DNA from: a virus
Lineage: Duplodnaviria > Caudoviricetes
DNA: 64,000 nucleotides
Direction: 5' to 3' (one strand)
Virus record (IMG/VR): IMGVR_UViG_3300035101_000015
Coordinates: 1-64,000 of that record
This document shows positions 1 to 64,000 of this stretch, in pieces. Numbering within the stretch: the stretch's first letter is position 1; every line of letters starts with the position of its first letter. The translations under genes were made by a program, and so were the position numbers. The notes below the pieces were generated by a model. It was not told the origin of the DNA, ran no database searches, and saw only the letters and a list, made by a program, of their open reading frames with translations.

Positions 1-60
1 CTCCACGGGCGCGAGCGATGACTGGCTCAACACGTACACGTCCACGGGCTCGTAGGCCAT
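1..60 (-). CDS. 5' end of a CDS running off the window (MAYEPVDVYVLSQSSLAPVE...), probably structural
   Basis: ATG at 58-60 with AGGAG upstream; only 20 codons visible. Confidence 0.4.
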   Translation of the reverse strand, partial: MAYEPVDVYVLSQSSLAPVE

Positions 61-335
61 CAGCACTCTCCTTGTACCACCACTTCAAAGAAGTGGCACC
101 CTTTTCGCATCACCGAATCACAATGACATCCCCAGCCGTCGGGACGTAGGTCAAGCGCACCCTCTCTCCCTGCCTGTTCCGTACACCGCCTGCGAGGGCA
201 CGATTCACTAGGCCGTGCTGCCTTAGAGGTTCACACCTCAAGTAGCTCTTCACAGGCAACCCGGTGTACTTCATCGGGCAGACCCCAGTGACATTTCCCC
301 CGTGTGCCCCGAAGACGAAGTGAACCAGGTCCTGG

Positions 336-1379
336 TCAGGGGTTGAGGGAGCGTCGCTGGGCATACTCGATGTTGGGCGACCGCACCGTCCAGTAGTCGT
401 CTGGGCCGATGGTGGGGTCCAACAGGTTGAATACACCTACATTTGGGTCCGTGGGAACCGTAATCTCACGGACGATGTCGGTCCCGTCGATGGCCACGGT
501 CACCTCGGCGCCCCGGACCAGGTTGAGCTCGAGCGTCCCGTATTCATTGGTGAGCCCATCCACAGCCGGCCCAGCCAGGAGGGAGTCCTCCACCACCTGC
601 TGCTTGAAGCGGTTGAAGACCCTCACCAGGATGTTCCGCAGGGGGCGGCCGTCGAGGCCCACGAGCTTGATGCGGCCGGAGACGATGTTGTCGGCGCTGA
701 TGCCCAGCGGCTGGTCCCCGTGGGAGGGCTGGGTGAAGGCGCTGGCCGTATTCTCTACCCGGTTGTGGAAACGCGTGCGGTAGAAGTACTCGCTGTCGCC
801 CTGCAGGTCGTTGAAAACGTACCGCTCTTTGCCCTTCATCAGAGCGATGTGAGAGTCCAGACCGAAGGCTAGGTTGTAGGGCTCGGTGGTGGGCAGCCCC
901 AGCTTAGGGGCTGCATCTCCACCAACAACGCGTAGCGCCGCTCCCGTGCCCGGCTGCAGCGTCTCGAGGACGAGCTCTCCCGCATCGTCAATCCATCCCC
1001 GCACCCGTCCCTGCGTCGCTGCTTCAATCTGGGTGATGGCCTCAGCGTACGTGAGGACACCAGGACCGGGGTCGGTGAAGACGACGTCGTAGTCATCCAG
1101 CTCGTTGATGCGCAAGCTCAGAGTGTCACCCACGATGTCGACAGTGGGACCAGGTCCCCACACCGTGGGCTCATTCCCACCATCCTCGGGTAGGCGCGCA
1201 GGCTCCCAGCCATAGGCAGTCAGCGGCTCGTAGGGCCCCGTGGACAGGCCACGGGAGCGGTAGACTTGGATGTGGTCGAACGTGCCGAACCAGTCCGAGT
1301 CTTCCACGAAGATGTGAAGCTGGACGAGCTCACTGAACTCGTCCGCGCCCGACGGGACCCTTACAATGCTGATACCCAT
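336..1379 (-). CDS. Putative virion structural protein carrying one copy of the sheath-type repeat domain
   Basis: 347 aa; GDTLSLRINE...YAEAITQIEAA...GELVLET...GAALRVVGGDAAPKLGL resembles the sheath inserts. Confidence 0.55.
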   Translation of the reverse strand: MGISIVRVPSGADEFSELVQLHIFVEDSDWFGTFDHIQVYRSRGLSTGPYEPLTAYGWEPARLPEDGGNEPTVWGPGPTVDIVGDTLSLRINELDDYDVVFTDPGPGVLTYAEAITQIEAATQGRVRGWIDDAGELVLETLQPGTGAALRVVGGDAAPKLGLPTTEPYNLAFGLDSHIALMKGKERYVFNDLQGDSEYFYRTRFHNRVENTASAFTQPSHGDQPLGISADNIVSGRIKLVGLDGRPLRNILVRVFNRFKQQVVEDSLLAGPAVDGLTNEYGTLELNLVRGAEVTVAIDGTDIVREITVPTDPNVGVFNLLDPTIGPDDYWTVRSPNIEYAQRRSLNP

Positions 1380-1387
1380 ACTTCATT

Positions 1388-1747
1388 CTACCGTTGGACA
1401 GTCCCTTTCGGAACGACCCTACCAGTATCCGGTTCCATCTCCTGAGTAGCGGGGTCGAAACCGTACTTCTGGCTGAGCCCATTCAGGAGCATCAAGTACT
1501 TCTGTTGCAGCTTACCGATGGCCACGTCCAGGTCTTCTGCTTCACGACGAAGGGATTCCTGCCGAGCCGACACGTTCATCAGCTTGAGTTGCAGGTTCTC
1601 AATCATCAACCGGTCGACAGGCTCCAGGACGATGTCTTCGGAGGGAGACGGTGCAGTCTCCTCCTTCGTCACTGGCTTCCCATTGTCCTTGTTGGGCTTG
1701 GTTGAGATGCTCAGATTCTTGGTGTTCTCGTCTCCACCGGATTCCAT
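1388..1747 (-). CDS. Hypothetical coiled-coil protein
   Basis: 119 aa, heptad-like central segment, tightly packed with neighbours. Confidence 0.6.
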   Translation of the reverse strand: MESGGDENTKNLSISTKPNKDNGKPVTKEETAPSPSEDIVLEPVDRLMIENLQLKLMNVSARQESLRREAEDLDVAIGKLQQKYLMLLNGLSQKYGFDPATQEMEPDTGRVVPKGTVQR

Positions 1748-1748
1748 G

Positions 1749-1967
1749 TCACTCTCCTGTCAAAAACTGGTCGAGCTCATCGACCAGCAGGTCCGAAGCC
1801 GACTCCACAGACGCGTTGTTGAGGCGCTCGGACCCGGTGCGCCCCTTCAGAATCTTCTTCAACAGAGCCGACTCCCTGGTGAGCCGTTGCTCCTCCTTGT
1901 CCGCCCAAGCACCCACCGCTGACTTCAGCTTGTCGAGTCGGGCGTTGCGTTCTTCCTGGGTGGCCAT
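1749..1967 (-). CDS. Hypothetical protein
   Basis: 72 aa helical ORF filling the gap between neighbours. Confidence 0.6.
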   Translation of the reverse strand: MATQEERNARLDKLKSAVGAWADKEEQRLTRESALLKKILKGRTGSERLNNASVESASDLLVDELDQFLTGE

Positions 1968-1970
1968 GGC

Positions 1971-2636
1971 TCAGCTTACCACTCTGGACATAGCGGCAAC
2001 AGACGCTATCTTCATGAAGTTCTTGATGGGCTTGTAGCTCTGCCGATGTAGTGGCGTCACTCCGTGGGAGAGTATGCCATTCTTGTGCGCCGGAGTTCCG
2101 TAGCCCATGTTCGTCTTGAATCCGTAGTGCGGGTAGAGCTTGTGCTGTTCCACCATGAAGGCGTCTCTGTGAACCTTAGCTAGGATGCTAGCCGCACTGA
2201 CCGCCGGGACGTGGACATCAGCCTGGGCGAGCCAGACCATGTCCTGAGGCTTGCCGTCGATGACCACCGGCACATCACCATCCTGAACGATGAGGGCCTG
2301 AGGGAACCGGCGAAGGCAGTAGAGCGCGCAGCCCTCGGTGAGCCAATCCCGCACTCTCTTGATACCATGCTTGTCCACCTCGGTGTTACTAGACTCGAGC
2401 ACGACATGTGCGACGCACGCACGGAGGATGATGGCCTTGGCCTTCACCCGACGCTTGGGCGTGAGTTTCTTCGAGTCCTTCACGTCCTTGTGGGACCACC
2501 CCTTGGGTAGGACGACGCCCGCCACTACGACGGGCCCCGCCCAACTACCCATCCCCACCTCGTCGATACCCAGCACGTACTCCGCTGGGTGCTTGGCAAT
2601 CTTCTCGAGCGCGAGCTCTTGGTCGAAGGCGGACAC
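1971..2636 (-). CDS. rnhB: Ribonuclease HII
   Basis: Motifs GIDEVGMGSWAGPVVVA, DSKKLT, DG, VSAASILAKVHRD, YGFKTNMGYGT, HRQSY. Confidence 0.93.
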   Translation of the reverse strand: MSAFDQELALEKIAKHPAEYVLGIDEVGMGSWAGPVVVAGVVLPKGWSHKDVKDSKKLTPKRRVKAKAIILRACVAHVVLESSNTEVDKHGIKRVRDWLTEGCALYCLRRFPQALIVQDGDVPVVIDGKPQDMVWLAQADVHVPAVSAASILAKVHRDAFMVEQHKLYPHYGFKTNMGYGTPAHKNGILSHGVTPLHRQSYKPIKNFMKIASVAAMSRVVS

Positions 2637-2843
2637 CTAGCTCTTCTTGGCCTCCGCTTTCAGGATGTCGAAGTTTAGCGAGTCGATGAGCCGCCAGATG
2701 GCATCCGGCGGGTCCCAACCCTGTTGAATCTGCGCCAGCAGCGCAGCCTTGGCTTCCTTCTTCGCCTTCAGCGTGAACCGAGGCTTCTTCTGAGTAGTGT
2801 TGTCGCTCATAGTCGGGAACAGCTCCAGTTGGGTCATGTTCAT
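2637..2843 (-). CDS. Hypothetical protein
   Basis: 68 aa ORF abutting rnhB. Confidence 0.45.
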   Translation of the reverse strand: MNMTQLELFPTMSDNTTQKKPRFTLKAKKEAKAALLAQIQQGWDPPDAIWRLIDSLNFDILKAEAKKS

Positions 2844-2849
2844 CTTCGT

Positions 2850-3248
2850 CTACTTCTTCTCCTCGAGCAAGGCCCAAGAGATGGTAGAGGTGTACAGGAG
2901 TACGTCCCCATGCTTCGTCCAGCAGCGCCAGTGGATTCCCCCCTCGGTCACCACCATGTGGACGCACTCCACGGAGGCCGTTTCTCCATGCACCGACCCA
3001 GTGAAGTCTCTCACCACGTCGATGTCCTCCAGCTCGTCGTACTGCTCCTCTGCAGGGTTCAGCTCGTACCACTCTACTGACCAGTCGCTGAACTCCATGC
3101 ATTGGAGGTCGCTGTCGTATGCCTTGAGCCCGAGCAGGGCAGCATGCCGTTTCAGGATGCACTCCCTGTCGTGGGCATTCAGAGACACAACAGCCACGTC
3201 AGCCCCCCATGTGTCACTGCTGGAATGAACGCGCAACGCAAACCTCAT
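2850..3248 (-). CDS. Hypothetical protein
   Basis: 132 aa; ATGA overlap with upstream ORF. Confidence 0.65.
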   Translation of the reverse strand: MRFALRVHSSSDTWGADVAVVSLNAHDRECILKRHAALLGLKAYDSDLQCMEFSDWSVEWYELNPAEEQYDELEDIDVVRDFTGSVHGETASVECVHMVVTEGGIHWRCWTKHGDVLLYTSTISWALLEEKK

Positions 3249-3502
3249 GCGCCAGCCTCCCTTCTAAGTCTCCTGCCAACTTCCTCGTAGCTCTCGCCCT
3301 CACGGACTACGTGCATGAATCCAAGTGAGTCCACACCCATCTGGTGCCTGAGCTGTACCAGAGCGCAGCGATACATGTCCGCCGCTGTCGGTTGCTTCAT
3401 CTGCTCGTGGTATTGAATGAACTGGCGGACCTTCTCCTCTGTGGCAGCAGGGTCCACCAGCCATTCGTTCGCCAGCAGAGGAATCGCCTGCCAGGCCGGC
3501 AT
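3245..3502 (-). CDS. Hypothetical protein
   Basis: Likely start MPAWQAI at 3502, just after the upstream stop. Confidence 0.5.
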   Translation of the reverse strand: MPAWQAIPLLANEWLVDPAATEEKVRQFIQYHEQMKQPTAADMYRCALVQLRHQMGVDSLGFMHVVREGESYEEVGRRLRREAGA

Positions 3503-3506
3503 CACC

Positions 3507-4706
3507 TCAGGCACTCTTGACCTTCTGCCTGAAACCCTTGGTCTTGCCAAGCACCTTGCCGGCGAGCTCCTGCAGGTCCTTGCGGCGCTCGGAGTTGTCC
3601 TCCTTCTCCGCCAACTGGCCTACGGCCGCAGCCGCCCACCAGCGGGTGGCGATGGGCTCGTCGTCATCCTCGAACTCGACCGGAGGCAGCTCCTCGAAGC
3701 CATCCGCCCGGCTGTTGCTGTTCATCAGCTTGTCCTTCACCGAGGTGAGCTCCTTCTGGTGCAGAATGCGACCGAGCTCGGCCTTCAGCCGGCTCCACGG
3801 GATGTCCTCCTCCTGAGCCAGGCGAATGCCCTCGACCAGGTTGTTGACCACTGGAGCCTTGAGCTGTCCGACGACGGCCGAGGTGACCGCCTTCCTCGCA
3901 GCCGTGAGCTCAGCGCTCTTGGCATCCTCGTCGAGCTCGACATCCTCATCCTCCACCACCGGGCCAATGTGCACGGCCGACAGGGTCTCATCCAGCACTG
4001 CCGAACCGCTGCCGTTGATGCGTCGCATGAAGGTGGCAATCTTCAGCTTCCCGCCACCGAAGTCGGAGTTGCTGAAGGTGGTACCCACCACGATGAACTC
4101 ACCCTCGTAGGGCTCGAACACGATGGGCAGCACGCAGTGCAGATTGAATCGTACTGCAGATGCGTGTGCCTCGATGGGTTTGGCACCAGTCTGACCGCAC
4201 GCCTTGGTGAAGGCACGCAGTAGCGGCTTCGTCGCCAGCTTGCGGTTGAAGCTCATCGTAAGAAACCCCCGCATCTCCTCACCGACGTAGCGGCACCAGT
4301 ACCGAGCGTCGTTGCCCCGACGGTCCCGCCTCCTCATGTTGGTGGCGTGCCAGTTCAGGTCCTCCGCCAGCTTCTGCCGGCACTTGCTGGTTGCAATGCC
4401 AGCACACCCATCAGGTTGGCTGAGCTTATTCATGTAGGTCTTGGGGTACTCGAAGACCCCACACATCTGGTTGAGGGCGTGCGGGTGAGCCGTGAGGAGC
4501 GGACGCGTGGGATGGATGCTGACCAGCAGCTTCTTGTCCCAGTGGAACGACATGTTCCTCGGGTACACCTTGGCATCGGTGATGACCATGCTGGACACCA
4601 ACTCGATGAGCCGACCCTCCTCCTCTTCGCCACGGCTGAGCTGACTCTGCAGCCTCGAGCGGGCGAACCTAGAGCCTTGCGATGTCGACTGGTTGAATCC
4701 TGTCAC
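3507..4706 (-). CDS. DUF932-like phage/plasmid protein
   Basis: HALNQMC...P..YMNKL, RGFL..SF and FSNSDFGGGKLKI match my recollection of DUF932-type proteins; GGAGG RBS. Confidence 0.55.
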   Translation of the reverse strand: MTGFNQSTSQGSRFARSRLQSQLSRGEEEEGRLIELVSSMVITDAKVYPRNMSFHWDKKLLVSIHPTRPLLTAHPHALNQMCGVFEYPKTYMNKLSQPDGCAGIATSKCRQKLAEDLNWHATNMRRRDRRGNDARYWCRYVGEEMRGFLTMSFNRKLATKPLLRAFTKACGQTGAKPIEAHASAVRFNLHCVLPIVFEPYEGEFIVVGTTFSNSDFGGGKLKIATFMRRINGSGSAVLDETLSAVHIGPVVEDEDVELDEDAKSAELTAARKAVTSAVVGQLKAPVVNNLVEGIRLAQEEDIPWSRLKAELGRILHQKELTSVKDKLMNSNSRADGFEELPPVEFEDDDEPIATRWWAAAAVGQLAEKEDNSERRKDLQELAGKVLGKTKGFRQKVKSA

Positions 4707-4715
4707 TTGACCTCC

Positions 4716-4752
4716 AAAAAGAATGGCGGCGCCAGGTTGCCCCGGCGCCGCC
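4716..4752 (-). terminator. Intrinsic terminator after sigma factor gene
   Basis: GGCGGCGCCGGG-GCAA-CCTGGCGCCGCC followed by ATTCTTTTT. Confidence 0.8.
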
Positions 4753-4784
4753 CACGAGTGTGCGTGATACCCCGAAGGGTTGCC

Positions 4785-5615
4785 TCAGATGTACTTCTTG
4801 TACTTGGTGGCAATGCCACTCTTGAGTCGTGATACCTGGCTCGAGCTGAGCCCCAGCTTCCTCGCCAATGCACCAGTGCTCTCGATGCGCGGTTGACCGT
4901 TCATCCCGTAGAGGTGGTCGAACACCTGCTGCTGCTTCTGATTGAGTGTCGGACGTAGCAGTCCGAGCACCGACTCGTTGCGACTGGTGCTGTACGCCGT
5001 CGGGTCAGCCTCCATGGTAGACCCGATGACGTCCTTGCGTCGGTTGCCTTGAACGCGTGCGACCATGCGCCCTGTCAGGCGCTTCTTCCCACCCAGTAGG
5101 TCTGGGCGCTGGTTCACGAACTGCGCAATCTGCGTGTGGCTGGGCTCCTGCCCACTACTCTCCAAGAGCTCGTCTCGAGCTCGGTCGATTCCACCGATGT
5201 AGGCCGTCTGTCCCTCGGGGATGTAGGCCATGTTCTGATGCTGCGCATTGAAGCGCATGCTCTTCCGCAGGTGGTTGTCCAGATGCGTGCGTAGAGAAGC
5301 ACGATTGGGGTCGTACGTCTCGAATGCCTTGACGGCGTGCAGCTTCAGGTTGCCACGGAATGCCGACGTGTTGACGTTCGGCGCCTTGAACTGGTTGGTC
5401 TTCGACCGAAACACCGGCTCGAACCTGCGCATCAGCGCGTGCATGTTCTGCTGATTCGGGTCCCGCTGCCATGTATGCCAGAGCTGATAGTCCTCCTCAC
5501 GACGCTGGGCAGCCAGCTTCTCCTTACTGCTGAGTGCGGCGTCGATTGGGTTCACCTTGGCTCTCTTCTTCGCGACCTTCCTGGTCCTCTTCTTGACTGC
5601 TTTCTTCCTGGGCAT
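4785..5615 (-). CDS. Phage sigma70-family RNA polymerase sigma factor with basic N-terminal tail
   Basis: Region-2-like KAFETYDPNRASLRTHL, region-3-like GQEPSHTQIA, region-4 HTH LARKLGLSSSQVSRLK; GAGGAGG RBS. Confidence 0.8.
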   Translation of the reverse strand: MPRKKAVKKRTRKVAKKRAKVNPIDAALSSKEKLAAQRREEDYQLWHTWQRDPNQQNMHALMRRFEPVFRSKTNQFKAPNVNTSAFRGNLKLHAVKAFETYDPNRASLRTHLDNHLRKSMRFNAQHQNMAYIPEGQTAYIGGIDRARDELLESSGQEPSHTQIAQFVNQRPDLLGGKKRLTGRMVARVQGNRRKDVIGSTMEADPTAYSTSRNESVLGLLRPTLNQKQQQVFDHLYGMNGQPRIESTGALARKLGLSSSQVSRLKSGIATKYKKYI

Positions 5616-5631
5616 TCATGCCTCCTCGAGC

Positions 5632-5640
5632 CTTATGCCC
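5632..5640 (-). promoter_or_regulatory. GGnATAAG-type putative phage promoter (GGGCATAAG)
   Basis: Intergenic, just upstream of the sigma RBS; motif recurs at five other gene or RNA starts. Confidence 0.55.
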
Positions 5641-5658
5641 GGGAGGCGCGCAGGATTG

Positions 5659-6102
5659 TCAGTCCTCCAGCAGACCCCGGGCGAAGTCGGCCTCGGCCTC
5701 CTTGGCCGGGTCCTGAGCCTGTGGCTCCAGCAGTGGCGCACGGCTCTCGTAGTCACCGCTGGCCGCATGCTGGAGCTGCTGGCCCATCAGGGCCTGCTCC
5801 GCCTTGGCCGCAGGCCCCTTCGAGTCGAAGAGCTCGTCCAGCATCTGCTGTCGGCTCTGAATGAACCCCTCGTAGGCGGCGTCGCTGTAGTGCTCAGCCG
5901 TCCCGATTTCTGCGTTTGCTGGTAGGTCTTTTTCGCCCCACGGTGCGTCGATGTCCCCCTTTGGCCGGTCCTCGGGGTCGGGCTGCTGGTCGGGGTTCAC
6001 TCCCACCGTCGACTTGTCCTCGTCCGTCTCGGTGGCTTCCCCCTCCTTGACGAGGGCGTCGTACAGGACTCTGGTGTGATGTTCGGTCGCGTCGTGAGCC
6101 AT
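5659..6102 (-). CDS. Acidic hypothetical protein
   Basis: About 147 aa with protein-like composition; overlapped by the tail of the upstream ORF. Confidence 0.6.
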   Translation of the reverse strand: MAHDATEHHTRVLYDALVKEGEATETDEDKSTVGVNPDQQPDPEDRPKGDIDAPWGEKDLPANAEIGTAEHYSDAAYEGFIQSRQQMLDELFDSKGPAAKAEQALMGQQLQHAASGDYESRAPLLEPQAQDPAKEAEADFARGLLED

Positions 6103-6631
6103 GAGCACAGTCTACCTCGGTCACGCCGAGAATGGGAGCCTGGTCCATCCAATACGGCCTCCCACCGTTCTTCCAGACGGCGAATCTCACCTTGTCGCAG
6201 ATGTAGAAGTTCCGGTACGCCTGTACAGGGTTCGGGTGCCTGTACTTCTCAGGCATGGCCTGAACGAACGAGGTGTGGTGCCGCCAGTGCTTCAATGGGC
6301 CCACCTGGTACACGTACCGTTGAAGGACCCCGAGCACCAACTGAAAGCGGTCCTGGGAACCATGTCGCCTATCGTAGCGCAGGGAGTACTCCAGAAAGAG
6401 CTCCTGGGCATGGGCGGCTAGCCACACGAAGTTGGCCCAGTCCTCCTGTACCCACAGAGTGCAGGGATGGTTCTTGTGCGTAGGCTTGAACAACCCATCC
6501 TCCCACAGCCCTTTCGCGTCGAGGACCGTGCAGAGCATCTGTGTACTTTCTGTCGGCATCTTGACTACGTGCGAGTCGCACAACTGCCATGCCGCTACTC
6601 TCGGGTTGTCATGGACAGCGAAGATGTTCAC
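5894..6631 (-). CDS. Pyrimidine-dimer DNA glycosylase / DenV-like family protein
   Basis: MNIF...CDSHVVKMPTESTQML, KPTHKNHPCTLW, EYSLRY..RH, FVQAMP..Y, VQAYRNFY, RPYW. Confidence 0.8.
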   Translation of the reverse strand: MNIFAVHDNPRVAAWQLCDSHVVKMPTESTQMLCTVLDAKGLWEDGLFKPTHKNHPCTLWVQEDWANFVWLAAHAQELFLEYSLRYDRRHGSQDRFQLVLGVLQRYVYQVGPLKHWRHHTSFVQAMPEKYRHPNPVQAYRNFYICDKVRFAVWKNGGRPYWMDQAPILGVTEVDCAHGSRRDRTSHQSPVRRPRQGGGSHRDGRGQVDGGSEPRPAARPRGPAKGGHRRTVGRKRPTSKRRNRDG

Positions 6632-6984
6632 CCTCCGAGATTCCTGAGCTTGGCTAGCTCGAGCTCCATCTGAGCTGCGTCCCTCTCATATTGCTCCAGT
6701 ACCGAGCAGCGCTGCCGCAGCCGCTCGAGCTCCTGGCGGAGGGCTTGAACCTCCTGGTCATGGGACTCCTTCATCTGCTTCTGGTCGTCCTGGAGAATCT
6801 CGACCATTGCCGTCTGCAGGTCGGACACCGTGTACACACGGAAGCCATCCAGCTTCTTGAGCACCTCGTCCCACAGGTCGAGGTCGTTGACCGTAGCATC
6901 GAGCTGCACACGTCCGTGCTTCTTCTGGAGGGATGAACCCTCGACGTGGAACGTCAGTCCTGGGAGTTTTTCGTTGGGTTCCAT
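6628..6984 (-). CDS. Hypothetical coiled-coil protein
   Basis: 118 aa, C-terminal heptads. Confidence 0.6.
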   Translation of the reverse strand: MEPNEKLPGLTFHVEGSSLQKKHGRVQLDATVNDLDLWDEVLKKLDGFRVYTVSDLQTAMVEILQDDQKQMKESHDQEVQALRQELERLRQRCSVLEQYERDAAQMELELAKLRNLGG

Positions 6985-7655
6985 GGTGTCATTGCCGTGT
7001 TGGTGTAGATGCGTGGAAGTCTTGAAGCATGCTCGAGCAGCTCCGATTCATCTTGGTTGGCTACTAGCCAGGCAGATGTGAAGCAGGTGCCGAAGTAGCG
7101 CCAGCCAGTCTGGTTGTTCGGGTTCAACGCCTTTCGCAACGTGGTAGCGAACTGCAGAGCCAGAAGAAGCACCCCGTGCAGTGGCAGAGCCTGAGTGTGC
7201 CTCAGGTTCCTCAGCTCGGGGGTGACGCTGCCATCGAGGGCGAGCGCGTAGTCATCTACCTCGGTGTCATCCGACACCTCCTGCAGGAGCTTCAACAGCT
7301 CGGTCAGTCCTTCACGTGAGCGAGCAAAGCGCCATTGCTGTACTTGCTGCACGAACTCATTCGCGTCAGCCATGGCGTTCAGCGTGGTGGTACGGCTAGC
7401 TCTGCCGACCTTCTCCAGCCCACGTGGGTTGTCCAATCGTGGTATCACCATCTTCGGAAGGAGTACGTGGTACATCACCTCCAATAGGTAGAATGCTCGA
7501 AGGGCGAGTGCAGATTCATCAGGCTTGCTGCCCTCCGCTAGCTCTTGTACTTCCTCAATCTCCTCGACCAGGTCATCGTAGAGGGATGAACCATCGAGTC
7601 GCTTCACCAGCTCGAGGATGAGCTGGGTGGTAATTGGGCAGTGTTCAAAGGCCAT
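6954..7655 (-). CDS. Hypothetical helical protein
   Basis: 233 aa; preceded by GGGTATAAG. Confidence 0.6.
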   Translation of the reverse strand: MAFEHCPITTQLILELVKRLDGSSLYDDLVEEIEEVQELAEGSKPDESALALRAFYLLEVMYHVLLPKMVIPRLDNPRGLEKVGRASRTTTLNAMADANEFVQQVQQWRFARSREGLTELLKLLQEVSDDTEVDDYALALDGSVTPELRNLRHTQALPLHGVLLLALQFATTLRKALNPNNQTGWRYFGTCFTSAWLVANQDESELLEHASRLPRIYTNTAMTPWNPTKNSQD

Positions 7656-7669
7656 GTTTCACCATGGCC

Positions 7670-7678
7670 CTTATACCC
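7670..7678 (-). promoter_or_regulatory. GGnATAAG-type putative promoter (GGGTATAAG)
   Basis: Lies in the 24-nt gap before ATG 7655. Confidence 0.55.
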
Positions 7679-7679
7679 G

Positions 7680-8555
7680 CTAGATGGGACCTTTGGTTGC
7701 CCCCGGTAGAGGTTTTCCGTACCCCATAGGCTTCGAGAGCTGGGCGATGCTAGGGCCTGGAGGAGCCGTGACCTTGGGCGCGCCAACCTGCATGCTCTTC
7801 GTGAGCCGGCCTTGAGGCGTGGTGGGTGCCGCTTGCTTCTGCTGCCACTCACCCATTGCCTCGATGGCATTGCGAGCAGCCCGAGCGATGGCGGAGGTCT
7901 TCTCCTTCGTCTTGTCGCCGTTCATCTCCTCCTCTTCACCCGGAGGAGGACCTGCGGTCTTCATACCCTGAGGGTTGCCAGGCATGCCCCAAGGACTGCG
8001 GTAGCTGAACCGGCCCATGCTGAGTGGGCCCGAGTACTGACTCACCGTGAAGCCCAGCTTGGCAGCGTTCTGCTTCATCATGCTGATGGGCTCGTACTTC
8101 TGCATCTTGATGCCCTGTGTCTTCTGGTCGAAGGCAGTGACGGCACCGATGTCCTGGGACTTCTTCAGGCGCTGCTGTGGCGTGTCGCCCGCAGGCTTGG
8201 GAGGCTTGTACCCCTTCATCGAAGGAGGCGGCATAGGAGGCTCACCAAGAGGGGCACCGATGGCCAACTTCGCGAATGCGTGACTCAGCTTCGCACCGAG
8301 CATGTCGTAGACGTGCTCCTCAGCTCCATGAGGATTGATGCCCTTGGCTTCAACGAACGCGTGGAACTTCTCGTCCTTTTGACCCTTTGGACGCTTCTTC
8401 ATGAAGGCAGCGATGGCAGACCGGTCCTTGTCGTTCAGCTCCCTACGGCCTTCTTCATCATCGTCTCCGTTGGCAGCCTTCACGAAGGTGTCCCTCATGA
8501 CGGAGAACTTGGTGATGTCCGCCTTCTTACGCTTGAGCTGGCGACGGGAGGTCAC
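7680..8555 (-). CDS. K-x-A-punctuated low-complexity protein (putative head-packaged polyprotein)
   Basis: VKAA, AKLS, AKLA, MKTA, EKTS, QKQA separate Pro/Gly/Lys-rich modules. Confidence 0.6.
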   Translation of the reverse strand: MTSRRQLKRKKADITKFSVMRDTFVKAANGDDDEEGRRELNDKDRSAIAAFMKKRPKGQKDEKFHAFVEAKGINPHGAEEHVYDMLGAKLSHAFAKLAIGAPLGEPPMPPPSMKGYKPPKPAGDTPQQRLKKSQDIGAVTAFDQKTQGIKMQKYEPISMMKQNAAKLGFTVSQYSGPLSMGRFSYRSPWGMPGNPQGMKTAGPPPGEEEEMNGDKTKEKTSAIARAARNAIEAMGEWQQKQAAPTTPQGRLTKSMQVGAPKVTAPPGPSIAQLSKPMGYGKPLPGATKGPI

Positions 8556-9259
8556 TACTCCCCCTTGGCCTTCTCGGCCTCGTGCTCCATCATCAGACGG
8601 AACCGACGTTTCCTAGGAACCTTACCCTTCTGTCCTAGCCGTCTACCTGGTTGACTACACCCAGAGCCAGGGCCCGGAGCTCCCCTGCCTCTTCCTCCTA
8701 ACCCCTCAGCGGTCTTCTCCTTGGCCTTCTCAGCCTCATGCTCCATCTTATTCAATCGGGTGTAGTAGTCCCCAAATTCTTCGAGATGGTCTCTCGCAAT
8801 CTCCCGAGCCTTGGCTCGGTCATTCGTATGCTCCATCTCGACCTTCTCACCCATGGCCATCTGCTTGGCATCGAAGTCCTTGTCGGTCTTCTTGTCGGCC
8901 TTGCCGCCCGGAATGGCGTCCGCCAACTTGGACAGCATGATTTGGTTGAGCTCATCACTCATCGACGCGTAGTCGGCACTGCTCTTCTTCACGAGTCTCT
9001 TCCCCGTCCACCGAGTCTTCGGCTTGTCACTGAGTTTCGGAGTCTCGAGACCGCCAGGATTGGCGCTCTTGGTGTACTTCTTCTTGGGCTGGTCGTACTT
9101 CTGCTTGGCCTCTCGCTTGCCCTCAGCAGTACCGTAGCCCTTCGGAGTCTTGCCCATCTTGTGGGACTGCTGGGTGGCAATGGCGAAGGCAGTCGACTTG
9201 GACATCGACGGGTTCTTCGCCAGGATGTGCTCGGCTCGATTGTGAATCCAGGCAGGCAT
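8555..9259 (-). CDS. K-x-A-punctuated protein with DUF5661-like module
   Basis: Start MPAWIHNRAEH; module IPGGKAD...GEKVEMEHT.DRAKAREIARDHLEE...YYTRL bracketed by SKLA and EKTA. Confidence 0.7.
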   Translation of the reverse strand: MPAWIHNRAEHILAKNPSMSKSTAFAIATQQSHKMGKTPKGYGTAEGKREAKQKYDQPKKKYTKSANPGGLETPKLSDKPKTRWTGKRLVKKSSADYASMSDELNQIMLSKLADAIPGGKADKKTDKDFDAKQMAMGEKVEMEHTNDRAKAREIARDHLEEFGDYYTRLNKMEHEAEKAKEKTAEGLGGRGRGAPGPGSGCSQPGRRLGQKGKVPRKRRFRLMMEHEAEKAKGE

Positions 9260-9260
9260 G

Positions 9261-9755
9261 TCAGACTCCCAGGTACTTGGACGCCTTCCGGCGTAGCTTC
9301 CCCCTCTTACTGGTCCCCAGGTATTGCCGCAGCTTCTCCTTCTCAGCCTCACGGTCGAGCACACTGCGCGCGGTAGGCAGACCAGCACCGAACACGGCAC
9401 CGCTCGCCGCAGCTCCACCGAGCTGGCGCGTCCCACCCCACAGAGCTTTGGCCAGGCCCTTCGCCTTGCCCCCGGCTCCCTTGGCCCTCAGGGCCTCCGC
9501 CAGGCCCTTGCCGACACCGCCGCCCACGAGCTTGCTGGCCATGAGACCTGCGGGCCCGACGATGCTGCCCGCGAGCGCACCACGCGTGAGCTGCTCTGGA
9601 GTGGGCTTCTTCCTCTCGAGCTCGCGCAGTCTCTTCAAGGCGCCTGCCGCCTCCTGTGTGGTCACCTGCGCCAGTTTCACCACGCCACCCTCAGTCGTGA
9701 ACTTCATGGCACAGAGCTTCACCAGCTCGTCCATCATGGTGTCGTAGGGGCGCAT
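9261..9755 (-). CDS. Cationic glycine-zipper protein after a DELVKL...VKLA leader
   Basis: GALAGSIVGPAG and GGAAASGAVFGAG segments, K/R-rich. Confidence 0.65.
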   Translation of the reverse strand: MRPYDTMMDELVKLCAMKFTTEGGVVKLAQVTTQEAAGALKRLRELERKKPTPEQLTRGALAGSIVGPAGLMASKLVGGGVGKGLAEALRAKGAGGKAKGLAKALWGGTRQLGGAAASGAVFGAGLPTARSVLDREAEKEKLRQYLGTSKRGKLRRKASKYLGV

Positions 9756-9764
9756 CGTTCCTCC

Positions 9765-12197
9765 TCAACTCGCAGCAGAGACCAGGCCGCGCGCCGCGCG
9801 CATGGCCTTCGGAGCGTAGTGGACACCCTTCTCCAGGGCGTGGGCTGCCGTGTCCTTCACCACGTTGAGCCCCAGATGCCCTAGGGCGCCCTTCATTGGA
9901 GCGTAGGTACCCGTCGCCTTGGCTACCGCTGCCAGGCCCGCCGCTGCCGGACTGACCGCCTGGCCGAGCATGGTGGCTGTCCCTGCCGCTCCCGCAATCT
10001 CCCCGAGCTGGCCCACACGGGGCGCCTGCGCCACCAGGCCGCGCCCCAGGGAGCCCCGGATGCCCCCGGCTCCCACCTCTGCCGCCCGCCCGGCGGCGCG
10101 CTGTAGCTCCTGCCCAGTGCCCCGGGTGATGCCCTCGATGAACCCACCCGCCGGCTTGCCCAGGGGGTTGAGCGTCTTCCCCGCTCCCGTAGCGTGGGTC
10201 ATGTGGGAGCCAGCACCCTCCAGACCCTCCCCGAGCACACGGCCGGCGGCGGTGCTCTTCCGGCCGACGGCGGCGGCCTGCTCTGGGGTGACCCCCTTCT
10301 TGAGCTTCAGGCCCTTCCCCAGCTCCTTCAGGTGCTTGCCTGCCCTCGTGTATGCACCCTCGGGGGTGAGGTCGACCACCTCATCACCCAACCGGACGAG
10401 CTTCTTGCCCGGCAGCACGCGCCGCAGGGCCTTGACGATGGCCTCCTTGCGCAGCTCCTCGTAGGAGGCGGACAGCTTCGTGAGGTCCAACCTGGAGAGC
10501 TCAGCGGACGCCAGCTTCAAGACGAGCTCGAGCTCATCAGGCGTGACGACGTGGGCCTGCTTCTCCCAGTTCGGATTGTTCTCCGTGGTAGGAGCGTCCG
10601 CGCCCGCGACCCGGCGGCCAACTATCGCACCGGCGCGGGACAGCGCCGGGTCCTGCCGGCCCACACCCGCACGCGTGGGGAATTGGTCGTGCTGAATCAA
10701 CCGGGTCATGGAGGCAGCCAGCTTCGGGGCCAGGTCCATCGTACGAAGTCCAGGGCTGACCTGTCGCTCTTCGTAACCAATGGAGGGCGCCTCGTCCCTA
10801 CTGGGAGCGTCTCCCTTCTTCGGCTTGGATACAGCGGGCTTCCCCTGCAGCTCGGTGTCCTGCATGACGTAGTGCTGAATGCCCCTCGAGGCACCCTCAC
10901 CGAACATCCGCTGCATCGTGCCACCGGAGTTGGCGAGCTTCTTCTGCTCTGGCTTCTTGTCCAGCTTCTCCTTGAGCTTCTGAACACCTACTGTGACTAC
11001 CTTGCCCTTGTACTTCGGGTCGTCATAGTGCTTGAGGAACGCTTTCTCCGCCTCAGCCTTCGACTTGAAGCCGAGCATGACAGTGTCCTCGTCGTGCCCC
11101 TTGCCATCATCGTTGTGCTGCTGCACCACGTACGCGTTAGACGAGTCCTTGTCAGGGCCTACGTAGGCGTCAATCTCCTCGCCGTCCTTACCCTTCGTGC
11201 CCTCGATGTACCCGTAGGGAACCTTGAACTTCGTACGCCACTTCGACCCATCGTCGTTCTCACCCTCGCGCACGCTGCCCTTGCGGTTCTCGACAGCGAT
11301 GGGCAGGCCCTGCACATCAGTACGACCCTGGAGCTTGAAGCCAGCGGAGTTCTTCTTGCCCGTACCTGGCTTGAGCTCAGCCTGCTTCTCCTTCAGTGGA
11401 ACGGACTCGATGGAGATGATGCGGTCCGACCCATCTCCATCCCAACCCCCCAAGCACTCGCCCTGAACCTTACCGTTCTCCGCCTCGTAGATACCGAAGG
11501 AGTGTCCCACGACACCCCGTCGATGAATGCGCTTCAGCAGTTCCACCAGGGAGGGCACTTCACCCCGCATGCGGACACGTACCTCGGCCGTTGGCTCACC
11601 CTTGGATAGAACAACCTTCTTGTTCGACGGCTTGGGTTTCTTCTCCGGGTCCTCAGCCTGTTTGCGCATCTTGTCGACGCGCTTGCCGAGTGCCTCGCCA
11701 CCCTCGAGCCCCACCGCTGTGCCAGCCAGCGTACCGAGTAGCGCGCCAGCGACTGGGCTCTTCTTCATGAGCTTGCGCCCGAGCATAGCACCACTCGTCC
11801 CACCAAGGGCTGTGGTGTACCAGGGCAGCTTCTTCTCCACTGGGCCAGCCGCCTCCTTGGCGTATCGTTCTGGATGCTCCTCTCGATGAAGCGCAGCAAT
11901 CTTCTGTGCCAGTGACGAGCTCTCCTTGTCCATTACGTCCTCGAGGCTCTGCTTCACCTTGGAGGCGGCAGTGCCGAGGATGCGAGTGCGTGAGAGGTCC
12001 TCAGGCTTCACACCCAACGCCTCGGAGAGCTGCTCGTACCTCTTCTCCCAATTCGCATTCTTGTAGAGGGAGCCATCCTTCTCCTTGCGCAGGAACGTGT
12101 CGACACGCATCGGCCGGCGGCCCTTCCGACTCTTCGACAAGCGCATCCGGCCCTGAGAAATGGCCAGCTTGACCTGCTGCTCATCGAGAATCGACAT
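9765..12197 (-). CDS. 810-aa K-x-A-punctuated polyprotein-like protein with an inorganic-pyrophosphatase-like phage domain and glycine zippers
   Basis: GLPIAVENRKGSVR.G...W......YGYIEGTKGKDGEEIDAYVGP...DED.VMLGF bracketed by EKQA and KKLA; about 13 K-x-A/S sites. Confidence 0.75.
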   Translation of the reverse strand: MSILDEQQVKLAISQGRMRLSKSRKGRRPMRVDTFLRKEKDGSLYKNANWEKRYEQLSEALGVKPEDLSRTRILGTAASKVKQSLEDVMDKESSSLAQKIAALHREEHPERYAKEAAGPVEKKLPWYTTALGGTSGAMLGRKLMKKSPVAGALLGTLAGTAVGLEGGEALGKRVDKMRKQAEDPEKKPKPSNKKVVLSKGEPTAEVRVRMRGEVPSLVELLKRIHRRGVVGHSFGIYEAENGKVQGECLGGWDGDGSDRIISIESVPLKEKQAELKPGTGKKNSAGFKLQGRTDVQGLPIAVENRKGSVREGENDDGSKWRTKFKVPYGYIEGTKGKDGEEIDAYVGPDKDSSNAYVVQQHNDDGKGHDEDTVMLGFKSKAEAEKAFLKHYDDPKYKGKVVTVGVQKLKEKLDKKPEQKKLANSGGTMQRMFGEGASRGIQHYVMQDTELQGKPAVSKPKKGDAPSRDEAPSIGYEERQVSPGLRTMDLAPKLAASMTRLIQHDQFPTRAGVGRQDPALSRAGAIVGRRVAGADAPTTENNPNWEKQAHVVTPDELELVLKLASAELSRLDLTKLSASYEELRKEAIVKALRRVLPGKKLVRLGDEVVDLTPEGAYTRAGKHLKELGKGLKLKKGVTPEQAAAVGRKSTAAGRVLGEGLEGAGSHMTHATGAGKTLNPLGKPAGGFIEGITRGTGQELQRAAGRAAEVGAGGIRGSLGRGLVAQAPRVGQLGEIAGAAGTATMLGQAVSPAAAGLAAVAKATGTYAPMKGALGHLGLNVVKDTAAHALEKGVHYAPKAMRAARGLVSAAS

Positions 12198-12234
12198 CGC
12201 CTAGTTGTACCATCCCCAAAGGGGCTATCGGAAG

Positions 12235-15200
12235 CTAGCCAATCTGCGCGCGGCTGAAGTTCAGAGCTGCAGCCAGCGCAGACACTGCCTCGAACTTGCG
12301 CTTCCGTGTGTCACCCTTCTGAGCTACTGTGCTTCCACGCTTGATGTTCAGCAGCGTCTCAATCTCCGGTGCGACGAGCCCGAACACGTCGTCGTAGGGT
12401 CCGAAGGCGCGGGAGTGGAACCCTTCAATCTCACCTGGCGACGTCACCTCGGTGCCATTCTCGTTGAAGGTGAGCCCCTCGGTTCCGAACATGTCAATCA
12501 TCGAGGCGATGGGTCGCCAGGTGTACGCCCGGATGAACTCGTCTGCGTCGAGCCCAGCCTGCTTCACGTACGAGTAGGTCATGGTGATGAACTCCACCGC
12601 CTGCTCGATGGTGGCGTTCGCGCCCAAGGAGTTCACGATGGGAAGGGAGTCCACAGCATCATCGACACCCTCAGATGTCTCCGACTCCTCCATGGCCTTC
12701 TTGAACTCCTCCAAGGCGGACGTGGACTGTTCACCTCCAGCGTCCAAGACGGCAGTCGGCTCAGTGATGGAACCGATACCGAAGAAGTCCTTGTAGACAT
12801 CACCAATCTTGCTGGGGCTCCACACATCACCGTACCACCCAGGGCGGATGAGCTCCTCTGCTGGGATGTCCACCTCTTCTAGCTTGTACCGTGGGACCTC
12901 TTCATCGATGGAGAAGGCACGCCACATCACAGTCTGCTCCTGGTCATCCAGGTAGATTTCCAACGCCTTGCCGGCCTGTCCACCCAGAGACTTGGCCGTC
13001 ACTGGGATGCCGATGGGAACCTCGATGGTGGGAAGGTCCGTACCACCAGCGCGCCTGGACCCACTGAAGAACCACGGTAGACGGGTGCTCGCTTTCTGCC
13101 AGCGCTCGATGTCCTCCTCAGGTTCCTCGCCAAAGTAGCTCGGGGAGCTTCCAGTCTCTGGGGAGTACTTGTCGGTGACCTCTTTGACGTTGGTGATTTT
13201 GCCCTGATTCGGACCGATGGAGCCCACTGCAGGACGGTCGAAGGCAGCCACATCGGTAGTGCGATTGGCATCTCCCTCCTGCCGCTTCTGCACGGTCTGC
13301 ACGCCATCCGTCACACCGAGGAAGCTGGTGTCCTCGCTGGGACTACGTGCGTAGGTACAACGAATGGAGGTGTGTCCTCTTAGCTGCTCCTGGGAGCACT
13401 GATGTACCACCTCGGTGAAGTTCACCAGGTAGTTGGCACCGATGAGCTCGGCCGTGTACTTGGGGAGCAGCAGCCGCCTCGTCTCCTCGTCTGTCGAGAC
13501 GAACGCCTCTCGAATCTGCCGGATGCGCTCTGCCTGTTGCTGGTCCACCCATCGGTCGATGACCACCCCAGGGAAGCCAACTGCAACATAGGGGTTGAAG
13601 CGGCCGTTCACCTGGAACTGACGTGCATTGAACCGGTGCTTGAAGTAGATGAAGTTGGCACTGCGCTGGGCGAAGCTGACCTTCGTCACCTTGCCATCCA
13701 CCTTCTGCCCTCTGTTGGAGCGGGCAGCGAAGACGTTGAACTCGCCCATCTTCTCGAACACTGGCAGGATACCAGTGAAGAGCTCGTGGTCGAGCACGTC
13801 GTTCTTCAGCACATCGCGCAGCCGTGCCTTGGTCTTCTTCAGAGACCCAGCTTGTGGCGCAAAGTAGAAGCGGTCGAAAAGGAAGTCTTCACCGAAGAAC
13901 TCATCATTCGTCTTGAGTAGGAAGCGAGTGGGCTCCTGGAGGAAGGCCCGCCGATAGGAGAGCTGCTCGTACATGTCGGGGAATAGCACATTGCAGCGCG
14001 GTGGGGAACCGAACCAGATGTCCGGTCTGAGAATCTGCTGAACCAGGCGCGCCGGCTCAATCTGCTTGAGTGGGATGGTGTTGACGGTGAGCTCACGCAC
14101 GCGCCGTAGTTGAGACAGCGCCTCGTTGAGCTTGGGCTCGAACTGCTTCTGCACCCAGTTGTTCTTGTGCAGCCCAGGGCGCCAGTTGGAGGCCAGGCGG
14201 TGTGCCACCTTCAAAGCGTGGATGGCTTTCGTGTAGATAGAGACCAGGAGGTCCGGTGCATCCCGACCTCGCATCTCCGTCCGTCCCTTCTGCAGCGAAT
14301 CGACAACGAAGCCTATCCGGTCCTTGTTCTCCTTCATGGCATCCCTGATGGCCTTGGTGAAAAGCGCGGTTGTCTCCTCGCTCTTCAAGTCATCGATGCT
14401 CTTCAGGATGTTCTCGATGGAACGTACGGCCAGGTTGGCTTGCTGCACGAAGAATGCGAGCTTGGGGTCACTGGCTAGCCTCACCCTACGAGTGCCCGTT
14501 GGGTTCGTACCCTTGCCCGGCTTGTACATCGGGCACGGCTGCGGGTACGTCTCGTGGAACATGATTTTGGTGATGGCACTGATGGCCTTGCGGATGCTCA
14601 CCTGCTGACCGAGCCCACCGAGAGCGCGGTTGAACATGCCGCCGTAGCCGCGACGTGCCAGTAGCTTCTTCGAGGTCGGGTCAGTCTCGTAGGCCGTAAT
14701 CATCTGGGTGATGTGCAGCCTGAGCTCAGCCAGTGAGAAGAAGATGTTCTGACCACCGAACTTGCGTGGGGCGTTCCCCTTGTCGTCCTTCGGCCTCGTG
14801 TAGTAGCTGCCACCAATAGACTCGATGAGCCTCACGATGCCTGCAGCCAACCCTCTCAACTGAGGGAAGGTGTTGCACCTACCCTTCAGGATGATGGCAG
14901 TGAGCATCGAGCCCTTGCTCGATAGGAAGTCGGTGAAGAGGTTGGTGGAGCCACCGCTGAAGATGGCCTTCTGACCAGGACCGAAGATGCCAGTGTTGCT
15001 CCACTGGTAGGCGTAGTCCCAGTAGTTGCTGAAGTCCTCGCACTGCAGGATGAGCGACCGATTCATCGGCGTCTTGGTCCAGGCGAATCCGACTACCTCA
15101 CCGCCGAACATCAACTTGAAGCGCCTGCTAGACCAGCCCTTCGGCATGGTGTCACCACAAGGCACAGCCTTGATGGTGGTGGGTGACTCAGGGGTCTGCT

Positions 15201-15510
15201 TCTCATCCCCAGCGCCAGCCATCTGCTCTGAGTCTGCAGCGTCCGGGTCTGCCTCCTCCGTCTCCGACTTGCCCATCGCCGGCGACTCGAGCAGGAACGG
15301 GTTCGCACTGGCGTACGAGTCATGGAAGAAGAGATGAACGATGGTACGAGGGAACAGGCGTGTCCCCTCAACCAGCGGTGGTATCTGCACGACACCCATG
15401 GCCGGACTATTGGGCGCGGCCGTCACCTGCGCAGAGATGACCGGAATCTCGATGCCCTCGAGGAAGAGGCGGATGCGAATCCGCTGTGCGAAGGAGAGGA
15501 ACTCCGTCAT
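12235..15510 (-). CDS. Large baseplate hub/tail-tip protein
   Basis: True start MTEFLSF at 15510 (ATGA overlap); about 1090 aa downstream of the tape measure; GRFNPYVAVGFPGVVID hub-like motif. Confidence 0.55.
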   Translation of the reverse strand: MTEFLSFAQRIRIRLFLEGIEIPVISAQVTAAPNSPAMGVVQIPPLVEGTRLFPRTIVHLFFHDSYASANPFLLESPAMGKSETEEADPDAADSEQMAGAGDEKQTPESPTTIKAVPCGDTMPKGWSSRRFKLMFGGEVVGFAWTKTPMNRSLILQCEDFSNYWDYAYQWSNTGIFGPGQKAIFSGGSTNLFTDFLSSKGSMLTAIILKGRCNTFPQLRGLAAGIVRLIESIGGSYYTRPKDDKGNAPRKFGGQNIFFSLAELRLHITQMITAYETDPTSKKLLARRGYGGMFNRALGGLGQQVSIRKAISAITKIMFHETYPQPCPMYKPGKGTNPTGTRRVRLASDPKLAFFVQQANLAVRSIENILKSIDDLKSEETTALFTKAIRDAMKENKDRIGFVVDSLQKGRTEMRGRDAPDLLVSIYTKAIHALKVAHRLASNWRPGLHKNNWVQKQFEPKLNEALSQLRRVRELTVNTIPLKQIEPARLVQQILRPDIWFGSPPRCNVLFPDMYEQLSYRRAFLQEPTRFLLKTNDEFFGEDFLFDRFYFAPQAGSLKKTKARLRDVLKNDVLDHELFTGILPVFEKMGEFNVFAARSNRGQKVDGKVTKVSFAQRSANFIYFKHRFNARQFQVNGRFNPYVAVGFPGVVIDRWVDQQQAERIRQIREAFVSTDEETRRLLLPKYTAELIGANYLVNFTEVVHQCSQEQLRGHTSIRCTYARSPSEDTSFLGVTDGVQTVQKRQEGDANRTTDVAAFDRPAVGSIGPNQGKITNVKEVTDKYSPETGSSPSYFGEEPEEDIERWQKASTRLPWFFSGSRRAGGTDLPTIEVPIGIPVTAKSLGGQAGKALEIYLDDQEQTVMWRAFSIDEEVPRYKLEEVDIPAEELIRPGWYGDVWSPSKIGDVYKDFFGIGSITEPTAVLDAGGEQSTSALEEFKKAMEESETSEGVDDAVDSLPIVNSLGANATIEQAVEFITMTYSYVKQAGLDADEFIRAYTWRPIASMIDMFGTEGLTFNENGTEVTSPGEIEGFHSRAFGPYDDVFGLVAPEIETLLNIKRGSTVAQKGDTRKRKFEAVSALAAALNFSRAQIG

Positions 15511-17576
15511 CCTATGCCCGCGAAGGCGCTGGCGGACACGCCCGCCGAGGCAGACACACCAGCACTGGCTCCGGCAGAGAAGCCGACACCAGCACTGGCC
15601 GAAGCTCCTGCCGAGAACCCAACCCCAGCGGAGAAGCCAGCGTTGGCACTGGCCGAGAACCCTGTAGTACCTCCAACGGACAAGCCGCCAGCGGGCACAG
15701 CGCAAGACACACCGAACGGGTTGTCGACAGCGAACCCGAACTTCTGCTGCTCCCTACGCTGTGACATGTAGGCTGGGTCGTCTCGAGCCGTACCGAACAC
15801 ATTCAGCTCACCCTCCACGCTGACGAGTGCGAAGGCGCTGACTCTACCCTCAACGGAAACCGATGCGCCACCAGCGAGAGCTCCCCTACCAGCTACCTGT
15901 CCTGGAGTGAGGGCAGTACGGTCGTACCTCGGACGCAGGAAGCGCTCGAACGCACTGGCCTCATCCGCCACACCGGCGAAGGTGAACCGGTTGGGGTCCT
16001 TGAACCCGGGGTCACCCGAGGCATTGCCAGACCCGAAGCCGAAGCCACCGTAGTCACCATATCCAGCACGGCCGAATCCGGGCCTGCGGGCGTAGTCGCT
16101 CTCGTAGCCGTAGGAGTAGTCGTACCCCGTTTCCACGAGCTGCTGCCGGGTGCTGCCGAAGCGCACGTCGGTGGAGCTTCGCCTGCCGTAGACCACACCC
16201 AGGCTGTCCGACTGGAAGGACTCATAGTAGCTAGCAGAGGAAACACCAGCACGGGCTGAGTAGCCGTACCTGGTCTCTGCCACAGCGGAGGCATTGTAGC
16301 TACCGCCTGCGACAGCACCGAGTCCTACACCTGCTCCAGCAGAGAATCCGAAGCTGGCGTTCACCTGCGCGTTGAACGATGCGCCAGCATGAGCCCCTGT
16401 TCCAGAGTAGAAGTTGGGCTGTAGACCCAGCGACGAGTAGGCGCCAGGGCTGTTGATATTCGCTCCGTAGCACCCAAGGAACTCGGTGGCCTGACGGAAC
16501 AGGTCAGCCGACTCGAGTGCGGTGCGCGTCTGAGCCTTCACCATGGAAGGTGGTCGGGGCACCTCACCTGGCTCGTACCCGAACTGGGTGCGCCCATCTT
16601 CGACACCTACCATCTCGTCGATGTTGGTAGCGATTAGGCTGCGGATGGATACCCCCGCCCGCACGACCAGGTTCTTCAACCCAGCCAGATTGCCCGGTCC
16701 ACGAGACTCCAGGTAGGGCCACCAGTCAGCCGCCACACCCACACTGGGAGGAGCTTCACGAATGAGCTGGCTGAGGGTGCGGTAGGTACCAGGGACAGCC
16801 AACCTCGAGGACTGCTCGGCAATGAGGCCACGGGTGTCGAAGTTCTCCAACTCCGCTTGTCCGTACGCTTCCCTCTGCAGATTCGACACCAGCAGGCGGC
16901 CTGCATCCTTGCTGGTGAGCTGGATGCTGGCGGGTAGCTGTACGCTGGAGCGGATTGGGAACATCGGGTTGCCGACGTTGGATACATTGGTGCAGTTGGT
17001 CACGAAGAACTTGAATTGCAGCTTGGCAATGAAGTGCTCTTCTGCACGCTTCACCGCTTGGGCCATCATCATGTAGCCCTCGACGATGCTGTCGTCGTAG
17101 GCGAGGTAGCAGCGGGCACCCATCTCCACGAGCTTGGTGCCACGAAGGTAGGTGTTGTAGTTCGCCCACCACTCAGCCTCCCAGTTGAAGTCGTGGGAGT
17201 TCAGTAGGATGGCGGAGATGTCCAGGAAGCGGGGCTGCTCACCGAAGAAGAACACGTAGGAGGCACCGAACGTCTCGATGATTTGGTGCTTCTCCATCCG
17301 GCTCTCGTTCACCTGCTGCAGCAAGAAGTTGGTGTAACCTCTGCTGTTGTAGCCATCTGGCAGGCCGGAGTCGACGAGCGGTAGCGGGTTGCCATCTGCT
17401 TTGATGACTCGCAGTGAAGCGTACGTGTCGTCCTTCACCTCGAGGCCACGCAGCGGTCGGCGGGCGCGCTTGCGACCGGCCCGCGCCGTCTCATTGGTGT
17501 TCGGCTGGAACTTCTTCCGCACCTTCTCGAAGTTGCTCTCCAGAGGGCTGGTGGTGAGCTCAATGAAGACGGCCAT
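15507..17576 (-). CDS. Baseplate/tube-initiator-like protein with Gly/Ala/Ser alternating repeats
   Basis: FLLQQVNESRMEKHQIIETFG..YVFFFGEQP N-domain; position after tape measure. Confidence 0.55.
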   Translation of the reverse strand: MAVFIELTTSPLESNFEKVRKKFQPNTNETARAGRKRARRPLRGLEVKDDTYASLRVIKADGNPLPLVDSGLPDGYNSRGYTNFLLQQVNESRMEKHQIIETFGASYVFFFGEQPRFLDISAILLNSHDFNWEAEWWANYNTYLRGTKLVEMGARCYLAYDDSIVEGYMMMAQAVKRAEEHFIAKLQFKFFVTNCTNVSNVGNPMFPIRSSVQLPASIQLTSKDAGRLLVSNLQREAYGQAELENFDTRGLIAEQSSRLAVPGTYRTLSQLIREAPPSVGVAADWWPYLESRGPGNLAGLKNLVVRAGVSIRSLIATNIDEMVGVEDGRTQFGYEPGEVPRPPSMVKAQTRTALESADLFRQATEFLGCYGANINSPGAYSSLGLQPNFYSGTGAHAGASFNAQVNASFGFSAGAGVGLGAVAGGSYNASAVAETRYGYSARAGVSSASYYESFQSDSLGVVYGRRSSTDVRFGSTRQQLVETGYDYSYGYESDYARRPGFGRAGYGDYGGFGFGSGNASGDPGFKDPNRFTFAGVADEASAFERFLRPRYDRTALTPGQVAGRGALAGGASVSVEGRVSAFALVSVEGELNVFGTARDDPAYMSQRREQQKFGFAVDNPFGVSCAVPAGGLSVGGTTGFSASANAGFSAGVGFSAGASASAGVGFSAGASAGVSASAGVSASAFAGIG

Positions 17577-17588
17577 GAACCTACTCTA

Positions 17589-17861
17589 TCAGATGACGAC
17601 GTTGTTCCTGACCAGGAAGTCCCGGACCGAACGCTCTGGGAACTTCCCGGAGTAGGGCTCATTCTGCTGAATGGCGAAGGCAATGGCTCTGACCAGCGGA
17701 AGGTACGCGTCCTCCGGCACCACCTGGTCTCGGAGCACGAAGCGGTAGAGCCGGCCGTCCTTGCGGATGGTGACCGGCACCTCATTCCGACACGGGATGG
17801 CCCCGCACCCGGAGGGCTCACTGAACGGGGTCGCCCCGGACTGGAAGAGTAGAGACTTCAT
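17589..17861 (-). CDS. Hypothetical protein
   Basis: 90 aa; ATGA overlap with the tape measure stop. Confidence 0.55.
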   Translation of the reverse strand: MKSLLFQSGATPFSEPSGCGAIPCRNEVPVTIRKDGRLYRFVLRDQVVPEDAYLPLVRAIAFAIQQNEPYSGKFPERSVRDFLVRNNVVI

Positions 17862-20800
17862 GGACCCGTACCGGGCTGGTCGCCCTCACCCTTCTTCATG
17901 TGCTCTGCAATCTCAGCGGCGTTCATCATACGTACCTTGAGACCACCCTCTAGGACGGTCTTCATAGAGTCGATAGCGCGGACCGTCGGGTCATTCAACC
18001 TGGCTGCCTCATCATCCCGCTTGATTCGCTTCTCGTCCAGGCCCTTGCGCACAGACTCGGTGTCGAGGTCTCGGAACTCCTTTTCAGCAGCCTTGATGTC
18101 CCCCTTCTTCATCGCTTCCAGGAGCTGCTGCATCTCACCTGCACCCGCCTTACCGGTGATACCGAGCGCCTTCTCGAGAGCTGCAGCCTGCTTCTGGGTA
18201 TCATCGATGGCGTAGATTTGCTTGGCCGTCTCCTCATCCAGCTCGCCACCTAGCATCCCAGCAATGGTCTGTAGACCAGCACCCTTTCTCCTACTCTTCT
18301 TCGCAGCAGCAAGCGCCTCGCGCCGCCCCAGTACTCTCCGAGCGGCACCAGCTCCACCCTGCGCTGCGAACACACCAGCAGCCAGACCGCGCTTGATTGA
18401 AGCGCTGTCCATGTCAGTGAGCTCACCCATCGCCTCATCGAACCTGGTCTGGGCAGTCTCGTGACGCTGGCGGTCCTGGTCACTGACACCAGTCATCTCC
18501 GCACCGGCAGCCACCCCAGCTCGGTACTTACCAACGAACCGCATGGCCCGGTCCAGGTCCTCACCCTTCAATCCAGCCTTCTGTAGCCTGGCTCTCTGGG
18601 CAGCAATGTCCTCCAGGTCCTGTTGTTGCTGACCACCCTTCCCAACTTCGATTCCCAGAGCAGCTCGCTCCTCACGGTACATCGCACCTGCGCGCCTGAA
18701 GTATGCTCTCTGCTTCCTCTTCTGAGCTGTAACCTCGAGGGCACGGACGGTCTTGCCTGACCGCTCCACCTCACTCACCGTCATGTCGAGGTCCTTGGCG
18801 ATGTCCTCCTTGCTGTCCCCTCGAGCCAGCCTACCCGCAGCGACTTGAGCCTTGGAGCCAGCGAGCTGACCTGCCAGTTCATCCGAAATCTCCTCGTCCT
18901 TGTCAGCCTTCGCCTTGACCTGACGCTGAAGTTCCAAGTAGCGACCCTGCATCTGCTCTACGGCGGTATCTCGCTCCTCCTTGTCCCCCATCAGTGCCTT
19001 GCGAGACAGAGCTGCAGTCTGCGGGTCCTCCAGGTAGGCAACAGCAGCCTTCTTGCTGGCAGCAGTGAGGGTCTTCCCGAGACGAGCTTCCTCCTCAGTG
19101 CCGCCCATGAAGGCTTGCTTCATCTGCTCTTGCCGCTCCACCTGCTCCGCACCAACAGGGCCCACCGTACCTGGACCCCCAGTTGGCGCAGTTGCTACAG
19201 CAGCCAGCAGGGAGGCAACCCAACCCTTTCTGGTCACTGCGGTGGGCCTCTTTCCGAATAGGTAGTCTGAAACTGTCTCTCTACGTTCACCAACGGTAGC
19301 GAACTTCTTCTCTCCCAGCAGCCCTAGTTCATCTGGGAGCTCGAACTCGCGACCTGGGTCCTTCACACCAGCAGACGTAGCCACCGCACCGTAGATTCTG
19401 CCCTTCTCTACGATGTCAGCCCTGGCATATCTCTCTGCGAGCCTCTGTCCCTCTGGTCCGCTACGCCGAAGCACCTGCTCGAACTTGTCCAACCTATCTG
19501 TGCCAGACCCCTCCATACCTGAGATGGCGCTGGCCATTCGCTGCTTGAACTTCTCTACGCTGGAGCCTCCCATGTCCTTGAGGTCCATCGCAGCGAACAT
19601 CTCAGTGACATCCTCATGCGTACCAGCCGCTACAGCAGACCGCAGCTTCCTGAAGGTGGAGAGCTGCTGGCCGATGTCCCCGCTCTCATCAAACCGGTAG
19701 CCTGCACGTCCGAAGGCTTTCCTGTTCTGCCTCAACCAGTCGGCTCCACCTACGTTGGCTGCGCCGCCAAACACCTCATTCACTTCCATGTCGGTGGCGA
19801 GCGGCATGCGACCGGCACCACCCATACCGAGACCGAATACCTCACGAGCGGTATCCTCACGCCCGCGCATCACATCACGGATAGCACCACCCAGGTCCCT
19901 ATCGACTGTCCTGACGTAGTCACCAGTCATCTTGTTCAGGGTGCGCTCGATGTGCTCCCTTCCCCACTCAAACAGGTCGGAGCCAGCTTGCTTGAGGGAG
20001 TTGTTCACCTCCTGCCGGGCACTCTCGAACTTTCTCTTGATTCCCTCGATGCCGATGGTACGTCGGTACCTCTCCACTCCTCGAACTACTTCATCCTCGT
20101 CCCTACGGTCCGAGCGCGTCTCTTGAATCCTGTCTATGTCACGGGCCATCTTGACGACAGCGTCCGCTTCATCACGGTCGAAGCCGAACTTCCTCTGGAA
20201 GAACAGCATCTGCCGGTCGCTCATGTCGTAGACGTTCATCCCACGAGAGCGGAGCCAGCCTTGAGCCACTACGGCGCGCCCCATACCACCGAAGGCGGCT
20301 ACTGCCTCACCACGTAGCCTGCCCTCATTGCGGATGAAGTTGGCGCGTCCTACCCGAGCGAGGTGCCCGTAGGCTTCGCGCATGGTCTCACCGGTGCCGA
20401 CCTCGCCACCCATGAAGCGCTGGACCATCTCTTCGTCGAGACGGCCTCCACGCTCAGCCATAGCAGCCAGCACGCGTCTACCGAGCCCACGCTTGAAGAA
20501 GCGGGCCTCACCCTGCAGAAGGTTGGTAGCTAGGGCCTGCCGGCCTGCAGCACCAGTCTGACCGGTAGCGTTGTAGATGTCCTCCTCGGAGAGCACCCCA
20601 GCTTGAACCGCCGCACCGATGTTGGTGACGGCTCGAACACCAGCCACAGCCCCAGCTTGTCCTCTACCACCAATCGCTCTGGAGATTTGGGAGCCGACGT
20701 TGGCCATCTGAGCCAGCTCCGATGTGGCGAGGCCGCCCTCCACAGCACCGGCACGAATCATTCGGGCCATGGCCGTCTGTCGGCCTCCACCGAAGACCCC

Positions 20801-21508
20801 AGCGCCACGCATGGACGCCATGACCTCCTGGGCCTGCTCCAGGGAGGTGGACATCGCCGTAGCCACCTCCTTGACGGTGCGCATCATCTGCTGGAACTTC
20901 TCTTGAAACTCCTTGGCGTTGCGCACGCCCTGGGCCATGCCCATTCGACCCATACTGGAAGCCAGACGCCCGAGCTCATCCATGGTGACGAACTCACCAC
21001 CGGGCCCGCGCTGCTCGGTCATCGTTCGCATCATCTGACCGATGCGATTAACCTCCCCTCCGCTGAAACCACGGGTGCCTTGAGCGTTAGCGAACTGGAA
21101 CGTCTGATTCAACTGCTGGCCGAGCTGCTGCTGCTCCCGCGCACCCTGCCACATCTGGCTGCCCACGTACTGAGCGCCCATCATGCCAGCCAGGGGTAGC
21201 GCTGCAGCTCCAACACCGGCCATGCCCGCACCCAGCATGCCCGCTCCCCGAGCGCCCCAAGCAGCTCGTAGACCGAGCGTCATCGGGTCGACCCCAGCGA
21301 GCATCATCCCACCAGTCATGAGCGGTGCGCCCATTGCACCAGCCACGTTCATGGCCCCGCCCATCAGTTGCTCTGATTGAGCCTGCCTATTCGGAGCAAC
21401 TCCAGCAAATTGGCTGACCATACTGGAGTGCTGAATGGCACCAACCGTCTGCTGATTGAAGGCAGCGGTCTGGGCCGCAATCTGGTCGGAGGTCATTACC
21501 ATGACCAC
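17858..21508 (-). CDS. Tape-measure-like protein
   Basis: 1216 aa, Ala/Gly/Met/Arg-rich and helical, with N-terminal hydrophobic Gly segments; upstream of baseplate genes. Confidence 0.7.
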   Translation of the reverse strand: MVMVMTSDQIAAQTAAFNQQTVGAIQHSSMVSQFAGVAPNRQAQSEQLMGGAMNVAGAMGAPLMTGGMMLAGVDPMTLGLRAAWGARGAGMLGAGMAGVGAAALPLAGMMGAQYVGSQMWQGAREQQQLGQQLNQTFQFANAQGTRGFSGGEVNRIGQMMRTMTEQRGPGGEFVTMDELGRLASSMGRMGMAQGVRNAKEFQEKFQQMMRTVKEVATAMSTSLEQAQEVMASMRGAGVFGGGRQTAMARMIRAGAVEGGLATSELAQMANVGSQISRAIGGRGQAGAVAGVRAVTNIGAAVQAGVLSEEDIYNATGQTGAAGRQALATNLLQGEARFFKRGLGRRVLAAMAERGGRLDEEMVQRFMGGEVGTGETMREAYGHLARVGRANFIRNEGRLRGEAVAAFGGMGRAVVAQGWLRSRGMNVYDMSDRQMLFFQRKFGFDRDEADAVVKMARDIDRIQETRSDRRDEDEVVRGVERYRRTIGIEGIKRKFESARQEVNNSLKQAGSDLFEWGREHIERTLNKMTGDYVRTVDRDLGGAIRDVMRGREDTAREVFGLGMGGAGRMPLATDMEVNEVFGGAANVGGADWLRQNRKAFGRAGYRFDESGDIGQQLSTFRKLRSAVAAGTHEDVTEMFAAMDLKDMGGSSVEKFKQRMASAISGMEGSGTDRLDKFEQVLRRSGPEGQRLAERYARADIVEKGRIYGAVATSAGVKDPGREFELPDELGLLGEKKFATVGERRETVSDYLFGKRPTAVTRKGWVASLLAAVATAPTGGPGTVGPVGAEQVERQEQMKQAFMGGTEEEARLGKTLTAASKKAAVAYLEDPQTAALSRKALMGDKEERDTAVEQMQGRYLELQRQVKAKADKDEEISDELAGQLAGSKAQVAAGRLARGDSKEDIAKDLDMTVSEVERSGKTVRALEVTAQKRKQRAYFRRAGAMYREERAALGIEVGKGGQQQQDLEDIAAQRARLQKAGLKGEDLDRAMRFVGKYRAGVAAGAEMTGVSDQDRQRHETAQTRFDEAMGELTDMDSASIKRGLAAGVFAAQGGAGAARRVLGRREALAAAKKSRRKGAGLQTIAGMLGGELDEETAKQIYAIDDTQKQAAALEKALGITGKAGAGEMQQLLEAMKKGDIKAAEKEFRDLDTESVRKGLDEKRIKRDDEAARLNDPTVRAIDSMKTVLEGGLKVRMMNAAEIAEHMKKGEGDQPGTGP

Positions 21509-21545
21509 CTCACTCTACCACGGTTTGCAAAGGGACAACCCCTCC

Positions 21546-21554
21546 AGAGATAAG
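21546..21554 (+). promoter_or_regulatory. ATAAG-type putative promoter for the structured RNA
   Basis: AGAGATAAG ends 6 nt before the first base of the RNA terminal stem. Confidence 0.5.
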
Positions 21555-21560
21555 AAGAGT

Positions 21561-21703
21561 GGAGGGAGGCACGACCTCCTCACAGCCTGAAACCGCACAG
21601 GCTCACGCAACCCCCGGCGTGGGCTGGCGGGGGTAAGCCCCCGCACCATGCGTTCTCCTTTCTCCATGAGCGGGAGCAGGCTGCGGCTCTCTTGCCTCCC
21701 TCC
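21561..21703 (+). ncRNA. Putative structured small RNA or regulatory leader with an anti-SD loop
   Basis: 11-bp terminal stem GGAGGGAGGCA/TGCCTCCCTCC, nested 7-bp and 4-bp helices, two hairpins, loop GTTCTCCTTTC; no convincing ORF. Confidence 0.6.
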
Positions 21704-21729
21704 TTACCCCTCATTCGCAACGCCGTTTC

Positions 21730-21738
21730 GGGGATAAG
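21730..21738 (+). promoter_or_regulatory. GGnATAAG-type putative promoter (GGGGATAAG)
   Basis: Directly upstream of RBS GAAAGGAGA and ATG 21760. Confidence 0.55.
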
Positions 21739-21759
21739 AAGAACGGAAAGGAGAACTAC

Positions 21760-22008
21760 ATGTTCGACCCAGTAACGGTATTCATCGTCGCGACAGTCAT
21801 GGTGACGGCTGCCGACAAGTACACCGAGGCAGAAGCCCGTCGCAAGCGGGTGCAGAGACTGCGGGGGAAGAAGGGCAAGGCCAAGGTCATCACCGTCCCC
21901 ATGGAAGTGGGCGATGCAAGGCAGGCCAAGAGGTTCGAGAACTCCGAGGGCTACCGTGACTTCAAAGACATGGTCAAGAGAGGGAGGTACATCAGAGATG
22001 GCGCCTAG
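21760..22008 (+). CDS. Small protein with N-terminal hydrophobic helix and basic tail
   Basis: Strong RBS; MFDPVTVFIVATVMVTAA. Confidence 0.7.
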   Translation: MFDPVTVFIVATVMVTAADKYTEAEARRKRVQRLRGKKGKAKVITVPMEVGDARQAKRFENSEGYRDFKDMVKRGRYIRDGA

Positions 22009-22450
22009 GAGCAGGGAGAGCAGGCCGCTGACACATCGGCCTTTCTCCATCCTGAGAAGCGAAGCGGACCAGGAGCTCGAGGAGATGGGCTACGCACCAT
22101 CTCCTTCTACCCCCAAGCAAAAGCAGAAGGGCTCAGGGGATAAGAAGAATGGTAAGCGGAGAACCGCAAACCGTACTTCCAAGAAGAGCAAGGAGAATGC
22201 CGTGGCAGCAACAACTTCCCGTGCATCGTCAGCCAAGAAGAAGGCAACCAGTCGCAAGGTCACCCGAGCTGGTGGCAAAGAGAAGTCCACCCTCAGCGAC
22301 CTCGGTGAGAGCGCGCTCGAGGTGGCGGCCGAGGACATCGCCAGACCGATGATTCGCGGCGCAGCTACTGGCTTCGGGGTCGCCGGCGGCGTCATCATCG
22401 CAGGCAACCTCGCCTCGAAGACAGGGATGAAGGTCCCCCTCTTCAGCTAG
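21998..22450 (+). CDS. Lys-rich protein with C-terminal glycine-zipper/TM segment
   Basis: Start MAPRSR behind GGAGG; GAATGFGVAGGVIIAG. Confidence 0.65.
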   Translation: MAPRSRESRPLTHRPFSILRSEADQELEEMGYAPSPSTPKQKQKGSGDKKNGKRRTANRTSKKSKENAVAATTSRASSAKKKATSRKVTRAGGKEKSTLSDLGESALEVAAEDIARPMIRGAATGFGVAGGVIIAGNLASKTGMKVPLFS

Positions 22451-22504
22451 CGAAGCGCAGCTACAACAACCACAACGGAGCCACCCCCTGCCGGCAAAGT
22501 GTGG

Positions 22505-22535
22505 CCCCGGCGCCCCCTGACAAGGGGCGCCGGGG
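22505..22535 (+). terminator. Perfect 12-bp GC hairpin, probable terminator or processing stem
   Basis: CCCCGGCGCCCC-CTGACAA-GGGGCGCCGGGG after a two-gene operon; no immediate U tract. Confidence 0.5.
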
Positions 22536-22655
22536 GTACATGATTCCCCTCTTTCTAGCCCCAGAGTGAGACTTCTTCATTGAATCGACGTGCTTTATGT
22601 TGTTTTCCCCTTGTCAAGTACAACCTGGGGATTCATCCTTACATGTAGGCAACCA

Positions 22656-22943
22656 ATGAACCTCCACCCCGTACCAATTGGTGTACCCGTGACTTTCGAG
22701 AATGTAGCTACCAGCCTTGAGGCTGTACGCTCACTGCTCGAGCGCGAGGGCTACACCGAGGAAGCTCGTGTCCTTCGCGGACTCGAAGTACTGAGTCCGT
22801 CGGGGGCACAGGTTGCACTCGACGCCCTGCGCTCCATCACCGTACGGTCCCCGGACTGTGCGGATGCTATCGCCTACGCGATGGCTGCTCTGCGTCAGGC
22901 GTCAGGCCGTCCGTCGTTCACTCCGCCGGCTCGGGCCGCATAA
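22656..22943 (+). CDS. Hypothetical protein
   Basis: Likely start MNLHPVP after an AT-richer intergenic stretch. Confidence 0.55.
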   Translation: MNLHPVPIGVPVTFENVATSLEAVRSLLEREGYTEEARVLRGLEVLSPSGAQVALDALRSITVRSPDCADAIAYAMAALRQASGRPSFTPPARAA

Positions 22944-22960
22944 AAGACGCCTCCTTTCGC

Positions 22961-22968
22961 GGGATAAG
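22961..22968 (+). promoter_or_regulatory. GGnATAAG-type putative promoter (GGGATAAG)
   Basis: Intergenic, upstream of RBS GAAAGGAGA and ATG 23014. Confidence 0.55.
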
Positions 22969-23013
22969 AACCTTGCGGAGGCCGGCTTTGCCTCCGTCGC
23001 GAAAGGAGACGAG

Positions 23014-23712
23014 ATGCGGCTATTCAGAGTCGAACGAGAGTGGTCTACGGGTGATGACGGGGCCCAAGAGGTTCCCGAGACGGACCGGTACATGCTGGTA
23101 CAACGGGGGTCTGAGGGCCCCGGCATCTACTTTGGCCACGACGAGGAGGGTGCAGACCTGGCTCTTCCAGTAGGGAAGGACCTGGCCAAGCCCTTCGAGG
23201 ACAACGAGGAGCTCCAGTCGCTGCCCCTGAAGGCAGCCCGACTGGGAACGGAACCGTACCGCCTGCTCGTGCCGACCAGGGACGAGCTCGGCAAGCTCGA
23301 GCGCGGCAGCTACTACGGGGACTGTCTGGTCCACGTGAGCCTACCACGTCACGAGAACTGCAACGTCACCTTCATGGCGAGCACCTACAAGGAGCACGTC
23401 ATGCAGTACAAGACGTACCGCAGGGTCGAGCGCGAGTACGAGTCCATCGAGGAGGCCGTTGGCGTTCAGCTCGTCTTCATCAGTGAGGACAAGCACGAGG
23501 CCATCTTCTCGCTCCATCCAGGGGCGAGCTTTCGCATCTGCCGGGATGAGGCGACGGTGCCAAAGGGCGAGAGCCCTGTGCTGGTGTTTGCCTTCGACGG
23601 TCGGACGGGGAACTGCTTCCGACCAAAGAAGTTCAAGCCCAGGTCGCGCAAGCGCCCAAATCGGCGGAAGAAGAAAGAGGAGGTCGTGTCAGCCGCCTAC
23701 GGCGCATCCTGA
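23014..23712 (+). CDS. Hypothetical protein
   Basis: Start MRLFRVE with GAAAGGAG RBS; 232 aa. Confidence 0.7.
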   Translation: MRLFRVEREWSTGDDGAQEVPETDRYMLVQRGSEGPGIYFGHDEEGADLALPVGKDLAKPFEDNEELQSLPLKAARLGTEPYRLLVPTRDELGKLERGSYYGDCLVHVSLPRHENCNVTFMASTYKEHVMQYKTYRRVEREYESIEEAVGVQLVFISEDKHEAIFSLHPGASFRICRDEATVPKGESPVLVFAFDGRTGNCFRPKKFKPRSRKRPNRRKKKEEVVSAAYGAS

Positions 23713-24041
23713 CGGTGCGTCGAAGGAGGTTTGACCTGCTCAACCGGCTGGGGATGGGGAGCTTCGGCTCCCCTACCCTTCTTGTCCTTCTTCTTAGCCC
23801 CACGTTTGGGCGAGTTCTTCTTGAGGTCCTTGGCCACGCTCTGGACGTAGTTCTCCACGGTCTTCTCACAAGACTCGCATAGGGTGTCGTACTTCACCTC
23901 GACGATGGCAGTACCATCCGGTCCCTCCAGCCTGAGCTCGAGCTTCTTGGTCTCGGGCGCATCCTTCCCGTCCTCGACCTCGGGGAACCACGTCCGACCG
24001 CACCGGTCGCACTCGTACTTGTAGACAGACTGCCTAGGCAT
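23697..24041 (-). CDS. Small Zn-binding protein with basic tail
   Basis: CDRC...CESC. Confidence 0.65.
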   Translation of the reverse strand: MPRQSVYKYECDRCGRTWFPEVEDGKDAPETKKLELRLEGPDGTAIVEVKYDTLCESCEKTVENYVQSVAKDLKKNSPKRGAKKKDKKGRGAEAPHPQPVEQVKPPSTHRQDAP

Positions 24042-24318
24042 TCTCTGCTTGCTCCTGATGAAGGCCAAGTTTCCAGGCGAGGTAGGTCTTGATAATCGCC
24101 CTCTCCGGGCGCGCGAGTGGGTCACCTGTATGACCCTCCATGAATGACCCGAAGGCTTCGAGGTCCCGGTTCACGACGCCCTCCACCAGCTCTCGGGCGT
24201 CTGCTTCCCCCTCCCATTTCTTCAGCTCCCCGAAGTCGACCCAGTCCTCGTCGTCCTTCATCAGAATCAGGACGACGGGGTTCATCTTCGCGTACTTCGT
24301 CCTCGTTTCCTCGTCCAT
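24034..24318 (-). CDS. Hypothetical protein
   Basis: 94 aa, coupled to the downstream ORF. Confidence 0.6.
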   Translation of the reverse strand: MDEETRTKYAKMNPVVLILMKDDEDWVDFGELKKWEGEADARELVEGVVNRDLEAFGSFMEGHTGDPLARPERAIIKTYLAWKLGLHQEQAENA

Positions 24319-24364
24319 GAACTCTGGTGTACTTCATCCCGGATGAATTTGCTACCCTCGTAGC

Positions 24365-24763
24365 ATGTTCTTCTATGAGCTCAAGAGGCCCTCCCGAGGG
24401 ATGATGGAGGAAGTGGAGGAGCTGGAGTGCCTGCTGTTCGACAACGCCTTCAACGCTACCTCCCTGCTGAACGAGCTCGACACCGGGGCGCGCTGCTGGG
24501 TGATGGGGTCTGAGCGCATCGAAGGGTACATCCTCTTCCGCGTAGTGCGTGGCCTCTGTGACATCCTGAGGGTGGGCACCCATCCCAGCTACCAGAGGAG
24601 GGGCACGGCCACGAAGTTGATGCGCGTGGCCATGGGGGAGGCGCCCCGGTCCATGCTCACCGTACGCAAGACGAACCAGGGCGCCATTCGACTGTACCGG
24701 AAGCTCGGGTTCGAGGTTGTAGGAGACCTCGAGTCGAGCTGGGTGATGGCTACATCCGAGTAG
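24365..24763 (+). CDS. GNAT acetyltransferase, RimI-like
   Basis: ILRVGTHPSYQRRGTATKLM (acetyl-CoA motif A), LTVRKTNQGAIRLYRKLGF. Confidence 0.88.
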   Translation: MFFYELKRPSRGMMEEVEELECLLFDNAFNATSLLNELDTGARCWVMGSERIEGYILFRVVRGLCDILRVGTHPSYQRRGTATKLMRVAMGEAPRSMLTVRKTNQGAIRLYRKLGFEVVGDLESSWVMATSE

Positions 24764-24950
24764 CTGTGAACTGACGACCGCAGCTACCACACTGGATGAC
24801 TGGCTTGCCTGAGTGGTTGCGCACGGGGCCAGCCATGTTGTGGCAGTACGGGCACCGCATCTGACGCATGCCCCTCACGGCGCTGCTCTTCACGATGATG
24901 GTGCCATCAGGCGTTTGCTTCACTGCTCTCGGCGTGTGCAGTCCCTTCAT
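24750..24950 (-). CDS. Small Zn-ribbon protein
   Basis: CPYC...CGSC. Confidence 0.6.
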   Translation of the reverse strand: MKGLHTPRAVKQTPDGTIIVKSSAVRGMRQMRCPYCHNMAGPVRNHSGKPVIQCGSCGRQFTATRM

Positions 24951-25494
24951 TGGTCTCCTCTTCCTGAGTCTCTTCCTCGGGCTCGACGTCTCCGCCGAAC
25001 TCTATCACCTCGTCCCCCGGCTCCCGCTCGACCACTGGCTCTTCAGGCTCATGGTTGCGCTTGGCCTTCTCCTCTTCGACGGCCCTCATCTGCCGGTTGA
25101 TTTCCTCATTGGCATCCTTCCAGTAGGACTCCCAGTCGATGCCGGTCTGCTTCACGTAGACAGTGCGCTCCTCAGCGACCGTCTCGAACGAGCCGTCGAA
25201 CGGCTCGTCCCGTACTTCTTGGTGCATCCGCACTCGTCCCAGCGCCATGTCACTCAGGACCTGCTTGAAGCACTCGAGCCAGATGTCGTTCCGGTAGAAC
25301 CCCTCTTGGGTCACCTGGTTGTTGTGCTTGTGAATCCTGAGCAGACCCTGGAACTGCTGGTTGACCTGAGCGAATGCCTTACGGACTTCGCTTGCGCTTG
25401 CGAGGTCGTCGCCCTTTGCTTCGGCCTTGCGCTTGGCTCGGTTCACCGCCGTCTTGGTCGCTCTCTTCTGCTTTCGCGCTACTGAGGACGCCAT
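24907..25494 (-). CDS. Hypothetical protein
   Basis: 195 aa, basic N-terminus and acidic C-terminus; AGGAGG RBS. Confidence 0.65.
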   Translation of the reverse strand: MASSVARKQKRATKTAVNRAKRKAEAKGDDLASASEVRKAFAQVNQQFQGLLRIHKHNNQVTQEGFYRNDIWLECFKQVLSDMALGRVRMHQEVRDEPFDGSFETVAEERTVYVKQTGIDWESYWKDANEEINRQMRAVEEEKAKRNHEPEEPVVEREPGDEVIEFGGDVEPEEETQEEETNEGTAHAESSEANA

Positions 25495-25759
25495 GTGCCT
25501 CCTGTGCCTTTCCGAATGAGAACTTGGCGAGCTCGAGCCGAAGGTGTTCCGACTCTTGCTCTAGTTCCTCCACCACGAGTTGAATCTCGTCCTCCGGGAC
25601 GACGGAGTCTTCCCGGAAGACTTCCTCACAGATGACCTCGACCTTCGGGTCTCCCCCGCTCAATGCCATGCAGTCCTCTCGAAGATGCTCGAGTAGGTGA
25701 ACTACAACAGCTCGCCGGTGGGCGAGGTGGGCATAGACGGGGTTGGTTCGGGTGGACAT
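25379..25759 (-). CDS. Hypothetical protein
   Basis: 126 aa; tail overlaps the next ORF. Confidence 0.55.
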   Translation of the reverse strand: MSTRTNPVYAHLAHRRAVVVHLLEHLREDCMALSGGDPKVEVICEEVFREDSVVPEDEIQLVVEELEQESEHLRLELAKFSFGKAQEAHGVLSSAKAEESDQDGGEPSQAQGRSKGRRPRKRKRSP

Positions 25760-25762
25760 GCT

Positions 25763-26434
25763 TCATGCCTTCAGGAAGGCCAGGATTCGACCATGTAGGT
25801 CAGCCCCGGCACTGGTGTCTTTGATGATGTTCTTCAGAGGGTAAATGATACACGGCCTTTGCTCGAAGCTCCTAGCCTTGTTCAACAAGTCACCCTTGAG
25901 ACCCCGTTCTTCTTCCTGACGTTGAGCATCCCGAACGCTCATGCGAGCGTACTTGATACGAATGTCGGCCCGCATCTCCAACCGCTTGAACCAGTCGAAC
26001 AGCACGTCCGCCCACTTCTGGATGGGCAGACGGTAGAAGATTTCACCGCAGAGCTGCGCAGGCTTCCACAGGTGCCCGCAGTGGGGACAGGCCACGAACT
26101 GCAGGCCGTTGGCACTGTCGGGAATGAACCTCTTACAGCCTCTGCCTTCCAGCTCGGGGAACTCCCCGGAGTTGTCACACAGGTAGAGCTTTGCATCCCC
26201 ACCACCATGTAGCTTGGTGCCACTCTCCCACCAGGTCACCGTGCCTGGCGTAGGAGACCGTCCGGTGTGCCGGTGGCTGAACATGACCTCGAGCTTGTAC
26301 TTGGCGAGGTTCTTCTCCTCGAGCAGCTTGTCGAGGCCCTCCTGCCTCTGTCTGACCGCCTCCTGCTCCTCATCGGAGAGGGCAAGGTCTGGAGCCTGCA
26401 GCAGCTCAGCGGGGACTGGTTGGACTGCCATCAT
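25763..26434 (-). CDS. Hypothetical Zn-binding protein
   Basis: C...C...CPHC. Confidence 0.65.
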   Translation of the reverse strand: MMAVQPVPAELLQAPDLALSDEEQEAVRQRQEGLDKLLEEKNLAKYKLEVMFSHRHTGRSPTPGTVTWWESGTKLHGGGDAKLYLCDNSGEFPELEGRGCKRFIPDSANGLQFVACPHCGHLWKPAQLCGEIFYRLPIQKWADVLFDWFKRLEMRADIRIKYARMSVRDAQRQEEERGLKGDLLNKARSFEQRPCIIYPLKNIIKDTSAGADLHGRILAFLKA

Positions 26435-26880
26435 CTACCTCGTGCTGCGATGCTCTGGATGAGCAGCGGTGGTGTACCCGCTGCGGATGCTCCCTTCCCC
26501 TTGGCGTTCATGGTGCGCCGCTGACCCTTCACACCGGGCAGCCGCTGCTCGGTCACCTCGAACCTGGCACGTGGAGCTGCGTTGATGGACGTGATGATGT
26601 CGCCAACCTGACTGCCGATGTCCTCGTGCTGGAAGATGAGACGCCATCCCCAGACCATCTGCTCACCCCGCAAGAAGTACTGACGGGACAGGTCGAAGTT
26701 CCAGGTCGAGGCCATGCTCTTGAGGAGCAGGTGCCTCATACCAACGACCCAGTTCCGGCTGTACTCCGGCGGCACCTTCCCGAGAAACCGAATCTGGTTC
26801 GGCCGCACGTCGTGGGTACGCATCTCGTACCCGAACCTGGAGTGCAGTGCGTTCAACAGGGCCTGGGCTTGCTCAGTCAT
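26431..26880 (-). CDS. Hypothetical protein
   Basis: Start MTEQAQ; coupled overlaps at both ends. Confidence 0.6.
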   Translation of the reverse strand: MTEQAQALLNALHSRFGYEMRTHDVRPNQIRFLGKVPPEYSRNWVVGMRHLLLKSMASTWNFDLSRQYFLRGEQMVWGWRLIFQHEDIGSQVGDIITSINAAPRARFEVTEQRLPGVKGQRRTMNAKGKGASAAGTPPLLIQSIAARGR

Positions 26881-27370
26881 CGTCTTTCTCCAGCAGCGGG
26901 ATGCACACCGCGAAAGCCTTCTTGTTGCCGAAGAACAGCTCCCGCACATCGATGAAGCGCACGTCGTACTCGGTGCCGTCCAGGTCCTTCCACTTCAGGT
27001 GGGTTTCACCGTTGACCAGAATGTCAGGCGTCTCCTCGTCAGTCCACGGGATGGCGTACTCACCGAGCTGCGTCAGGCAGAAGCTGATGTTGACGGTGGT
27101 GTGCCTCTTGCCTTCCTTCAGGATGAGCCGGCCCTGTCGCTGGTGCTTCTTGTCCAGGTACCTGGTGAGTAGGTCCAGGTCGGTCTGGTCGATGCGCACC
27201 TGGTCCTCACTCTCAAGGGCCGTGCGGATGTGCTCGACCACGGCCTCGGGGCTGCGCAGGATGCGCTCATCTGGAACGGCGGTGATGTGGATACCCCACC
27301 GGGCCATCTCATTCAGGGCTTCATCCGGGACCAACCCGGCCTCTACCACAGCTTCAACTACTGGTTTCAT
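26873..27370 (-). CDS. Hypothetical protein
   Basis: 165 aa, coupled. Confidence 0.65.
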   Translation of the reverse strand: MKPVVEAVVEAGLVPDEALNEMARWGIHITAVPDERILRSPEAVVEHIRTALESEDQVRIDQTDLDLLTRYLDKKHQRQGRLILKEGKRHTTVNISFCLTQLGEYAIPWTDEETPDILVNGETHLKWKDLDGTEYDVRFIDVRELFFGNKKAFAVCIPLLEKDDD

Positions 27371-27939
27371 CAGAACACCTCTACAGTTGTACCAGGGTAT
27401 TCATAGACGGGCATCTCCAATTTGTAGGCGCGTCGAGTGTCCACCAGCGCAGCGTCCCTTCCAAAGCCAGCGGCCAGGAGGAGCGCGCTGTCGGGAAGCG
27501 CCCTGTCCTTGTAGAGCGGGAGCCCAAACAGACTATCCGTGGACTTCAGCCTCACACCCGTCGTTGTCTTGTACCAATCCCACAAACTGCTGTCGGCCCC
27601 GGTCATGAACGCCAGCGGCTTGAGCTGGGCAATATCCACGAGGTCCAGCAGGCTGCCCAGCACGACTGCTGCGTTGGCCCCCTCGTAGACGGCCACCTCC
27701 TCCACGTGTGAGTTTCGTACGATGGCGTGTGGCTGAAGCTCCCCGAAGTCCACGCCCACGTTGCGGTCGCTGTCGTCCCGCTTGGCGTAGCGCTCCACAG
27801 TCACCCGCCCACGTGCATCGATGCGAATCTCCTGGACGCGTGGCATGCGCAGGAAGGTCCTGATGGTGTGCAAGAAACCATCCGTGCCAGTGTTGGCTGG
27901 CACGTCGATGGTGTCGGTGATTTTCTCGAGCTCGTCCAT
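27370..27939 (-). CDS. Hypothetical protein
   Basis: Start MDELEKI (TGATG coupling). Confidence 0.65.
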   Translation of the reverse strand: MDELEKITDTIDVPANTGTDGFLHTIRTFLRMPRVQEIRIDARGRVTVERYAKRDDSDRNVGVDFGELQPHAIVRNSHVEEVAVYEGANAAVVLGSLLDLVDIAQLKPLAFMTGADSSLWDWYKTTTGVRLKSTDSLFGLPLYKDRALPDSALLLAAGFGRDAALVDTRRAYKLEMPVYEYPGTTVEVF

Positions 27940-28139
27940 CAGAAGAACTTCTCGGCCGCCTTGCGCTCCTTGGCCTGCCTTTCCTTGCGCTCGTGCTCGA
28001 GCAGGTTGTTGAAGAAGCGGGTGACGGTGGCGGACAGGGTGGTGTTGTTCCGCCGGGCCCACTTCTCCATCTGACGCTTCAACCCTGCGTTGATACGCAG
28101 GTAGATGCGCTCATCCTTTGGCTTCTTCGACGTCGCCAT
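27939..28139 (-). CDS. Ribbon-helix-helix DNA-binding protein
   Basis: ERIYLRINAGLKRQMEKWARRNNTTLSATV fits the RHH pattern. Confidence 0.7.
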   Translation of the reverse strand: MATSKKPKDERIYLRINAGLKRQMEKWARRNNTTLSATVTRFFNNLLEHERKERQAKERKAAEKFF

Positions 28140-28392
28140 CGAACTCCACACCTCTGAGACCCACCAGGTATCCAGCCAGGCCCTTGATGGCAGGGAAACG
28201 CTCGGTCAGGAAGCGAATAGCCTCCACGTCCAGCTCGTCAAGAAGGTCGTCGTTGAACTCCCGACCCACGGCCTTCGACTGCATATGCTCACCGAGCTCC
28301 TTCAGCAGCATGGAGTTCATCCCAATCCACGAGGGTAGCCACATGTAGTTGACCTCGAGGACCCCCTTATCGACTCGAACTATCGTTCTCAC
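28111..28392 (-). CDS. Hypothetical protein
   Basis: GTG start overlapping the upstream stop. Confidence 0.55.
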   Translation of the reverse strand: MRTIVRVDKGVLEVNYMWLPSWIGMNSMLLKELGEHMQSKAVGREFNDDLLDELDVEAIRFLTERFPAIKGLAGYLVGLRGVEFDGDVEEAKG

Positions 28393-28661
28393 TGCGCCTC
28401 CTTGGCCAACCACTTCTCCAGCTCACTGGACTCGGGGTGAGCATCCGGGAGCATGGCGGTATCAGGCCGCGCGTTCTTGAGTGGCTTGCCTCGCACCAGC
28501 TTCTGCTCCATCACCGGGCTCTTGGCGTAGAGCTCCTCCGGGTTCAGTGGCCCCTGGATGAGTCGAGCCACCCATGAAGCCGCACGGCGGAAGAACCTGG
28601 CATGAGAGAGCCTGCATGCCAACAGCAGGAGGTAGCTGGCTAGTCTGTGCCTGATGTGCAT
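28389..28661 (-). CDS. Hypothetical protein
   Basis: 90 aa, AAGGA upstream. Confidence 0.45.
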   Translation of the reverse strand: MHIRHRLASYLLLLACRLSHARFFRRAASWVARLIQGPLNPEELYAKSPVMEQKLVRGKPLKNARPDTAMLPDAHPESSELEKWLAKEAQ

Positions 28662-28812
28662 GGTTCGGATTCCTTCCTCTCCGTAGTCACCCGAATGCAG
28701 ACAGGCAACTCCTCATCGGAGGCGAGACGGAGGATGACCTGCTGCGCGGCGAGGATGATGAGAGACCTCACCAAGTCCTTGCAGAGCACAGCGATGTCCT
28801 TGAGGTCCTGCT

Positions 28813-29157
28813 TCACAGGTCGACCTTCACCTTTCCATTGAACGTGAAGAGGATGTCGTCCTCTCGAACCAGAGCCTCGTCTTCGGGCAGGCTGTAGGCG
28901 AGCTGCTTGCCCTGCTTGGTCCCCATCGCCGCCGCAAAGAACACCACGCGGTCCCCAGGCTTCACCTGGGTAGGGATGTAGACCATGTCCTTCTTGCCAC
29001 GGTGCTTGAGGCGCCGTCGGCCTGGACCCACACGGAGTACGGTCGCCTTGCGAAGTGGAGCATGGTCCACATTCGGCATGACGATGGTGTCAGACACCTG
29101 CTCCGGTGGGTCCACCTTCACGAGCACGAAGTCCTGGAATGGACGTATGGAACTCAT
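28813..29157 (-). CDS. groES: Co-chaperonin GroES-like protein
   Basis: IRPFQDFVLVK...IVMP...ATVLRVGPG...VKPGDRVVF...LVREDDIL. Confidence 0.88.
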   Translation of the reverse strand: MSSIRPFQDFVLVKVDPPEQVSDTIVMPNVDHAPLRKATVLRVGPGRRRLKHRGKKDMVYIPTQVKPGDRVVFFAAAMGTKQGKQLAYSLPEDEALVREDDILFTFNGKVKVDL

Positions 29158-29534
29158 ACATCCACACCCGAATCGCTCTTGGTCACGGACTGCTGTTGCG
29201 CCGTCTGCTCGCTGACGACGTCGACCGCATCGGTGGACGGCAGGTCCGAGTCGTCACCGAAGACAGACTTCAGGATGACGTTGACCTGATTAGCGTAGCT
29301 GTCCTTGACGGTACGCACCGACGCAGCGAACTGCTCCGACTGCGGTGGCTGATACAAGGTGTCTCCAATCTTGTACCAAAACTCACGGATGAGCTTTCCC
29401 GTCTCATCCGCATAGCGTACCGCCACCAGCTCCACTGGTACGGCGTTGTAGACCTTGCCGGGTTCGCCACGACCCTCTTCACGCGTCTGGTCCTGAGGGG
29501 TAACAACTCCTTGCCTTCCAAAGTTCATCGTCAT
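29154..29534 (-). CDS. Hypothetical protein
   Basis: 126 aa, ATGA couplings. Confidence 0.6.
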   Translation of the reverse strand: MTMNFGRQGVVTPQDQTREEGRGEPGKVYNAVPVELVAVRYADETGKLIREFWYKIGDTLYQPPQSEQFAASVRTVKDSYANQVNVILKSVFGDDSDLPSTDAVDVVSEQTAQQQSVTKSDSGVDV

Positions 29535-30316
29535 GACGACATCTTCTCCTTCATGTACCTCTCGTACCGCTCATTCAGAGCGTTCCATCCAATCCACTTG
29601 CCTTGGTTCCACGCTCGCGGCAGGAAGAACCTCTCCGCTTGGTGGTTCAGTAGGTCATTGATATCCACCGACGCCCAACGGCATGACGCCAACGCCTCAG
29701 CCAGCTTGTCCCCCACTCCCCTCAGTTCGTCCGGGGTGGCGTCCTCAGAGATGTCGGGGAGCTCCACTCCCTCCAGCCGAATGGGGAGCCACGTCCTTGA
29801 CTTGTTGTTGTCTCCACGAATGCGCCAGCCAATCTTCGGCCCGTACGCCAACGACTTCCAGGTACCAGTGATGGGGTCCTCGATGCTGCCCTGTCGCATG
29901 CGTAAGTACACACGCTCACCGAAGGCTGCCGCAAGGGTGTCGTACGCGGCACGGAGAGTGGGCTGCCCTACTGCATCCTCATCACCACGCACTGGCTGCC
30001 CAGGCTGGACATTCATCCGTCGGATGGCCTTCACTGGGTCATCACGTAGGAGCACACGCGTCTCCTCCCCTAACTGAATCGGATGCAGTCCCTCACGGTC
30101 GGTGCGGTGCATCACCACCATCGCCTCTGGGTACTTCCGCAACTGCCGAGACACCATCACCATCATCTTGTGGAATGGCATCTGGATGAAGCCCTCAGAC
30201 TCCACCGAATACCCCGTCGCGTCCTGCGCTTCGAGCGTGCCAGAGTACAGGTGCTCGTCGTTCACGAGCTCCGGGTTCCGCTTGTGCTGAAGGAGGATGG
30301 TTCGTACTTCAGGCAC
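29531..30316 (-). CDS. Hypothetical protein
   Basis: GTG start behind AGGAGG; about 261 aa. Confidence 0.6.
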   Translation of the reverse strand: MPEVRTILLQHKRNPELVNDEHLYSGTLEAQDATGYSVESEGFIQMPFHKMMVMVSRQLRKYPEAMVVMHRTDREGLHPIQLGEETRVLLRDDPVKAIRRMNVQPGQPVRGDEDAVGQPTLRAAYDTLAAAFGERVYLRMRQGSIEDPITGTWKSLAYGPKIGWRIRGDNNKSRTWLPIRLEGVELPDISEDATPDELRGVGDKLAEALASCRWASVDINDLLNHQAERFFLPRAWNQGKWIGWNALNERYERYMKEKMSS

Positions 30317-30806
30317 TCTTCCCTCCTGTGAGCTGCTGAGCGGCGATGTCCACTTCAGTGTCCTCGGTGTAGTTGGGAGGCTCCTGCACTCGGTAGACGC
30401 ATGCTCCATGCACACTCGCACCAAGATGCAGAACGATGCCGCTCTCCAGTTGGAGTCGGTCGATGACGCATCGATTGGTACCTTTGATGTGCCTGGTCTT
30501 CACGTTCGTCACGCGCTCCTGCACCAACAGCGAGCTCACTCGAGAGGCGCTACACTCCGCCTCACCTGGTAGACCTCCACCAGAGAAAGCAATGAACGCT
30601 TCCTGAGGAGTGAGGTCCACGCACTTGTAGTTCTCGTCGAAGGAGCGGGTACTGATAGCGCACCGCTCACCGCACACCGGGCAGGGATACTTGTCCGGGT
30701 ACCACTGGGAGCTGGGACCCACCAGGTGGTCCACCTCCTCGACGTCAGGTCCGTGGATGCGAGCGACGAACCTGCACGTCGTCAGCGTGCAGTAGATGAA
30801 AATCAC
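30309..30806 (-). CDS. Cys-rich hypothetical protein
   Basis: CxxxxC, CPVC. Confidence 0.6.
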   Translation of the reverse strand: MIFIYCTLTTCRFVARIHGPDVEEVDHLVGPSSQWYPDKYPCPVCGERCAISTRSFDENYKCVDLTPQEAFIAFSGGGLPGEAECSASRVSSLLVQERVTNVKTRHIKGTNRCVIDRLQLESGIVLHLGASVHGACVYRVQEPPNYTEDTEVDIAAQQLTGGKSA

Positions 30807-31528
30807 ATGGACCCCACGCCGTCTTCGTCGATGTCGTCCCCACTACCCACCACCTCACCTGGGTCGACATCAGAGCTACTCACGATGGGGTAGCCGAAGT
30901 CATCAGACTGTACGGTACGGGCCCGCCGAGCAACGCCGGGCATGATGGGAGAGCCATCGGTCCACGTGATTTGGCCCACCGGTGGTTGCGCCGGCTGGGG
31001 CGGGGGCTGCACCGGGGCTTGCGGTGGTGGTTGAGGAGGTGGGGTCTGCTGCACCGGAGGAGGAGCCTGCTGAGGAAGCTCGTACCCGAGAGAAGCCCAG
31101 TCCTCAGCACTGAATGTCTCGACGATGTCGCCCATGAGCTGCTGCAGCGCCGAGGCGGGAATCTCTGGGGGCACCTCCAAGGCAGCCATCGCCGACTTCA
31201 TCATCGGTGACACCACCTCATCCGGTAGCTGCTGCCACGACACTACTACCTCATCGGGTTGAGGCTGGTCAGTGAAGAGAGTCTCCTCGCGCTGTGGCTC
31301 TTGCCCTGCAGGAGTAGGGGTCACACCAGGAGGCGGAGCCTCTTCCTGAGGAGGCGGGGAAGGTGCTACTCCATCCAGCCCCGCGTTGATGAGGGTTTTG
31401 ACCTCATCGATGCTCTCTACCTCCGCCCGTACCTCCTTACCCCCTAGCTCGAAGACCGCGTAGCTGCGGATGGTCTTGGTGCGGAAGTCGAAACGCTGGT
31501 CTACTGCGATGATGTTCGCTTGAATCAT
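30803..31528 (-). CDS. Pro-rich hypothetical protein
   Basis: 241 aa with PPPQ linkers. Confidence 0.6.
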   Translation of the reverse strand: MIQANIIAVDQRFDFRTKTIRSYAVFELGGKEVRAEVESIDEVKTLINAGLDGVAPSPPPQEEAPPPGVTPTPAGQEPQREETLFTDQPQPDEVVVSWQQLPDEVVSPMMKSAMAALEVPPEIPASALQQLMGDIVETFSAEDWASLGYELPQQAPPPVQQTPPPQPPPQAPVQPPPQPAQPPVGQITWTDGSPIMPGVARRARTVQSDDFGYPIVSSSDVDPGEVVGSGDDIDEDGVGSM

Positions 31529-31905
31529 GGCTTCTCTCCAAACGGCGACTTGTCTGGGCTCACTGCTACAGGGCCATGCTTGTGCGGGTCGAATTGGTTG
31601 CTGCGCTTCTGGTCAGCCTCAGCACTACGCTTCTTCTTCTCAGCACGGGCAAGCATGCTCACAGCAATGACGACGTTGCGACCCAACCGGTCTGCGTTGT
31701 TCAGCAGAGCGCAGTGTGCCTGCTGCTTCCCAAGCTCGCTGTTGTCAGACTGCTTGGGGAAGGTGATGAATGCCATGCACTCAGCACCACAGACGCGCTC
31801 ATCGTTGAGGAAGCAGTACAACCCGGTGGTATCCGGGCGCATCTCTTCTTCAGCTACTAGCCCATCCTCTTCCGTGCCTTCAGGGGCTTGACCGTCAGCT
31901 ACCAC
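31525..31905 (-). CDS. Cys-containing hypothetical protein
   Basis: CFL...CGAECMAF...CAL. Confidence 0.6.
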   Translation of the reverse strand: MVADGQAPEGTEEDGLVAEEEMRPDTTGLYCFLNDERVCGAECMAFITFPKQSDNSELGKQQAHCALLNNADRLGRNVVIAVSMLARAEKKKRSAEADQKRSNQFDPHKHGPVAVSPDKSPFGEKP

Positions 31906-32293
31906 CGAGTCTCTCCTGTTCCATCTTGTTTCTGGTCTCGAGGATGGACTTGAACGTAGCCAAGGCCATTGACGCGACGTAGCGAGAGAGCTGCTTGGTG
32001 TTGAGCTCTACACCACGCTTCGTCTGCTTCATGTCGAGGAAGCCCCACTTCATCAGGAACTCCCCGTACAACTTCGAGGCAGCAGCGAAGACCTTGCGCA
32101 GGTCGTTCAACATGAACTGGACCGCCTCATCACCGTCTGCGAAGTCATGCTGGAATGCGTAGCCCACCATCTGCTCTCGGCTACCCATCCACTTGCAGAC
32201 CTGGCAGGTGGCCATGCCACCTACCAGGCCCGAGTACTCGATGCTCGCGGACCCACATTCGGGACAGAAGTAGGCTACGTCCTTCGTTGCCAC
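31895..32293 (-). CDS. Zn-ribbon protein
   Basis: CPEC...CQVC. Confidence 0.65.
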   Translation of the reverse strand: MATKDVAYFCPECGSASIEYSGLVGGMATCQVCKWMGSREQMVGYAFQHDFADGDEAVQFMLNDLRKVFAAASKLYGEFLMKWGFLDMKQTKRGVELNTKQLSRYVASMALATFKSILETRNKMEQERLGGS

Positions 32294-32718
32294 TGCTTCA
32301 CCACCTCGTTGTGCCTCTCTGCCTGTTCCCTGCTAGCCATGCGTGCGAGCACGCGTTCTTTCATACGACTGCGCTTCGGACCGATGAGTGGGGTGACCTT
32401 GAGCGGGCCCTCCGCAATCCACGAGCGAAGTGCGTCGTAGGCTTGTTCTGCCTGAGCCTTCTTCCGACCCTCGAGAGACGGGAAGGCAATCTTCATGTAG
32501 TCCTCGAAGGCTTCGATGCCTGACTCCTGCTTCTCGGAGTTGCTGACGAGGATGATTTGAGCAAGCGCTCTGAACCTGGCGTGCTCGATGTCCTCCAGAC
32601 GGTCGAGCAGCAGGATGAGCAGCCACTCCTGCAGAGACCCCGGTCGGGGCGGCGCTTGCAGGGTCCGCAGCAACAGATTCGCGCGGGCCCAGCCTGCAGG
32701 AGTGTTCAGCCATTTTTT
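32275..32718 (-). CDS. -1 frameshift extension of tail assembly chaperone (gpT-like)
   Basis: No convincing start of its own; entered in the -1 frame at A AAA AAT (32718-32712). Confidence 0.65.
   Translation of the reverse strand, partial: KKWLNTPAGWARANLLLRTLQAPPRPGSLQEWLLILLLDRLEDIEHARFRALAQIILVSNSEKQESGIEAFEDYMKIAFPSLEGRKKAQAEQAYDALRSWIAEGPLKVTPLIGPKRSRMKERVLARMASREQAERHNEVVKQWQRRT
32624..32718 (-). promoter_or_regulatory. Programmed -1 ribosomal frameshift signal (slippery heptamer plus stem)
   Basis: A AAA AAT, 7-nt spacer, perfect 11-bp CACTCCTGCAG/CTGCAGGAGTG stem. Confidence 0.75.
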
Positions 32719-33992
32719 GCTCTCTCCGCGACGAGCAGCTTCCGCACACGCATCTCGAACCACGTGTGGTTGGCACCGATACTGGCGAGCACATGGATGC
32801 CACGCTTCAGCACCCAGCCGAACTTCAACCAGAACTGGTCGTCGTCGAAGTCCCCCTTCTCGTTGTGGATGGCATGGGGAACTGGGTTGTTGTTGATGGC
32901 AATGAGCCCCGCTGCCAGCGTCATGATGGCGAACTTGTCCAGGAGGTAGCGCTCGGTCACCTCGACGCTCTTGCTCTCCTCCATGAGCAGGCGCTTCAGT
33001 GCCAGGTCGTCATCCCCAGTCATGCTCTCGAACCGAATCTCGAACTTCCCTGGAATGACAGGCACCGTCTGACGCACGCGGTCGTGGATGATGAGGTCGG
33101 TGACATCGAGTGGGTCGAGTCTCTCCTCGATGATTTCACGCTGCTCCGGGTTGTTCAGCATGTCCTGGTTCATCTGCCGGCGCAGCGCGTCGTAGTCGAA
33201 GTCGTCGAGCTTGCTGATAGCCTCCTGGACTTCCTTCTGCTCTGCATCGGTGAGCTTCTTGCGGGGCTTGCCTGCATTCTGAGAAGCGCCTGCTGCAGAG
33301 TCCTGCACCTGCTGCTCCGCCTCCTCATCCGAGAGGGGCATCTCCTTCGGAGGGGGAGGAGAAGCCCCTGCAGCAGCCTGAAGGTCACGGATGGTGTCCT
33401 TCATGCTTCTTCGACCGGGCCCGCCGCCTCCGACGTTGGCCTGCAGGGCCTGAGGAGGAACGTGCATGCCGTTGCGAACCACCCCGTACTTCATCGCCAT
33501 GTCCGGTTGGTTGACGGCGAAGCGGTCACCCTGGCCACGACGGAAGGCTGGGTCCTGCGTAGCCTCGTCTGGCAGCATGTCCGTGGTCATTATGCCGAGC
33601 TGCGCAGGGGTCGGTGGTCGCTGCTGGGCGTTCGGGTCCATGGAGCCTAGGCTGAACGAGGTGGACCCTTCCACGATGGAGTCCTGCGCACCCGCCGCCA
33701 TGGCTGCCCGCTGCTCCGGTGACGGACCGTACATGGCAGCCTGCTGCTCCATGGTCATTCCCTCGTGCGCCTCGGCCTCGAGGGGAGGCATGGCAGGGGA
33801 TGGCCCTGGGCGCTCCGCCGTGTACTTCTGCAGGGGTACCTTCTTCTGCAATCGAGCTCGGGCACCCAGTGCATACGCCATCGCTTCGGGTGAGCCTGCT
33901 ATCGCAGGGTGAACGACAGGCTGTTGTGGTGTGGCCCCCTGCTGCACGTGGGCAGCGCTAGGGCTGAATGGGGTAGTCGGTTTTTCAGGCAT
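32706..33992 (-). CDS. Tail assembly chaperone (gpG-like) with long disordered N-terminus
   Basis: Start MPEKP behind GGAGG; folded C-terminal ~150 aa ends at the slippery site; lies between tube and tape measure genes. Confidence 0.6.
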   Translation of the reverse strand: MPEKPTTPFSPSAAHVQQGATPQQPVVHPAIAGSPEAMAYALGARARLQKKVPLQKYTAERPGPSPAMPPLEAEAHEGMTMEQQAAMYGPSPEQRAAMAAGAQDSIVEGSTSFSLGSMDPNAQQRPPTPAQLGIMTTDMLPDEATQDPAFRRGQGDRFAVNQPDMAMKYGVVRNGMHVPPQALQANVGGGGPGRRSMKDTIRDLQAAAGASPPPPKEMPLSDEEAEQQVQDSAAGASQNAGKPRKKLTDAEQKEVQEAISKLDDFDYDALRRQMNQDMLNNPEQREIIEERLDPLDVTDLIIHDRVRQTVPVIPGKFEIRFESMTGDDDLALKRLLMEESKSVEVTERYLLDKFAIMTLAAGLIAINNNPVPHAIHNEKGDFDDDQFWLKFGWVLKRGIHVLASIGANHTWFEMRVRKLLVAERAKNG

Positions 33993-34023
33993 GGGCCTCC
34001 AGCCGGTGTACAGTGTACACCGC

Positions 34024-34054
34024 ATTGGTAGCTAGAAACAATAGGCCCTGTCAA
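34024..34054 (-). promoter_or_regulatory. Possible sigma70-type promoter
   Basis: TTGACA-N18-TACCAA in an AT-richer gap upstream of the chaperone gene. Confidence 0.4.
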
Positions 34055-34402
34055 CCCAGACGTGAGCTCACGTCTTGGGCCGGGGCTGCAATGAGTGAAT
34101 GAGCTCGAAGAAATCCCTTCGAGAAAGTTGTCCTTCGGCCGACAAAAGCTCAGCCAAAACGAGGTCTTTCACCGCAGGCACCGGGTCGTAGACGGGCGCA
34201 GTCTTTCCACTGAGGATGGTGTAGCGAATGCCAACCACCTGCTGAAGTGTACCACCCTGCAGTAGTTTGAAGGCTGGGGCGCGGCTCCACACCAGCTTCT
34301 CTATGCTCCACATCAGCCAGATGGCCTTCGGGTGAGAATGCTGCTCGAGCTCCCACTTCCCGTAGCAAGTAGCGACTACCTCGTCGCAGTTGTACAGACG
34401 GA

Positions 34403-34669
34403 CTACTCCGTCGGTACCTGCCAGAAGCCTTTGGGGGATTGCGCTTCCTGCGGTGCCGGGGCCTTGGTGACTATCAAGCTGTGCCTCTTGCACTTCAAGC
34501 ATTGTCCTACTTGTCCGTTGCTGGGGTCTCTGTAGACGGAGTCTCCAGGCTTGAGCCTGGCGCCGGCGATGAGGTCGAGCTTGGCTTTCCATCCACATCC
34601 GGGATGGCTGCAGGCGACCTCGTACTCGGCTTCTCCGATGACCTTGTACTTGCTGACGTGGTAGGGCAC
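34403..34669 (-). CDS. Small Zn-binding protein
   Basis: CSHPGC...CLKC. Confidence 0.55.
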   Translation of the reverse strand: MPYHVSKYKVIGEAEYEVACSHPGCGWKAKLDLIAGARLKPGDSVYRDPSNGQVGQCLKCKRHSLIVTKAPAPQEAQSPKGFWQVPTE

Positions 34670-34962
34670 TCTGGATTCTCCCGGTTCTTCATCATCTCCA
34701 TGATGAGCTCGATGGTGCGCTTCTGATGAACCTGTCCATCCCCAGCATCCTCTGTGGCAGGAACGAAGCTGAGCTGGTGCTTAACGATAGCGAGTCGGAT
34801 GAGCTCCTTCAGCGTGACCAGTAGCTGGTTCAGCTCATTGTGGGCTTGCTGGAAGGTGCGCTCGGCAATGGTGTAGCAGTCACCGCAGACGAAGCACTCG
34901 GCGAAGAGCTTACCCTCATCCTGAGGGACATCCTTCCCACAGTTCAGGCAGGGCAGGCCCAT
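34507..34962 (-). CDS. Zn-finger/coiled-coil protein
   Basis: CLNC...CGDC then a helix; tail overlaps the next ORF. Confidence 0.55.
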   Translation of the reverse strand: MGLPCLNCGKDVPQDEGKLFAECFVCGDCYTIAERTFQQAHNELNQLLVTLKELIRLAIVKHQLSFVPATEDAGDGQVHQKRTIELIMEMMKNRENPECPTTSASTRSSEKPSTRSPAAIPDVDGKPSSTSSPAPGSSLETPSTETPATDK

Positions 34963-35261
34963 AGAATCTCTCCGTCCCAACCCGGCTCGTCGGTCTTCAC
35001 CTCGATGGTCTTGATGATGCGGAAGGGCAGGCTCAGCACCGCCATGCTCGCATTCATCATCATGAGCGAGGGCATGTCCTCCTTGATGCGCCCGCTCTCA
35101 GGCAGCACGCGCTTGAGCTCGTCCACCACCATGTCTGGGAAGACGTACTCCGCACCCATCTTCGTCTCCACGTGGACGGTACCGCGCTTGCCTTGCAGAC
35201 CAATGGCGACCCCGTCAGGGTCGACCCTAGGTGAAGTAGTCGTCGAGGGGGGTCCAGCCAT
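34944..35261 (-). CDS. Hypothetical protein
   Basis: 105 aa. Confidence 0.5.
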   Translation of the reverse strand: MAGPPSTTTSPRVDPDGVAIGLQGKRGTVHVETKMGAEYVFPDMVVDELKRVLPESGRIKEDMPSLMMMNASMAVLSLPFRIIKTIEVKTDEPGWDGEILWACPA

Positions 35262-35625
35262 ACATCGCTCCCGGGTCCGAGGTCACCATCTCACTGGTGG
35301 GGTTCGTAGCATTCTGGCGAAGTACATCTCTCACGTCCGCCTCCGCTACTTTACGACCGATGAGCTCGATGTAAACCCTCATCTTCGGGGGCCACTCCTC
35401 CGGGAACCTGGTTCCGGCAGGAAGTGGTTCATCTAGCTCCTGCCATTGAACCCAAACGGCATCACGCTCGACACCGTTGTTCTTTTCGATGCTACGAAGA
35501 AAGGCGTCGAGGCGGACGGCCAGGTCGTGGTCGACCTGCCCGGCGTCGTTCTTCGTTCCCTCGCGCGCCAGCGCGATGAGAGCCTCGTATTCCTCCTGGG
35601 TGAGCGTGAACTGGAGCTGGGCCAT
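35227..35625 (-). CDS. Hypothetical protein
   Basis: 132 aa; TGgTAGCAT 6 nt upstream of ATG. Confidence 0.65.
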   Translation of the reverse strand: MAQLQFTLTQEEYEALIALAREGTKNDAGQVDHDLAVRLDAFLRSIEKNNGVERDAVWVQWQELDEPLPAGTRFPEEWPPKMRVYIELIGRKVAEADVRDVLRQNATNPTSEMVTSDPGAMYGWTPLDDYFT

Positions 35626-35644
35626 GCCCAGATGCTACCACGTT

Positions 35645-36388
35645 CTACCGCTCAGGTACGCACTGCGGGCGACCCTCCAGGATAGGCAGCATGAGGTAGC
35701 TGATGCGGTCCACCAGCTCCTCCAGGCCACCATCGTTGTGCAGGATGTAGTCGAACTGGTCATCCTCAAGCAGTAGCTGCTCAGTCTCACTGGGGTGGTT
35801 CCATTGTGGATTCTCGTACCCCGGGCGCTTGATGCGAACTACCTTCCCTCCAGCGGCCTTGATAGCCGTCCACTCGTTGATGAAGCGGACATCCGGGATG
35901 ACCACACCATTCACCCTCTTCGCTCCTGTAGAGACGACCGGAGGATGGAGACCTCGCACAGGGGAGTAGCTTCCAGCACTGAGGCTCAACACCAGCTTGG
36001 ACATACGGATGGTGTAGGCCGACCAAGCTGAGTCGTAGCAGCCTCGTCCCCACTCTGTCCCCAACGTCTGCATGGCATATCGTGGAGTGAGGAAGCACTG
36101 CTCTGCCTCACTGAGAGGTGTAGCAGGTCCTGGCTTGAACCCGCAGCAGACGCACTTCGCTCCATCGAACTCCTGACCGAAACCCCATGTGTGTCCACGC
36201 GGGTATCGCTTGTCGGGTACCTCCTTCAGGTTTCCCCAGAGCTGTTCGGTGGTGAAGTCGAAGACGTCCATGCAGATGCGCTTGATGGGGTCTCCAAATG
36301 CCACCTCGGTGAACTCGTGCCTCTCCGATAGCACTTTGGCTGCAGAGCTCTTGCCACTCTTCGCCAGCCCACAGATGCCGAGAATCAT
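35645..36388 (-). CDS. Deoxynucleoside monophosphate kinase (T4 gp1-like)
   Basis: GICGLAKSGKSS P-loop, AFGDPIK, TPRYAMQTLGTEWGR, IPDVRFINE, HPSE. Confidence 0.88.
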   Translation of the reverse strand: MILGICGLAKSGKSSAAKVLSERHEFTEVAFGDPIKRICMDVFDFTTEQLWGNLKEVPDKRYPRGHTWGFGQEFDGAKCVCCGFKPGPATPLSEAEQCFLTPRYAMQTLGTEWGRGCYDSAWSAYTIRMSKLVLSLSAGSYSPVRGLHPPVVSTGAKRVNGVVIPDVRFINEWTAIKAAGGKVVRIKRPGYENPQWNHPSETEQLLLEDDQFDYILHNDGGLEELVDRISYLMLPILEGRPQCVPER

Positions 36389-36777
36389 CGAACTCCTTCC
36401 CACTCTGGATGCTTGCACTCCATGTGCGATGCGAGCTGCTTGAAGTAGCGCTTGCAACACGGGCAGACCCCAGCCTTCACCCGCTTGGACTGAGCCTTCA
36501 GCTTCCCCTTGGCGATGGCTTCAGCGTGGCGAGCCTTCCGCTCTCCCTCTTCTGCCCACTCCTTCTTCTTGAGGGCTTGGTCCCGCTCTCGGGTTAGGCG
36601 GTCTACCGCGCTCTCACCGATGCTGAGCCGGTGTCCTCTCGGACAGAAGAACGTGGTGCCATGTTCACAGCACGCTTGGTAGAACGCCTGTGGCACAGCG
36701 AACTGAATCCCGCAGCCATCCTTCGCCCAGCAGGTGAGCGTGGTAAGCGGCTGTGTTAGATGAACAACTTGTCCCAT
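36385..36777 (-). CDS. Zn-finger coiled-coil protein
   Basis: C....C, CPRGH, CPCCKRYFKQLASHMECKH. Confidence 0.65.
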   Translation of the reverse strand: MGQVVHLTQPLTTLTCWAKDGCGIQFAVPQAFYQACCEHGTTFFCPRGHRLSIGESAVDRLTRERDQALKKKEWAEEGERKARHAEAIAKGKLKAQSKRVKAGVCPCCKRYFKQLASHMECKHPEWEGVR

Positions 36778-36935
36778 CACTTCAACTCCTGATAGATGAG
36801 CCACCCGATGGTGGCAACGACCGTAGCTCCAGACAGGTAGAACAGGCCCAGCATCACATTGGCGAAGGCGCTGGTGCGTGCACGCCACGCCTCCGCTCGT
36901 TCCCTCATCGCACGGGCCTTGTCTACCTCACTCAC
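36777..36935 (-). CDS. Small single-TM membrane protein (not in the ORF track)
   Basis: GTG start, 52 aa MSEVDK...VMLGLFYLSGATVVATIGWLIYQELK; fills the gap with coupled ends. Confidence 0.55.
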   Translation of the reverse strand: MSEVDKARAMRERAEAWRARTSAFANVMLGLFYLSGATVVATIGWLIYQELK

Positions 36936-37426
36936 AGTAGCCCCTTCATCAACTCCTGGTAATCGAAATCCTCTCCCAGGGCCTGGTCGATGTAGACCTG
37001 GACATCATCCCAGTTCACACACGCGTTCTCGTAGAAGTTCCCGTGGGCGGGCATGGTCATCTGCCGACGAAGGAACAAGTACCCCGTCTCCGTCACTCGC
37101 CAGTAGCCCTGGGAGTTCTCGGTCAGCGTACGCTTGTCCTTGGGAGCAATGAGTCCCCAGTGACGCATCATCGTCCAGTCTCGGTGCTTCTGCACCCCAC
37201 GCCCGAATACCTCGTCGATGTGTACCCAGGACCCATCGGGGCGCCCCAGCTTCCGGCACACGCGTGCCATCTCGATGAGCACACGGCACTGCCCAGCATT
37301 GAGGGAGCGCCAGTAGACCACCGCATCTCGGTCGCAGCAGGGGCACTGCACAGCATACGTCTTCTTCCTGAAGCTGTTGAGCTCTTGGAAGAAGGACTGC
37401 CGGTCAGGTACTTTGATGCTTGGCAC
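36932..37426 (-). CDS. Hypothetical protein with CPCC and winged-helix-like segment
   Basis: CPCC, MRHWGLI, GYWRVTETG. Confidence 0.6.
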   Translation of the reverse strand: MPSIKVPDRQSFFQELNSFRKKTYAVQCPCCDRDAVVYWRSLNAGQCRVLIEMARVCRKLGRPDGSWVHIDEVFGRGVQKHRDWTMMRHWGLIAPKDKRTLTENSQGYWRVTETGYLFLRRQMTMPAHGNFYENACVNWDDVQVYIDQALGEDFDYQELMKGLL

Positions 37427-37575
37427 CCTCGAGTTCCTTCCATAGCTTGGCCGCAGCCTCGCTGTTGCTCACCCCAAGCTGCACGCTTCGCTTGAGGATG
37501 ACCGTCTTGCTGGCCCGCACCCACTGCAGGCACTTCTGAAATGGCCAGTTGCTCACTCGTTGAACCGCCCTGGCC

Positions 37576-38013
37576 CTACTCTTGTCGCTCATCCACATCC
37601 TCCAGGGGTAGCTGCGCATACTGAATGCCAGCACTTGCAAGGACTACCAGGCCCTCCCGATTCCTGTAGTCGTGGCAGTAGTACACCGTCTGCACACCAC
37701 CCAGGTTCACCAGTCGCTTCGCGCACATCTTGCAGGGCAGGTGGGTACAGAACACAATCTTCTTCCACTGCCGGGGAGAGTCACAGTTGATGACTGCGTT
37801 CTCCTCAGCATGAAGGCAACCGCACTTGCCTACCTCCTCACTATCACAAGCGTTGGGCAGGCCACTGGCATTGCCGTTGTATCCCATCGCCAGAATCTTT
37901 CGATAGTCGGAGCTGGCGATGACACAACCAACCTGCAGCCTGGCACACGTCGAGCGGTGCCTCAGCAGGAGAGCCATCCGCATGTGAATCTCCTCGAAAC
38001 TGGGTCTGGTCAA
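37576..38013 (-). CDS. dCMP deaminase
   Basis: RSTC.R.QVG, GYNG, HAEENA, PCKMC. Confidence 0.92.
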   Translation of the reverse strand: MTRPSFEEIHMRMALLLRHRSTCARLQVGCVIASSDYRKILAMGYNGNASGLPNACDSEEVGKCGCLHAEENAVINCDSPRQWKKIVFCTHLPCKMCAKRLVNLGGVQTVYYCHDYRNREGLVVLASAGIQYAQLPLEDVDERQE

Positions 38014-38183
38014 TTTGGCTTCTCCTTCTCGAACGCAACCAGGAACATCCGCCTGATGGTGTCATCATCGAAGTCGTCGATGCTCTCCAGCATAGCCAAC
38101 TCGAGGTCTTCCCTATTGTTCTCAATGTCCAGGCTCTTGCGCACTGCCTCGAATCGCCTCAGCTCTTCCTGCGACAGTTTCAT
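38010..38183 (-). CDS. Small hypothetical protein
   Basis: Start MKLSQEE, ATGA coupling. Confidence 0.5.
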   Translation of the reverse strand: MKLSQEELRRFEAVRKSLDIENNREDLELAMLESIDDFDDDTIRRMFLVAFEKEKPN

Positions 38184-38644
38184 TTGCTCACCTTCAATCC
38201 CTGAAGCTGCTGACACACCAGACGCTCAACGACCTCGCCCAGGTCTGACCCGTAGAGTCCAGTCTCAAGAAGCCCACGCAAGCGTTTGTGAACGACTGGA
38301 GAGAAGCCAGCGCACACCACTTCAACCTTGCCGGTCGCGTTGTGTATCTTGCGAATCTCGGAGACGGTTTCCTTCACCGTCTTTGCCAGCTCCACATCGT
38401 CCACCAAGCGCTTCTTCAGCTTGGGGATGGAACTTATCGGAGTGGTGTGGTCTCGGTTCACAGCCATACCTATCTCTGGGTAGCTGTAGTCAAACTCCTC
38501 ACGCAGGATGTAGTAAACCACCTGCCTGGCTAGAGTACGCGTCTTGGTGCGGGACTCACCCAACACCGACATCTTGGCTACGCCGAACTTCCTACAGACT
38601 ACATCCAACACGATGTTCGGCAGCGATTCAAACGCCTCTGGCAT
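38180..38644 (-). CDS. DnaA C-terminal-type HTH protein with RHH-like C-terminus
   Basis: VCRKFGV....LGESR....LARQVVYYILRE...SYPEIG...NRDHTT. Confidence 0.8.
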   Translation of the reverse strand: MPEAFESLPNIVLDVVCRKFGVAKMSVLGESRTKTRTLARQVVYYILREEFDYSYPEIGMAVNRDHTTPISSIPKLKKRLVDDVELAKTVKETVSEIRKIHNATGKVEVVCAGFSPVVHKRLRGLLETGLYGSDLGEVVERLVCQQLQGLKVSK

Positions 38645-38977
38645 GCAACACGCTCCTGATGAAGTCGTCCCTGAAGCGACACACACGCATGTGCGGTCGC
38701 TGTTGTAGTGGCGGGGACGTACACCACCTTCCCATCACGTAGCGGCGGTCGAACACCTTCCTGTGCTCTCCACCATCCCACTTTCCAACGAGTGCGAACT
38801 CGCTGCCCGGCAGGTCCTCCACCTCGAGCGTGGTGAGATGGGCCAGCCGGCGAATGTATGCGTCCCACCTGAGTAGGTCGCGCCTGAACTTCACCATGAC
38901 CTTGTTCATGACAAGGACGAACGCCCGCAATGCCTGTAACGGCATGCGGGCGCTGGAGCTAGGGTTGAGGTTGTAGG

Positions 38978-39754
38978 TCAGCCACTGGTCGTAGGTGGTA
39001 CGACCGGCGGGGGCGTGACTGCAGGAGGTGTTGGTGCAGCAGTGGGAGGCTGAGGTGCCTGTGCCACCTGCCCAGAGCCGTTGCCCGGCACCACAGGAGG
39101 AGTCGTCCCTGGTACTACTGCAGTCGGTGCGGCCCTGCTGAAGAGCTCGGCACCACGGCGCTCTGCATCCGTCAGCGGCTGTACGATGTCCGTCTGCATC
39201 CTCTCGATGAGCTGGGTGACGCCGGCGGCAGCACTCTTCAGGCCAGCTTCCACACTGGTCTGCTCGGTCTGACACTTCTTCAGAACATCCACCGCCTCGG
39301 CGTATGCCTGTACAGCGTTCCGAGTGCTCTCGATGCGAGCATCGACGTCAACTCCTGGTTGCTTCCCAGCCTTGGGTTGCTTTTTTGGAGCAGGCTTCTT
39401 GGGAGCTGCGGCCTTGGTCTTCTTGGCAGCCTTCTTCTTGCGCCCACGCCCTGGGCCAGGACCAGCAGGCTTCTTGGCAGCCTTCTTGGCAGCCTTCTTG
39501 GCGGTCTTCGCCGCCGCCTTCTTGGCAGCCTTCTTCGCAGCTTTCTTGGCAGCCTTCTTCTTGGTCTTCTTCTTCGGAGCGGGGGTCTCCTCACCGAAGT
39601 GCTTGGCAGCGGAGGCACGTGCGCGGTCGCGCTCGGACTCCGTCCACTCCTGCATCTTGCCGATGGCGCGTCGGGCGCCAGTCAGCGATTCGTACTCGCC
39701 GTTCTTCAGCTTCTTACGGAAGTCGGCGGGACTCAGCTTCGTATAGGTAGGCAT
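38978..39754 (-). CDS. Histone H1/AlgP-like Lys-Ala repeat DNA-binding protein
   Basis: KKAAKKAAKKAAKKAAAKTAKKAAKKAAKK between two helical domains. Confidence 0.7.
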   Translation of the reverse strand: MPTYTKLSPADFRKKLKNGEYESLTGARRAIGKMQEWTESERDRARASAAKHFGEETPAPKKKTKKKAAKKAAKKAAKKAAAKTAKKAAKKAAKKPAGPGPGRGRKKKAAKKTKAAAPKKPAPKKQPKAGKQPGVDVDARIESTRNAVQAYAEAVDVLKKCQTEQTSVEAGLKSAAAGVTQLIERMQTDIVQPLTDAERRGAELFSRAAPTAVVPGTTPPVVPGNGSGQVAQAPQPPTAAPTPPAVTPPPVVPPTTSG

Positions 39755-39803
39755 CGATGTTCCTCTCTGATGAATCCTCGTCGGCCCGAGGGCAACTTCC
39801 CCA

Positions 39804-39832
39804 GCTATATGCCAGTCGGCCGGACTGTTCAA
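39804..39832 (-). promoter_or_regulatory. Possible sigma70-type promoter for the histone-like gene
   Basis: TTGAAC-N17-TATAGC. Confidence 0.35.
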
Positions 39833-39890
39833 GCCAGTTGTTGTACCCCTCCTCTTTTACCCGATGAGCCCTCGTTGTACCATGTAGTTC

Positions 39891-40610
39891 ATGCCTCTAG
39901 GAATCACAGGACACAAGCGAATTGACCTGCTGAAGCTCGGCAACCGGAGTATCAACCTCTGGGAGTACGACGAGGACATCCAGCGGGAGTACATCCAGAC
40001 CATTGCCCACATGTGCAAGCACGCCAAGGTGGGCGACCCCATCTTCACCGACATCTGCCAGGGCCGTGCCAAGTGGGCCAAGAAGGCTAATGCCCTGTTC
40101 AGTACGTGCGGTGAGTTCGCCCAGTACCTAATCTTCCGAGCTGGCTACCGAGGCCCCATCCTCAACCGCACGGTGAAGGAGGTCAACTTCAAGAAGAAGT
40201 GGGTCGTGGGGAAGAACATCACCTACATCGTCTCGCGCGGGCGCAAGGCGGGTGCGTTCATCGAGTACCAGCTCTCCAAGAACAAGGGCAAGCGACCCGA
40301 CATTGGAGACATCATCTACGTCTCCAACGGGCCGCCCCGTACCGAACACGTCTTCTACTTCGACGGCATCGACTGGGGCCCCAACGGCGAGGAGCTCTGG
40401 GTCACCATCGACGGTGGACAGGGCGGCCGTCAGAACCAGCACATCAAGGAAGGCGTCAAGGTCTTCAACGAGAAGACCGGGCGCGCCGGCTCTTGGGACG
40501 TCGACAAGGAACGTCCCAAGGGCAAGGGGCGCAAAGTGGTGGGGTGGCTCAACCCCATCCTGCTTCCGTTCACCGCGCCGGCGAACCTACGGATGCCGTC
40601 TGCTGATTAG
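39891..40610 (+). CDS. CHAP/NlpC-P60-like cysteine hydrolase, endolysin candidate
   Basis: STCGEFAQYL ... PDIGDIIYV ... EHV ... TIDGG follows CHAP Cys-His spacing. Confidence 0.6.
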   Translation: MPLGITGHKRIDLLKLGNRSINLWEYDEDIQREYIQTIAHMCKHAKVGDPIFTDICQGRAKWAKKANALFSTCGEFAQYLIFRAGYRGPILNRTVKEVNFKKKWVVGKNITYIVSRGRKAGAFIEYQLSKNKGKRPDIGDIIYVSNGPPRTEHVFYFDGIDWGPNGEELWVTIDGGQGGRQNQHIKEGVKVFNEKTGRAGSWDVDKERPKGKGRKVVGWLNPILLPFTAPANLRMPSAD

Positions 40611-41305
40611 GCAGTCGGGTTGTACGGATAGATGATGGCGTACTTCACCGCTGCTACGCCACCACTGGGAATGTACGCACCGTAGGGAGGGTTGGTCGCC
40701 GGCAGGCTCAAAGCACCACTAGTCACCACGGCCGTGTCCACCACCTCATGGATGAGCGCCGGTGCAGCCAAGCTCGCCAGAGCCAGAGGGGCCGGCTTGA
40801 GGCCAACGAGGTCACCGAATCCAACCGCATGGGTAGCTGCCGCATCCGTGCCGCCGGTGAACGCCAGCTCCGTCACCGAAGCGAACAGCTTGGTGCCCAC
40901 GACCTGACCGATGGAATCGATGCCCGTGAAGTCTTCCGTCAGGACGTTGCCGTCGATGTCCGTACCAGTGACGGTACAGTCAGTGTAACCTGTAGCCGCA
41001 ACAGTCGTGTCGATGGTGATGTTTCGAGGCGGGCTCATCGTGCCAGTGCCCACCACACCATCCAAGTCGCTGCCACTGAAGGTGGCCGCGCCGGCCGCTG
41101 ACGAGAACTCGTCCTTGATGGCATCCACATCAGCCACGTCCAGCGCAGCGTCCCCGAAGTCATCCAGCGCCAAAGCAGCCAGGGGTCCCAACACGCGTGC
41201 GACATCCCGGCGAAGGTCGTCGACCTCTCCCGGTACGCCGCCCTTGCCCTCGACGAGGTGGGGAAGTCGTGCTCCCTGGTCGCTGAAAAGTCCAGAACCG
41301 CTCAT
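40607..41305 (-). CDS. Putative virion structural/decoration protein
   Basis: Thr/Gly/Ala beta-rich; PRNITI...TVTGTDIDGNVLTE...GTKLFASVT. Confidence 0.6.
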   Translation of the reverse strand: MSGSGLFSDQGARLPHLVEGKGGVPGEVDDLRRDVARVLGPLAALALDDFGDAALDVADVDAIKDEFSSAAGAATFSGSDLDGVVGTGTMSPPRNITIDTTVAATGYTDCTVTGTDIDGNVLTEDFTGIDSIGQVVGTKLFASVTELAFTGGTDAAATHAVGFGDLVGLKPAPLALASLAAPALIHEVVDTAVVTSGALSLPATNPPYGAYIPSGGVAAVKYAIIYPYNPTA

Positions 41306-41364
41306 GGTGTCTCTCCTTGTGCTGCCTTTCTCGGCTAATCCAAGGGCCATTCTCCCTCAGAAGA

Positions 41365-41373
41365 GGCGATAAG
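41365..41373 (+). promoter_or_regulatory. ATAAG-type putative promoter (GGCGATAAG)
   Basis: Ends 9 nt before ATG 41383, at the head of a plus-strand island. Confidence 0.5.
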
Positions 41374-41382
41374 AGAAGAGCC

Positions 41383-42249
41383 ATGACTGGAGACCCCACT
41401 ACCTACAAGGAGGCCCTGTCGATGCTGCAGGGCTATCGCAGGAGCCACCAGAAGAAGCTGTGTAACAACACCTACCTGAAGGGGCGCCTGGTACCCGACG
41501 GTTCAATGAAGAGAGACTGGTACTGGAGCAAAGATGGAGGAGAACCTACCTACTTCGCCGTGGTTCTACACGGAGTCGAAGTGGTGAAGATGTACAAGGA
41601 CGGGCGCTACCAGCTCGCCGGCATCAACTCATGGACTACCCGTGACCGAATCAACCGCTTCTCTCCATTCCGTGCGTGCACTTGGGGAGGGTACGGCATC
41701 ATCGAGACTGACACTGGAAGCCATCCCTACTTCCCTCACATGATGATGCAGCCCAACGGCGAGCTCGTACTGCCTACAGATGATGAATGGTTCAACACCA
41801 TCGACGCTTCCGACTACATCGATAAGTCAGAGAAGTACGCTGGGTTCCTAGCCCGCAAGCTGGTCTACGGACGACTCGAGGGACATGACCCAGCCACTCT
41901 GCCAGTGAGTGACGAGGAACTCGTCAAAGCTGTGCTCGCAAAGGAGTACTCCTTCAACGTCGCACTTCAGCTCATTGACGATGCTGGTGAGATAGTCAGG
42001 TACCGGAAGCTCCTGGACACGCTGAAGCCTGAAGTATACCGACGGTATTGGTTGAAGCCACACACGGTCGACGAGGAGCTCGAGCGCTACTCCAACGACC
42101 TCGTTGGAAGGACGCCAGCGGGCGTGGTGCCTGGCAGGAGCTTCAAGCATCCACGCAGGCTCCAGCCGGAACTCAAGGGGATATTCACTAACGTGCTGCG
42201 CGCAGCAGCCAAGCTCGAGAAGGCAGAAAGGAGCCCGTACAGAGGATGA
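41383..42249 (+). CDS. Hypothetical phage protein
   Basis: KKLCNNTYL...VVLHGVEVV...SWTTRDRINRF. Confidence 0.7.
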   Translation: MTGDPTTYKEALSMLQGYRRSHQKKLCNNTYLKGRLVPDGSMKRDWYWSKDGGEPTYFAVVLHGVEVVKMYKDGRYQLAGINSWTTRDRINRFSPFRACTWGGYGIIETDTGSHPYFPHMMMQPNGELVLPTDDEWFNTIDASDYIDKSEKYAGFLARKLVYGRLEGHDPATLPVSDEELVKAVLAKEYSFNVALQLIDDAGEIVRYRKLLDTLKPEVYRRYWLKPHTVDEELERYSNDLVGRTPAGVVPGRSFKHPRRLQPELKGIFTNVLRAAAKLEKAERSPYRG

Positions 42250-42806
42250 CTACAGCAGTAGATGACATCATCACGCGACGACGTGAAGTTCTCATGCCAG
42301 GAAAGTGCCCCAAGTGCCTGATGGACCTCACGCAAGAGGGAACCATCAAGGTGTGGGAGTACCAGGACCAGAGCCGCTTCGCCCACGTGCTGGATGGTGG
42401 AATAGAGTGGGAGATGGACCAGCCGCAGAGCGGTGAGTCTTGGCTCATGATTTCCTACGAGTGCCATGCCTGCGGGCATACGCTGGCCGAGGCCCGTTCG
42501 GAGGAGCTCTGCTCGGAGTCGCTCGGTCAGGAGATGGAGGACTTCTTCGCCATGAAGGGGGAGAAGCACACGCTGGTGCAGAAGTTACTCACCATGCGAA
42601 AGGCAGTCGAGCTCGCCAAGGAGATGCTCGGTCGGTATCTACCAGAGGACCTGACGGCTGAGGGCGATGAGCCAGTGAACCACATTGAGGTACTTCGACA
42701 TCATCTCATCGGAGGCTGGCAGTATACTCTCGACCTCGTAGAGAACCTGTGCAAGAGGGTGGTAGAGACGGAGGTAGAGGATGGACCCCGACCAGTGTCT
42801 GAATGA
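42246..42806 (+). CDS. Zn-ribbon protein
   Basis: CPKC...CHAC. Confidence 0.6.
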   Translation: MTTAVDDIITRRREVLMPGKCPKCLMDLTQEGTIKVWEYQDQSRFAHVLDGGIEWEMDQPQSGESWLMISYECHACGHTLAEARSEELCSESLGQEMEDFFAMKGEKHTLVQKLLTMRKAVELAKEMLGRYLPEDLTAEGDEPVNHIEVLRHHLIGGWQYTLDLVENLCKRVVETEVEDGPRPVSE

Positions 42807-43026
42807 GCTCCTGGAGCTAAAGGAGAAGCTCAAGAGTAGATTGGATGGCTACGAGTGCTGGACTGACCTTGCTGAGGCTGCCCCGGCTGAAGAGGTGGAC
42901 CAGTTCATCAGTGATGCCAATGAGCTCGTGAACCACATAGACGCTCTCGACAAGTGGATGAAGAAGGGTGGATTTCCGCCCAAGCGGTGGGCTCAGCTCG
43001 GTGCGCGTGACACGTGCCCCGATTGA
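42781..43026 (+). CDS. Small phage protein
   Basis: MDPDQCL...ALDKWMKKGGFPPKRW. Confidence 0.7.
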   Translation: MDPDQCLNELLELKEKLKSRLDGYECWTDLAEAAPAEEVDQFISDANELVNHIDALDKWMKKGGFPPKRWAQLGARDTCPD

Positions 43027-43041
43027 GGCTACCTTCAAGAT

Positions 43042-43659
43042 ATGAGCGACAAGAACATCCGCATCGACAAGAAGGTGTCACTACCCCCGGCGATGTGGAA
43101 ACTCTTCAGATACGCTCTCATCAACGTGGACTACGAGGCGCTGAAGGCTGGGGAACGGAGAGTGACCTCCTCCGAGCTCGTCAGCGTCATCGTACTAGAC
43201 TGGTTGGTGCGCAATGAGCACGACATCAGGTCCGACTTCTACGAGTGCGTTCTTCGGGTTGCCGAGGATAGGGTCCCTACCTTCCACACCACCGACTACC
43301 TGCTTGCCATCGCTTCAGCTACTGGAACCGAAGTTTCCGAGCTTGCACGCGTTGGCAACCACACACCAACTGCAAGGCGTGCCCGGGAAGCCAAGGAGTT
43401 CGCCGGGGTTGTTCGACGCTCTCGTGGGCGACCCACGAGTCCTCTACTACGAGCTGATGGAAGACCCTTCCAGGTTCGAGGAGGAGGTGGCGACGCTGGT
43501 GCAGCAGATAGTAAGTGGGCAGAAGCCCTACGAGAGCTTGTCCTCAACGGAGAAGACGCTGTTGGACCGAGCGACCCTGGACTGGGCGAGGACGAGGCAC
43601 CAGAAGCCGAAAGCCCCATCCCCCATCTCGTCAAAGTCGCCCGCTCCTACGCAGCCTGA
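43042..43659 (+). CDS. Hypothetical, possibly RHH-like DNA-binding N-terminus
   Basis: KKVSLPPAMW...TSSELVSVIV; 3' half overlaps a second plausible frame ending at 43807. Confidence 0.45.
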   Translation: MSDKNIRIDKKVSLPPAMWKLFRYALINVDYEALKAGERRVTSSELVSVIVLDWLVRNEHDIRSDFYECVLRVAEDRVPTFHTTDYLLAIASATGTEVSELARVGNHTPTARRAREAKEFAGVVRRSRGRPTSPLLRADGRPFQVRGGGGDAGAADSKWAEALRELVLNGEDAVGPSDPGLGEDEAPEAESPIPHLVKVARSYAA

Positions 43660-43803
43660 GGCGGTACAACACCTCACGCGTGCAGAGGCTGTGTCCGACC
43701 CGTCCGTCGAGCTCGAGTACCGAGAGGACGGGCGGCACGTGCCACTACAGACCACACCGGAACCGGACATCCCCGCTGCCCCCACCTTCTGGTGGCGGAA
43801 GAC

Positions 43804-44835
43804 CTAGCGGACGACGCCGGTGTAGCCGTAGGGGTTGATGCCCGAGGGTAGCGGGCCGCCGCCGCCCCACGACCTCGAGGTGTAGGTCGGCTGCATCATG
43901 TAGTCACGAGTCGCCTGCAGGCCCTTGTAGCCGAGGTAGCCAGCACCCAGCGCAGCGCCGGCACCGAGAATCTTGCCCTTGGTCTTCCAACTCAGCAGCG
44001 GCTTGCTCTTGGCCGCCGGGGCCGCTGCTGCCGCTGGCTTGGCCGCTGTGCGCGCCGCCGCTGCCGCCGGCCCGGAGGGGGCCGCCTTCGCCGCCCGCCG
44101 CGCCGCCTGGGCGGTGGCCTGCTGCGGGGTGAGCGTAGGCTTGACCCCCATCTTGGCCGCAGCCTGCTGGAACCTGCCGGTGGCGCCCATGCCGTAGCGC
44201 TGCCACTGCTGACCAGCGCGCTGCATACCCACGCCGGCTCCGCGCATCTTCATCCCCAGACCGGACAGCGGGCCAGCTTTACCTACCGCCCTGCTCATGG
44301 TCGAGCCCGCCAGCCGCCGGCCGGCGCCGCCCATGGCCTTGCCCAGGCCACCCGCCAGGCGCCCGAGCAGGGCGCCGATGGCCTCCTTGTCCATGCCCTG
44401 CTTCTCTAGCTCTGCAATGAGCTCAGGGTTGCTCATGGCCATCCTGGCCAGGGCAGCCCCAGAGGCAGACGCGTAGCGCACCATGCCCCCTTCCGGGGCG
44501 TTCAAGGCCATCATGGCCTGGTAGGCACGCATGGGGTTGAGCTGTTGAGCTGCCTCACCCTGGTGGGAGTACATCCGGCCCTTGCCCTGGAAGCCAGCCA
44601 CGGTCTCGGCCTGCCGCTCGCGCTCGAGCATGCGGAACATCTCGTTGAGGACCATGGCCTCGTACGCCTGCTTCTCCCTGTGCCTCTGGTCGGCGTAGAT
44701 GAGAGCGCCGCTGGCCACCGGGGCGAGCATGCGGAGCAGAGCTGGGGGAGGCTGAGCTGTCTTCTCGAGGCTGCGGCGGTAGAAGGCGCTGCCGTACTTC
44801 TCGAGCAATGCAGGGTTGGGTCCAGGGTGCATCAT
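43804..44835 (-). CDS. K-x-A-punctuated protein with long cationic amphipathic/glycine-zipper module
   Basis: EKTA, EKQA, DKEA|IGALLGRLAGGLGKAMGG...GAGAALGAGYLGYKG. Confidence 0.7.
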   Translation of the reverse strand: MMHPGPNPALLEKYGSAFYRRSLEKTAQPPPALLRMLAPVASGALIYADQRHREKQAYEAMVLNEMFRMLERERQAETVAGFQGKGRMYSHQGEAAQQLNPMRAYQAMMALNAPEGGMVRYASASGAALARMAMSNPELIAELEKQGMDKEAIGALLGRLAGGLGKAMGGAGRRLAGSTMSRAVGKAGPLSGLGMKMRGAGVGMQRAGQQWQRYGMGATGRFQQAAAKMGVKPTLTPQQATAQAARRAAKAAPSGPAAAAARTAAKPAAAAAPAAKSKPLLSWKTKGKILGAGAALGAGYLGYKGLQATRDYMMQPTYTSRSWGGGGPLPSGINPYGYTGVVR

Positions 44836-45518
44836 TTCAATGCCTTACTGTGGATAGGCAATTCTACCGCAGATTGAGCGGGCGGAGCAGACTCCTTCCC
44901 AGAGCTCACCTTTCGTGGCCTTCTGGGGATGATGCGTACCTTCACTGGAGCCTTCTTGGCCTTCACTGGGTCAGTCTCTGCGACCAGTTGAACTGACGAC
45001 TCACCCTCCTGCTCCTCCTTGATGTCCTCAACCTTCTCCTTCGTCTTCTTGGCTAACGACACCAGGCCACGAAGCTCTTCGGCCACGGCCTCCAGCTCCT
45101 TACGGGTCTGGGCATTTAGCTCCATCGACTCTTCCTGCCTAGCATTGGTCCGATTCTGAAGAATGCTGGCGTGAACCTGCACGATGGCGACAGTGATGAG
45201 GCCCACAGTGACGATGAGAAGTAGCAAGCCATGCTTAGCCTGCTGCCTACTGGTGCGCTTCACACAGTGGTTGGTCTCACGCTGAACTTCGTTCTGTTCC
45301 CTCATCAGAAGCATCAGCTCGCCGATGGGCACTACAGCAGCCGCGAACTTGTCCCCCAGGTCGATGAGGTCCTGCCGGCGCACGAACATCGACGTCTCGT
45401 TGTCCGTGGCGAATGGACAGAGGCAGGGAGCAGCCTGCTTGGGTTCCTTCTTCGGCTCTGGTGGAGGTTGGAAGATTGCCTTGTCAGGTCTGGGAGGGCC
45501 TTTCATCACTTCCTCCAA
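44832..45518 (-). CDS. Single-TM coiled-coil protein (lysis/spanin-like candidate)
   Basis: LLLLIVTVGLITVAIV followed by a coiled coil. Confidence 0.55.
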   Translation of the reverse strand: MEEVMKGPPRPDKAIFQPPPEPKKEPKQAAPCLCPFATDNETSMFVRRQDLIDLGDKFAAAVVPIGELMLLMREQNEVQRETNHCVKRTSRQQAKHGLLLLIVTVGLITVAIVQVHASILQNRTNARQEESMELNAQTRKELEAVAEELRGLVSLAKKTKEKVEDIKEEQEGESSVQLVAETDPVKAKKAPVKVRIIPRRPRKVSSGKESAPPAQSAVELPIHSKALK

Positions 45519-45732
45519 TGGAACCGGGCGGGTTTGAAATCATGGAGCTCGGTCGGGCTCGGATGGACTCCTGTTGCTCTTCCACAGCATCGAGGATTCG
45601 AGAGAGTTGGTCCTCAATACCGTCCATCTCTTTCTGCCTCGTGTCAAACCCGTTGAGGTTCTTACGAAACCGCTCGCGCTCCCGTACCTGGCTCTCTTCT
45701 GTACCGATGAGCCGCTTCAGGAACACAATCAT
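45484..45732 (-). CDS. Small coiled-coil protein
   Basis: 82 aa, coupled to neighbours. Confidence 0.55.
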   Translation of the reverse strand: MIVFLKRLIGTEESQVRERERFRKNLNGFDTRQKEMDGIEDQLSRILDAVEEQQESIRARPSSMISNPPGSIGGSDERPSQT

Positions 45733-46124
45733 GTCCGCCCCCTTGGTGGAGAGGAACCGCGTCGCACGGCATCCCTGATGACCCCATCCATGGACTGTTG
45801 CATGCTACGAAGTAGCCCCTGCGTCTGCTGCTCAGTCTGAGTGAGGTTGTCGAGCGCGTTCTTCACCCCGGAGAAGGTGCTCGTCATCTTCTCCACGAGT
45901 TTCTCCTGGCGCTCGGACGCCTTCTCCATGCGGTCACTCAGTTGCTTCTGGTCAGCCACCCGCTCGTTCTGCACGCGGTTGAGCTTCCAGACTGAGAAGA
46001 TGGCTACCACCAAGGATAGTATGGCGATGGCCCCGAGTAAACCGGACTCCAGGATGCTGAGCCCACTCTTCCCTGCGAGCTCTGCCGCCTCGGCGGCCGG
46101 CCCGGCCAGTAGAAGAAGGCTCAT
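45729..46124 (-). CDS. TM plus coiled-coil protein (holin-like candidate)
   Basis: GLLGAIAILSLVVAIFSVW then heptads. Confidence 0.55.
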   Translation of the reverse strand: MSLLLLAGPAAEAAELAGKSGLSILESGLLGAIAILSLVVAIFSVWKLNRVQNERVADQKQLSDRMEKASERQEKLVEKMTSTFSGVKNALDNLTQTEQQTQGLLRSMQQSMDGVIRDAVRRGSSPPRGRT

Positions 46125-46129
46125 GAGTC

Positions 46130-46522
46130 TCAGCCTAGGACACGTACCCGTACGGTCACATCGGCAGCGTGCGCGATGCTCATGCTGAGGATGCCTGCTG
46201 CCGTTGGGCTCGGGCTCCCGTAGGAGAGGAAGCCACCAGGTGAAATCTCAATCTGGTCGGTGCCACCGTTGAACGTGACCTGGACGGGCTGCGCTGCAGG
46301 GCTGGCGTCGGCGTCGACTTCAATCTGCACCATCTTGGCACCGTTCGGTGTGATGGAACCGAAGTCGACGTCCTGCGTGCCGGCGCCCGAGAGCTCGTAC
46401 AGGAACGAAGCGCTGTTGCTGAAGTAGGCGCTGAGCGTGATGGGGATTTCACATGCCGACACGCCCTCGTCCGGCGGGTAGGCGAGCGTTGCGCTGTACG
46501 TGAATGGTGCAGGACTGGCCAC
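46130..46522 (-). CDS. Small beta-rich structural protein
   Basis: 130 aa directly after the tail tube gene. Confidence 0.6.
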   Translation of the reverse strand: MASPAPFTYSATLAYPPDEGVSACEIPITLSAYFSNSASFLYELSGAGTQDVDFGSITPNGAKMVQIEVDADASPAAQPVQVTFNGGTDQIEISPGGFLSYGSPSPTAAGILSMSIAHAADVTVRVRVLG

Positions 46523-46534
46523 TGACGCCTCCTA

Positions 46535-47299
46535 TCAGCTACCCGGGATGCCCAGGTAGGTCTCGCTGAGGTTGGCGCCGCCTGCGTTCTGGGAGCTCCC
46601 AGCACTGATGAGGGTGAGGGCACTGATGGCCACCGGCACCATGCGCTCGAACTGGATGCCGACCTGCTCCTGCACGAGCACGCCCTGCGAGTCCGTGGTG
46701 ATGGAGTGGTTCGGCAGGTAGCACGCCTCGAAGTACCCGGCGCCCAGGGAGTCCTGGTTGATGTCCCGGATGTACATCAGCAGCCCCACCGGCTGCGCGA
46801 ACAGGTCGGAGGCCAGGTTGATGAAGATGTTCTCGTACCCCGGCGGCACGATGACGTCGTGGGGATTGGACACGCTCGCCGCACCGGAGTTCGGCCACAT
46901 CGCAGGCACCACCGTCGGTGGGATGAGGTCCTGGTAGTAGGCGTACAGGATGCGCAGGAGCGAGGCACCGTGGTAGTACAACCGACCCAGACCAATCTGC
47001 CCGACCGTGCGCCCCGAGATGAAGTAGCTCCGCTCGGAGCCAATCTCGAAGATGCGGCTGAACTGACGGTTGTGGGTGACGTTGAAGTTCTGGACGATGC
47101 CGATGGGCAGCACAATCTGATTGGCTGCCTGACCACTGCCACTCACCGCTGAGGCGAAGGCCGCCGCGCCGCCGACGTTGGCGATGCGTGGTGGCCCGGC
47201 AGCGAGCAACGTGTGTCCCGCATTGACGTACTGCCCATCCAGCAACCCCGACTGAACGTAGTTGGTGTATGGGGACCAGTCGCTGAAGTTTCCGCTCAT
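46535..47299 (-). CDS. Tail tube protein
   Basis: PIGIVQNFNVTHNRQFSRIFEIGSERSYFISGR; directly follows the sheath gene. Confidence 0.8.
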   Translation of the reverse strand: MSGNFSDWSPYTNYVQSGLLDGQYVNAGHTLLAAGPPRIANVGGAAAFASAVSGSGQAANQIVLPIGIVQNFNVTHNRQFSRIFEIGSERSYFISGRTVGQIGLGRLYYHGASLLRILYAYYQDLIPPTVVPAMWPNSGAASVSNPHDVIVPPGYENIFINLASDLFAQPVGLLMYIRDINQDSLGAGYFEACYLPNHSITTDSQGVLVQEQVGIQFERMVPVAISALTLISAGSSQNAGGANLSETYLGIPGS

Positions 47300-47327
47300 C
47301 GGATGTCTCCTTGTCCTCTATTCTACC

Positions 47328-50300
47328 CTACACGACCAGCGTCAGGCGGATGTAGTTGCAGGGGTAGGGTGGGTCGAGGGTGGTGTCGACCAGGACGGTG
47401 TCTCGCGCGTCCTCGTCCTGGATGATGTTGTTGAGCGTCAGGCCGATGAGGACACCGGTCTCCACGAGGAACCCGCCGAGCCCCTGGATGACGGAGCCCA
47501 GGGTGTCGAGGAAGCCCTGAGTGATGTTGAACCGCCCAATGAAGTTGCGCAGGCCGCGCCGCATGAACTTCGCGGTGAAGTCCACCACCTTGGTGATGGA
47601 GTCGGTGCGCGTCTCGATGGACGTCATGTCCGTCGTGAGCGCCATGCGGCTGGTGAGCGGGCCACCCTCCACATCCTGGACGATGATGTACACACCACCG
47701 GCGGCCATCTGATTGAGCTGACGCTCGCTGAACGTGTCGTTCGACCCGATGACCCGGGTGAACCCACTCATCGGGAAGTTGGTGAACGACTGCTGTGGGG
47801 GCTGCTGACCAATCATGCCGACGATGGCGGCGTTCATGTAGAAGCCCTCGATGAGCTGCTCGAGCCCCTCGATGGTGGCCGCCGCCTGGTCCGGGAAGGT
47901 GAGCCAGAACCGACGGTTGCCGAACGCCTGGCCCAGCGAGGACATAGTCGAGGCGATGCCCGACTTGTCCTTCTGACCAGTGGACGTCAGCAGCTCGGCA
48001 CCGCGCACGCGGATGGCGAATGCCTCACTGATGAGTGGCAGGCTCATCGCCGTGTCGGCGTAGAACCCATCGTCGTTGTCGCCAGCCGTGAAGGTCGTGC
48101 GGATGGTCACCACACCACCAGAGATGCTCTCGATGGAGTAGTGCTCGTCGTCACTGGCGAGGTCGAGGAAGACACCCTCACTGGTCGGGATGGTGCCCAC
48201 CGGGTTGACGCCGGCATTGTTCAGCAGCGTGCTGAGATTCACCACCTTGGTGTCGAAGGTCAGGGTGGTCAGCCCATCACCGTCGGTACCAGAAGCCACG
48301 AGGGTGTCGAGTTGACGCTCGGGCACATCCGGGTTCCAGATGACGATGCGCTCGCCCTTGTTCTCCGGCTCGCTCATGAAGTTGACGTGGGTGTTGAACA
48401 CCTGGCCAACCGTCTGGTCGTGGGTGAGCGGAGCGATGGCGTAGACCTCGAAGCCCTCGAGGTACTCCGCCGCCCGAGTGAACGCTTCCACCGTACCGTA
48501 CGGAGCGTCGGCACTGATGGCGTCCACACCCAGGCCAGTCACCTGGACGCCCGGCGCGTTGACCATGGCGTAGAACAGGCCCAGAGAGAGCGGGTTGTCG
48601 GAGTTGATGGGCGGGAGCTGCTGCTCGAGCTGGGTGGTGCTGTCGAACCGCAGCAGGCCAGGCTGGCTGGCCAAGGCGCTGACGTCCTGACGGACGGCGC
48701 TGTAGGACACGTACAGCGGGGCCTTGCCCGGCACCGGCGCGCCCTGGGTATCCCGGAGCTGGTCGTGCTTGATGTTCAGGGTTCCCTGAGCATCGAGGAC
48801 GAAGTCCGGGGTCGGGCGGGAGACGCCGATGGTGGCGTCGCCAGCGACCAGGTTCTTGGCGATGATGTACCAGTCTCGCCCAACGTCCGAGGTGATAGGC
48901 ACCTGCTTGTCGATGCGCAGCGTGTCGGTCAGCCCACCCGGGGCCACCTTGGAGATGAGCGCGTAGAACAGCCCATCTACCCACAGCTCGTCACCTGGCT
49001 GAGCCTGGAAGGGGTCGCCGTACTCCTTGGCTCCGGCAACGATGTTCTCGCCATCACCATAGACGGTCTCGAGGGAGAGACCGAGCAACGCCGCAGCACC
49101 AGTTCCCTCAGCCACGACAAGGCTGGCCTGCACACCAGTGGTGGTACCAGTCATCACCAACCCACCGTTGACACCCTGTGTCGCAGTGACACCGGTGAGA
49201 GCACCCTCGATGTTGGCCTTCAACGCCGCGAAGGTTGTCTCACTTGCGAGCGTCACCGTGGTGGGACCAGCACCGTCGATGTCGACAGTGAAGGTCTCAG
49301 TGCCTAGCGTAGGGAACACATCGGTTCCAGTAACCACCTCGACAGTGAGCCCCAAGAGCTGCAGACCTCCACCAGCATCGTCAATGATTTCCAGCGAACC
49401 AGTGGAGCCAAGAGTGCTACCCGTCAGCACCAGACCACCCGTCGTCCCGCTAGCACGCGTAGCGGTCACACCCGTCAGCGCTGTCTCAAGGACAGCCTTC
49501 AGACCGGTAACGGGAGTACTCCAGTCGGTGATGGTACCAGGAAGCGTCACTGGGATTGCAACGCCACCGTCAATCTTGACCTCGAAGGTCTCACCAGCGA
49601 ATGTGGGGAAGACCGCATCAGCCAAGTTCACCGTACCCTCGGTAGTCACCGCAGGCAGGTCCGGGCCAAGGTCGACCGAGCCTTCGGTGGTCTCCGCCGG
49701 AGTGTCACCAATATCGAGGTATGGAAGAGCAGTCCCGCCGATGATGTTGACGACCGACTCTTCACCCTTTCGGCTGTTGGTGATGATGATGGCACCAATC
49801 GGAGGAGTGGGGCCGGTGGTCTCTTCACTCACCACCAAGGTGCCGCCAGCGTTTGAGCCCATCACAGCCTCGATGGCTGTCTTGAGTAGAGCAACGGTGG
49901 TCTCGGTGCCATCGAAGGTGATGGTCTGTGCTGGCCCACCATCACTGATGATGAGGGTGGAATTGGCAGGCGGAGGCAGGTTGGGAACACCCGAACCAGA
50001 CAGCACAGCGGTGCCGGGAGCAGAGGTGAAGTCCTGACCCGAGAACTCGAGCAGCGGAGTCACCGCGTCGCCGTTGCCATCGTCGACCGCAGCAATGCTC
50101 ACGCCGTAGACGGTCTGCGCGGTCAGGCCGAGCAGCCCCATCGCCGAGTTGGAGTCCGGGGTCACCAGCTCGATGGTGTGGTCGTAGCCACCCGTGTCGT
50201 GGGTGAAGACCAGACCGTTGCTGCCACCCAGTGATGCCGTCACCCCCGTGAAGCCGGAGGTGCCGTTGAGCAGGGCTAGGAGCTGCGTGGAGTCGTTGAC

Positions 50301-51134
50301 GGTGGCCGGGATGGTGACCAACTGAGTCTCCCCTCCATCAACCTTCATCCACAGCGCCTCACCACTGAAGAACGGGAAGCTGCCACTGAGGTCAACCGAG
50401 CCCTCCGAAGTCGAAGCAGCACCTGCAACATAGCCACGGGAGAGGAATGACTGGTCTCGCTTCGACTCTTGCAGTCCCACACCCGAGCCGGTGAAGAAGA
50501 ACACCCGGATGGAGTCCTGCTCAACCGCCAGCTCATCCAGGTTGCTGTTCGGGTCGGGCAGTGCCGTCGGGGGAATCTCCACCTCGTACTGCAGGTACTG
50601 GCTGATGCCCCGGTAGGTCTTGCCGAGGCCGAAGCCGAAGGTGTCCGCCACACTCTGAGTCGTGGTGTCATCGACCAAGATGGACTCGAACTCGCCCTTG
50701 CCCACCGTCACTAGCTGCCACCTGTCCGTGCCCACCGTCTCAGCCAGCGCAGAGGTCACGCCGAGCGCGCTGAGCTGGGTGTTGATTTGGGACACGACCG
50801 TCGCCGGCGTCAGGCCGAACAAGGTGGGGTCGCTGAAGATGATGGTGATGGCAGGGCTTTCGTTGACCGAGATGACCAACGAGTCTCCGTCCAGACCAGT
50901 GTAGCGAATGGGGTCTCCAGTCCCAGGCTTCGAGATGACCAGGGCCGGGAGGGTGATGAGTGCGTCGGGGTTCAACTGGTTCCCGCCGGCGCCGTCGCTC
51001 TCCAGCACCTCGACAATCTGCTTCGCAACGCCCACGACGTTGGGGACCAGAGTCGGAGTGATGATGGACGGAGTGACCGTGCGGAACTCCTGGATGACCT
51101 CTACGCCAGGGCGGGCGAGTTCTTCTGCTGCCAC
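47328..51134 (-). CDS. Contractile tail sheath protein with five inserted repeat domains
   Basis: N-terminal RPGVEVIQE; C-terminal LNQMAAGGV...SITKVVDF...FIGR...PPYPCNYIRLTL. Confidence 0.9.
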   Translation of the reverse strand: MAAEELARPGVEVIQEFRTVTPSIITPTLVPNVVGVAKQIVEVLESDGAGGNQLNPDALITLPALVISKPGTGDPIRYTGLDGDSLVISVNESPAITIIFSDPTLFGLTPATVVSQINTQLSALGVTSALAETVGTDRWQLVTVGKGEFESILVDDTTTQSVADTFGFGLGKTYRGISQYLQYEVEIPPTALPDPNSNLDELAVEQDSIRVFFFTGSGVGLQESKRDQSFLSRGYVAGAASTSEGSVDLSGSFPFFSGEALWMKVDGGETQLVTIPATVNDSTQLLALLNGTSGFTGVTASLGGSNGLVFTHDTGGYDHTIELVTPDSNSAMGLLGLTAQTVYGVSIAAVDDGNGDAVTPLLEFSGQDFTSAPGTAVLSGSGVPNLPPPANSTLIISDGGPAQTITFDGTETTVALLKTAIEAVMGSNAGGTLVVSEETTGPTPPIGAIIITNSRKGEESVVNIIGGTALPYLDIGDTPAETTEGSVDLGPDLPAVTTEGTVNLADAVFPTFAGETFEVKIDGGVAIPVTLPGTITDWSTPVTGLKAVLETALTGVTATRASGTTGGLVLTGSTLGSTGSLEIIDDAGGGLQLLGLTVEVVTGTDVFPTLGTETFTVDIDGAGPTTVTLASETTFAALKANIEGALTGVTATQGVNGGLVMTGTTTGVQASLVVAEGTGAAALLGLSLETVYGDGENIVAGAKEYGDPFQAQPGDELWVDGLFYALISKVAPGGLTDTLRIDKQVPITSDVGRDWYIIAKNLVAGDATIGVSRPTPDFVLDAQGTLNIKHDQLRDTQGAPVPGKAPLYVSYSAVRQDVSALASQPGLLRFDSTTQLEQQLPPINSDNPLSLGLFYAMVNAPGVQVTGLGVDAISADAPYGTVEAFTRAAEYLEGFEVYAIAPLTHDQTVGQVFNTHVNFMSEPENKGERIVIWNPDVPERQLDTLVASGTDGDGLTTLTFDTKVVNLSTLLNNAGVNPVGTIPTSEGVFLDLASDDEHYSIESISGGVVTIRTTFTAGDNDDGFYADTAMSLPLISEAFAIRVRGAELLTSTGQKDKSGIASTMSSLGQAFGNRRFWLTFPDQAAATIEGLEQLIEGFYMNAAIVGMIGQQPPQQSFTNFPMSGFTRVIGSNDTFSERQLNQMAAGGVYIIVQDVEGGPLTSRMALTTDMTSIETRTDSITKVVDFTAKFMRRGLRNFIGRFNITQGFLDTLGSVIQGLGGFLVETGVLIGLTLNNIIQDEDARDTVLVDTTLDPPYPCNYIRLTLVV

Positions 51135-51140
51135 TGTTCT

Positions 51141-52076
51141 CTAGCCTTTCTGCTCGAATGCCACGGACGAGTCTGATTGTTCCACGCAGGGGCGCACTAT
51201 GGGAATAGTGCTGCCCCCACGTGGGTTGAGGCGTTGGCCCGGCCGGTTGGGCCGAATCGTGCGAACTCTCACCGTGACGGCTGGATTGAGGGGATGCGGT
51301 TGTAGCGAAAGAGGACTTCGTTGTAGGTCCCTCGCTTGCGGTGCGAAGGTTGGTGGAGGACAGGCGTAGAACGCCATGGGAAGTTCATGGTCCATCGCAG
51401 GGTTGTTCCGGGGCGCCCCGAGGCTCCCTCGGAACGTGCGGCCCCGCACCTGCATGGTTTGCTCAATGTTCTGGACTACTTGTAGTCCCAACGGAGTGAA
51501 GGACGAGAGGCGAGCGAACTGGAAGGGCACGCTCACCGGCGTGCAGTAGAACTCATCGCCCCGGTCGTTGGCGATGATGCTGCCAGCGCCTGAGGGAGAG
51601 CCTACTTGAATCCCTCTACCGGTCTCGAAGAAGCCTGCCTTCATCAGCAGGTCTCGCAGTAGCCAAATGTGGTCAGCGATGACGAAGGCCAGGTGCTCAC
51701 TCTCGAGGTCGACCCGAGAGCAGCAGTTGATGGTCATGGTACCCGGAAGAAGCACACCCTTCGTCTTGCGGCCCAGCGCGAAGTCGTACCCCTCGAGGTC
51801 GTCGAGTCCGAGGTTGTAGAACTGGACGGGTCCGCGAACGAAGTTCACGGCCGGCACCTTCTCCACCACCGTTGGCTGAATGACATTCTCGTTGGTGATG
51901 TAGATTTCGGTGTTCTCGTCGTCGGGTACCCACCGATACGAGCCCTCTGGTGCCGTAGCGAACAAGCCCTTCACGAAGTTCACGAAGAGCACGCGCACGT
52001 GCATCAGCGGGTTGTACTTGAAGCTCGACTCCGGGTAGGCCGGACAAGAGCGGGTCTCAGGGTTCTTTGCTGCCAC
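51141..52076 (-). CDS. Tail terminator/neck-like protein
   Basis: VEKVPAVNFVRG, GTMTINCCSR..ESEHLA; directly upstream of the sheath gene. Confidence 0.6.
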   Translation of the reverse strand: MAAKNPETRSCPAYPESSFKYNPLMHVRVLFVNFVKGLFATAPEGSYRWVPDDENTEIYITNENVIQPTVVEKVPAVNFVRGPVQFYNLGLDDLEGYDFALGRKTKGVLLPGTMTINCCSRVDLESEHLAFVIADHIWLLRDLLMKAGFFETGRGIQVGSPSGAGSIIANDRGDEFYCTPVSVPFQFARLSSFTPLGLQVVQNIEQTMQVRGRTFRGSLGAPRNNPAMDHELPMAFYACPPPTFAPQARDLQRSPLSLQPHPLNPAVTVRVRTIRPNRPGQRLNPRGGSTIPIVRPCVEQSDSSVAFEQKG

Positions 52077-52731
52077 TGGCCCTCCTAGCAGCCGACTGCT
52101 CCCTCATCTTGTCGAGGAGGGTGTTCTGCCAGTGGGAGAACAGAAGGCTGCCAAGTCCCATGGTGACAGGGATTGCGTGTCCTGCAAAACGACCGGTGAC
52201 CAGCGGCTTGCCAGTGCGTTTCTTGCTCAGCCGATTGGCCAGTGAAAGGCCGCCGTAGCCGGCGCCGACGCCCGCCCCGAACGCACCGATGTCCTTGGCG
52301 GCAGTCACCCAGGGGTGAGATTTGGCAGGCTTGGGCTCGGGAAGCTCCTCCTGTGGCTCCACAGGAACCACATCAGCCTCAGCTCTCTTCTCCTTTCGAG
52401 CCTGATGGAGCAGATGAAGTCCACCACCAGTGAGAGCTCCACCAATCCCCAACGTCATCAGCGCCTGACCTAGTGGAGGTGCGGCTGATACAGGGCGCGT
52501 GGGTCGAATGGGTGGAATCTTGATGACGATTCGCTTCATCCGAGGCGCTCGCCTCGGCATGGCCTGTTGCTTTGGCACCTTGTGCCCACGTCGCTTCAGG
52601 TCATCTTCAATCTCCCTGAGCTTCCGCTCGAGCTCATCACCTGGGTCCGGGCGAGGCGCTGGAGTGGGCTCCGCCGTCTTCAACAACCCATCCTCGAGGG
52701 CGACTCTCATCTGCATGTGCGTCAGCGACAC
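52057..52731 (-). CDS. K-x-A-punctuated protein with glycine-zipper segments
   Basis: LKTA, EKRA; LGIGGALTGGG and GAFGAGVGAGYGG. Confidence 0.65.
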   Translation of the reverse strand: MSLTHMQMRVALEDGLLKTAEPTPAPRPDPGDELERKLREIEDDLKRRGHKVPKQQAMPRRAPRMKRIVIKIPPIRPTRPVSAAPPLGQALMTLGIGGALTGGGLHLLHQARKEKRAEADVVPVEPQEELPEPKPAKSHPWVTAAKDIGAFGAGVGAGYGGLSLANRLSKKRTGKPLVTGRFAGHAIPVTMGLGSLLFSHWQNTLLDKMREQSAARRASGSKEP

Positions 52732-53645
52732 GGCCGGTCTCCGCAGTTGTCGGTCAGGTAGATGTTGAAGATGGAGTTGGTCATCTCATCATCGAGTGCC
52801 TCAAGCTGCTGAGGATTGGTGAAGTTGCGCTCGGGCTTGAGGAAGATGTTCCTCAGTACGTCGCAGAGCTCCACTGGGATGAGGTACTCGATGGCACTCT
52901 GAGGCACCTCGTGAATCTGCACCTCCTGATGAACCGGAGTGCCGACGTGCTTGGTTTTGCTGACCTGGGTAATCTTGTAGCGGGTGTTGTCCGACAGACT
53001 GAGCATCAGGTCACCCGGCTTGAGCGGCGGGTAGTACAACGTCCGGTAGGTGGTGTCCGTCTGCTGCGTCTTGCCGACGGAGCTGAACTGCTCTCGTGCA
53101 GGGTTCGGGTCCCGTGAAATCCAGGACTCGATGGGGTGCATGTACCCCCGGATGAAGCTGGTGTCCCAACAGGTGCGGCATCCAGAACGCTTGCGCTTCT
53201 TGAGGCTCTCACTCCAACACTCAGGACATCGTTGCCCGAAGGTGCGGACTGGGAATATGACGCAGCGCTCACCGATGAACTCCCGCATGAGCAGGGCGAT
53301 GTGCTGCCGGAGTTCGGTGGTGACGAGGTCGGCCTCCTGACCCATCATCACCGGACCGAAGTCCCAGAAAGCGTCAGTTGCCTTGCACCGAACCCTCACC
53401 TTGTAGTGGAGCTGACGGTACCGGTGCAGCGACTTGATGGAGTTGTCGACGTAGAGGTAGCCGTCGTCGAACGGCTCGCAGAGCTCGTCGTACGGACCCT
53501 CAGCGCCCTCGGACCTGAGCACCTGGAAGGTGAAGTCCAGGACGTCGGTCGTCGTCGGCTCGAGCTCCCAAGAGACCTCGTTGTGCTCTACCGACAGCGA
53601 CCGAACCCGCAACTTGCGGACCTGGATTGGGCACGAGCACGACAC
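52722..53645 (-). CDS. Head-closure/neck protein with FN3-like N-domain and Zn site
   Basis: CPEC...CRTCWDTSFIRGY; YPPLKPGD...RYKI; position in the neck module. Confidence 0.65.
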   Translation of the reverse strand: MSCSCPIQVRKLRVRSLSVEHNEVSWELEPTTTDVLDFTFQVLRSEGAEGPYDELCEPFDDGYLYVDNSIKSLHRYRQLHYKVRVRCKATDAFWDFGPVMMGQEADLVTTELRQHIALLMREFIGERCVIFPVRTFGQRCPECWSESLKKRKRSGCRTCWDTSFIRGYMHPIESWISRDPNPAREQFSSVGKTQQTDTTYRTLYYPPLKPGDLMLSLSDNTRYKITQVSKTKHVGTPVHQEVQIHEVPQSAIEYLIPVELCDVLRNIFLKPERNFTNPQQLEALDDEMTNSIFNIYLTDNCGDRPCR

Positions 53646-53660
53646 CGCCTGAGCACCTCA

Positions 53661-55313
53661 CTACGCTGTGGCTCGACCCAGTAGTGCAGCACCACCGAGT
53701 CCAGCGCCGGCGAGGCCGAGAGCAGCACCACGGTTCTCCGTCTTGCCCGCCCACCGGGCGGCTCGACCGACACCACGGCTGGCCTGACCCTTCAGAGCCT
53801 CCATGCCCTTGCCGAACTGCATCCCTTGACCCTTGGCGCCCTTGAACGCTTTGCCGACGGTGGGTGCGGCCTTGCGGATGAACTGACCAGCACCCTTCAG
53901 TCCAGCCAGCATCGCACCACCAAAGGCTTCCTTCTGAAGCTGCTCGAACTCCTCAGGGGTGAGACCGAAAGCTGCCGCCTGCTTCACCAGTATCGAAGCA
54001 TGCTTGCTGCCGCACGCTGAGTCCTTCTCTTTGCCGCGCAGCATGCCCTTCACCTTGGCAGGCATGGGGCCCTTGCCCTCGCCAACCTTCTTGTCGTTGT
54101 CGAAGTCAGTACCAGGAGGAACTGCGTCCTTGCCGAGGTTCTCGAGCTGGGCCTTCTTCTCTTTGCCCTTCTTCTCGGACTTCTCTGCCTTCGGCTTCTT
54201 GCTACGCGTGTAGCCAAGGTAGGCACCTCCGCCGGCACCCAGAGCTCGTCCAACAGCAGCTCCAGGAGCACCTCCGGCGGCACCTCCCACTATTCCACCA
54301 CCAAGGCTGCCCATCAAAGCGCCAGTTCCTGGACCCATCTCTCCGGGCTTGAAGTCCGCATTCTCCGCGTACCTTCCCATCCTACCGGCTGCGTACCCAG
54401 CGAGGCCGGGTGTGAAGATGTCCTTGGTTGCACCAGCAGCAAGGCCAACTGGAGTGGCGACAGCCAAACCTGCAGGGTCCACTGCAGACACCTTCTGCAG
54501 CGGCTTCTCCCTCTTCTGACTCTCCTGTCCCTTGCTCACGCCGACCTTCTTCTCGGCCTTGCGCTGGAGCTTCTGGGGAACGACCTCGGAACGCGTGGCG
54601 AGTGCCGGGTACTTCTTCGACACAGCCTTGAAGACCTGCGCCTTCTCAGATGGTGAACCGAATTGCCGCACGCGTGTCAGGGCATTGCGGGCGTGCTTCG
54701 GGTCGTGGATGGGGTACTTGCCCCCCTTGACAGCGAAGTTCTTGGACTTGATTTTCTCCCGAGCCTGACCGGTGAGCACAGCAGAGAGCTTGATGGAAGC
54801 AGCCTTCTCTACCGGACTCGCCTCCTCAGCTTCGGCTTCATCCTCTTCGTCCTCTTCATCCTCCTCACCCTCTTCAGGCTCTTCGGCTTCGAGCTCTTCG
54901 CCCTCCTCTTCCTCAGTTTCACCGCCACCGGATGCCTGGAGCTTGTGCTTGTTGAGCTCGAGGTCGAGGATGCGCTTCTTGAGACGAATGGCGTCCTGCT
55001 GGCGCCACTCCTCATCGCACTCTTCGCGCTCAGCTTCCCGCTCCTGCTGCTTGGCTAGGCGCTTCTGCTCCCGAGCAATCTCGAGCTCTAGGCTCTCCTG
55101 CTCGAGCGCCAGGGCCTGTTCATGGAAGGGGGTGCCTTCGTACTTCTCCAACCATTCATCCGAGCCACCGCAGAGGTAGGCCAGCTTGCTCTTGCCCTCG
55201 GCCAGAGCGTAGAGCTCCCGCTTGGGGAGCTTGGTGAAGTCCTGCACCATGGCCTTGTAGGCTGATGCCTTCTTCTCGTGCTCGACTGCGACTTCGAGGA
55301 ATGCGTCCAACAT
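53661..55313 (-). CDS. K-x-A-punctuated polyprotein-like protein with DUF6582-like module
   Basis: LTGQAREKIKSKNFA...YPIHDPKHARNAL bracketed by IKLS and QKVS; acidic spacer; two glycine-zipper modules. Confidence 0.7.
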   Translation of the reverse strand: MLDAFLEVAVEHEKKASAYKAMVQDFTKLPKRELYALAEGKSKLAYLCGGSDEWLEKYEGTPFHEQALALEQESLELEIAREQKRLAKQQEREAEREECDEEWRQQDAIRLKKRILDLELNKHKLQASGGGETEEEEGEELEAEEPEEGEEDEEDEEDEAEAEEASPVEKAASIKLSAVLTGQAREKIKSKNFAVKGGKYPIHDPKHARNALTRVRQFGSPSEKAQVFKAVSKKYPALATRSEVVPQKLQRKAEKKVGVSKGQESQKREKPLQKVSAVDPAGLAVATPVGLAAGATKDIFTPGLAGYAAGRMGRYAENADFKPGEMGPGTGALMGSLGGGIVGGAAGGAPGAAVGRALGAGGGAYLGYTRSKKPKAEKSEKKGKEKKAQLENLGKDAVPPGTDFDNDKKVGEGKGPMPAKVKGMLRGKEKDSACGSKHASILVKQAAAFGLTPEEFEQLQKEAFGGAMLAGLKGAGQFIRKAAPTVGKAFKGAKGQGMQFGKGMEALKGQASRGVGRAARWAGKTENRGAALGLAGAGLGGAALLGRATA

Positions 55314-55322
55314 GGTCCTACC

Positions 55323-57860
55323 TCACACGGGCTTCGTGTTCTTCGCGATGTTCTGAATGCCACGGCCAATGGCCGGGCCTGCCAGGGCGCCCACGGCGGC
55401 GCCGCGCAGAGCGTGCATCCCCATCGCTGCCTGGGGGTACTTCCCTGCGATGTCGGCCTCGGCCGCCTGAGCTCGAGCTCCGGCGAGCCGCATGGCCTGC
55501 ATGAATCCTCCCTGCTCCTGCGTCTCCATGTCACGGACGCGCTGTTGGAGCTGCGGGCCGGCGACGCTCTGGTGCTTGCCGTAGGCTGCACCCATCCCAG
55601 CGCCAGCCAAAGCCCATGGCAGGCGCTTCTTGGCCTGCTCCAGCACACCAGCGGCCTTGAAGCCGGTGTCTGGCGCCAGGTCGCCGGGTGCGACCTGCGC
55701 TGGCTCGGCGCCGGGCGCCGGCGTACCCTCCGGCGGTGGAGCGACGGCGACCCCTCCACCAGCAGTGGCTTCCTCTGCCTGGGCTGTCTGTTCGGCCGCG
55801 TCATTCTGAGCCCTAGCAGCCTCCTCCATCTCCTTGCTGGCCTTGGCTGGTGGTGCAACAGGCATTCCCCCAGCCCCTGCGGCGTCAGGACCCATCGCAG
55901 TGGGGTCAGTGGGCTGCGCACCCATCCCACCCTGGAGCTCCTGAGCGGCGACCTCGGCTGGGTCCTGGCTGGCCACTTCGAGCATCTGGGCACGGAGCTT
56001 CTGCATCCCCATCCGCATGTTGGCGGCAATCTGGGTCTGCTTCAGGGCATCATCCTGGGCCGCCATGGCGCCTTGGGTCGCCTGCTGGACACTCTGTCCG
56101 GCCTGGTCCGCCTGCATCTGGAGCTGCTGGAGCTGCTGCTGCATGCCTTCGATGGCCTGCTGCATCTCCGCCGCCTGGCCCTGAGCCTCCTGGGCCTGCT
56201 GCTTGTAGTAGGCCGCCTCCTGGGCACCCTGAGCCTGCTGGCCCATGAGCTCGGCCTCGAGGAAGTTGGTCGGCTGGGTGGAAGGGGCAGTCGGCTCGGC
56301 AGGCCCCTGGGACATGTCCGGTGCTCCCAACCCGACAGCCTGCGGCGGCATCCCCGGTCCCTCACCGCTGCTGCCCGGGGCCATGGGGGCCTCGGTCTCC
56401 ATCGTCTCGCCCGGCTCCTGGCCGAGCTTCTGCAGTGCGAGCTGGAACCTCCCCTCGATGGACGCCTTCTTGGTCGTGCCCTTGGACTTCTTCTTGAGGT
56501 GCCGACTGATGTCGGCGCTGCGGCCGACGGTGCCGCCCGCCTCGCGCCCGGCGAGCATGCCGGCGGCCATTCCAGCGATGGTGCCGGCCGGCCCCTTGCC
56601 ACCGATGAGCTTCTTGCCCGCCGCTGCACCACCGACGGCGCCGGCGATGCCACCGAGGGCCTTGCCGTAGCGATGGCCACGCCGCTCTCGGTCAGTCACC
56701 ACGTTCTTGCGGGCCTGAGTGATGCCTCTCTCGGTACCCTTCACTCGCGCCTCGCGTAGGCGGTCCCGCATCTCCGAGGCCGCAGCAGAGAGCTTGGTTC
56801 TATCCTCATGCTTCGCCTTGGCTTTGCCTACCTGATAGGCGCCTCCCAATGCTGCTCCACCGGTAGCAGCTTGGGTGCCACGTACCTTCATACCTTCGAC
56901 TGCTCGTGCTGCACCCTCATCCATTCGGTACACAGGCTTGCTTCTACCGGGGTAGGTACGCGCCTTGTCCATCTCCTTCGCTCGAGAGCCAGTGAGAAGC
57001 TCCTTGTAGCGCTTTCCTACTCCCTTGGCCTTCCCGGGCCACGGCGGCTTCTTCCACTTCCCAGACAGCTTCACTGAAGCGGACTTCTCATCCTCCTCAG
57101 GTTCCTCTGTCTCTTCAGGCTCTTCGACTTCCTCGCCCTCCTCAGCCTCAGGTGCGGCACCCTCGCCACCTTCAGCTTCAATCTGTTCGGGTGCGACAGC
57201 TTCTGTCGCATCTTCAGGTGCCTCTTCCGGCCCAGCCTTGTCCAGCAGAGACTGAACCTCAGGTGGGTAGCCGGGCTTGCTCCCCGGCTCGAGCGCACGC
57301 CACATGTCGTCGATGAGGCTCTGCACGTTCGACATGTACTGGCAAACGCGCATCTTCATCGGGTTGGTACCAACCACAGCCACGACAGCCTGCATGGCCT
57401 GGATGAGCTCCTGCCCACCACGAATCATCGCCTTGCCGATGGTAGTCGGGTCAGTGCTGGGAGGCGGAGGCTCGGTGTCACCGACATGAACCGCCCCAGC
57501 CAGTACGGAAGCACGACGGGAGAAGTACTCCACGATGTCCCGGTACTCGTAGTCCCTGCATTGGAGGGCCTGCTTCACGGACATGGAGGCAATGCCGGGC
57601 CTGATGCTCACGGAGTAGACCATGGTGGCCTGCAGCATGGTCATCGCCTTGGTGATGACCTCCTGCAAGAGAGCCGCCATCTGCTCTGGAGGAACGTCGA
57701 ACTGCCCCTCGAGCTCACCGGTGGTGTCAGGCTCATCGGCGAGCCCAGCGGTCTTCTCCGCCTCAGCAGTGGGCTGCTTCATACGGAGGTAGAAGTCTGC
57801 TCCGTCCTGGAATGGGATGGCCAGGTCACTTCGTAGTGCTCGCTCGAGGGGATTCATCAC
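55323..57860 (-). CDS. 845-aa K-x-A-punctuated protein with ferritin-like bundle, Gln-rich coil and glycine zippers
   Basis: EKTA, EKSA, VKLS, TKLS, KKAS, FKAA delimit modules. Confidence 0.7.
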   Translation of the reverse strand: MMNPLERALRSDLAIPFQDGADFYLRMKQPTAEAEKTAGLADEPDTTGELEGQFDVPPEQMAALLQEVITKAMTMLQATMVYSVSIRPGIASMSVKQALQCRDYEYRDIVEYFSRRASVLAGAVHVGDTEPPPPSTDPTTIGKAMIRGGQELIQAMQAVVAVVGTNPMKMRVCQYMSNVQSLIDDMWRALEPGSKPGYPPEVQSLLDKAGPEEAPEDATEAVAPEQIEAEGGEGAAPEAEEGEEVEEPEETEEPEEDEKSASVKLSGKWKKPPWPGKAKGVGKRYKELLTGSRAKEMDKARTYPGRSKPVYRMDEGAARAVEGMKVRGTQAATGGAALGGAYQVGKAKAKHEDRTKLSAAASEMRDRLREARVKGTERGITQARKNVVTDRERRGHRYGKALGGIAGAVGGAAAGKKLIGGKGPAGTIAGMAAGMLAGREAGGTVGRSADISRHLKKKSKGTTKKASIEGRFQLALQKLGQEPGETMETEAPMAPGSSGEGPGMPPQAVGLGAPDMSQGPAEPTAPSTQPTNFLEAELMGQQAQGAQEAAYYKQQAQEAQGQAAEMQQAIEGMQQQLQQLQMQADQAGQSVQQATQGAMAAQDDALKQTQIAANMRMGMQKLRAQMLEVASQDPAEVAAQELQGGMGAQPTDPTAMGPDAAGAGGMPVAPPAKASKEMEEAARAQNDAAEQTAQAEEATAGGGVAVAPPPEGTPAPGAEPAQVAPGDLAPDTGFKAAGVLEQAKKRLPWALAGAGMGAAYGKHQSVAGPQLQQRVRDMETQEQGGFMQAMRLAGARAQAAEADIAGKYPQAAMGMHALRGAAVGALAGPAIGRGIQNIAKNTKPV

Positions 57861-58318
57861 GTGACCTCAACATGTGCGAAGTAGTTGTCCATGCGGGGAC
57901 TGGAGCCGATGCTCACAACTCGTGGAGCGGCCCCTGACGGGAAGTTATAGACGGTACCGACGTTGTCGGCGCTCTTGCCAAAGCCAAAGATGGCATTGGC
58001 AGTTCCGTCCTTGTCGACAGTGACTCCAGAGGCATGCTCAAGCGCCAGCCTGCCATCTCTGAAGGAGGCAGTGACACCAGCCACGGTGTCTTCGATTTCC
58101 TTCTTGATGCTGTCACCAGTGGGGCCATCGTAGAGCTTGATGCCCTGCCCACCAGCATCACTGAAGGTCACCGTTGTGGTGTTGATGATGAGTGTGAGGT
58201 TGTGCAGACCAAGCACCCGACCCTCAGGGCTGCGCAGGTCATTGCCACCCATCACACCACCGTTGAGGATGAACTCGAGCTCATCCAGGGTGGCAGCTTT
58301 GATGAACTTGTGTGCCAT
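57857..58318 (-). CDS. Structural protein with a sheath-type repeat domain
   Basis: LTLIINTTTVTFSD...IKKEIEDTVAGVTA...GRLAL...GTANAIFGF. Confidence 0.6.
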   Translation of the reverse strand: MAHKFIKAATLDELEFILNGGVMGGNDLRSPEGRVLGLHNLTLIINTTTVTFSDAGGQGIKLYDGPTGDSIKKEIEDTVAGVTASFRDGRLALEHASGVTVDKDGTANAIFGFGKSADNVGTVYNFPSGAAPRVVSIGSSPRMDNYFAHVEVT

Positions 58319-58319
58319 G

Positions 58320-58826
58320 TCAGTAGCTCAGGTAGGTGGCGTTGACCGCCCAGTACTCGGAATGGATACCGACGTTGCCTGGGCCGAGGATGCTCTCGAC
58401 GTTCAGGGCGACCTTCACCTGCTTCTTCATCTGTTCGGTGTACCCCCTGAAGTACTGTAGCCAGTTCATCAGGAGGGGAGTCTTGTCGTTCACCCCGACG
58501 TTGATGCCGCCGGTGGAGTAGTTGATGTGGTTGCGGGTCTGGAGCATGCCCACCGACTCGATGACGGCGATGACCGTCATCCTCATGAGCAAGTGGTGCT
58601 GCTGGCGGTCCAGTAGCTGCTCCAGCGTGATGTCGGTGATGGGAGGCGTCCCGTTGAAGTTGCTGACCGCGTCGAGCACCGACCATGCAATCATCCGGTC
58701 GTTGGTCTCCTCGCCAGCGATGAGCCGATTCAACTCGGCGAAATCCCGGAGGAACAGCCGCACCCCTTGGACGAATGCCTTGGTGGTGTCGCTGACTCCC
58801 GGGATTCCTTCGAGGGTCACCCCCAT
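58320..58826 (-). CDS. Head-tail adaptor/neck protein
   Basis: VRLFLRD..ELNRL...AVSNFNGTPP...RNHINYSTGG; downstream of the MCP gene. Confidence 0.7.
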   Translation of the reverse strand: MGVTLEGIPGVSDTTKAFVQGVRLFLRDFAELNRLIAGEETNDRMIAWSVLDAVSNFNGTPPITDITLEQLLDRQQHHLLMRMTVIAVIESVGMLQTRNHINYSTGGINVGVNDKTPLLMNWLQYFRGYTEQMKKQVKVALNVESILGPGNVGIHSEYWAVNATYLSY

Positions 58827-58831
58827 CTACC

Positions 58832-59374
58832 TCAGCCCTTCTTGCGGCGGGACCGCTTGCTGCCGGTGAACGACTTCTCCTCCGGCGGAGCTGGTTCTTC
58901 CGCAGGCGGCGGCGGGGGCTCGCCCTCGGGGATGGCCTGCTCGCCAACCGCTGGCACGGGCAGCTCGACGCCCTGCGGCACGCCGCCCTCCATCTTGGGC
59001 ATCTTGTTGCCGGCCGGCTTGTCGTCGGCCACCGTATCCGGCTTGGGCTTGGGCTTCGGACCCTCCACCAGCTTGGTCCCCTTCGACAGGGCCTTCAGGG
59101 TGCGGATGTCCACCGGTTCGCCCTTGTCGGTGGTGACCTTGGCAGCACCAACTTCCACCCGGTTGACCAGCTCGGCGTGCAGCTTGCGGATGGTGGTCTC
59201 CGTCACCGGCAGGGGCCGGTTGCGCATGACGCGGATGGAGCCGCCACCCAGCATGAGCACGGTGCGGGACCGCTCCCGAGCGACGGCGGCTCGTCCAGCG
59301 CGCGTCTCCCGACTGCGGGTCATGTTGTGAATCTGGTAGCGCTGTTCGGGCGCCTTCTTGCTCTTCTCGGCCAT
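58832..59374 (-). CDS. Hypothetical protein downstream of MCP
   Basis: Start MAEKSKK behind GAGGAG; Pro/Lys-rich tail. Confidence 0.6.
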   Translation of the reverse strand: MAEKSKKAPEQRYQIHNMTRSRETRAGRAAVARERSRTVLMLGGGSIRVMRNRPLPVTETTIRKLHAELVNRVEVGAAKVTTDKGEPVDIRTLKALSKGTKLVEGPKPKPKPDTVADDKPAGNKMPKMEGGVPQGVELPVPAVGEQAIPEGEPPPPPAEEPAPPEEKSFTGSKRSRRKKG

Positions 59375-59401
59375 GATGTCTCCTCTGTATACCAAGCCTA
59401 C

Positions 59402-59441
59402 AAGAAGAAAGGGCGCCAGCACACTCCGGCGCCGGCGCCCT
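59402..59441 (-). terminator. Intrinsic terminator after the major capsid gene
   Basis: AGGGCGCCGGCGC-CGGAGT-GTGCTGGCGCCCT then TTCTTCTT. Confidence 0.7.
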
Positions 59442-59473
59442 CTCTCCGGGCCGACCAAGGACGGGTCGGGGGC

Positions 59474-60598
59474 CTAGAACTGGACGACCTGCGGGAACTT
59501 CAGTCCCTGGTCGACACGGTTGTTGACCGCTCCGAGGTCCTCCTCCGCCTTCGGGATGAAGTTGGCGAGGAGGCCGTCCGCGTCGGTGCTCGGGTTGGCG
59601 TCGCCGCCGTAGAGCTCCATCTTGCGCACGGAGGCGATGTTGGCGATGAGCATCGAGATGTCCTCCCACGCCTGGAACGAAATCAAGTTCGCCACCTTGT
59701 CGATGTAGAACTTGGTGTTGTTCAGGATGTAGAACTTCCCGAGGAACTCCGGCCGGGTGAAGACGTACACGTTGCCGGGACGGAGGATGTCCGTCTTGAT
59801 GGTGCGGATGTACGCGCGACCCAGGAGGGTGTTGTACTTGTAGCCGTCGACCGTGGTCTCCGACTGGATGCGGTCGCCGTTGTCGTCCACCGTCCACTGC
59901 AGGACATCGTCGTAGTCGACCTCGGTCATCAGCAGGCGCTCGGCCCGCAGACGATTGCCGTCCAGCATCTTGAACAGGTTGACGATGTCCGGCCGTTGGA
60001 TGGGCCGAACGACCGCGTCGTCCGCACCGCCGGCGCCGCGAGCGAGCTCACCCTTGCGGATGGAGAACTCGACCGTGGTCCCGATGGCCGTGTTGTTGAG
60101 GGCGGTGGGGGTGCCACCGTTGGCCTCGGTCTGGAGCGCCTGCACCGCTGCCTCGATGTGCAGCAAGAACTCGCGGTCCTCGATTTCCTGGATGTCCTTC
60201 ACCGAGTTCTCCTCGATGATTTTCGTGATGGGCATCTCGTAGGCGAGGAGCTCCTGCTCGGTCTTCTGGAAGATTTCCGAGCTGATGGTGAAGAAGGCCG
60301 CCTCGGCGCGCTCACCTCGGATGAACCGGGTGGTGGGCTGGCCTCGGAAGCTGATGGCCATCGCGCGAGACTTCGGCTCGATGTCCACAATCTTCACCAG
60401 GGTGTCGTGGTTGGTGGAGCGCTGGCAATCCGTACGGGTCACCTGCTCCGGTGGCAGAACCTTACGCGCGAAGCTCACCTCGCGCAGACGGTCCCGAATG
60501 TACGAGCCTCCGTACTGTGCGAGCTTCTCCTTGCCCTCAGCCGAGTTCAGCTTCGTGGCGAAGGCATCGTTGAGCATGCGCGGCGAAATGGCACTCAT
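59474..60598 (-). CDS. Major capsid protein (probable HK97 fold)
   Basis: 374 aa; IRDRLREVSFARKVL, KDIQEIEDREFL, EFLGKFY; AAGGAG RBS, terminator after, position in head module. Confidence 0.85.
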   Translation of the reverse strand: MSAISPRMLNDAFATKLNSAEGKEKLAQYGGSYIRDRLREVSFARKVLPPEQVTRTDCQRSTNHDTLVKIVDIEPKSRAMAISFRGQPTTRFIRGERAEAAFFTISSEIFQKTEQELLAYEMPITKIIEENSVKDIQEIEDREFLLHIEAAVQALQTEANGGTPTALNNTAIGTTVEFSIRKGELARGAGGADDAVVRPIQRPDIVNLFKMLDGNRLRAERLLMTEVDYDDVLQWTVDDNGDRIQSETTVDGYKYNTLLGRAYIRTIKTDILRPGNVYVFTRPEFLGKFYILNNTKFYIDKVANLISFQAWEDISMLIANIASVRKMELYGGDANPSTDADGLLANFIPKAEEDLGAVNNRVDQGLKFPQVVQF

Positions 60599-60651
60599 CT
60601 TGAGTCTCCTTGTTCCTGTCCTTGGTCTACTGGCTCTTGGTCAGGCTCACC

Positions 60652-61167
60652 CTAGTAGAGCGTGCCGCCGCGAATCCTGAGTTTGCCGCCGTTGCTGGCC
60701 GGGAGGCGGGTGATGAAGCCCACCGTGATGCCCGTGAGCGGGGTCGCGATGGTGCCGTTGTTGACCAGGCCGGCGTAAATCTTCGTCCCGGCGCCGCCCG
60801 GCTGGATGGAGCTGACCGAGACCAGACCCCCGTGGGTCATGCTGGTCGAGTCGTAGATGCGGGTATCGAACTCCCACGCGCCCAGCCACAGGACGGCGCC
60901 CTTGCGCTCTGCCTGGGCCTGGACATCGTACCGCCCCTTCTCCATCCAGTAGGGGTAGCTGTGTCCAGTCGCAGCGTTGCCAGCGGCTGCGATGTCCGCC
61001 GCTCGCTGCATCTTGTAGGCGCTCGTGATTTCCATCCATTCGCCGTCCACCAGCGCCTCCGCGTTGTACGGGTCGGCAATGGTGGGGTCGACGAGAGGGA
61101 AGTCCCTGGTCTGGATGTGCATCACGTTCGAGACGGGCTCGAAGTTGACTTTCTGCACAGTGCTCAT
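60652..61167 (-). CDS. Capsid decoration/cement protein candidate
   Basis: 171 aa beta-rich, immediately upstream of MCP, strong RBS. Confidence 0.6.
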   Translation of the reverse strand: MSTVQKVNFEPVSNVMHIQTRDFPLVDPTIADPYNAEALVDGEWMEITSAYKMQRAADIAAAGNAATGHSYPYWMEKGRYDVQAQAERKGAVLWLGAWEFDTRIYDSTSMTHGGLVSVSSIQPGGAGTKIYAGLVNNGTIATPLTGITVGFITRLPASNGGKLRIRGGTLY

Positions 61168-61206
61168 GATTCCAGTTCTCCTTCAGTCCAACAGGCTTGG
61201 CCTCTC

Positions 61207-61593
61207 TCAGCCGATGCTGCCGAGGAGGTAGCGTGTGAGGTCATCCTCTCCCGCACCAACCGGCGTGTCGTGATGAATACTGGCGGTCTTGAAACTCATG
61301 TCCGGGCCAACCATGTCCACCGCCTCTTCGATGGTTGGCAACTTGCCTTCCTGCGCTGCCTTCTCGAGGTCGGCAACTAGGGAGGGGAACTCGACGTCGG
61401 TGCGCAGGCCCTTCTGGTGCATCATGGCCGCGACCTTTTCGGCGTGTGTGCGCCGTTCGTACGCTGCAACCTTGAGCTGCAGCTCGGCCACCTTGGTGAG
61501 CGCCGAGTTGCGCTCGTTGGTGACTTGCCGCAGGGCCACAGCCGAGTCGGCGAGGACCTGAGCGACCTTCTTCTGGTACTCTTCGTTCTTCAT
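61207..61593 (-). CDS. Scaffold-like coiled-coil protein rich in K-V-A sites
   Basis: KKVA, TKVA, LKVA, EKVA, EKAA, FKTA; C-terminal DDLTRYLL. Confidence 0.65.
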   Translation of the reverse strand: MKNEEYQKKVAQVLADSAVALRQVTNERNSALTKVAELQLKVAAYERRTHAEKVAAMMHQKGLRTDVEFPSLVADLEKAAQEGKLPTIEEAVDMVGPDMSFKTASIHHDTPVGAGEDDLTRYLLGSIG

Positions 61594-61601
61594 CGCTGGC
61601 C

Positions 61602-63011
61602 TCACATTCCGCCTGCGCCAGCACCACCCATGGTGGCAGCGCTCATGCCCGTCTGCCCCTGCGGGGTGGACAGGGCCGGGTTGACCTGAGAGTTCTTCTC
61701 CTTCTTGGCCTTCTTCTTCTCGGCCTCCGCCTCTTCAGCGAGCTTCAGGAGAAGCGCGTGTGCCGCAGCCGTCTTGGTCAGCTTCGACGACGGGGACTCG
61801 GCCGAGGCAATCTTGGCGCCGGCCTCGTTGGTGTGAGTCCATGCCTTCTGCAGCACGGAGTCGTGCGCCGCTGACAGCGCCGGCTCGTCGATGACCTTGC
61901 CCAGGTCCTTCTTCGGGTCGGCCTTGGCCTGGCGCTTGGTGTAGTCGATGGCTGCCTGGTTGGTGGCAATCATCTGCTTCTGGCTCTTGACGTCGCTCGG
62001 CTCGGGCGGGATGGGTCCCTCCTGAGCAGCACTCGCGCCGTCGGGAGCGTCAGCACCCTGCGCACTGGCCTGTCCACCCGAAATCTGGGCGGGGTTGATG
62101 GCGTCCTCGGCCATCTTGGCCAAGAGCTCCATGTTCTTCTGGGCGAGAGCAGCCGTCTTGGCTTCCTCACCCTGGGCCATGCCGGAGAGCTCAAGCAGGT
62201 GCTGGAGGTTGGCCTCGGCCTGCTTCTGAGCAGCGTTGGACGCGTGCTCATTGCCCATCGGGTCGACCGGCTGCTCCGGGTGCTGCATCTCCAGGTTGTC
62301 GTCCATGACGTTGGCCGGACCCTTGCTGTCCGGGAACGAACGCATGGTCGGGTCCTTCTTGGGGACGTCCTTGGAGATGGCCTGGCCACTCTGGCCAGCC
62401 TCCATGACACCGTCACCCTCGGCCTTCGCCTCGAGGACCTCCATGACCTGTCCTGCGCCTTGGCCGGGTCCCACACCAGGGGACGCCACACCGGCACTGC
62501 CGGGGTCGGCCGCTTCCTTCGCGAGGTGCTCGAGCGCACTGGCGTACTTCTCGATGACCTCGTCAGGCAGAACGGCCGACTGCTCGACGGCTGCCGTCTT
62601 CGTCTGCTCCTGAGGGGTCACGGGGTGGCCAAGCTGCCGAGCTGCCTCAGCGGTGATGTCGACCTTGCTGAGCGTGCCCGCCATGGCTTCCTTGACCAGG
62701 TCGTGCATCGTCGGTCGCGTCATCATCCTTGCCATCGAAATCTCCTTGTGAGCCACCTTCGCGGGTAGGAACTCCATCCCCCTAGGTGGCGACGCCTTGG
62801 CTTGAGCTCCCACCGACGGGACCGGCGGAGCTCCGGTGTTCACACGGGAGTAGGTGGTGCGGGGAGCCAGCCCCTTGGGTCCCGTCTGCCCTGGAGCTGG
62901 CTTGTTGTCCACGACGACCGGAGTCGTCCCCGCAGGCGGAGTGGCAGCAGCCTCGGACTTCACCGAGTCGGGAAGGGCTGAGCCCTGGGCTGCTGCCTGC
63001 TTGCGCCACAT
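61602..63011 (-). CDS. K-x-A-punctuated head-associated protein (second in-frame start at 62735)
   Basis: About 13 K-x-A/S sites; AAGGAG before the internal ATG. Confidence 0.7.
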   Translation of the reverse strand: MWRKQAAAQGSALPDSVKSEAAATPPAGTTPVVVDNKPAPGQTGPKGLAPRTTYSRVNTGAPPVPSVGAQAKASPPRGMEFLPAKVAHKEISMARMMTRPTMHDLVKEAMAGTLSKVDITAEAARQLGHPVTPQEQTKTAAVEQSAVLPDEVIEKYASALEHLAKEAADPGSAGVASPGVGPGQGAGQVMEVLEAKAEGDGVMEAGQSGQAISKDVPKKDPTMRSFPDSKGPANVMDDNLEMQHPEQPVDPMGNEHASNAAQKQAEANLQHLLELSGMAQGEEAKTAALAQKNMELLAKMAEDAINPAQISGGQASAQGADAPDGASAAQEGPIPPEPSDVKSQKQMIATNQAAIDYTKRQAKADPKKDLGKVIDEPALSAAHDSVLQKAWTHTNEAGAKIASAESPSSKLTKTAAAHALLLKLAEEAEAEKKKAKKEKNSQVNPALSTPQGQTGMSAATMGGAGAGGM

Positions 63012-63026
63012 CGACGTCCTTGAGGT

Positions 63027-63986
63027 CTACTCGGCCTCTTCCTCCTCGCCGGTTCCGAACACCGAGTCCCAGTTCACGTCGTAGCCGCACTTCTCGAGCA
63101 GCTCGAGCCCGCGCACCTGGATGGCGTCGTTGGTGTCCTCGACGAACGCAATCTTCTCGCTCTCGCCGGGTCCTTCAGTCAGGACATTCTCGAGCAGTTC
63201 GATGCACTCGTCGGTGTCCCAGCCGCCCGCCTCGGCAATCTTCACCGCCTCTTCAGCCGCCAGCATGTCGAGTTGAGAGACCGAGCTCTCCTTCTTCAGG
63301 GCCTTGGCTGCGCCAGCCGCGCCGGCCGCGCCACCGAGAGCACCCGCTGCCAGAGCAGCACGTCCCACGGTCCGCTTGGTGCCCGCCGTACCCTTCAGGT
63401 TCTTCTTGAGCAGTCCGGTCTTCTTGCCAGCCTTGCTCGCGGCGCCCATCAGACGCTCGCCGACACCCTTGGAGAAGCCCTTCTCCGCACGACCGACCTG
63501 CTTGGCCTTCTTGGCAGCCGCACCGTAGAGCTTCTTGGCACCCTTCTGCACGGCCTCCATGCGACCAGCGGCCTCCTTGGCCTGGTCGATTTCCTGCAGC
63601 TCGTTGACGAACGCGTGCGCCATGGTCCGGCCCATGATGTCGGCCTCGGCGAACTTGGCGGCGGCTTCCTTGGCAGCCGCATGCTCAGACTCGGCGGCCT
63701 CTAGCTGCGACTCCTTCTCCTTCTCCTCTTCGTCCTCGCCCTTCTCCTTCTCCTTGGACTCGGAGGCTTCATGCTCCTCGCTCTCGTCCTCACCCTCTTC
63801 CTGAGCGAGCTTGCCGAAGGTCTCGGCGTACAGAGAGCTGACCTGCTCCGGCTGGAGCGTGGTGAGGTCGATGCCGTTGTCAGCGGCGAGCTTCGCGAAG
63901 AGCTCGAGCTCCGCCACCTTCTCCTGGGCTTCCTCGGCTTGGGTGCCGGTGCCGTACATCTCGGCGAGCCACTGATTCATTGCCAT
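63027..63986 (-). CDS. K-x-A-punctuated head-associated protein: acidic - cationic glycine zipper - acidic
   Basis: EKVA, AKLA, GKLA, AKEA, AKFA, AKEA, KKES, VKIA, EKIA; GGGAG RBS. Confidence 0.75.
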   Translation of the reverse strand: MAMNQWLAEMYGTGTQAEEAQEKVAELELFAKLAADNGIDLTTLQPEQVSSLYAETFGKLAQEEGEDESEEHEASESKEKEKGEDEEEKEKESQLEAAESEHAAAKEAAAKFAEADIMGRTMAHAFVNELQEIDQAKEAAGRMEAVQKGAKKLYGAAAKKAKQVGRAEKGFSKGVGERLMGAASKAGKKTGLLKKNLKGTAGTKRTVGRAALAAGALGGAAGAAGAAKALKKESSVSQLDMLAAEEAVKIAEAGGWDTDECIELLENVLTEGPGESEKIAFVEDTNDAIQVRGLELLEKCGYDVNWDSVFGTGEEEEAE

Positions 63987-64000
63987 GGGTGTTCTCCCTT

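What the first reader, a model, noticed from the sequence alone, without database searches (positions are those of the whole stretch)
8708..11387. Recognisable folded domains are bracketed exactly by K-x-A/S motifs
The inorganic-pyrophosphatase-like phage domain in ORF 9765-12197 begins just after EKQA (KQA at 11379-11387) and ends at KKLA (KLA at 10932-10940). The DUF5661-like domain in ORF 8555-9259 sits between SKLA (8921-8929) and EKTA (8708-8716). The DUF6582-like domain in ORF 53661-55313 sits between IKLS (~54783) and QKVS (~54490). Three independent matches between motif and domain edge are the best internal evidence that the motif marks release sites. Domain names are from memory.
Basis: partly seen in the sequence, partly recalled or inferred. 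Interest (0 to 1): 0.75.

Follow-up and report, generated by a model that had tools for sequence, protein, structure and literature searches.

The report
Lys-x-Ala junction marks in phage cargo
In this uncultured large phage, the folded modules of several Lys-rich virion proteins are bordered by a short Lys-x-Ala/Ser signal that is conserved in hundreds of relatives and is probably where the phage's own T4-like head protease cuts them apart, although no cut has been measured.

Summary
All six motifs are at the stated coordinates. InPase (PF18823) and DUF5661 (PF18905) are confirmed. The DUF6582 label is below Pfam's cut-off, but a conserved phage module (phrog_16160) does start right after IKLS.

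"Exactly" is overstated. Gaps are 0-7 residues for five edges and about 24 for QKVS. K-x-[AS] occurs every ~35 residues in these proteins, and InPase holds three internal copies. From the window alone, chance per domain is 0.03-0.14.

Relatives settle it:
- 75 of 95 InPase domains have the motif 8-10 residues after the domain, and 81% have one within 22 residues before it.
- 21 of 21 DUF5661 domains have it downstream.
- 16 of 16 DUF6582-like modules have it upstream.
- This holds in shuffled domain contexts and at the second InPase of this genome.
- Five InPase domains from other phage clades lack it at both edges.

K-x-A is enriched only in head-module proteins, here and in Salmonella phage Arash. 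The head module encodes a protease with the T4 gp21/herpesvirus fold.

Cleavage is therefore likely but not shown, and the scissile bond is unresolved. The scan already noted the same Lys-x-Ala code on another genome (e1-5666572).

The parts
9765..12197 (-). 810-aa Lys/Gly-rich virion cargo (polyvalent-type) precursor protein
   Evidence: ORF. InPase is the only named domain. 98 relatives with shuffled architectures. AlphaFold model with alternating ordered and disordered segments.
10962..11348 (-). InPase domain (PF18823), aa 285-412; ordered core about aa 275-424
   Evidence: E 5e-38; 134.8 bits; pLDDT 86-97 over aa 281-420.
11379..11387 (-).
   Evidence: It lies at the end of disordered segment 225-274. 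It is not the position most conserved in relatives.
11346..11354 (-). K282-N-S, a second upstream K-x-S at the InPase envelope start
   Evidence: Read from the translation. Kept in P0002. It falls in the main upstream peak (offset -13).
10932..10940 (-). K420-L-A, downstream bracket of InPase
   Evidence: K420 is conserved in at least 90% of 41 aligned relatives. The motif lies at +8 to +10 in 75 of 95 homologous domains. It sits at the order/disorder border.
12162..12170 (-). K10-L-A in the N-terminal leader of the 810-aa protein
   Evidence: 147 of 271 related proteins have a K-x-[AS] within their first 15 residues.
8555..9259 (-). 234-aa Lys-rich protein carrying DUF5661
8738..8875 (-). DUF5661 domain (PF18905), aa 129-174
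   Evidence: E 2e-11; 46.5 bits.
8921..8929 (-). K111-L-A, upstream bracket of DUF5661
   Evidence: An upstream motif is present in only 10 of 21 relatives.
8708..8716 (-). K182-T-A, downstream bracket of DUF5661
   Evidence: A downstream K-x-[AS] is present within 16 residues in 21 of 21 relatives.
53661..55313 (-). 550-aa acidic/Lys-rich protein with a DUF6582-like module
54567..54782 (-). Conserved module (phrog_16160; weak DUF6582 likeness), about aa 178-249
   Evidence: 1.4e-8, aa 178-223; DUF6582 E 0.014; conserved in 15 relatives.
54783..54791 (-). K175-L-S, upstream bracket of the module
   Evidence: A K-x-[AS] sits at the same place in 16 of 16 relatives.
54486..54494 (-). K274-V-S, downstream bracket, at the end of a conserved basic extension
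   Evidence: K-[VL]-[SA] at the same offset in 9 of 11 long-form modules (the window's own copy plus 8 relatives).
60518..60526 (-). K25-L-A in the N-terminal arm of the major capsid protein (ORF 59474-60598)
   Evidence: phrog_2522 major head protein. K-x-A lies within two residues of the same place in Arash and Vibrio phage D69 capsid proteins.

Best explanation
The three ORFs encode precursor proteins that are loaded into the phage head: ejection or 'polyvalent' cargo. The short signal K-x-[A/S], in fuller form hydrophobic-x-K-[T/L/V/I]-[A/S]-small, is the recognition site of the phage's own head-maturation protease.

That protease is a 578-aa protein encoded just beyond the window, at 64026-65762 of the record. 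Its N-terminal domain has the T4 gp21/herpesvirus assemblin fold.

During head maturation the protease would cut at or within these sites. This would free the InPase, DUF5661 and DUF6582-like modules and remove short N-terminal leaders, as T4 gp21 does for internal proteins and as phiKZ gp175 and SPN3US gp245 do for ejection proteins.

Shown here: the motif positions, their conservation, the head-specific enrichment and the protease fold.

Inferred: packaging, cleavage itself, and which bond is cut. The cut could be after A/S, with K at P3 as in the P3-x-P1 rules of T4, phiKZ and herpesviruses. It could instead be after K, with the hydrophobic residue at P3.
For: (1) Position-specific conservation.
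- InPase: K-x-[AS] at +8 to +10 after the Pfam end in 75 of 95 domains, and within 22 residues upstream in 81%. The background is 1.7% per position.
- DUF5661: downstream motif in 21 of 21. DUF6582-like module: upstream motif in 16 of 16, and downstream in 9 of 11 long forms.

(2) The neighbours change and the motif stays.
- It sits at the junctions helicase|InPase|C92 amidase|GNAT and InPase|C39|ligase, and between tandem InPase domains.
- An InPase inserted into a protease homologue (P0056) is flanked by it.
- The second InPase of this genome is also flanked by it.

(3) It is not intrinsic to InPase. Five InPase domains from other cultured phage clades have no motif at the equivalent edges; only one has a K-R-S further downstream.

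(4) Head-specific enrichment against per-protein shuffles.
- Nine head-module genes chosen by position: K.A 65 observed vs 28.6 expected (z 7.0), and K[TLVI]A 36 vs 6.6 (z 12.5).
- The rest of the genome shows none.
- Arash gp218-226: K.A 46 vs 21.2 (z 5.8). Arash tail and RNAP genes show none.
- Reversed A.K shows no enrichment.

(5) The same extended consensus appears in three unrelated site classes.

(6) Protease.
- AlphaFold pLDDT is 84.
- The best solved match is T4 gp21 (Z 9.5, 130 residues, rmsd 2.8). VZV and pseudorabies proteases and about 30 further herpesvirus protease entries follow.
- 79 BFVD matches, many named prohead protease.
- H118, S174 and D182 are invariant.
- A conserved K30-x-A32 lies in the protease's disordered N-terminus. 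T4 gp21 activates by cutting off its own N-terminus (PMC9958956).

(7) K-x-A occurs in the capsid protein's N-terminal arm in three distant phages.

(8) N-terminal leaders ending in the motif occur in 147 of 271 relatives.
Against: - No cleavage product has been observed for this phage or any relative. The Arash virion proteomics is tryptic, and only coverage values are published.
- Arash scaffold-like gp223, which is full of motifs, has 100% coverage. Any propeptides there are therefore not fully lost.
- Within the six focal Lys-rich proteins the loose motif is barely above composition (K.A z 1.3, K.S z 2.7). Only the extended form is clearly enriched (z 4.1).
- Some K-L-[AS] copies lie in confidently predicted helices, for example aa 561.
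- InPase has conserved internal K-G-S and K-x-A-P copies, so the tripeptide alone cannot be sufficient.
- The DUF5661 upstream site is not conserved.
- Known gp21-type phage proteases all cut after Glu (PMC9026906, PMC10052503), so this would be a new specificity.
Confidence: 0.6

Rival explanations
1. The motif is the end of a short amphipathic helix that docks cargo modules to the scaffold or capsid interior. It would be a targeting or packing signal that is not cut, and the proteins stay intact in the virion.
For: - Many sites sit in a helical context of two hydrophobic residues, D-E-L, one variable residue, K, a hydrophobic residue, then A.
- Several lie in predicted helices.
- N-terminal leaders carry the motif even where nothing upstream needs removing.
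- Arash gp223 has 100% peptide coverage.
- In T4 the capsid-targeting and processing determinants are separable parts of one 10-residue leader (PMC9026906).
Against: - A pure docking signal does not explain why the motif sits at nearly every domain junction.
- It does not explain the motif in the disordered N-terminus of the protease itself, nor in the capsid protein's N-terminal arm.
- K and A/S are fixed while the middle residue varies freely. That pattern is typical of protease subsites.
Confidence: 0.15
2. The sites are cut, but by another enzyme: a peptidase carried in the cargo itself (C92 or C39 papain-like domains, as Iyer et al. proposed for MPTase domains), or a host protease after injection.
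For: Relatives of the 810-aa protein carry Peptidase_C92 and C39 domains. Iyer et al. 2017 (PMC5512222) proposed that polyvalent proteins are processed by their own peptidase domains.
Against: - The three window ORFs have no peptidase domain.
- The motif is also enriched in capsid, scaffold-like and protease proteins of the head module, here and in Arash. That points to a head-wide enzyme.
- The head module encodes an assemblin-fold protease with its own conserved site.
Confidence: 0.08
3. There is no signal. The brackets come from Lys/Ala-rich composition, or the flanking residues are simply terminal parts of each domain that the Pfam models omit.
For: - The motif occurs every ~35 residues in the focal proteins.
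- Window-only P values are 0.03-0.14.
- The loose motif is not clearly enriched in the focal proteins.
- Fixed offsets from the domain ends (+8 for InPase) could reflect domain extensions.
Against: - Per-protein shuffles control for composition and still give z 7 to 12.5 in the head module, with none elsewhere.
- The same consensus flanks three unrelated domains and many others.
- InPase domains of other phage clades lack it at the equivalent edges.
- Both InPase sites lie at the edges of the ordered region.
Confidence: 0.07

Closest known systems
T4 prohead protease gp21 with its substrates (gp23, gp24, internal proteins IPI-III, Alt) and the capsid targeting sequence
   Same: - The protease has the same fold (Z 9.5 to PDB 5jbl).
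- It is encoded in the head module.
- A likely self-processing site lies in its N-terminus (PMC9958956).
- Short N-terminal leaders end in the motif, like the 10-residue CTS (PMC9026906).
- The motif is a short three-position rule.
   Different: - T4 cuts after Glu in L/I-x-E. Here the fixed residues are Lys and Ala/Ser, with no Glu requirement.
- Here the sites also lie between enzyme modules inside long chains, not only at N-terminal propeptides.
- No sequence-level family match: Pfam and PHROGs are silent for the protease.
Giant-phage prohead proteases phiKZ gp175 and SPN3US gp245, and their ejection or inner-body protein substrates
   Same: Many head and ejection proteins carry multiple copies of a short motif (A-X-E in SPN3US, PMC10052503). 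Propeptides contain redundant sites (PMC9026906). Virion-packaged RNA polymerase occurs in the same kind of phage (Arash proteome).
   Different: - Cleavage there has been measured by mass spectrometry and is after Glu.
- SPN3US substrates lose N-terminal propeptides only; the sole C-terminal cut is the protease's own (PMC10052503). Here the sites separate recognisable enzyme domains.
- The phage lineage is different (Arash/Vibrio D69-like).
Herpesvirus assemblin (maturational protease) cutting at (V/L/I)-x-A|S (consensus from my own knowledge)
   Same: Same fold (Z 6-9 to VZV, PRV, HCMV, HSV-1, KSHV and EBV proteases). Small Ala/Ser at the conserved last position, followed by a small residue.
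   Different: The position two before Ala is Lys here, not an aliphatic residue. The scissile bond is unproven. The host domain is different.
Polyvalent proteins of phages and conjugative elements (Iyer, Burroughs, Anand, de Souza, Aravind 2017, PMC5512222)
   Same: InPase is one of their hallmark phage-only domains. They have shuffled multi-enzyme architectures next to virion genes, and are predicted to be packaged and injected.
   Different: That work proposed processing by an in-chain MPTase. It reports no junction motif: 'linker' occurs 0 times and no cleavage-site motif was found in the text search. Here no MPTase is present, and a head-protease code is the likely processing route.
HK97-type prohead proteases (COG3740 / S78), which cut the capsid protein after Lys103 (from my own knowledge)
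   Same: Many BFVD structural matches of the candidate protease carry this name. A cut after Lys would fit the alternative register hydrophobic-x-K|x-A.
   Different: No sequence match to that family. HK97-type proteases are not known to process multi-enzyme cargo.

Membership tests
Pfam InPase (PF18823) | Score above the curated cut-off over nearly the whole model | tested here: met
   130.4 bits against 26.8; model positions 7-134 of 135. 134.8 bits in the genome scan.
Pfam InPase (PF18823) | Four conserved acidic metal-binding residues of type I pyrophosphatases (PMC5512222) | not tested
   Residues were not mapped individually.
Pfam DUF5661 (PF18905) | Score above the curated cut-off | tested here: met
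   44.5 bits against 27; 46.5 bits.
Pfam DUF6582 (PF20223) | Score above the curated cut-off | tested here: not met
   16.1 bits against 27.3. Of 10 relatives only one matches, at 22.7 bits. phrog_16160 matches at 1.4e-8, so the module is real but the Pfam name is only a distant likeness.
Phage polyvalent proteins (Iyer et al. 2017) | Two or more unrelated effector domains in one polypeptide | tested here: inconclusive
   Each window ORF has one named domain. Close relatives combine InPase with DUF5661, helicase, C92, GNAT, ligase and C39.
Phage polyvalent proteins (Iyer et al. 2017) | Encoded among late or virion genes | tested here: met
   The ORF at 53661-55313 lies about 4 kb from the major capsid gene, in a minus-strand gene run that continues to the protease and terminase just past the window end. 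The ORFs at 8555-12197 are part of the window's long minus-strand gene run; their immediate neighbours have no named function.
Phage polyvalent proteins (Iyer et al. 2017) | In-chain processing peptidase (MPTase) | tested here: not met
   No peptidase domain in the three ORFs.
Phage polyvalent proteins (Iyer et al. 2017) | Packaged in the virion and delivered to the host | not testable with these tools
   Needs virion proteomics of this phage or a close relative.
Substrates of a gp21/assemblin-fold prohead protease | A protease of that fold encoded in the head module | tested here: met
   pLDDT 84. Z 9.5 to T4 gp21, then herpesvirus proteases. 79 BFVD matches including named prohead proteases. 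The gene lies between scaffold-like genes and the terminase.
Substrates of a gp21/assemblin-fold prohead protease | Conserved catalytic His and Ser | tested here: inconclusive
   H118, S174 and D182 are invariant and H216 is at least 90% conserved in 34 sequences. Their structural equivalence to the gp21 catalytic residues could not be checked residue by residue.
Substrates of a gp21/assemblin-fold prohead protease | A short motif enriched in head proteins only, present in the capsid protein's N-terminal arm and in the protease itself | tested here: met
Substrates of a gp21/assemblin-fold prohead protease | Cleavage after Glu (the rule of T4, phiKZ, SPN3US) | tested here: not met
   The conserved positions are K and A/S. 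Glu is only a frequent, non-obligatory residue before K. If the sites are cut, this is a new specificity.
Substrates of a gp21/assemblin-fold prohead protease | Cleavage products observed | not testable with these tools
   No peptide-level data are available. The Arash supplement holds only gene tables.

The most novel reading that the evidence does not exclude
A very large, almost uncultured phage lineage uses a Lys-x-Ala/Ser cutting code in place of the Glu rule of T4 and phiKZ. The lineage's protease family has more than 2,100 clusters at 50% identity. Enzyme modules flanked by this code behave as portable cassettes. They can be inserted anywhere in head-packaged chains, even into the protease gene itself, and are released as separate injected enzymes. 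If so, the mature virion proteome and the injected 'toolkit' of these phages could be read directly from sequence.
Probability: 0.45. Interest if true: 0.75.

Novelty: new variant of a known kind. Interest (0 to 1): 0.6.

Why it matters
Head-protease processing of packaged proteins is known for T4 and phiKZ-like phages, always after Glu. How polyvalent phage proteins are split into working units is an open question. Iyer et al. proposed an in-chain metallopeptidase.

A sequence-readable junction code recognised by the head protease would answer that question for a large uncultured lineage. It would also give exact predicted borders for dozens of unknown cargo modules. It would explain how enzyme domains shuffle between chains, and it would offer a packaging-and-release tag for engineering.

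It is directly testable in the cultured relatives Salmonella phage Arash and Vibrio phage D69.

Tried and rejected
- A pattern scan of IMG/VR with the 810-aa protein found no relatives. The protein database search did.
- Arash and Vibrio phage D69 carry neither InPase nor DUF5661. They could serve only for the head-module and protease comparisons.
- Pfam and PHROGs give no family for the candidate protease, the scaffold-like proteins or the 731-aa head-module protein.
- I first took the 731-aa protein for the portal. That is not supported: it has only a weak C-terminal likeness to Arash gp218 (E 0.005), and Arash's annotated portal is gp204.
- Foldseek against the PDB gave no significant match for the protease model. 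The structural realignment and the viral library did.
- The Arash paper's supplement has gene tables only and no peptide lists. Capsid protein coverage of 86.6% is compatible with a lost N-terminal piece but proves nothing. A cut after Lys would be invisible in a tryptic digest.
- Column-wise conservation did not reveal the scissile bond. After InPase, K is found in 65 of 93 and A/S in 59 of 93, which is about equal.
- My first enrichment test used a gene set chosen partly after seeing motif counts. I replaced it with a position-defined set.
- I did not run a protease-substrate complex prediction.


Full report
CONTEXT. The window is the first 64 kb of a 145.8-kb IMG/VR virus record, about 78% complete and 61% G+C. 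Most genes are on the minus strand. The major capsid gene is 59474-60598 (phrog_2522). Just beyond the window lie scaffold-like genes, a 578-aa candidate protease (record 64026-65762), the large terminase (phrog_675) and a fused beta/beta' RNA polymerase. The only cultured relatives are Salmonella phage Arash and three Vibrio phages, with about 30% identity in the capsid protein and the protease candidate.

THE OBSERVATION.
- InPase: aa 285-412 of the 810-aa ORF, E 5e-38.
- DUF5661: aa 129-174 of the 234-aa ORF, E 2e-11.
- DUF6582: only a sub-threshold likeness, 16 bits against 27.3. One of ten relatives matches, at 22.7 bits. A conserved phage module (phrog_16160, 1.4e-8) begins at aa 178, immediately after K175-L-S.

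Gaps between motifs and projected domain edges are 5 and 6 residues (InPase), 1 and 6 (DUF5661), and 0 and 24 (third module). The AlphaFold model of the 810-aa protein is confidently ordered from about 275 to 424 and disordered on both sides. Both InPase motifs therefore sit on order/disorder borders.

'Exactly' is too strong. K-x-[AS] occurs every 34-39 residues in these proteins, and InPase has three internal copies. A closer K-N-S sits at aa 282-284. Random placement gives equally good brackets with P = 0.033, 0.034 and 0.142.

COMPARATIVE TEST. The 810-aa protein has 98 relatives with heavily shuffled architectures.
- InPase: among 95 domains, K-x-[AS] lies 8-10 residues after the Pfam end in 75, and within 22 residues upstream in 81%. 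Background is 1.7% per position. K420 is conserved in at least 90% of 41 aligned relatives.
- DUF5661: all 21 copies have the motif within 16 residues downstream. Only 10 of 21 have one upstream, because in many relatives the domain directly follows a conserved N-terminal module.
- Third module: 16 of 16 copies have the motif at a fixed place upstream. Nine of 11 long forms have K-[VL]-[SA] at a fixed place downstream.
- In ten multi-domain relatives the motif sits at the junctions helicase|InPase|C92|GNAT and InPase|C39|ligase, between tandem InPase copies, and in short N-terminal leaders. It is missing between parts of one enzyme, such as SNF2/helicase-C and ligase/OB.
- One protease homologue (P0056) has an InPase inserted into its linker, flanked by the motif on both sides.
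- The second InPase of this genome, in the 1236-aa repair-enzyme chain, is flanked in the same way. That chain also has a site four residues after its 2H domain.
- Five InPase domains from other cultured phage clades (Pbunavirus, Wifcevirus, Atu_ph07, a Bacteroides phage, Vibrio K397) lack the motif at the equivalent edges. One has a K-R-S further downstream. The motif is therefore not part of the InPase domain.

IS THE MOTIF A REAL SIGNAL? KTA and KLA are among the most over-represented tripeptides in the proteome. I tested nine head-module genes chosen by position only:
- K.A: 65 observed against 28.6 expected from per-protein shuffles (z 7.0).
- K[TLVI]A: 36 against 6.6 (z 12.5).
- K.S and the reversed A.K are not enriched, and the rest of the genome shows nothing.
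- Arash repeats this: gp218-226 have K.A 46 against 21.2 (z 5.8), while its tail and RNAP genes show none.

In the six focal Lys-rich proteins only the extended form is clearly enriched (z 4.1). Three unrelated site classes were compared: after InPase, before InPase, and the protease N-terminus. All share hydrophobic-x-K-[T/V/L/I]-[A/S]-small. The capsid proteins of this phage, Arash and D69 all have K-x-A at nearly the same place in the N-terminal arm.

THE LIKELY ENZYME. The first 300 residues of the 578-aa protein fold with pLDDT 84.
- The best solved match is T4 gp21 (Z 9.5, 130 residues, rmsd 2.8). VZV, pseudorabies and about 30 other herpesvirus protease entries follow.
- Plain Foldseek against the PDB was not significant.
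- 79 viral models match, many named prohead protease.
- H118, S174 and D182 are invariant in 34 sequences. So is K30, with A32 nearly invariant, in a disordered N-terminal stretch. This recalls gp21's self-activation by N-terminal cleavage (PMC9958956).
- The family is large: 2,135 clusters at 50% identity.

MECHANISM AND ITS LIMITS. The most likely reading is that these chains are head-packaged cargo cut by this protease at the motif. The closest parallels are T4 internal proteins with their capsid-targeting leader (PMC9026906) and SPN3US and phiKZ ejection proteins cut at A-X-E (PMC10052503). Those enzymes cut after Glu, so this would be a new specificity.

The register is open. The cut could be after A/S, with K at P3. 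That matches the P3-x-P1 pattern of this protease fold and the Ala|Ser rule of herpesviruses, which I cite from my own knowledge. It could instead be after K, with the hydrophobic residue at P3. An earlier scan note on an Mx1-like phage read a similar motif in that second way. Column conservation does not decide between them.

No cleavage has been measured. The Arash proteome is tryptic and is published only as coverage values. Iyer et al. 2017 proposed in-chain MPTase processing for polyvalent proteins, and a text search of that paper found no junction motif.

EARLIER NOTES OF THIS SCAN. The parent note on this window (e1-5761969) proposed the polyprotein idea. A follow-up on another genome (e1-5666572) reached the same Lys-x-Ala reading. 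I did not use these as evidence.

VERDICT. The 'release site' interpretation is partly supported: the indirect evidence is strong and convergent, but there is no direct proof. It is a new variant of a known kind of system.

Noticed in passing
L003:12191-18652 (record 76191-82652, outside the window): A single 2153-aa ORF carries Rpb2 (beta) and Rpb1 (beta') domains in one chain: a fused multisubunit RNA polymerase a few kb beyond the head module. In Arash the beta and beta' subunits are separate and are among the most abundant virion proteins.
   Followed up: partly
P0099-P0247 (relatives of the protein at L003:26-1762): Many homologues of the candidate protease are 900-1700 aa long and match in 2-4 stretches that break at query residues ~177-186, just after the invariant Ser174. 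This looks like inteins or other inserts next to the catalytic serine. An earlier scan note (e1-3274109) says the same of one such protein.
   Followed up: no
window 12060-12128 (-), aa 24-46 of the 810-aa protein: A basic module (consensus R-x-G-R-R-P-M-x-V-x-T-x-L-R-K-E-K-D-G-T-L) is conserved at the N-termini of many relatives. It is often followed directly by DUF5661. It is a candidate head-targeting or packaging element.
   Followed up: partly
window 8600-8704 (-), aa ~186-220 of the 234-aa protein: An Arg/Gly-rich, Cys-containing mini-module follows the K-T-A site. It recurs after the DUF6582-like module in relatives P0257 and P0265, so it is another shuffled cassette.
   Followed up: partly
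window 11697-11849 (-), aa ~117-167 of the 810-aa protein; also ORFs 9261-9755 and 52057-52731: Gly/Ala-rich hydrophobic stretches resemble membrane-inserting segments of ejection proteins. ORF 9261-9755 has a weak match to an internal virion protein family (phrog_342, E 3e-4).
   Followed up: no
L004:6332-10042 (record 120332-124042, outside the window): A 1236-aa chain contains 2H phosphoesterase, LigD 3'-phosphoesterase, ATP-dependent ligase and a C-terminal InPase. K-x-[AS] sites lie four residues after the 2H domain and on both sides of InPase.
   Followed up: partly
window 61602-63011 and 63027-63986 (-): Two acidic, Ala-rich, scaffold-like proteins with no family match carry 16 and 12 K-x-[AS] copies. 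They lie between the capsid gene and the protease gene, as expected of a scaffold that is degraded during maturation.
   Followed up: partly

Follow-up and report, generated by a model that had tools for sequence, protein, structure and literature searches.

A covarying structured RNA with predicted unpaired anti-SD motifs at a conserved locus of large uncultured phages: a candidate translational insulator

Some mRNAs are stabilised by 5′-terminal stem-loops, examples being the hairpin in the ompA leader and, in Bacillus, SD-like 5′ stabilisers. CU-rich anti-SD (aSD) elements have been described in the mRNAs of the type I toxins aapA3 and hok, where the primary transcript is translationally inert and a shorter RNA is active (PMC6733600). 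CU-rich or UCCC-containing loops also occur in the Gram-positive small RNAs LhrC1-5, RsaE, RNAIII, SprD and FsrA, which carry redundant loop sites complementary to purine-rich ribosome-binding sites (RBSs) (PMC4132741).

The phage RNA analysed here resembles the aapA3 and hok leaders in that a CU-rich segment of the same RNA is set against the SD, a helix at the 5′-end shapes the fold, and a shorter species is proposed to be the active one. In contrast to those leaders, its closing helix does not span the whole mRNA but encloses only a 143-nt leader, a second start signal instead of 3′ trimming would give the active form, no antisense antitoxin RNA was seen, and the gene concerned sits in a conserved four-gene operon with three co-oriented genes downstream. 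The long-distance 5′–3′ helix of the type I toxin mRNAs was not found in the phage leader, while the arrangement typical of cis-acting SD-sequestering leaders, in which the SD of a gene finds its complement in an anti-SD farther upstream on the same strand, was present. With the LhrC-type sRNAs it shares several redundant unpaired CU-rich sites in loops or single strands, but neither sequence nor covariance-model similarity was detected; moreover, the phage-encoded RNA is not followed by a terminator in the window, its best target lies 94 nt downstream on the same strand, and in place of UCCC it has the full 16S-tail octamer. A stable helix at the predicted first transcribed nucleotide and an SD-like 5′ strand recall the ompA and Bacillus stabilisers, although in the phage RNA the SD-like strand is paired, not free for the 30S subunit, and the CU-rich interior would be without a role in such a stabiliser. 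The helix built from an SD-like 5′-end, the full 16S-tail octamer and the start signal nested between anti-SD and SD distinguish the element from the known systems, and we regard it as a new, covariation-supported RNA family working by a known principle.

The window, that is, the whole 64-kb stretch analysed, is the first part of an IMG/VR virus record of 145,842 bp with 61% G+C. The element lies in a 257-nt intergenic gap between two divergent genes. The large gene on the minus strand starts at 21502 (MVMTSDQI), encodes 1,214 aa and belongs to a set of more than 400 homologues; the relatives keep the gene order around it. In the collection this gene was called as 1,026 aa (window 20938-21508), while the homologues span the full 1,214 aa from 21502; in the closest relative, L002, its true N-terminus was replaced in the gene call by a spurious out-of-frame 171-aa ORF (2547-3062). 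On the plus strand, gene 1 (21760-22008, ATG at 21760) encodes an 82-aa membrane-type protein whose N-terminus forms a hydrophobic helix and whose tail is basic; this gene opens a rightward four-gene unit whose synteny with the large divergent gene is kept in the relatives. Pfam and PHROG searches assigned no family to gene 1 or the large gene, an Atlas search on the regulated genes gave no lead, the AlphaFold model of gene 4 (pLDDT 70) had no match in the PDB, and a distant blastn search of the region against the annotated phage collection returned no resembling record. Gene 2 (window 21998-22450) most likely starts at ATG 21998, as in L002, with an 11-nt overlap with the end of gene 1, which points to a possible translational coupling of both genes. 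Behind gene 2, a GC-rich hairpin (CCCCGGCGCCCC/GGGGCGCCGGGG, window 22500-22560) is followed by a CU-rich stretch, CCCCUCUUUCU, upstream of gene 3. On the other side of the gap, just 5′ of the large gene start, CTCTACCACG (window 21510-21521; CGTGGTAGAG on the minus strand) is kept in most relatives but did not recur elsewhere in the genome; the idea that GTGGTAGAGT, upstream of the large gene, is a recurrent late promoter was rejected for lack of recurrence.

The MFE fold and the covariance model define a structured domain of 143 nt on the plus strand (21561-21703). The initial annotation had proposed a structured RNA at this place, and the structure is beyond chance: the MFE is −79.3 kcal/mol compared with −57.8 ± 4.2 kcal/mol for 200 dinucleotide shuffles (z = −5.12), none of which folded as well. 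The minus strand of the same segment folds less exceptionally (z = −3.75). The closing helix consists of 11 perfect base pairs between the purine-rich, SD-like 5′ strand GGAGGGAGGCA (21561-21571) and the 3′ strand UGCCUCCCUCC (21693-21703), behind which UUACCCC follows. Three nucleotides after the 5′ strand comes CU-rich motif 1, CCUCCUC (21575-21581). The interior contains two inner hairpins, 21600-21625 with the loop AACCCCCG and 21627-21644 with the loop UAAG, and then a CAUG/CAUG hairpin (21647-21668) whose 14-nt loop holds CU-rich motif 2, GUUCUCCUUUC (21652-21662), with a mean unpaired probability of 0.92. All the pairings listed earlier, namely, the closing helix, CAGCCTG/CAGGCTG, CCGC/GCGG and both inner hairpins, were found in the sequence as well as in the MFE fold. 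The further suggestion of two conformers, in which the loop ACCCCCG would alternatively pair with CGGGGGT, did not hold up in comparison, as L002 has a C-rich loop with no G-run partner. The inner hairpins occur in none of the short forms of the element, and in L002 the hairpin loop CACCCCCA sits on another stem. No known family accounts for the RNA: Rfam 15 gave no match at gathering score in the whole window, and a scan of 21450-21850 with an E-value cut-off of 10 returned only chance-level eukaryotic matches of 11-15 bits.

When the surroundings of large-gene homologues were compared at 34 loci, nine lineages, including the window, were found to carry the element. Covariation in related phages, which had been named as a check on the RNA, was indeed seen, since the element occurs at the same locus in eight related uncultured phages, with lengths of 63-142 nt and compensatory changes. 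In the nine aligned sequences, 98.2% of the cells of the closing helix are paired, and changes on both sides were found in 8 of its 13 pairs, a level reached by none of 500 shuffles; pairing falls to 49-69% when the partner strand is slid. The fold z-scores of the relatives range from −1.95 to −5.75. Read on the plus strand, all four wobble cells of the helix are G-U or U-G and none is A-C; on the opposite strand they would be A-C mismatches. From the alignment a covariance model, R1, was derived, which gives 64.5 bits on the plus strand as against 23.2 bits on the minus strand and finds a single copy in the genome. The wobble pairs and the model scores favour the plus strand. R1 detected no further copy elsewhere in the genome or among 113 loci. 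Pattern scans, two on viral and one on genome contigs, yielded no additional true element, and a second protein-based scan for relatives returned only known records. In a tree of the N-terminus of the large protein, all element-bearing lineages fall into one clade and lineages without the insert are nested inside it, which suggests that the element was inherited, with losses.

These data also bear on the possibility that the region is a DNA-level or coding feature, such as a miniature transposon, an inverted repeat that binds protein or acts as an origin, or a minus-strand ORF that uses the "anti-SD" as its own SD. The inverted repeat is of course present in the DNA too, GATAAGAAGA flanks the region, and on the minus strand GAAAGGAGAAC-GC-ATG opens a frame of 44 codons. 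However, both the orientation of the wobble cells and the bit scores single out the plus strand; the minus-strand start is present only in the window, L002 and L030 (there as TTG) and lacking in L003, L004 and L018, and the encoded peptides are unrelated. A MITE or other transposon was rejected on the grounds of the single genome copy, the position of the second GATAAGAAGA 30 nt from the repeat, and inheritance at one locus within the clade. We therefore consider a DNA-level or coding origin extremely unlikely. Two small ORFs were discarded separately. The plus-strand frame of 29 codons (21648-21737) has no SD and exists only in the window and, as 18 codons, in L002, and the minus-strand frame that runs from ATG 21649 to TAG 21515, in frame with the large gene, is interrupted by a stop in L002, gives peptides without relationship to one another and has no start codon in several relatives.

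Immediately upstream of the domain lies a putative bipartite promoter motif on the plus strand, P1 (21526-21554), consisting of TGCAAA (21526-21531), a 17-nt spacer and GATAAG (21549-21554). The loose pattern GCAAN-N14-19-NATAA[GCA]A has four copies in the genome, P1 among them, all of them on the plus strand, and GCAA(A)-N16-18-GATAAGAA is kept at the P1 position in most relatives. The core GATAAGAAGA occurs three times in the genome, every time on the plus strand and within 21549-22148. The first base of the closing helix lies at the G of GATAAG + 12 nt at P1, at the comparable motif P4 of this genome (GGGATAAGAAC, 22961-22971, followed by the hairpin 22975-23000) and at P1 of all eight element-bearing relatives; in relatives without the insert, this same position is occupied by the SD of the small gene. 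Because the 12-nt spacing is fixed and an SD takes the same place where the insert is missing, the element probably begins at the transcription start of P1, and its purine-rich 5′ strand can be regarded, on positional grounds, as homologous to an SD. Two ATAAG motifs had been noted in the initial annotation, one ending 6 nt upstream of the stem and the other between the RNA and the RBS; both are there, the latter at 21734. It belongs to P2 (21730-21743, plus strand), a second GGGGATAAGAAGAA motif with a predicted start at about 21745, whose promoter function is putative and which has no GCAA box at the usual N16-18 spacing. A complete bipartite motif, GCAAAA-N16-GATAAGAAGA, is situated inside gene 2 (window 22117-22148) and has the 14-mer GGGGATAAGAAGAA in common with the 21730 motif, and a motif of this kind follows gene 1 at about the same distance in L018 and L023.

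Outside the closing helix, the interiors of the nine elements cannot be aligned, and yet a (C)CUCCUUUC-like motif follows the 5′ strand at a distance of 1-5 nt in all nine (in L032 only as CUCCU). The mean unpaired probability of this first motif is 0.84-0.95 in six elements and 0.62-0.79 in the window, L002 and L032; taken together, the CU-rich motifs, of which each element has one to three copies, range from 0.62 to 1.0. The exact octamer CUCCUUUC is predicted to be unpaired in seven of the nine interiors. The second loop of all four long forms contains G(C/U)GUUCUCCUUUC; the window, L002 and L030 have GCGUUCUCCUUUC in common, while L032 has GUGUUCUCCUUUC. The motifs resemble a Gram-positive-type 16S rRNA 3′ tail, and they complement GAAAGGAG, the usual SD of the family.

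Such a resemblance can be read as mimicry. The displayed CCUCCUUUC copies could act as a decoy of the 16S 3′ tail, titrating some nuclease or other protein by which the anti-SD region of the ribosome is recognised, or soak up strong RBSs globally. Some toxins cut UCCUU in the 16S tail, several copies of the motif are present per RNA, and the match to the Gram-positive-type tail CACCUCCUUUC reaches 10-11 nt in L023 and L030. However, UCCUU is absent in L031, and the match refers to a general tail type; in our judgement this decoy is very unlikely. A related reading, which we also regard as improbable but with somewhat more room for it, is that early transcription from P1 yields a free small RNA that mimics the 16S tail and whose CCUCCUUUC copies would compete with ribosomes for strong RBSs or serve as a decoy for a factor attacking the 16S tail. 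Were this so, the phage would reprogramme which messages are translated, beyond one neighbouring gene.

A nearer partner of the motifs is the RBS of gene 1 (21745-21762, plus strand), composed of GGAAAGGAGAAC, UA and CAUG with the start codon at 21760. The loop was earlier described as the exact complement of this site, and GTTCTCCTTTC (21652-21662) is indeed the perfect reverse complement of GAAAGGAGAAC (21746-21756); the 11 perfect pairs are joined by one G-U pair, and CAUG 21647-21650 can pair with CAUG 21759-21762, covering the start codon. Each of these 11-mers has one copy in the 145,842-bp genome, and in a scan of the window's own genome the gene-1 site was the longest complement of the loop. 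The matches of 9 nt that had been claimed for other RBSs were also located, at 23001 and 61183. The loop/RBS duplex has a predicted energy of −19.1 kcal/mol, which, with an opening cost of 5.0, leaves a net −14.1 kcal/mol; the net value for a generic 16S tail is −9.4. When the RNA is folded without the 5′ half of the element, the loop/RBS helix forms, extended by the two CAUG segments; in the intact element the loop/SD contact is a pseudoknot and lies beyond the reach of nested folding. No terminator-like site was predicted between the loop and the RBS.

Across the lineages, cognate loop/SD pairs have longer matches than non-cognate ones (permutation test, p = 0.014; p = 0.027 without the closest relative), while the same kind of test on duplex energy gave p = 0.21, and in six of the nine lineages the net energy is weak, −1 to −5 kcal/mol. 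These values suggest at most a modest specific co-variation of the loop with the gene-1 site, and part of the complementarity is automatic, since both partners resemble the SD/anti-SD consensus. The second promoter motif between element and SD is present in the window, L002, L004, L023, L030 and L032 and absent from L003, L018 and L031. Matches are 9-11 nt long in the lineages having this second GGGGATAAGAA motif and 5-7 nt in the three without it, the lineages not being independent; the split fits the notion that silencing of the long RNA is affordable only where there is a second start.

A sibling arrangement precedes gene 4 of the same operon (22935-23020, plus strand). Here an anti-SD, CUCCUUUCGCG (22951-22961), is followed by GGGATAAGAAC (22961-22971), a 5′ hairpin (22975-23000), the SD CGCGAAAGGAG (22998-23008) and the AUG at 23014. 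Anti-SD and SD are perfectly complementary over 11 nt, and the helix is nested. The RNA 22935-23030 folds with −45 kcal/mol (z = −4.63) and both SD and AUG are paired in it, while in an RNA starting at 22973 the SD is free (z = −0.04). The last nucleotides of gene 3 supply the outer strand, GCCGCAU, which pairs with the start codon of gene 4, and the layout may also couple gene-4 translation to that of gene 3. Six relatives share the layout and, in the seven lineages including the window, the flanks of the helix compensate each other (UUUUGC/GCAAAA, CAC/GUG, UUGC/GCAA and CGU/ACG). Judged by this covariation, it is a selected feature of the operon that a CU-rich strand sequesters an SD lying downstream of it, across GGGATAAGAA, which makes it more probable from the outset that gene 1 follows this logic too.

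The gene-4 element is also relevant to the idea that the RNA is purely a 5′-terminal stabiliser, a blunt helix protecting the operon mRNA from 5′-end-dependent decay, with the CU-rich stretches as by-products, that is, complements or degenerate copies of the SD-like 5′ strand. It would agree with such a role that a hairpin opens the transcripts predicted from the same promoter type at P4, at genome position 82694 and in L028, that the 5′ strand takes the position held by the homologous SD in insert-less relatives and that the interior motifs resemble the 3′ strand. For stabilisation, however, the helix alone would suffice, the octamer is kept unpaired in most of the otherwise unalignable interiors, and the CU-rich strand at gene 4 covaries with the SD and not with a 5′ strand. 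We consider this explanation unlikely. The site at genome ~82694-82765, outside the window, consists of a bipartite motif and then a hairpin of an SD-like strand and a CCGCCUUUCA strand, abutting a real SD, GAAAGGAAG, and AUG.

Another question is whether the RNA ends at its closing helix. The initial annotation had left two readings side by side, a trans-acting anti-SD sRNA and a two-promoter switch; common to both, a real RNA directly after P1 with a conserved anti-SD motif predicted to be unpaired has stood. As a separate small RNA made from P1, it would pair in trans through its unpaired CU- or C-rich loops with purine-rich RBSs of phage or host mRNAs, possibly including gene 1 transcribed from P2, and block initiation, in the manner of LhrC, RsaE and RNAIII-type sRNAs. 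It would agree with this reading that in L034 and L007, which are related but outside the clade, the same locus has P1, a structured RNA with a CU-rich loop, a strong stem with UUU(U)AGC and a complete second promoter. This distinct small-RNA unit (in L034 at ~1180-1390 on the minus strand of the locus) carries ACCUCCUUUUCU in the loop of its 5′ hairpin, and its terminator comprises 12-14 bp. Within the clade, UUUAGC comes directly after the closing helix in L030 and L032; in these two lineages GUUC beside the motif is kept although their RBSs do not match it, a hint of another target. Redundant unpaired CU-rich sites have a precedent in LhrC, which has three (PMC4132741). In the window, however, the helix is followed by UUACCCCUC, which has no U tract, and the terminator scan called no site at 21703; in L003, L018 and L031, where terminator and second promoter are both missing, the element must be part of a 5′ UTR; and the best complement in the scanned genome of the window is the adjacent cis site, no conserved distant target having been identified. 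Thus, action purely in trans is rather unlikely for this RNA, but the family may well span both the cis-leader and the trans-sRNA modes.

Starting from the structure, the covariation of the helix, the conserved unpaired motif, its complementarity to the RBS and the recurrent layout, we tentatively favour, at slightly less than an even chance, a promoter-proximal leader RNA that serves as a translational insulator, in which long transcripts are closed and short ones open. Transcription from P1 would begin at about 21561, and the SD-like 5′-end would be locked into the 11-bp helix with 21693-21703, giving a blunt and stable 5′ terminus. The closing helix would keep the CU-rich interior open, displaying the 16S-tail-like CUCCUUUC copies. 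When the polymerase reads past 21703, the loop (21647-21663) would capture the gene-1 RBS (21745-21762, SD and AUG), and the P1 transcripts would be closed to the 30S subunit. RNAs with a 5′-end at about 21745 would be without the anti-SD and would be translated; these ends could arise from GGGGATAAGAA acting as a promoter without an upstream box or from a cut at GGGGATAAGAA, with the same outcome either way. At gene 4 the same logic would operate as a simple nested helix. The two-promoter switch of the initial annotation gains from the covarying gene-4 sibling but cannot stand as a general rule: because L003, L018 and L031 have no second promoter motif, a strict switch is not universal, and in these three lineages the leader cannot simply silence gene 1.

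The element adds a covariation-supported RNA family to a clade of large uncultured phages with almost no annotated genes, and its layout pins the probable start of a promoter class that is not sigma70-like to the G of GATAAG + 12. If the trans or the decoy reading were true, the phage would possess in this RNA a means of controlling translation initiation globally. For the favoured insulator, the recurring order of anti-SD, GGGATAAGAA, 5′ hairpin and SD suggests a simple rule by which the translation of a gene may be isolated from read-through from upstream promoters.
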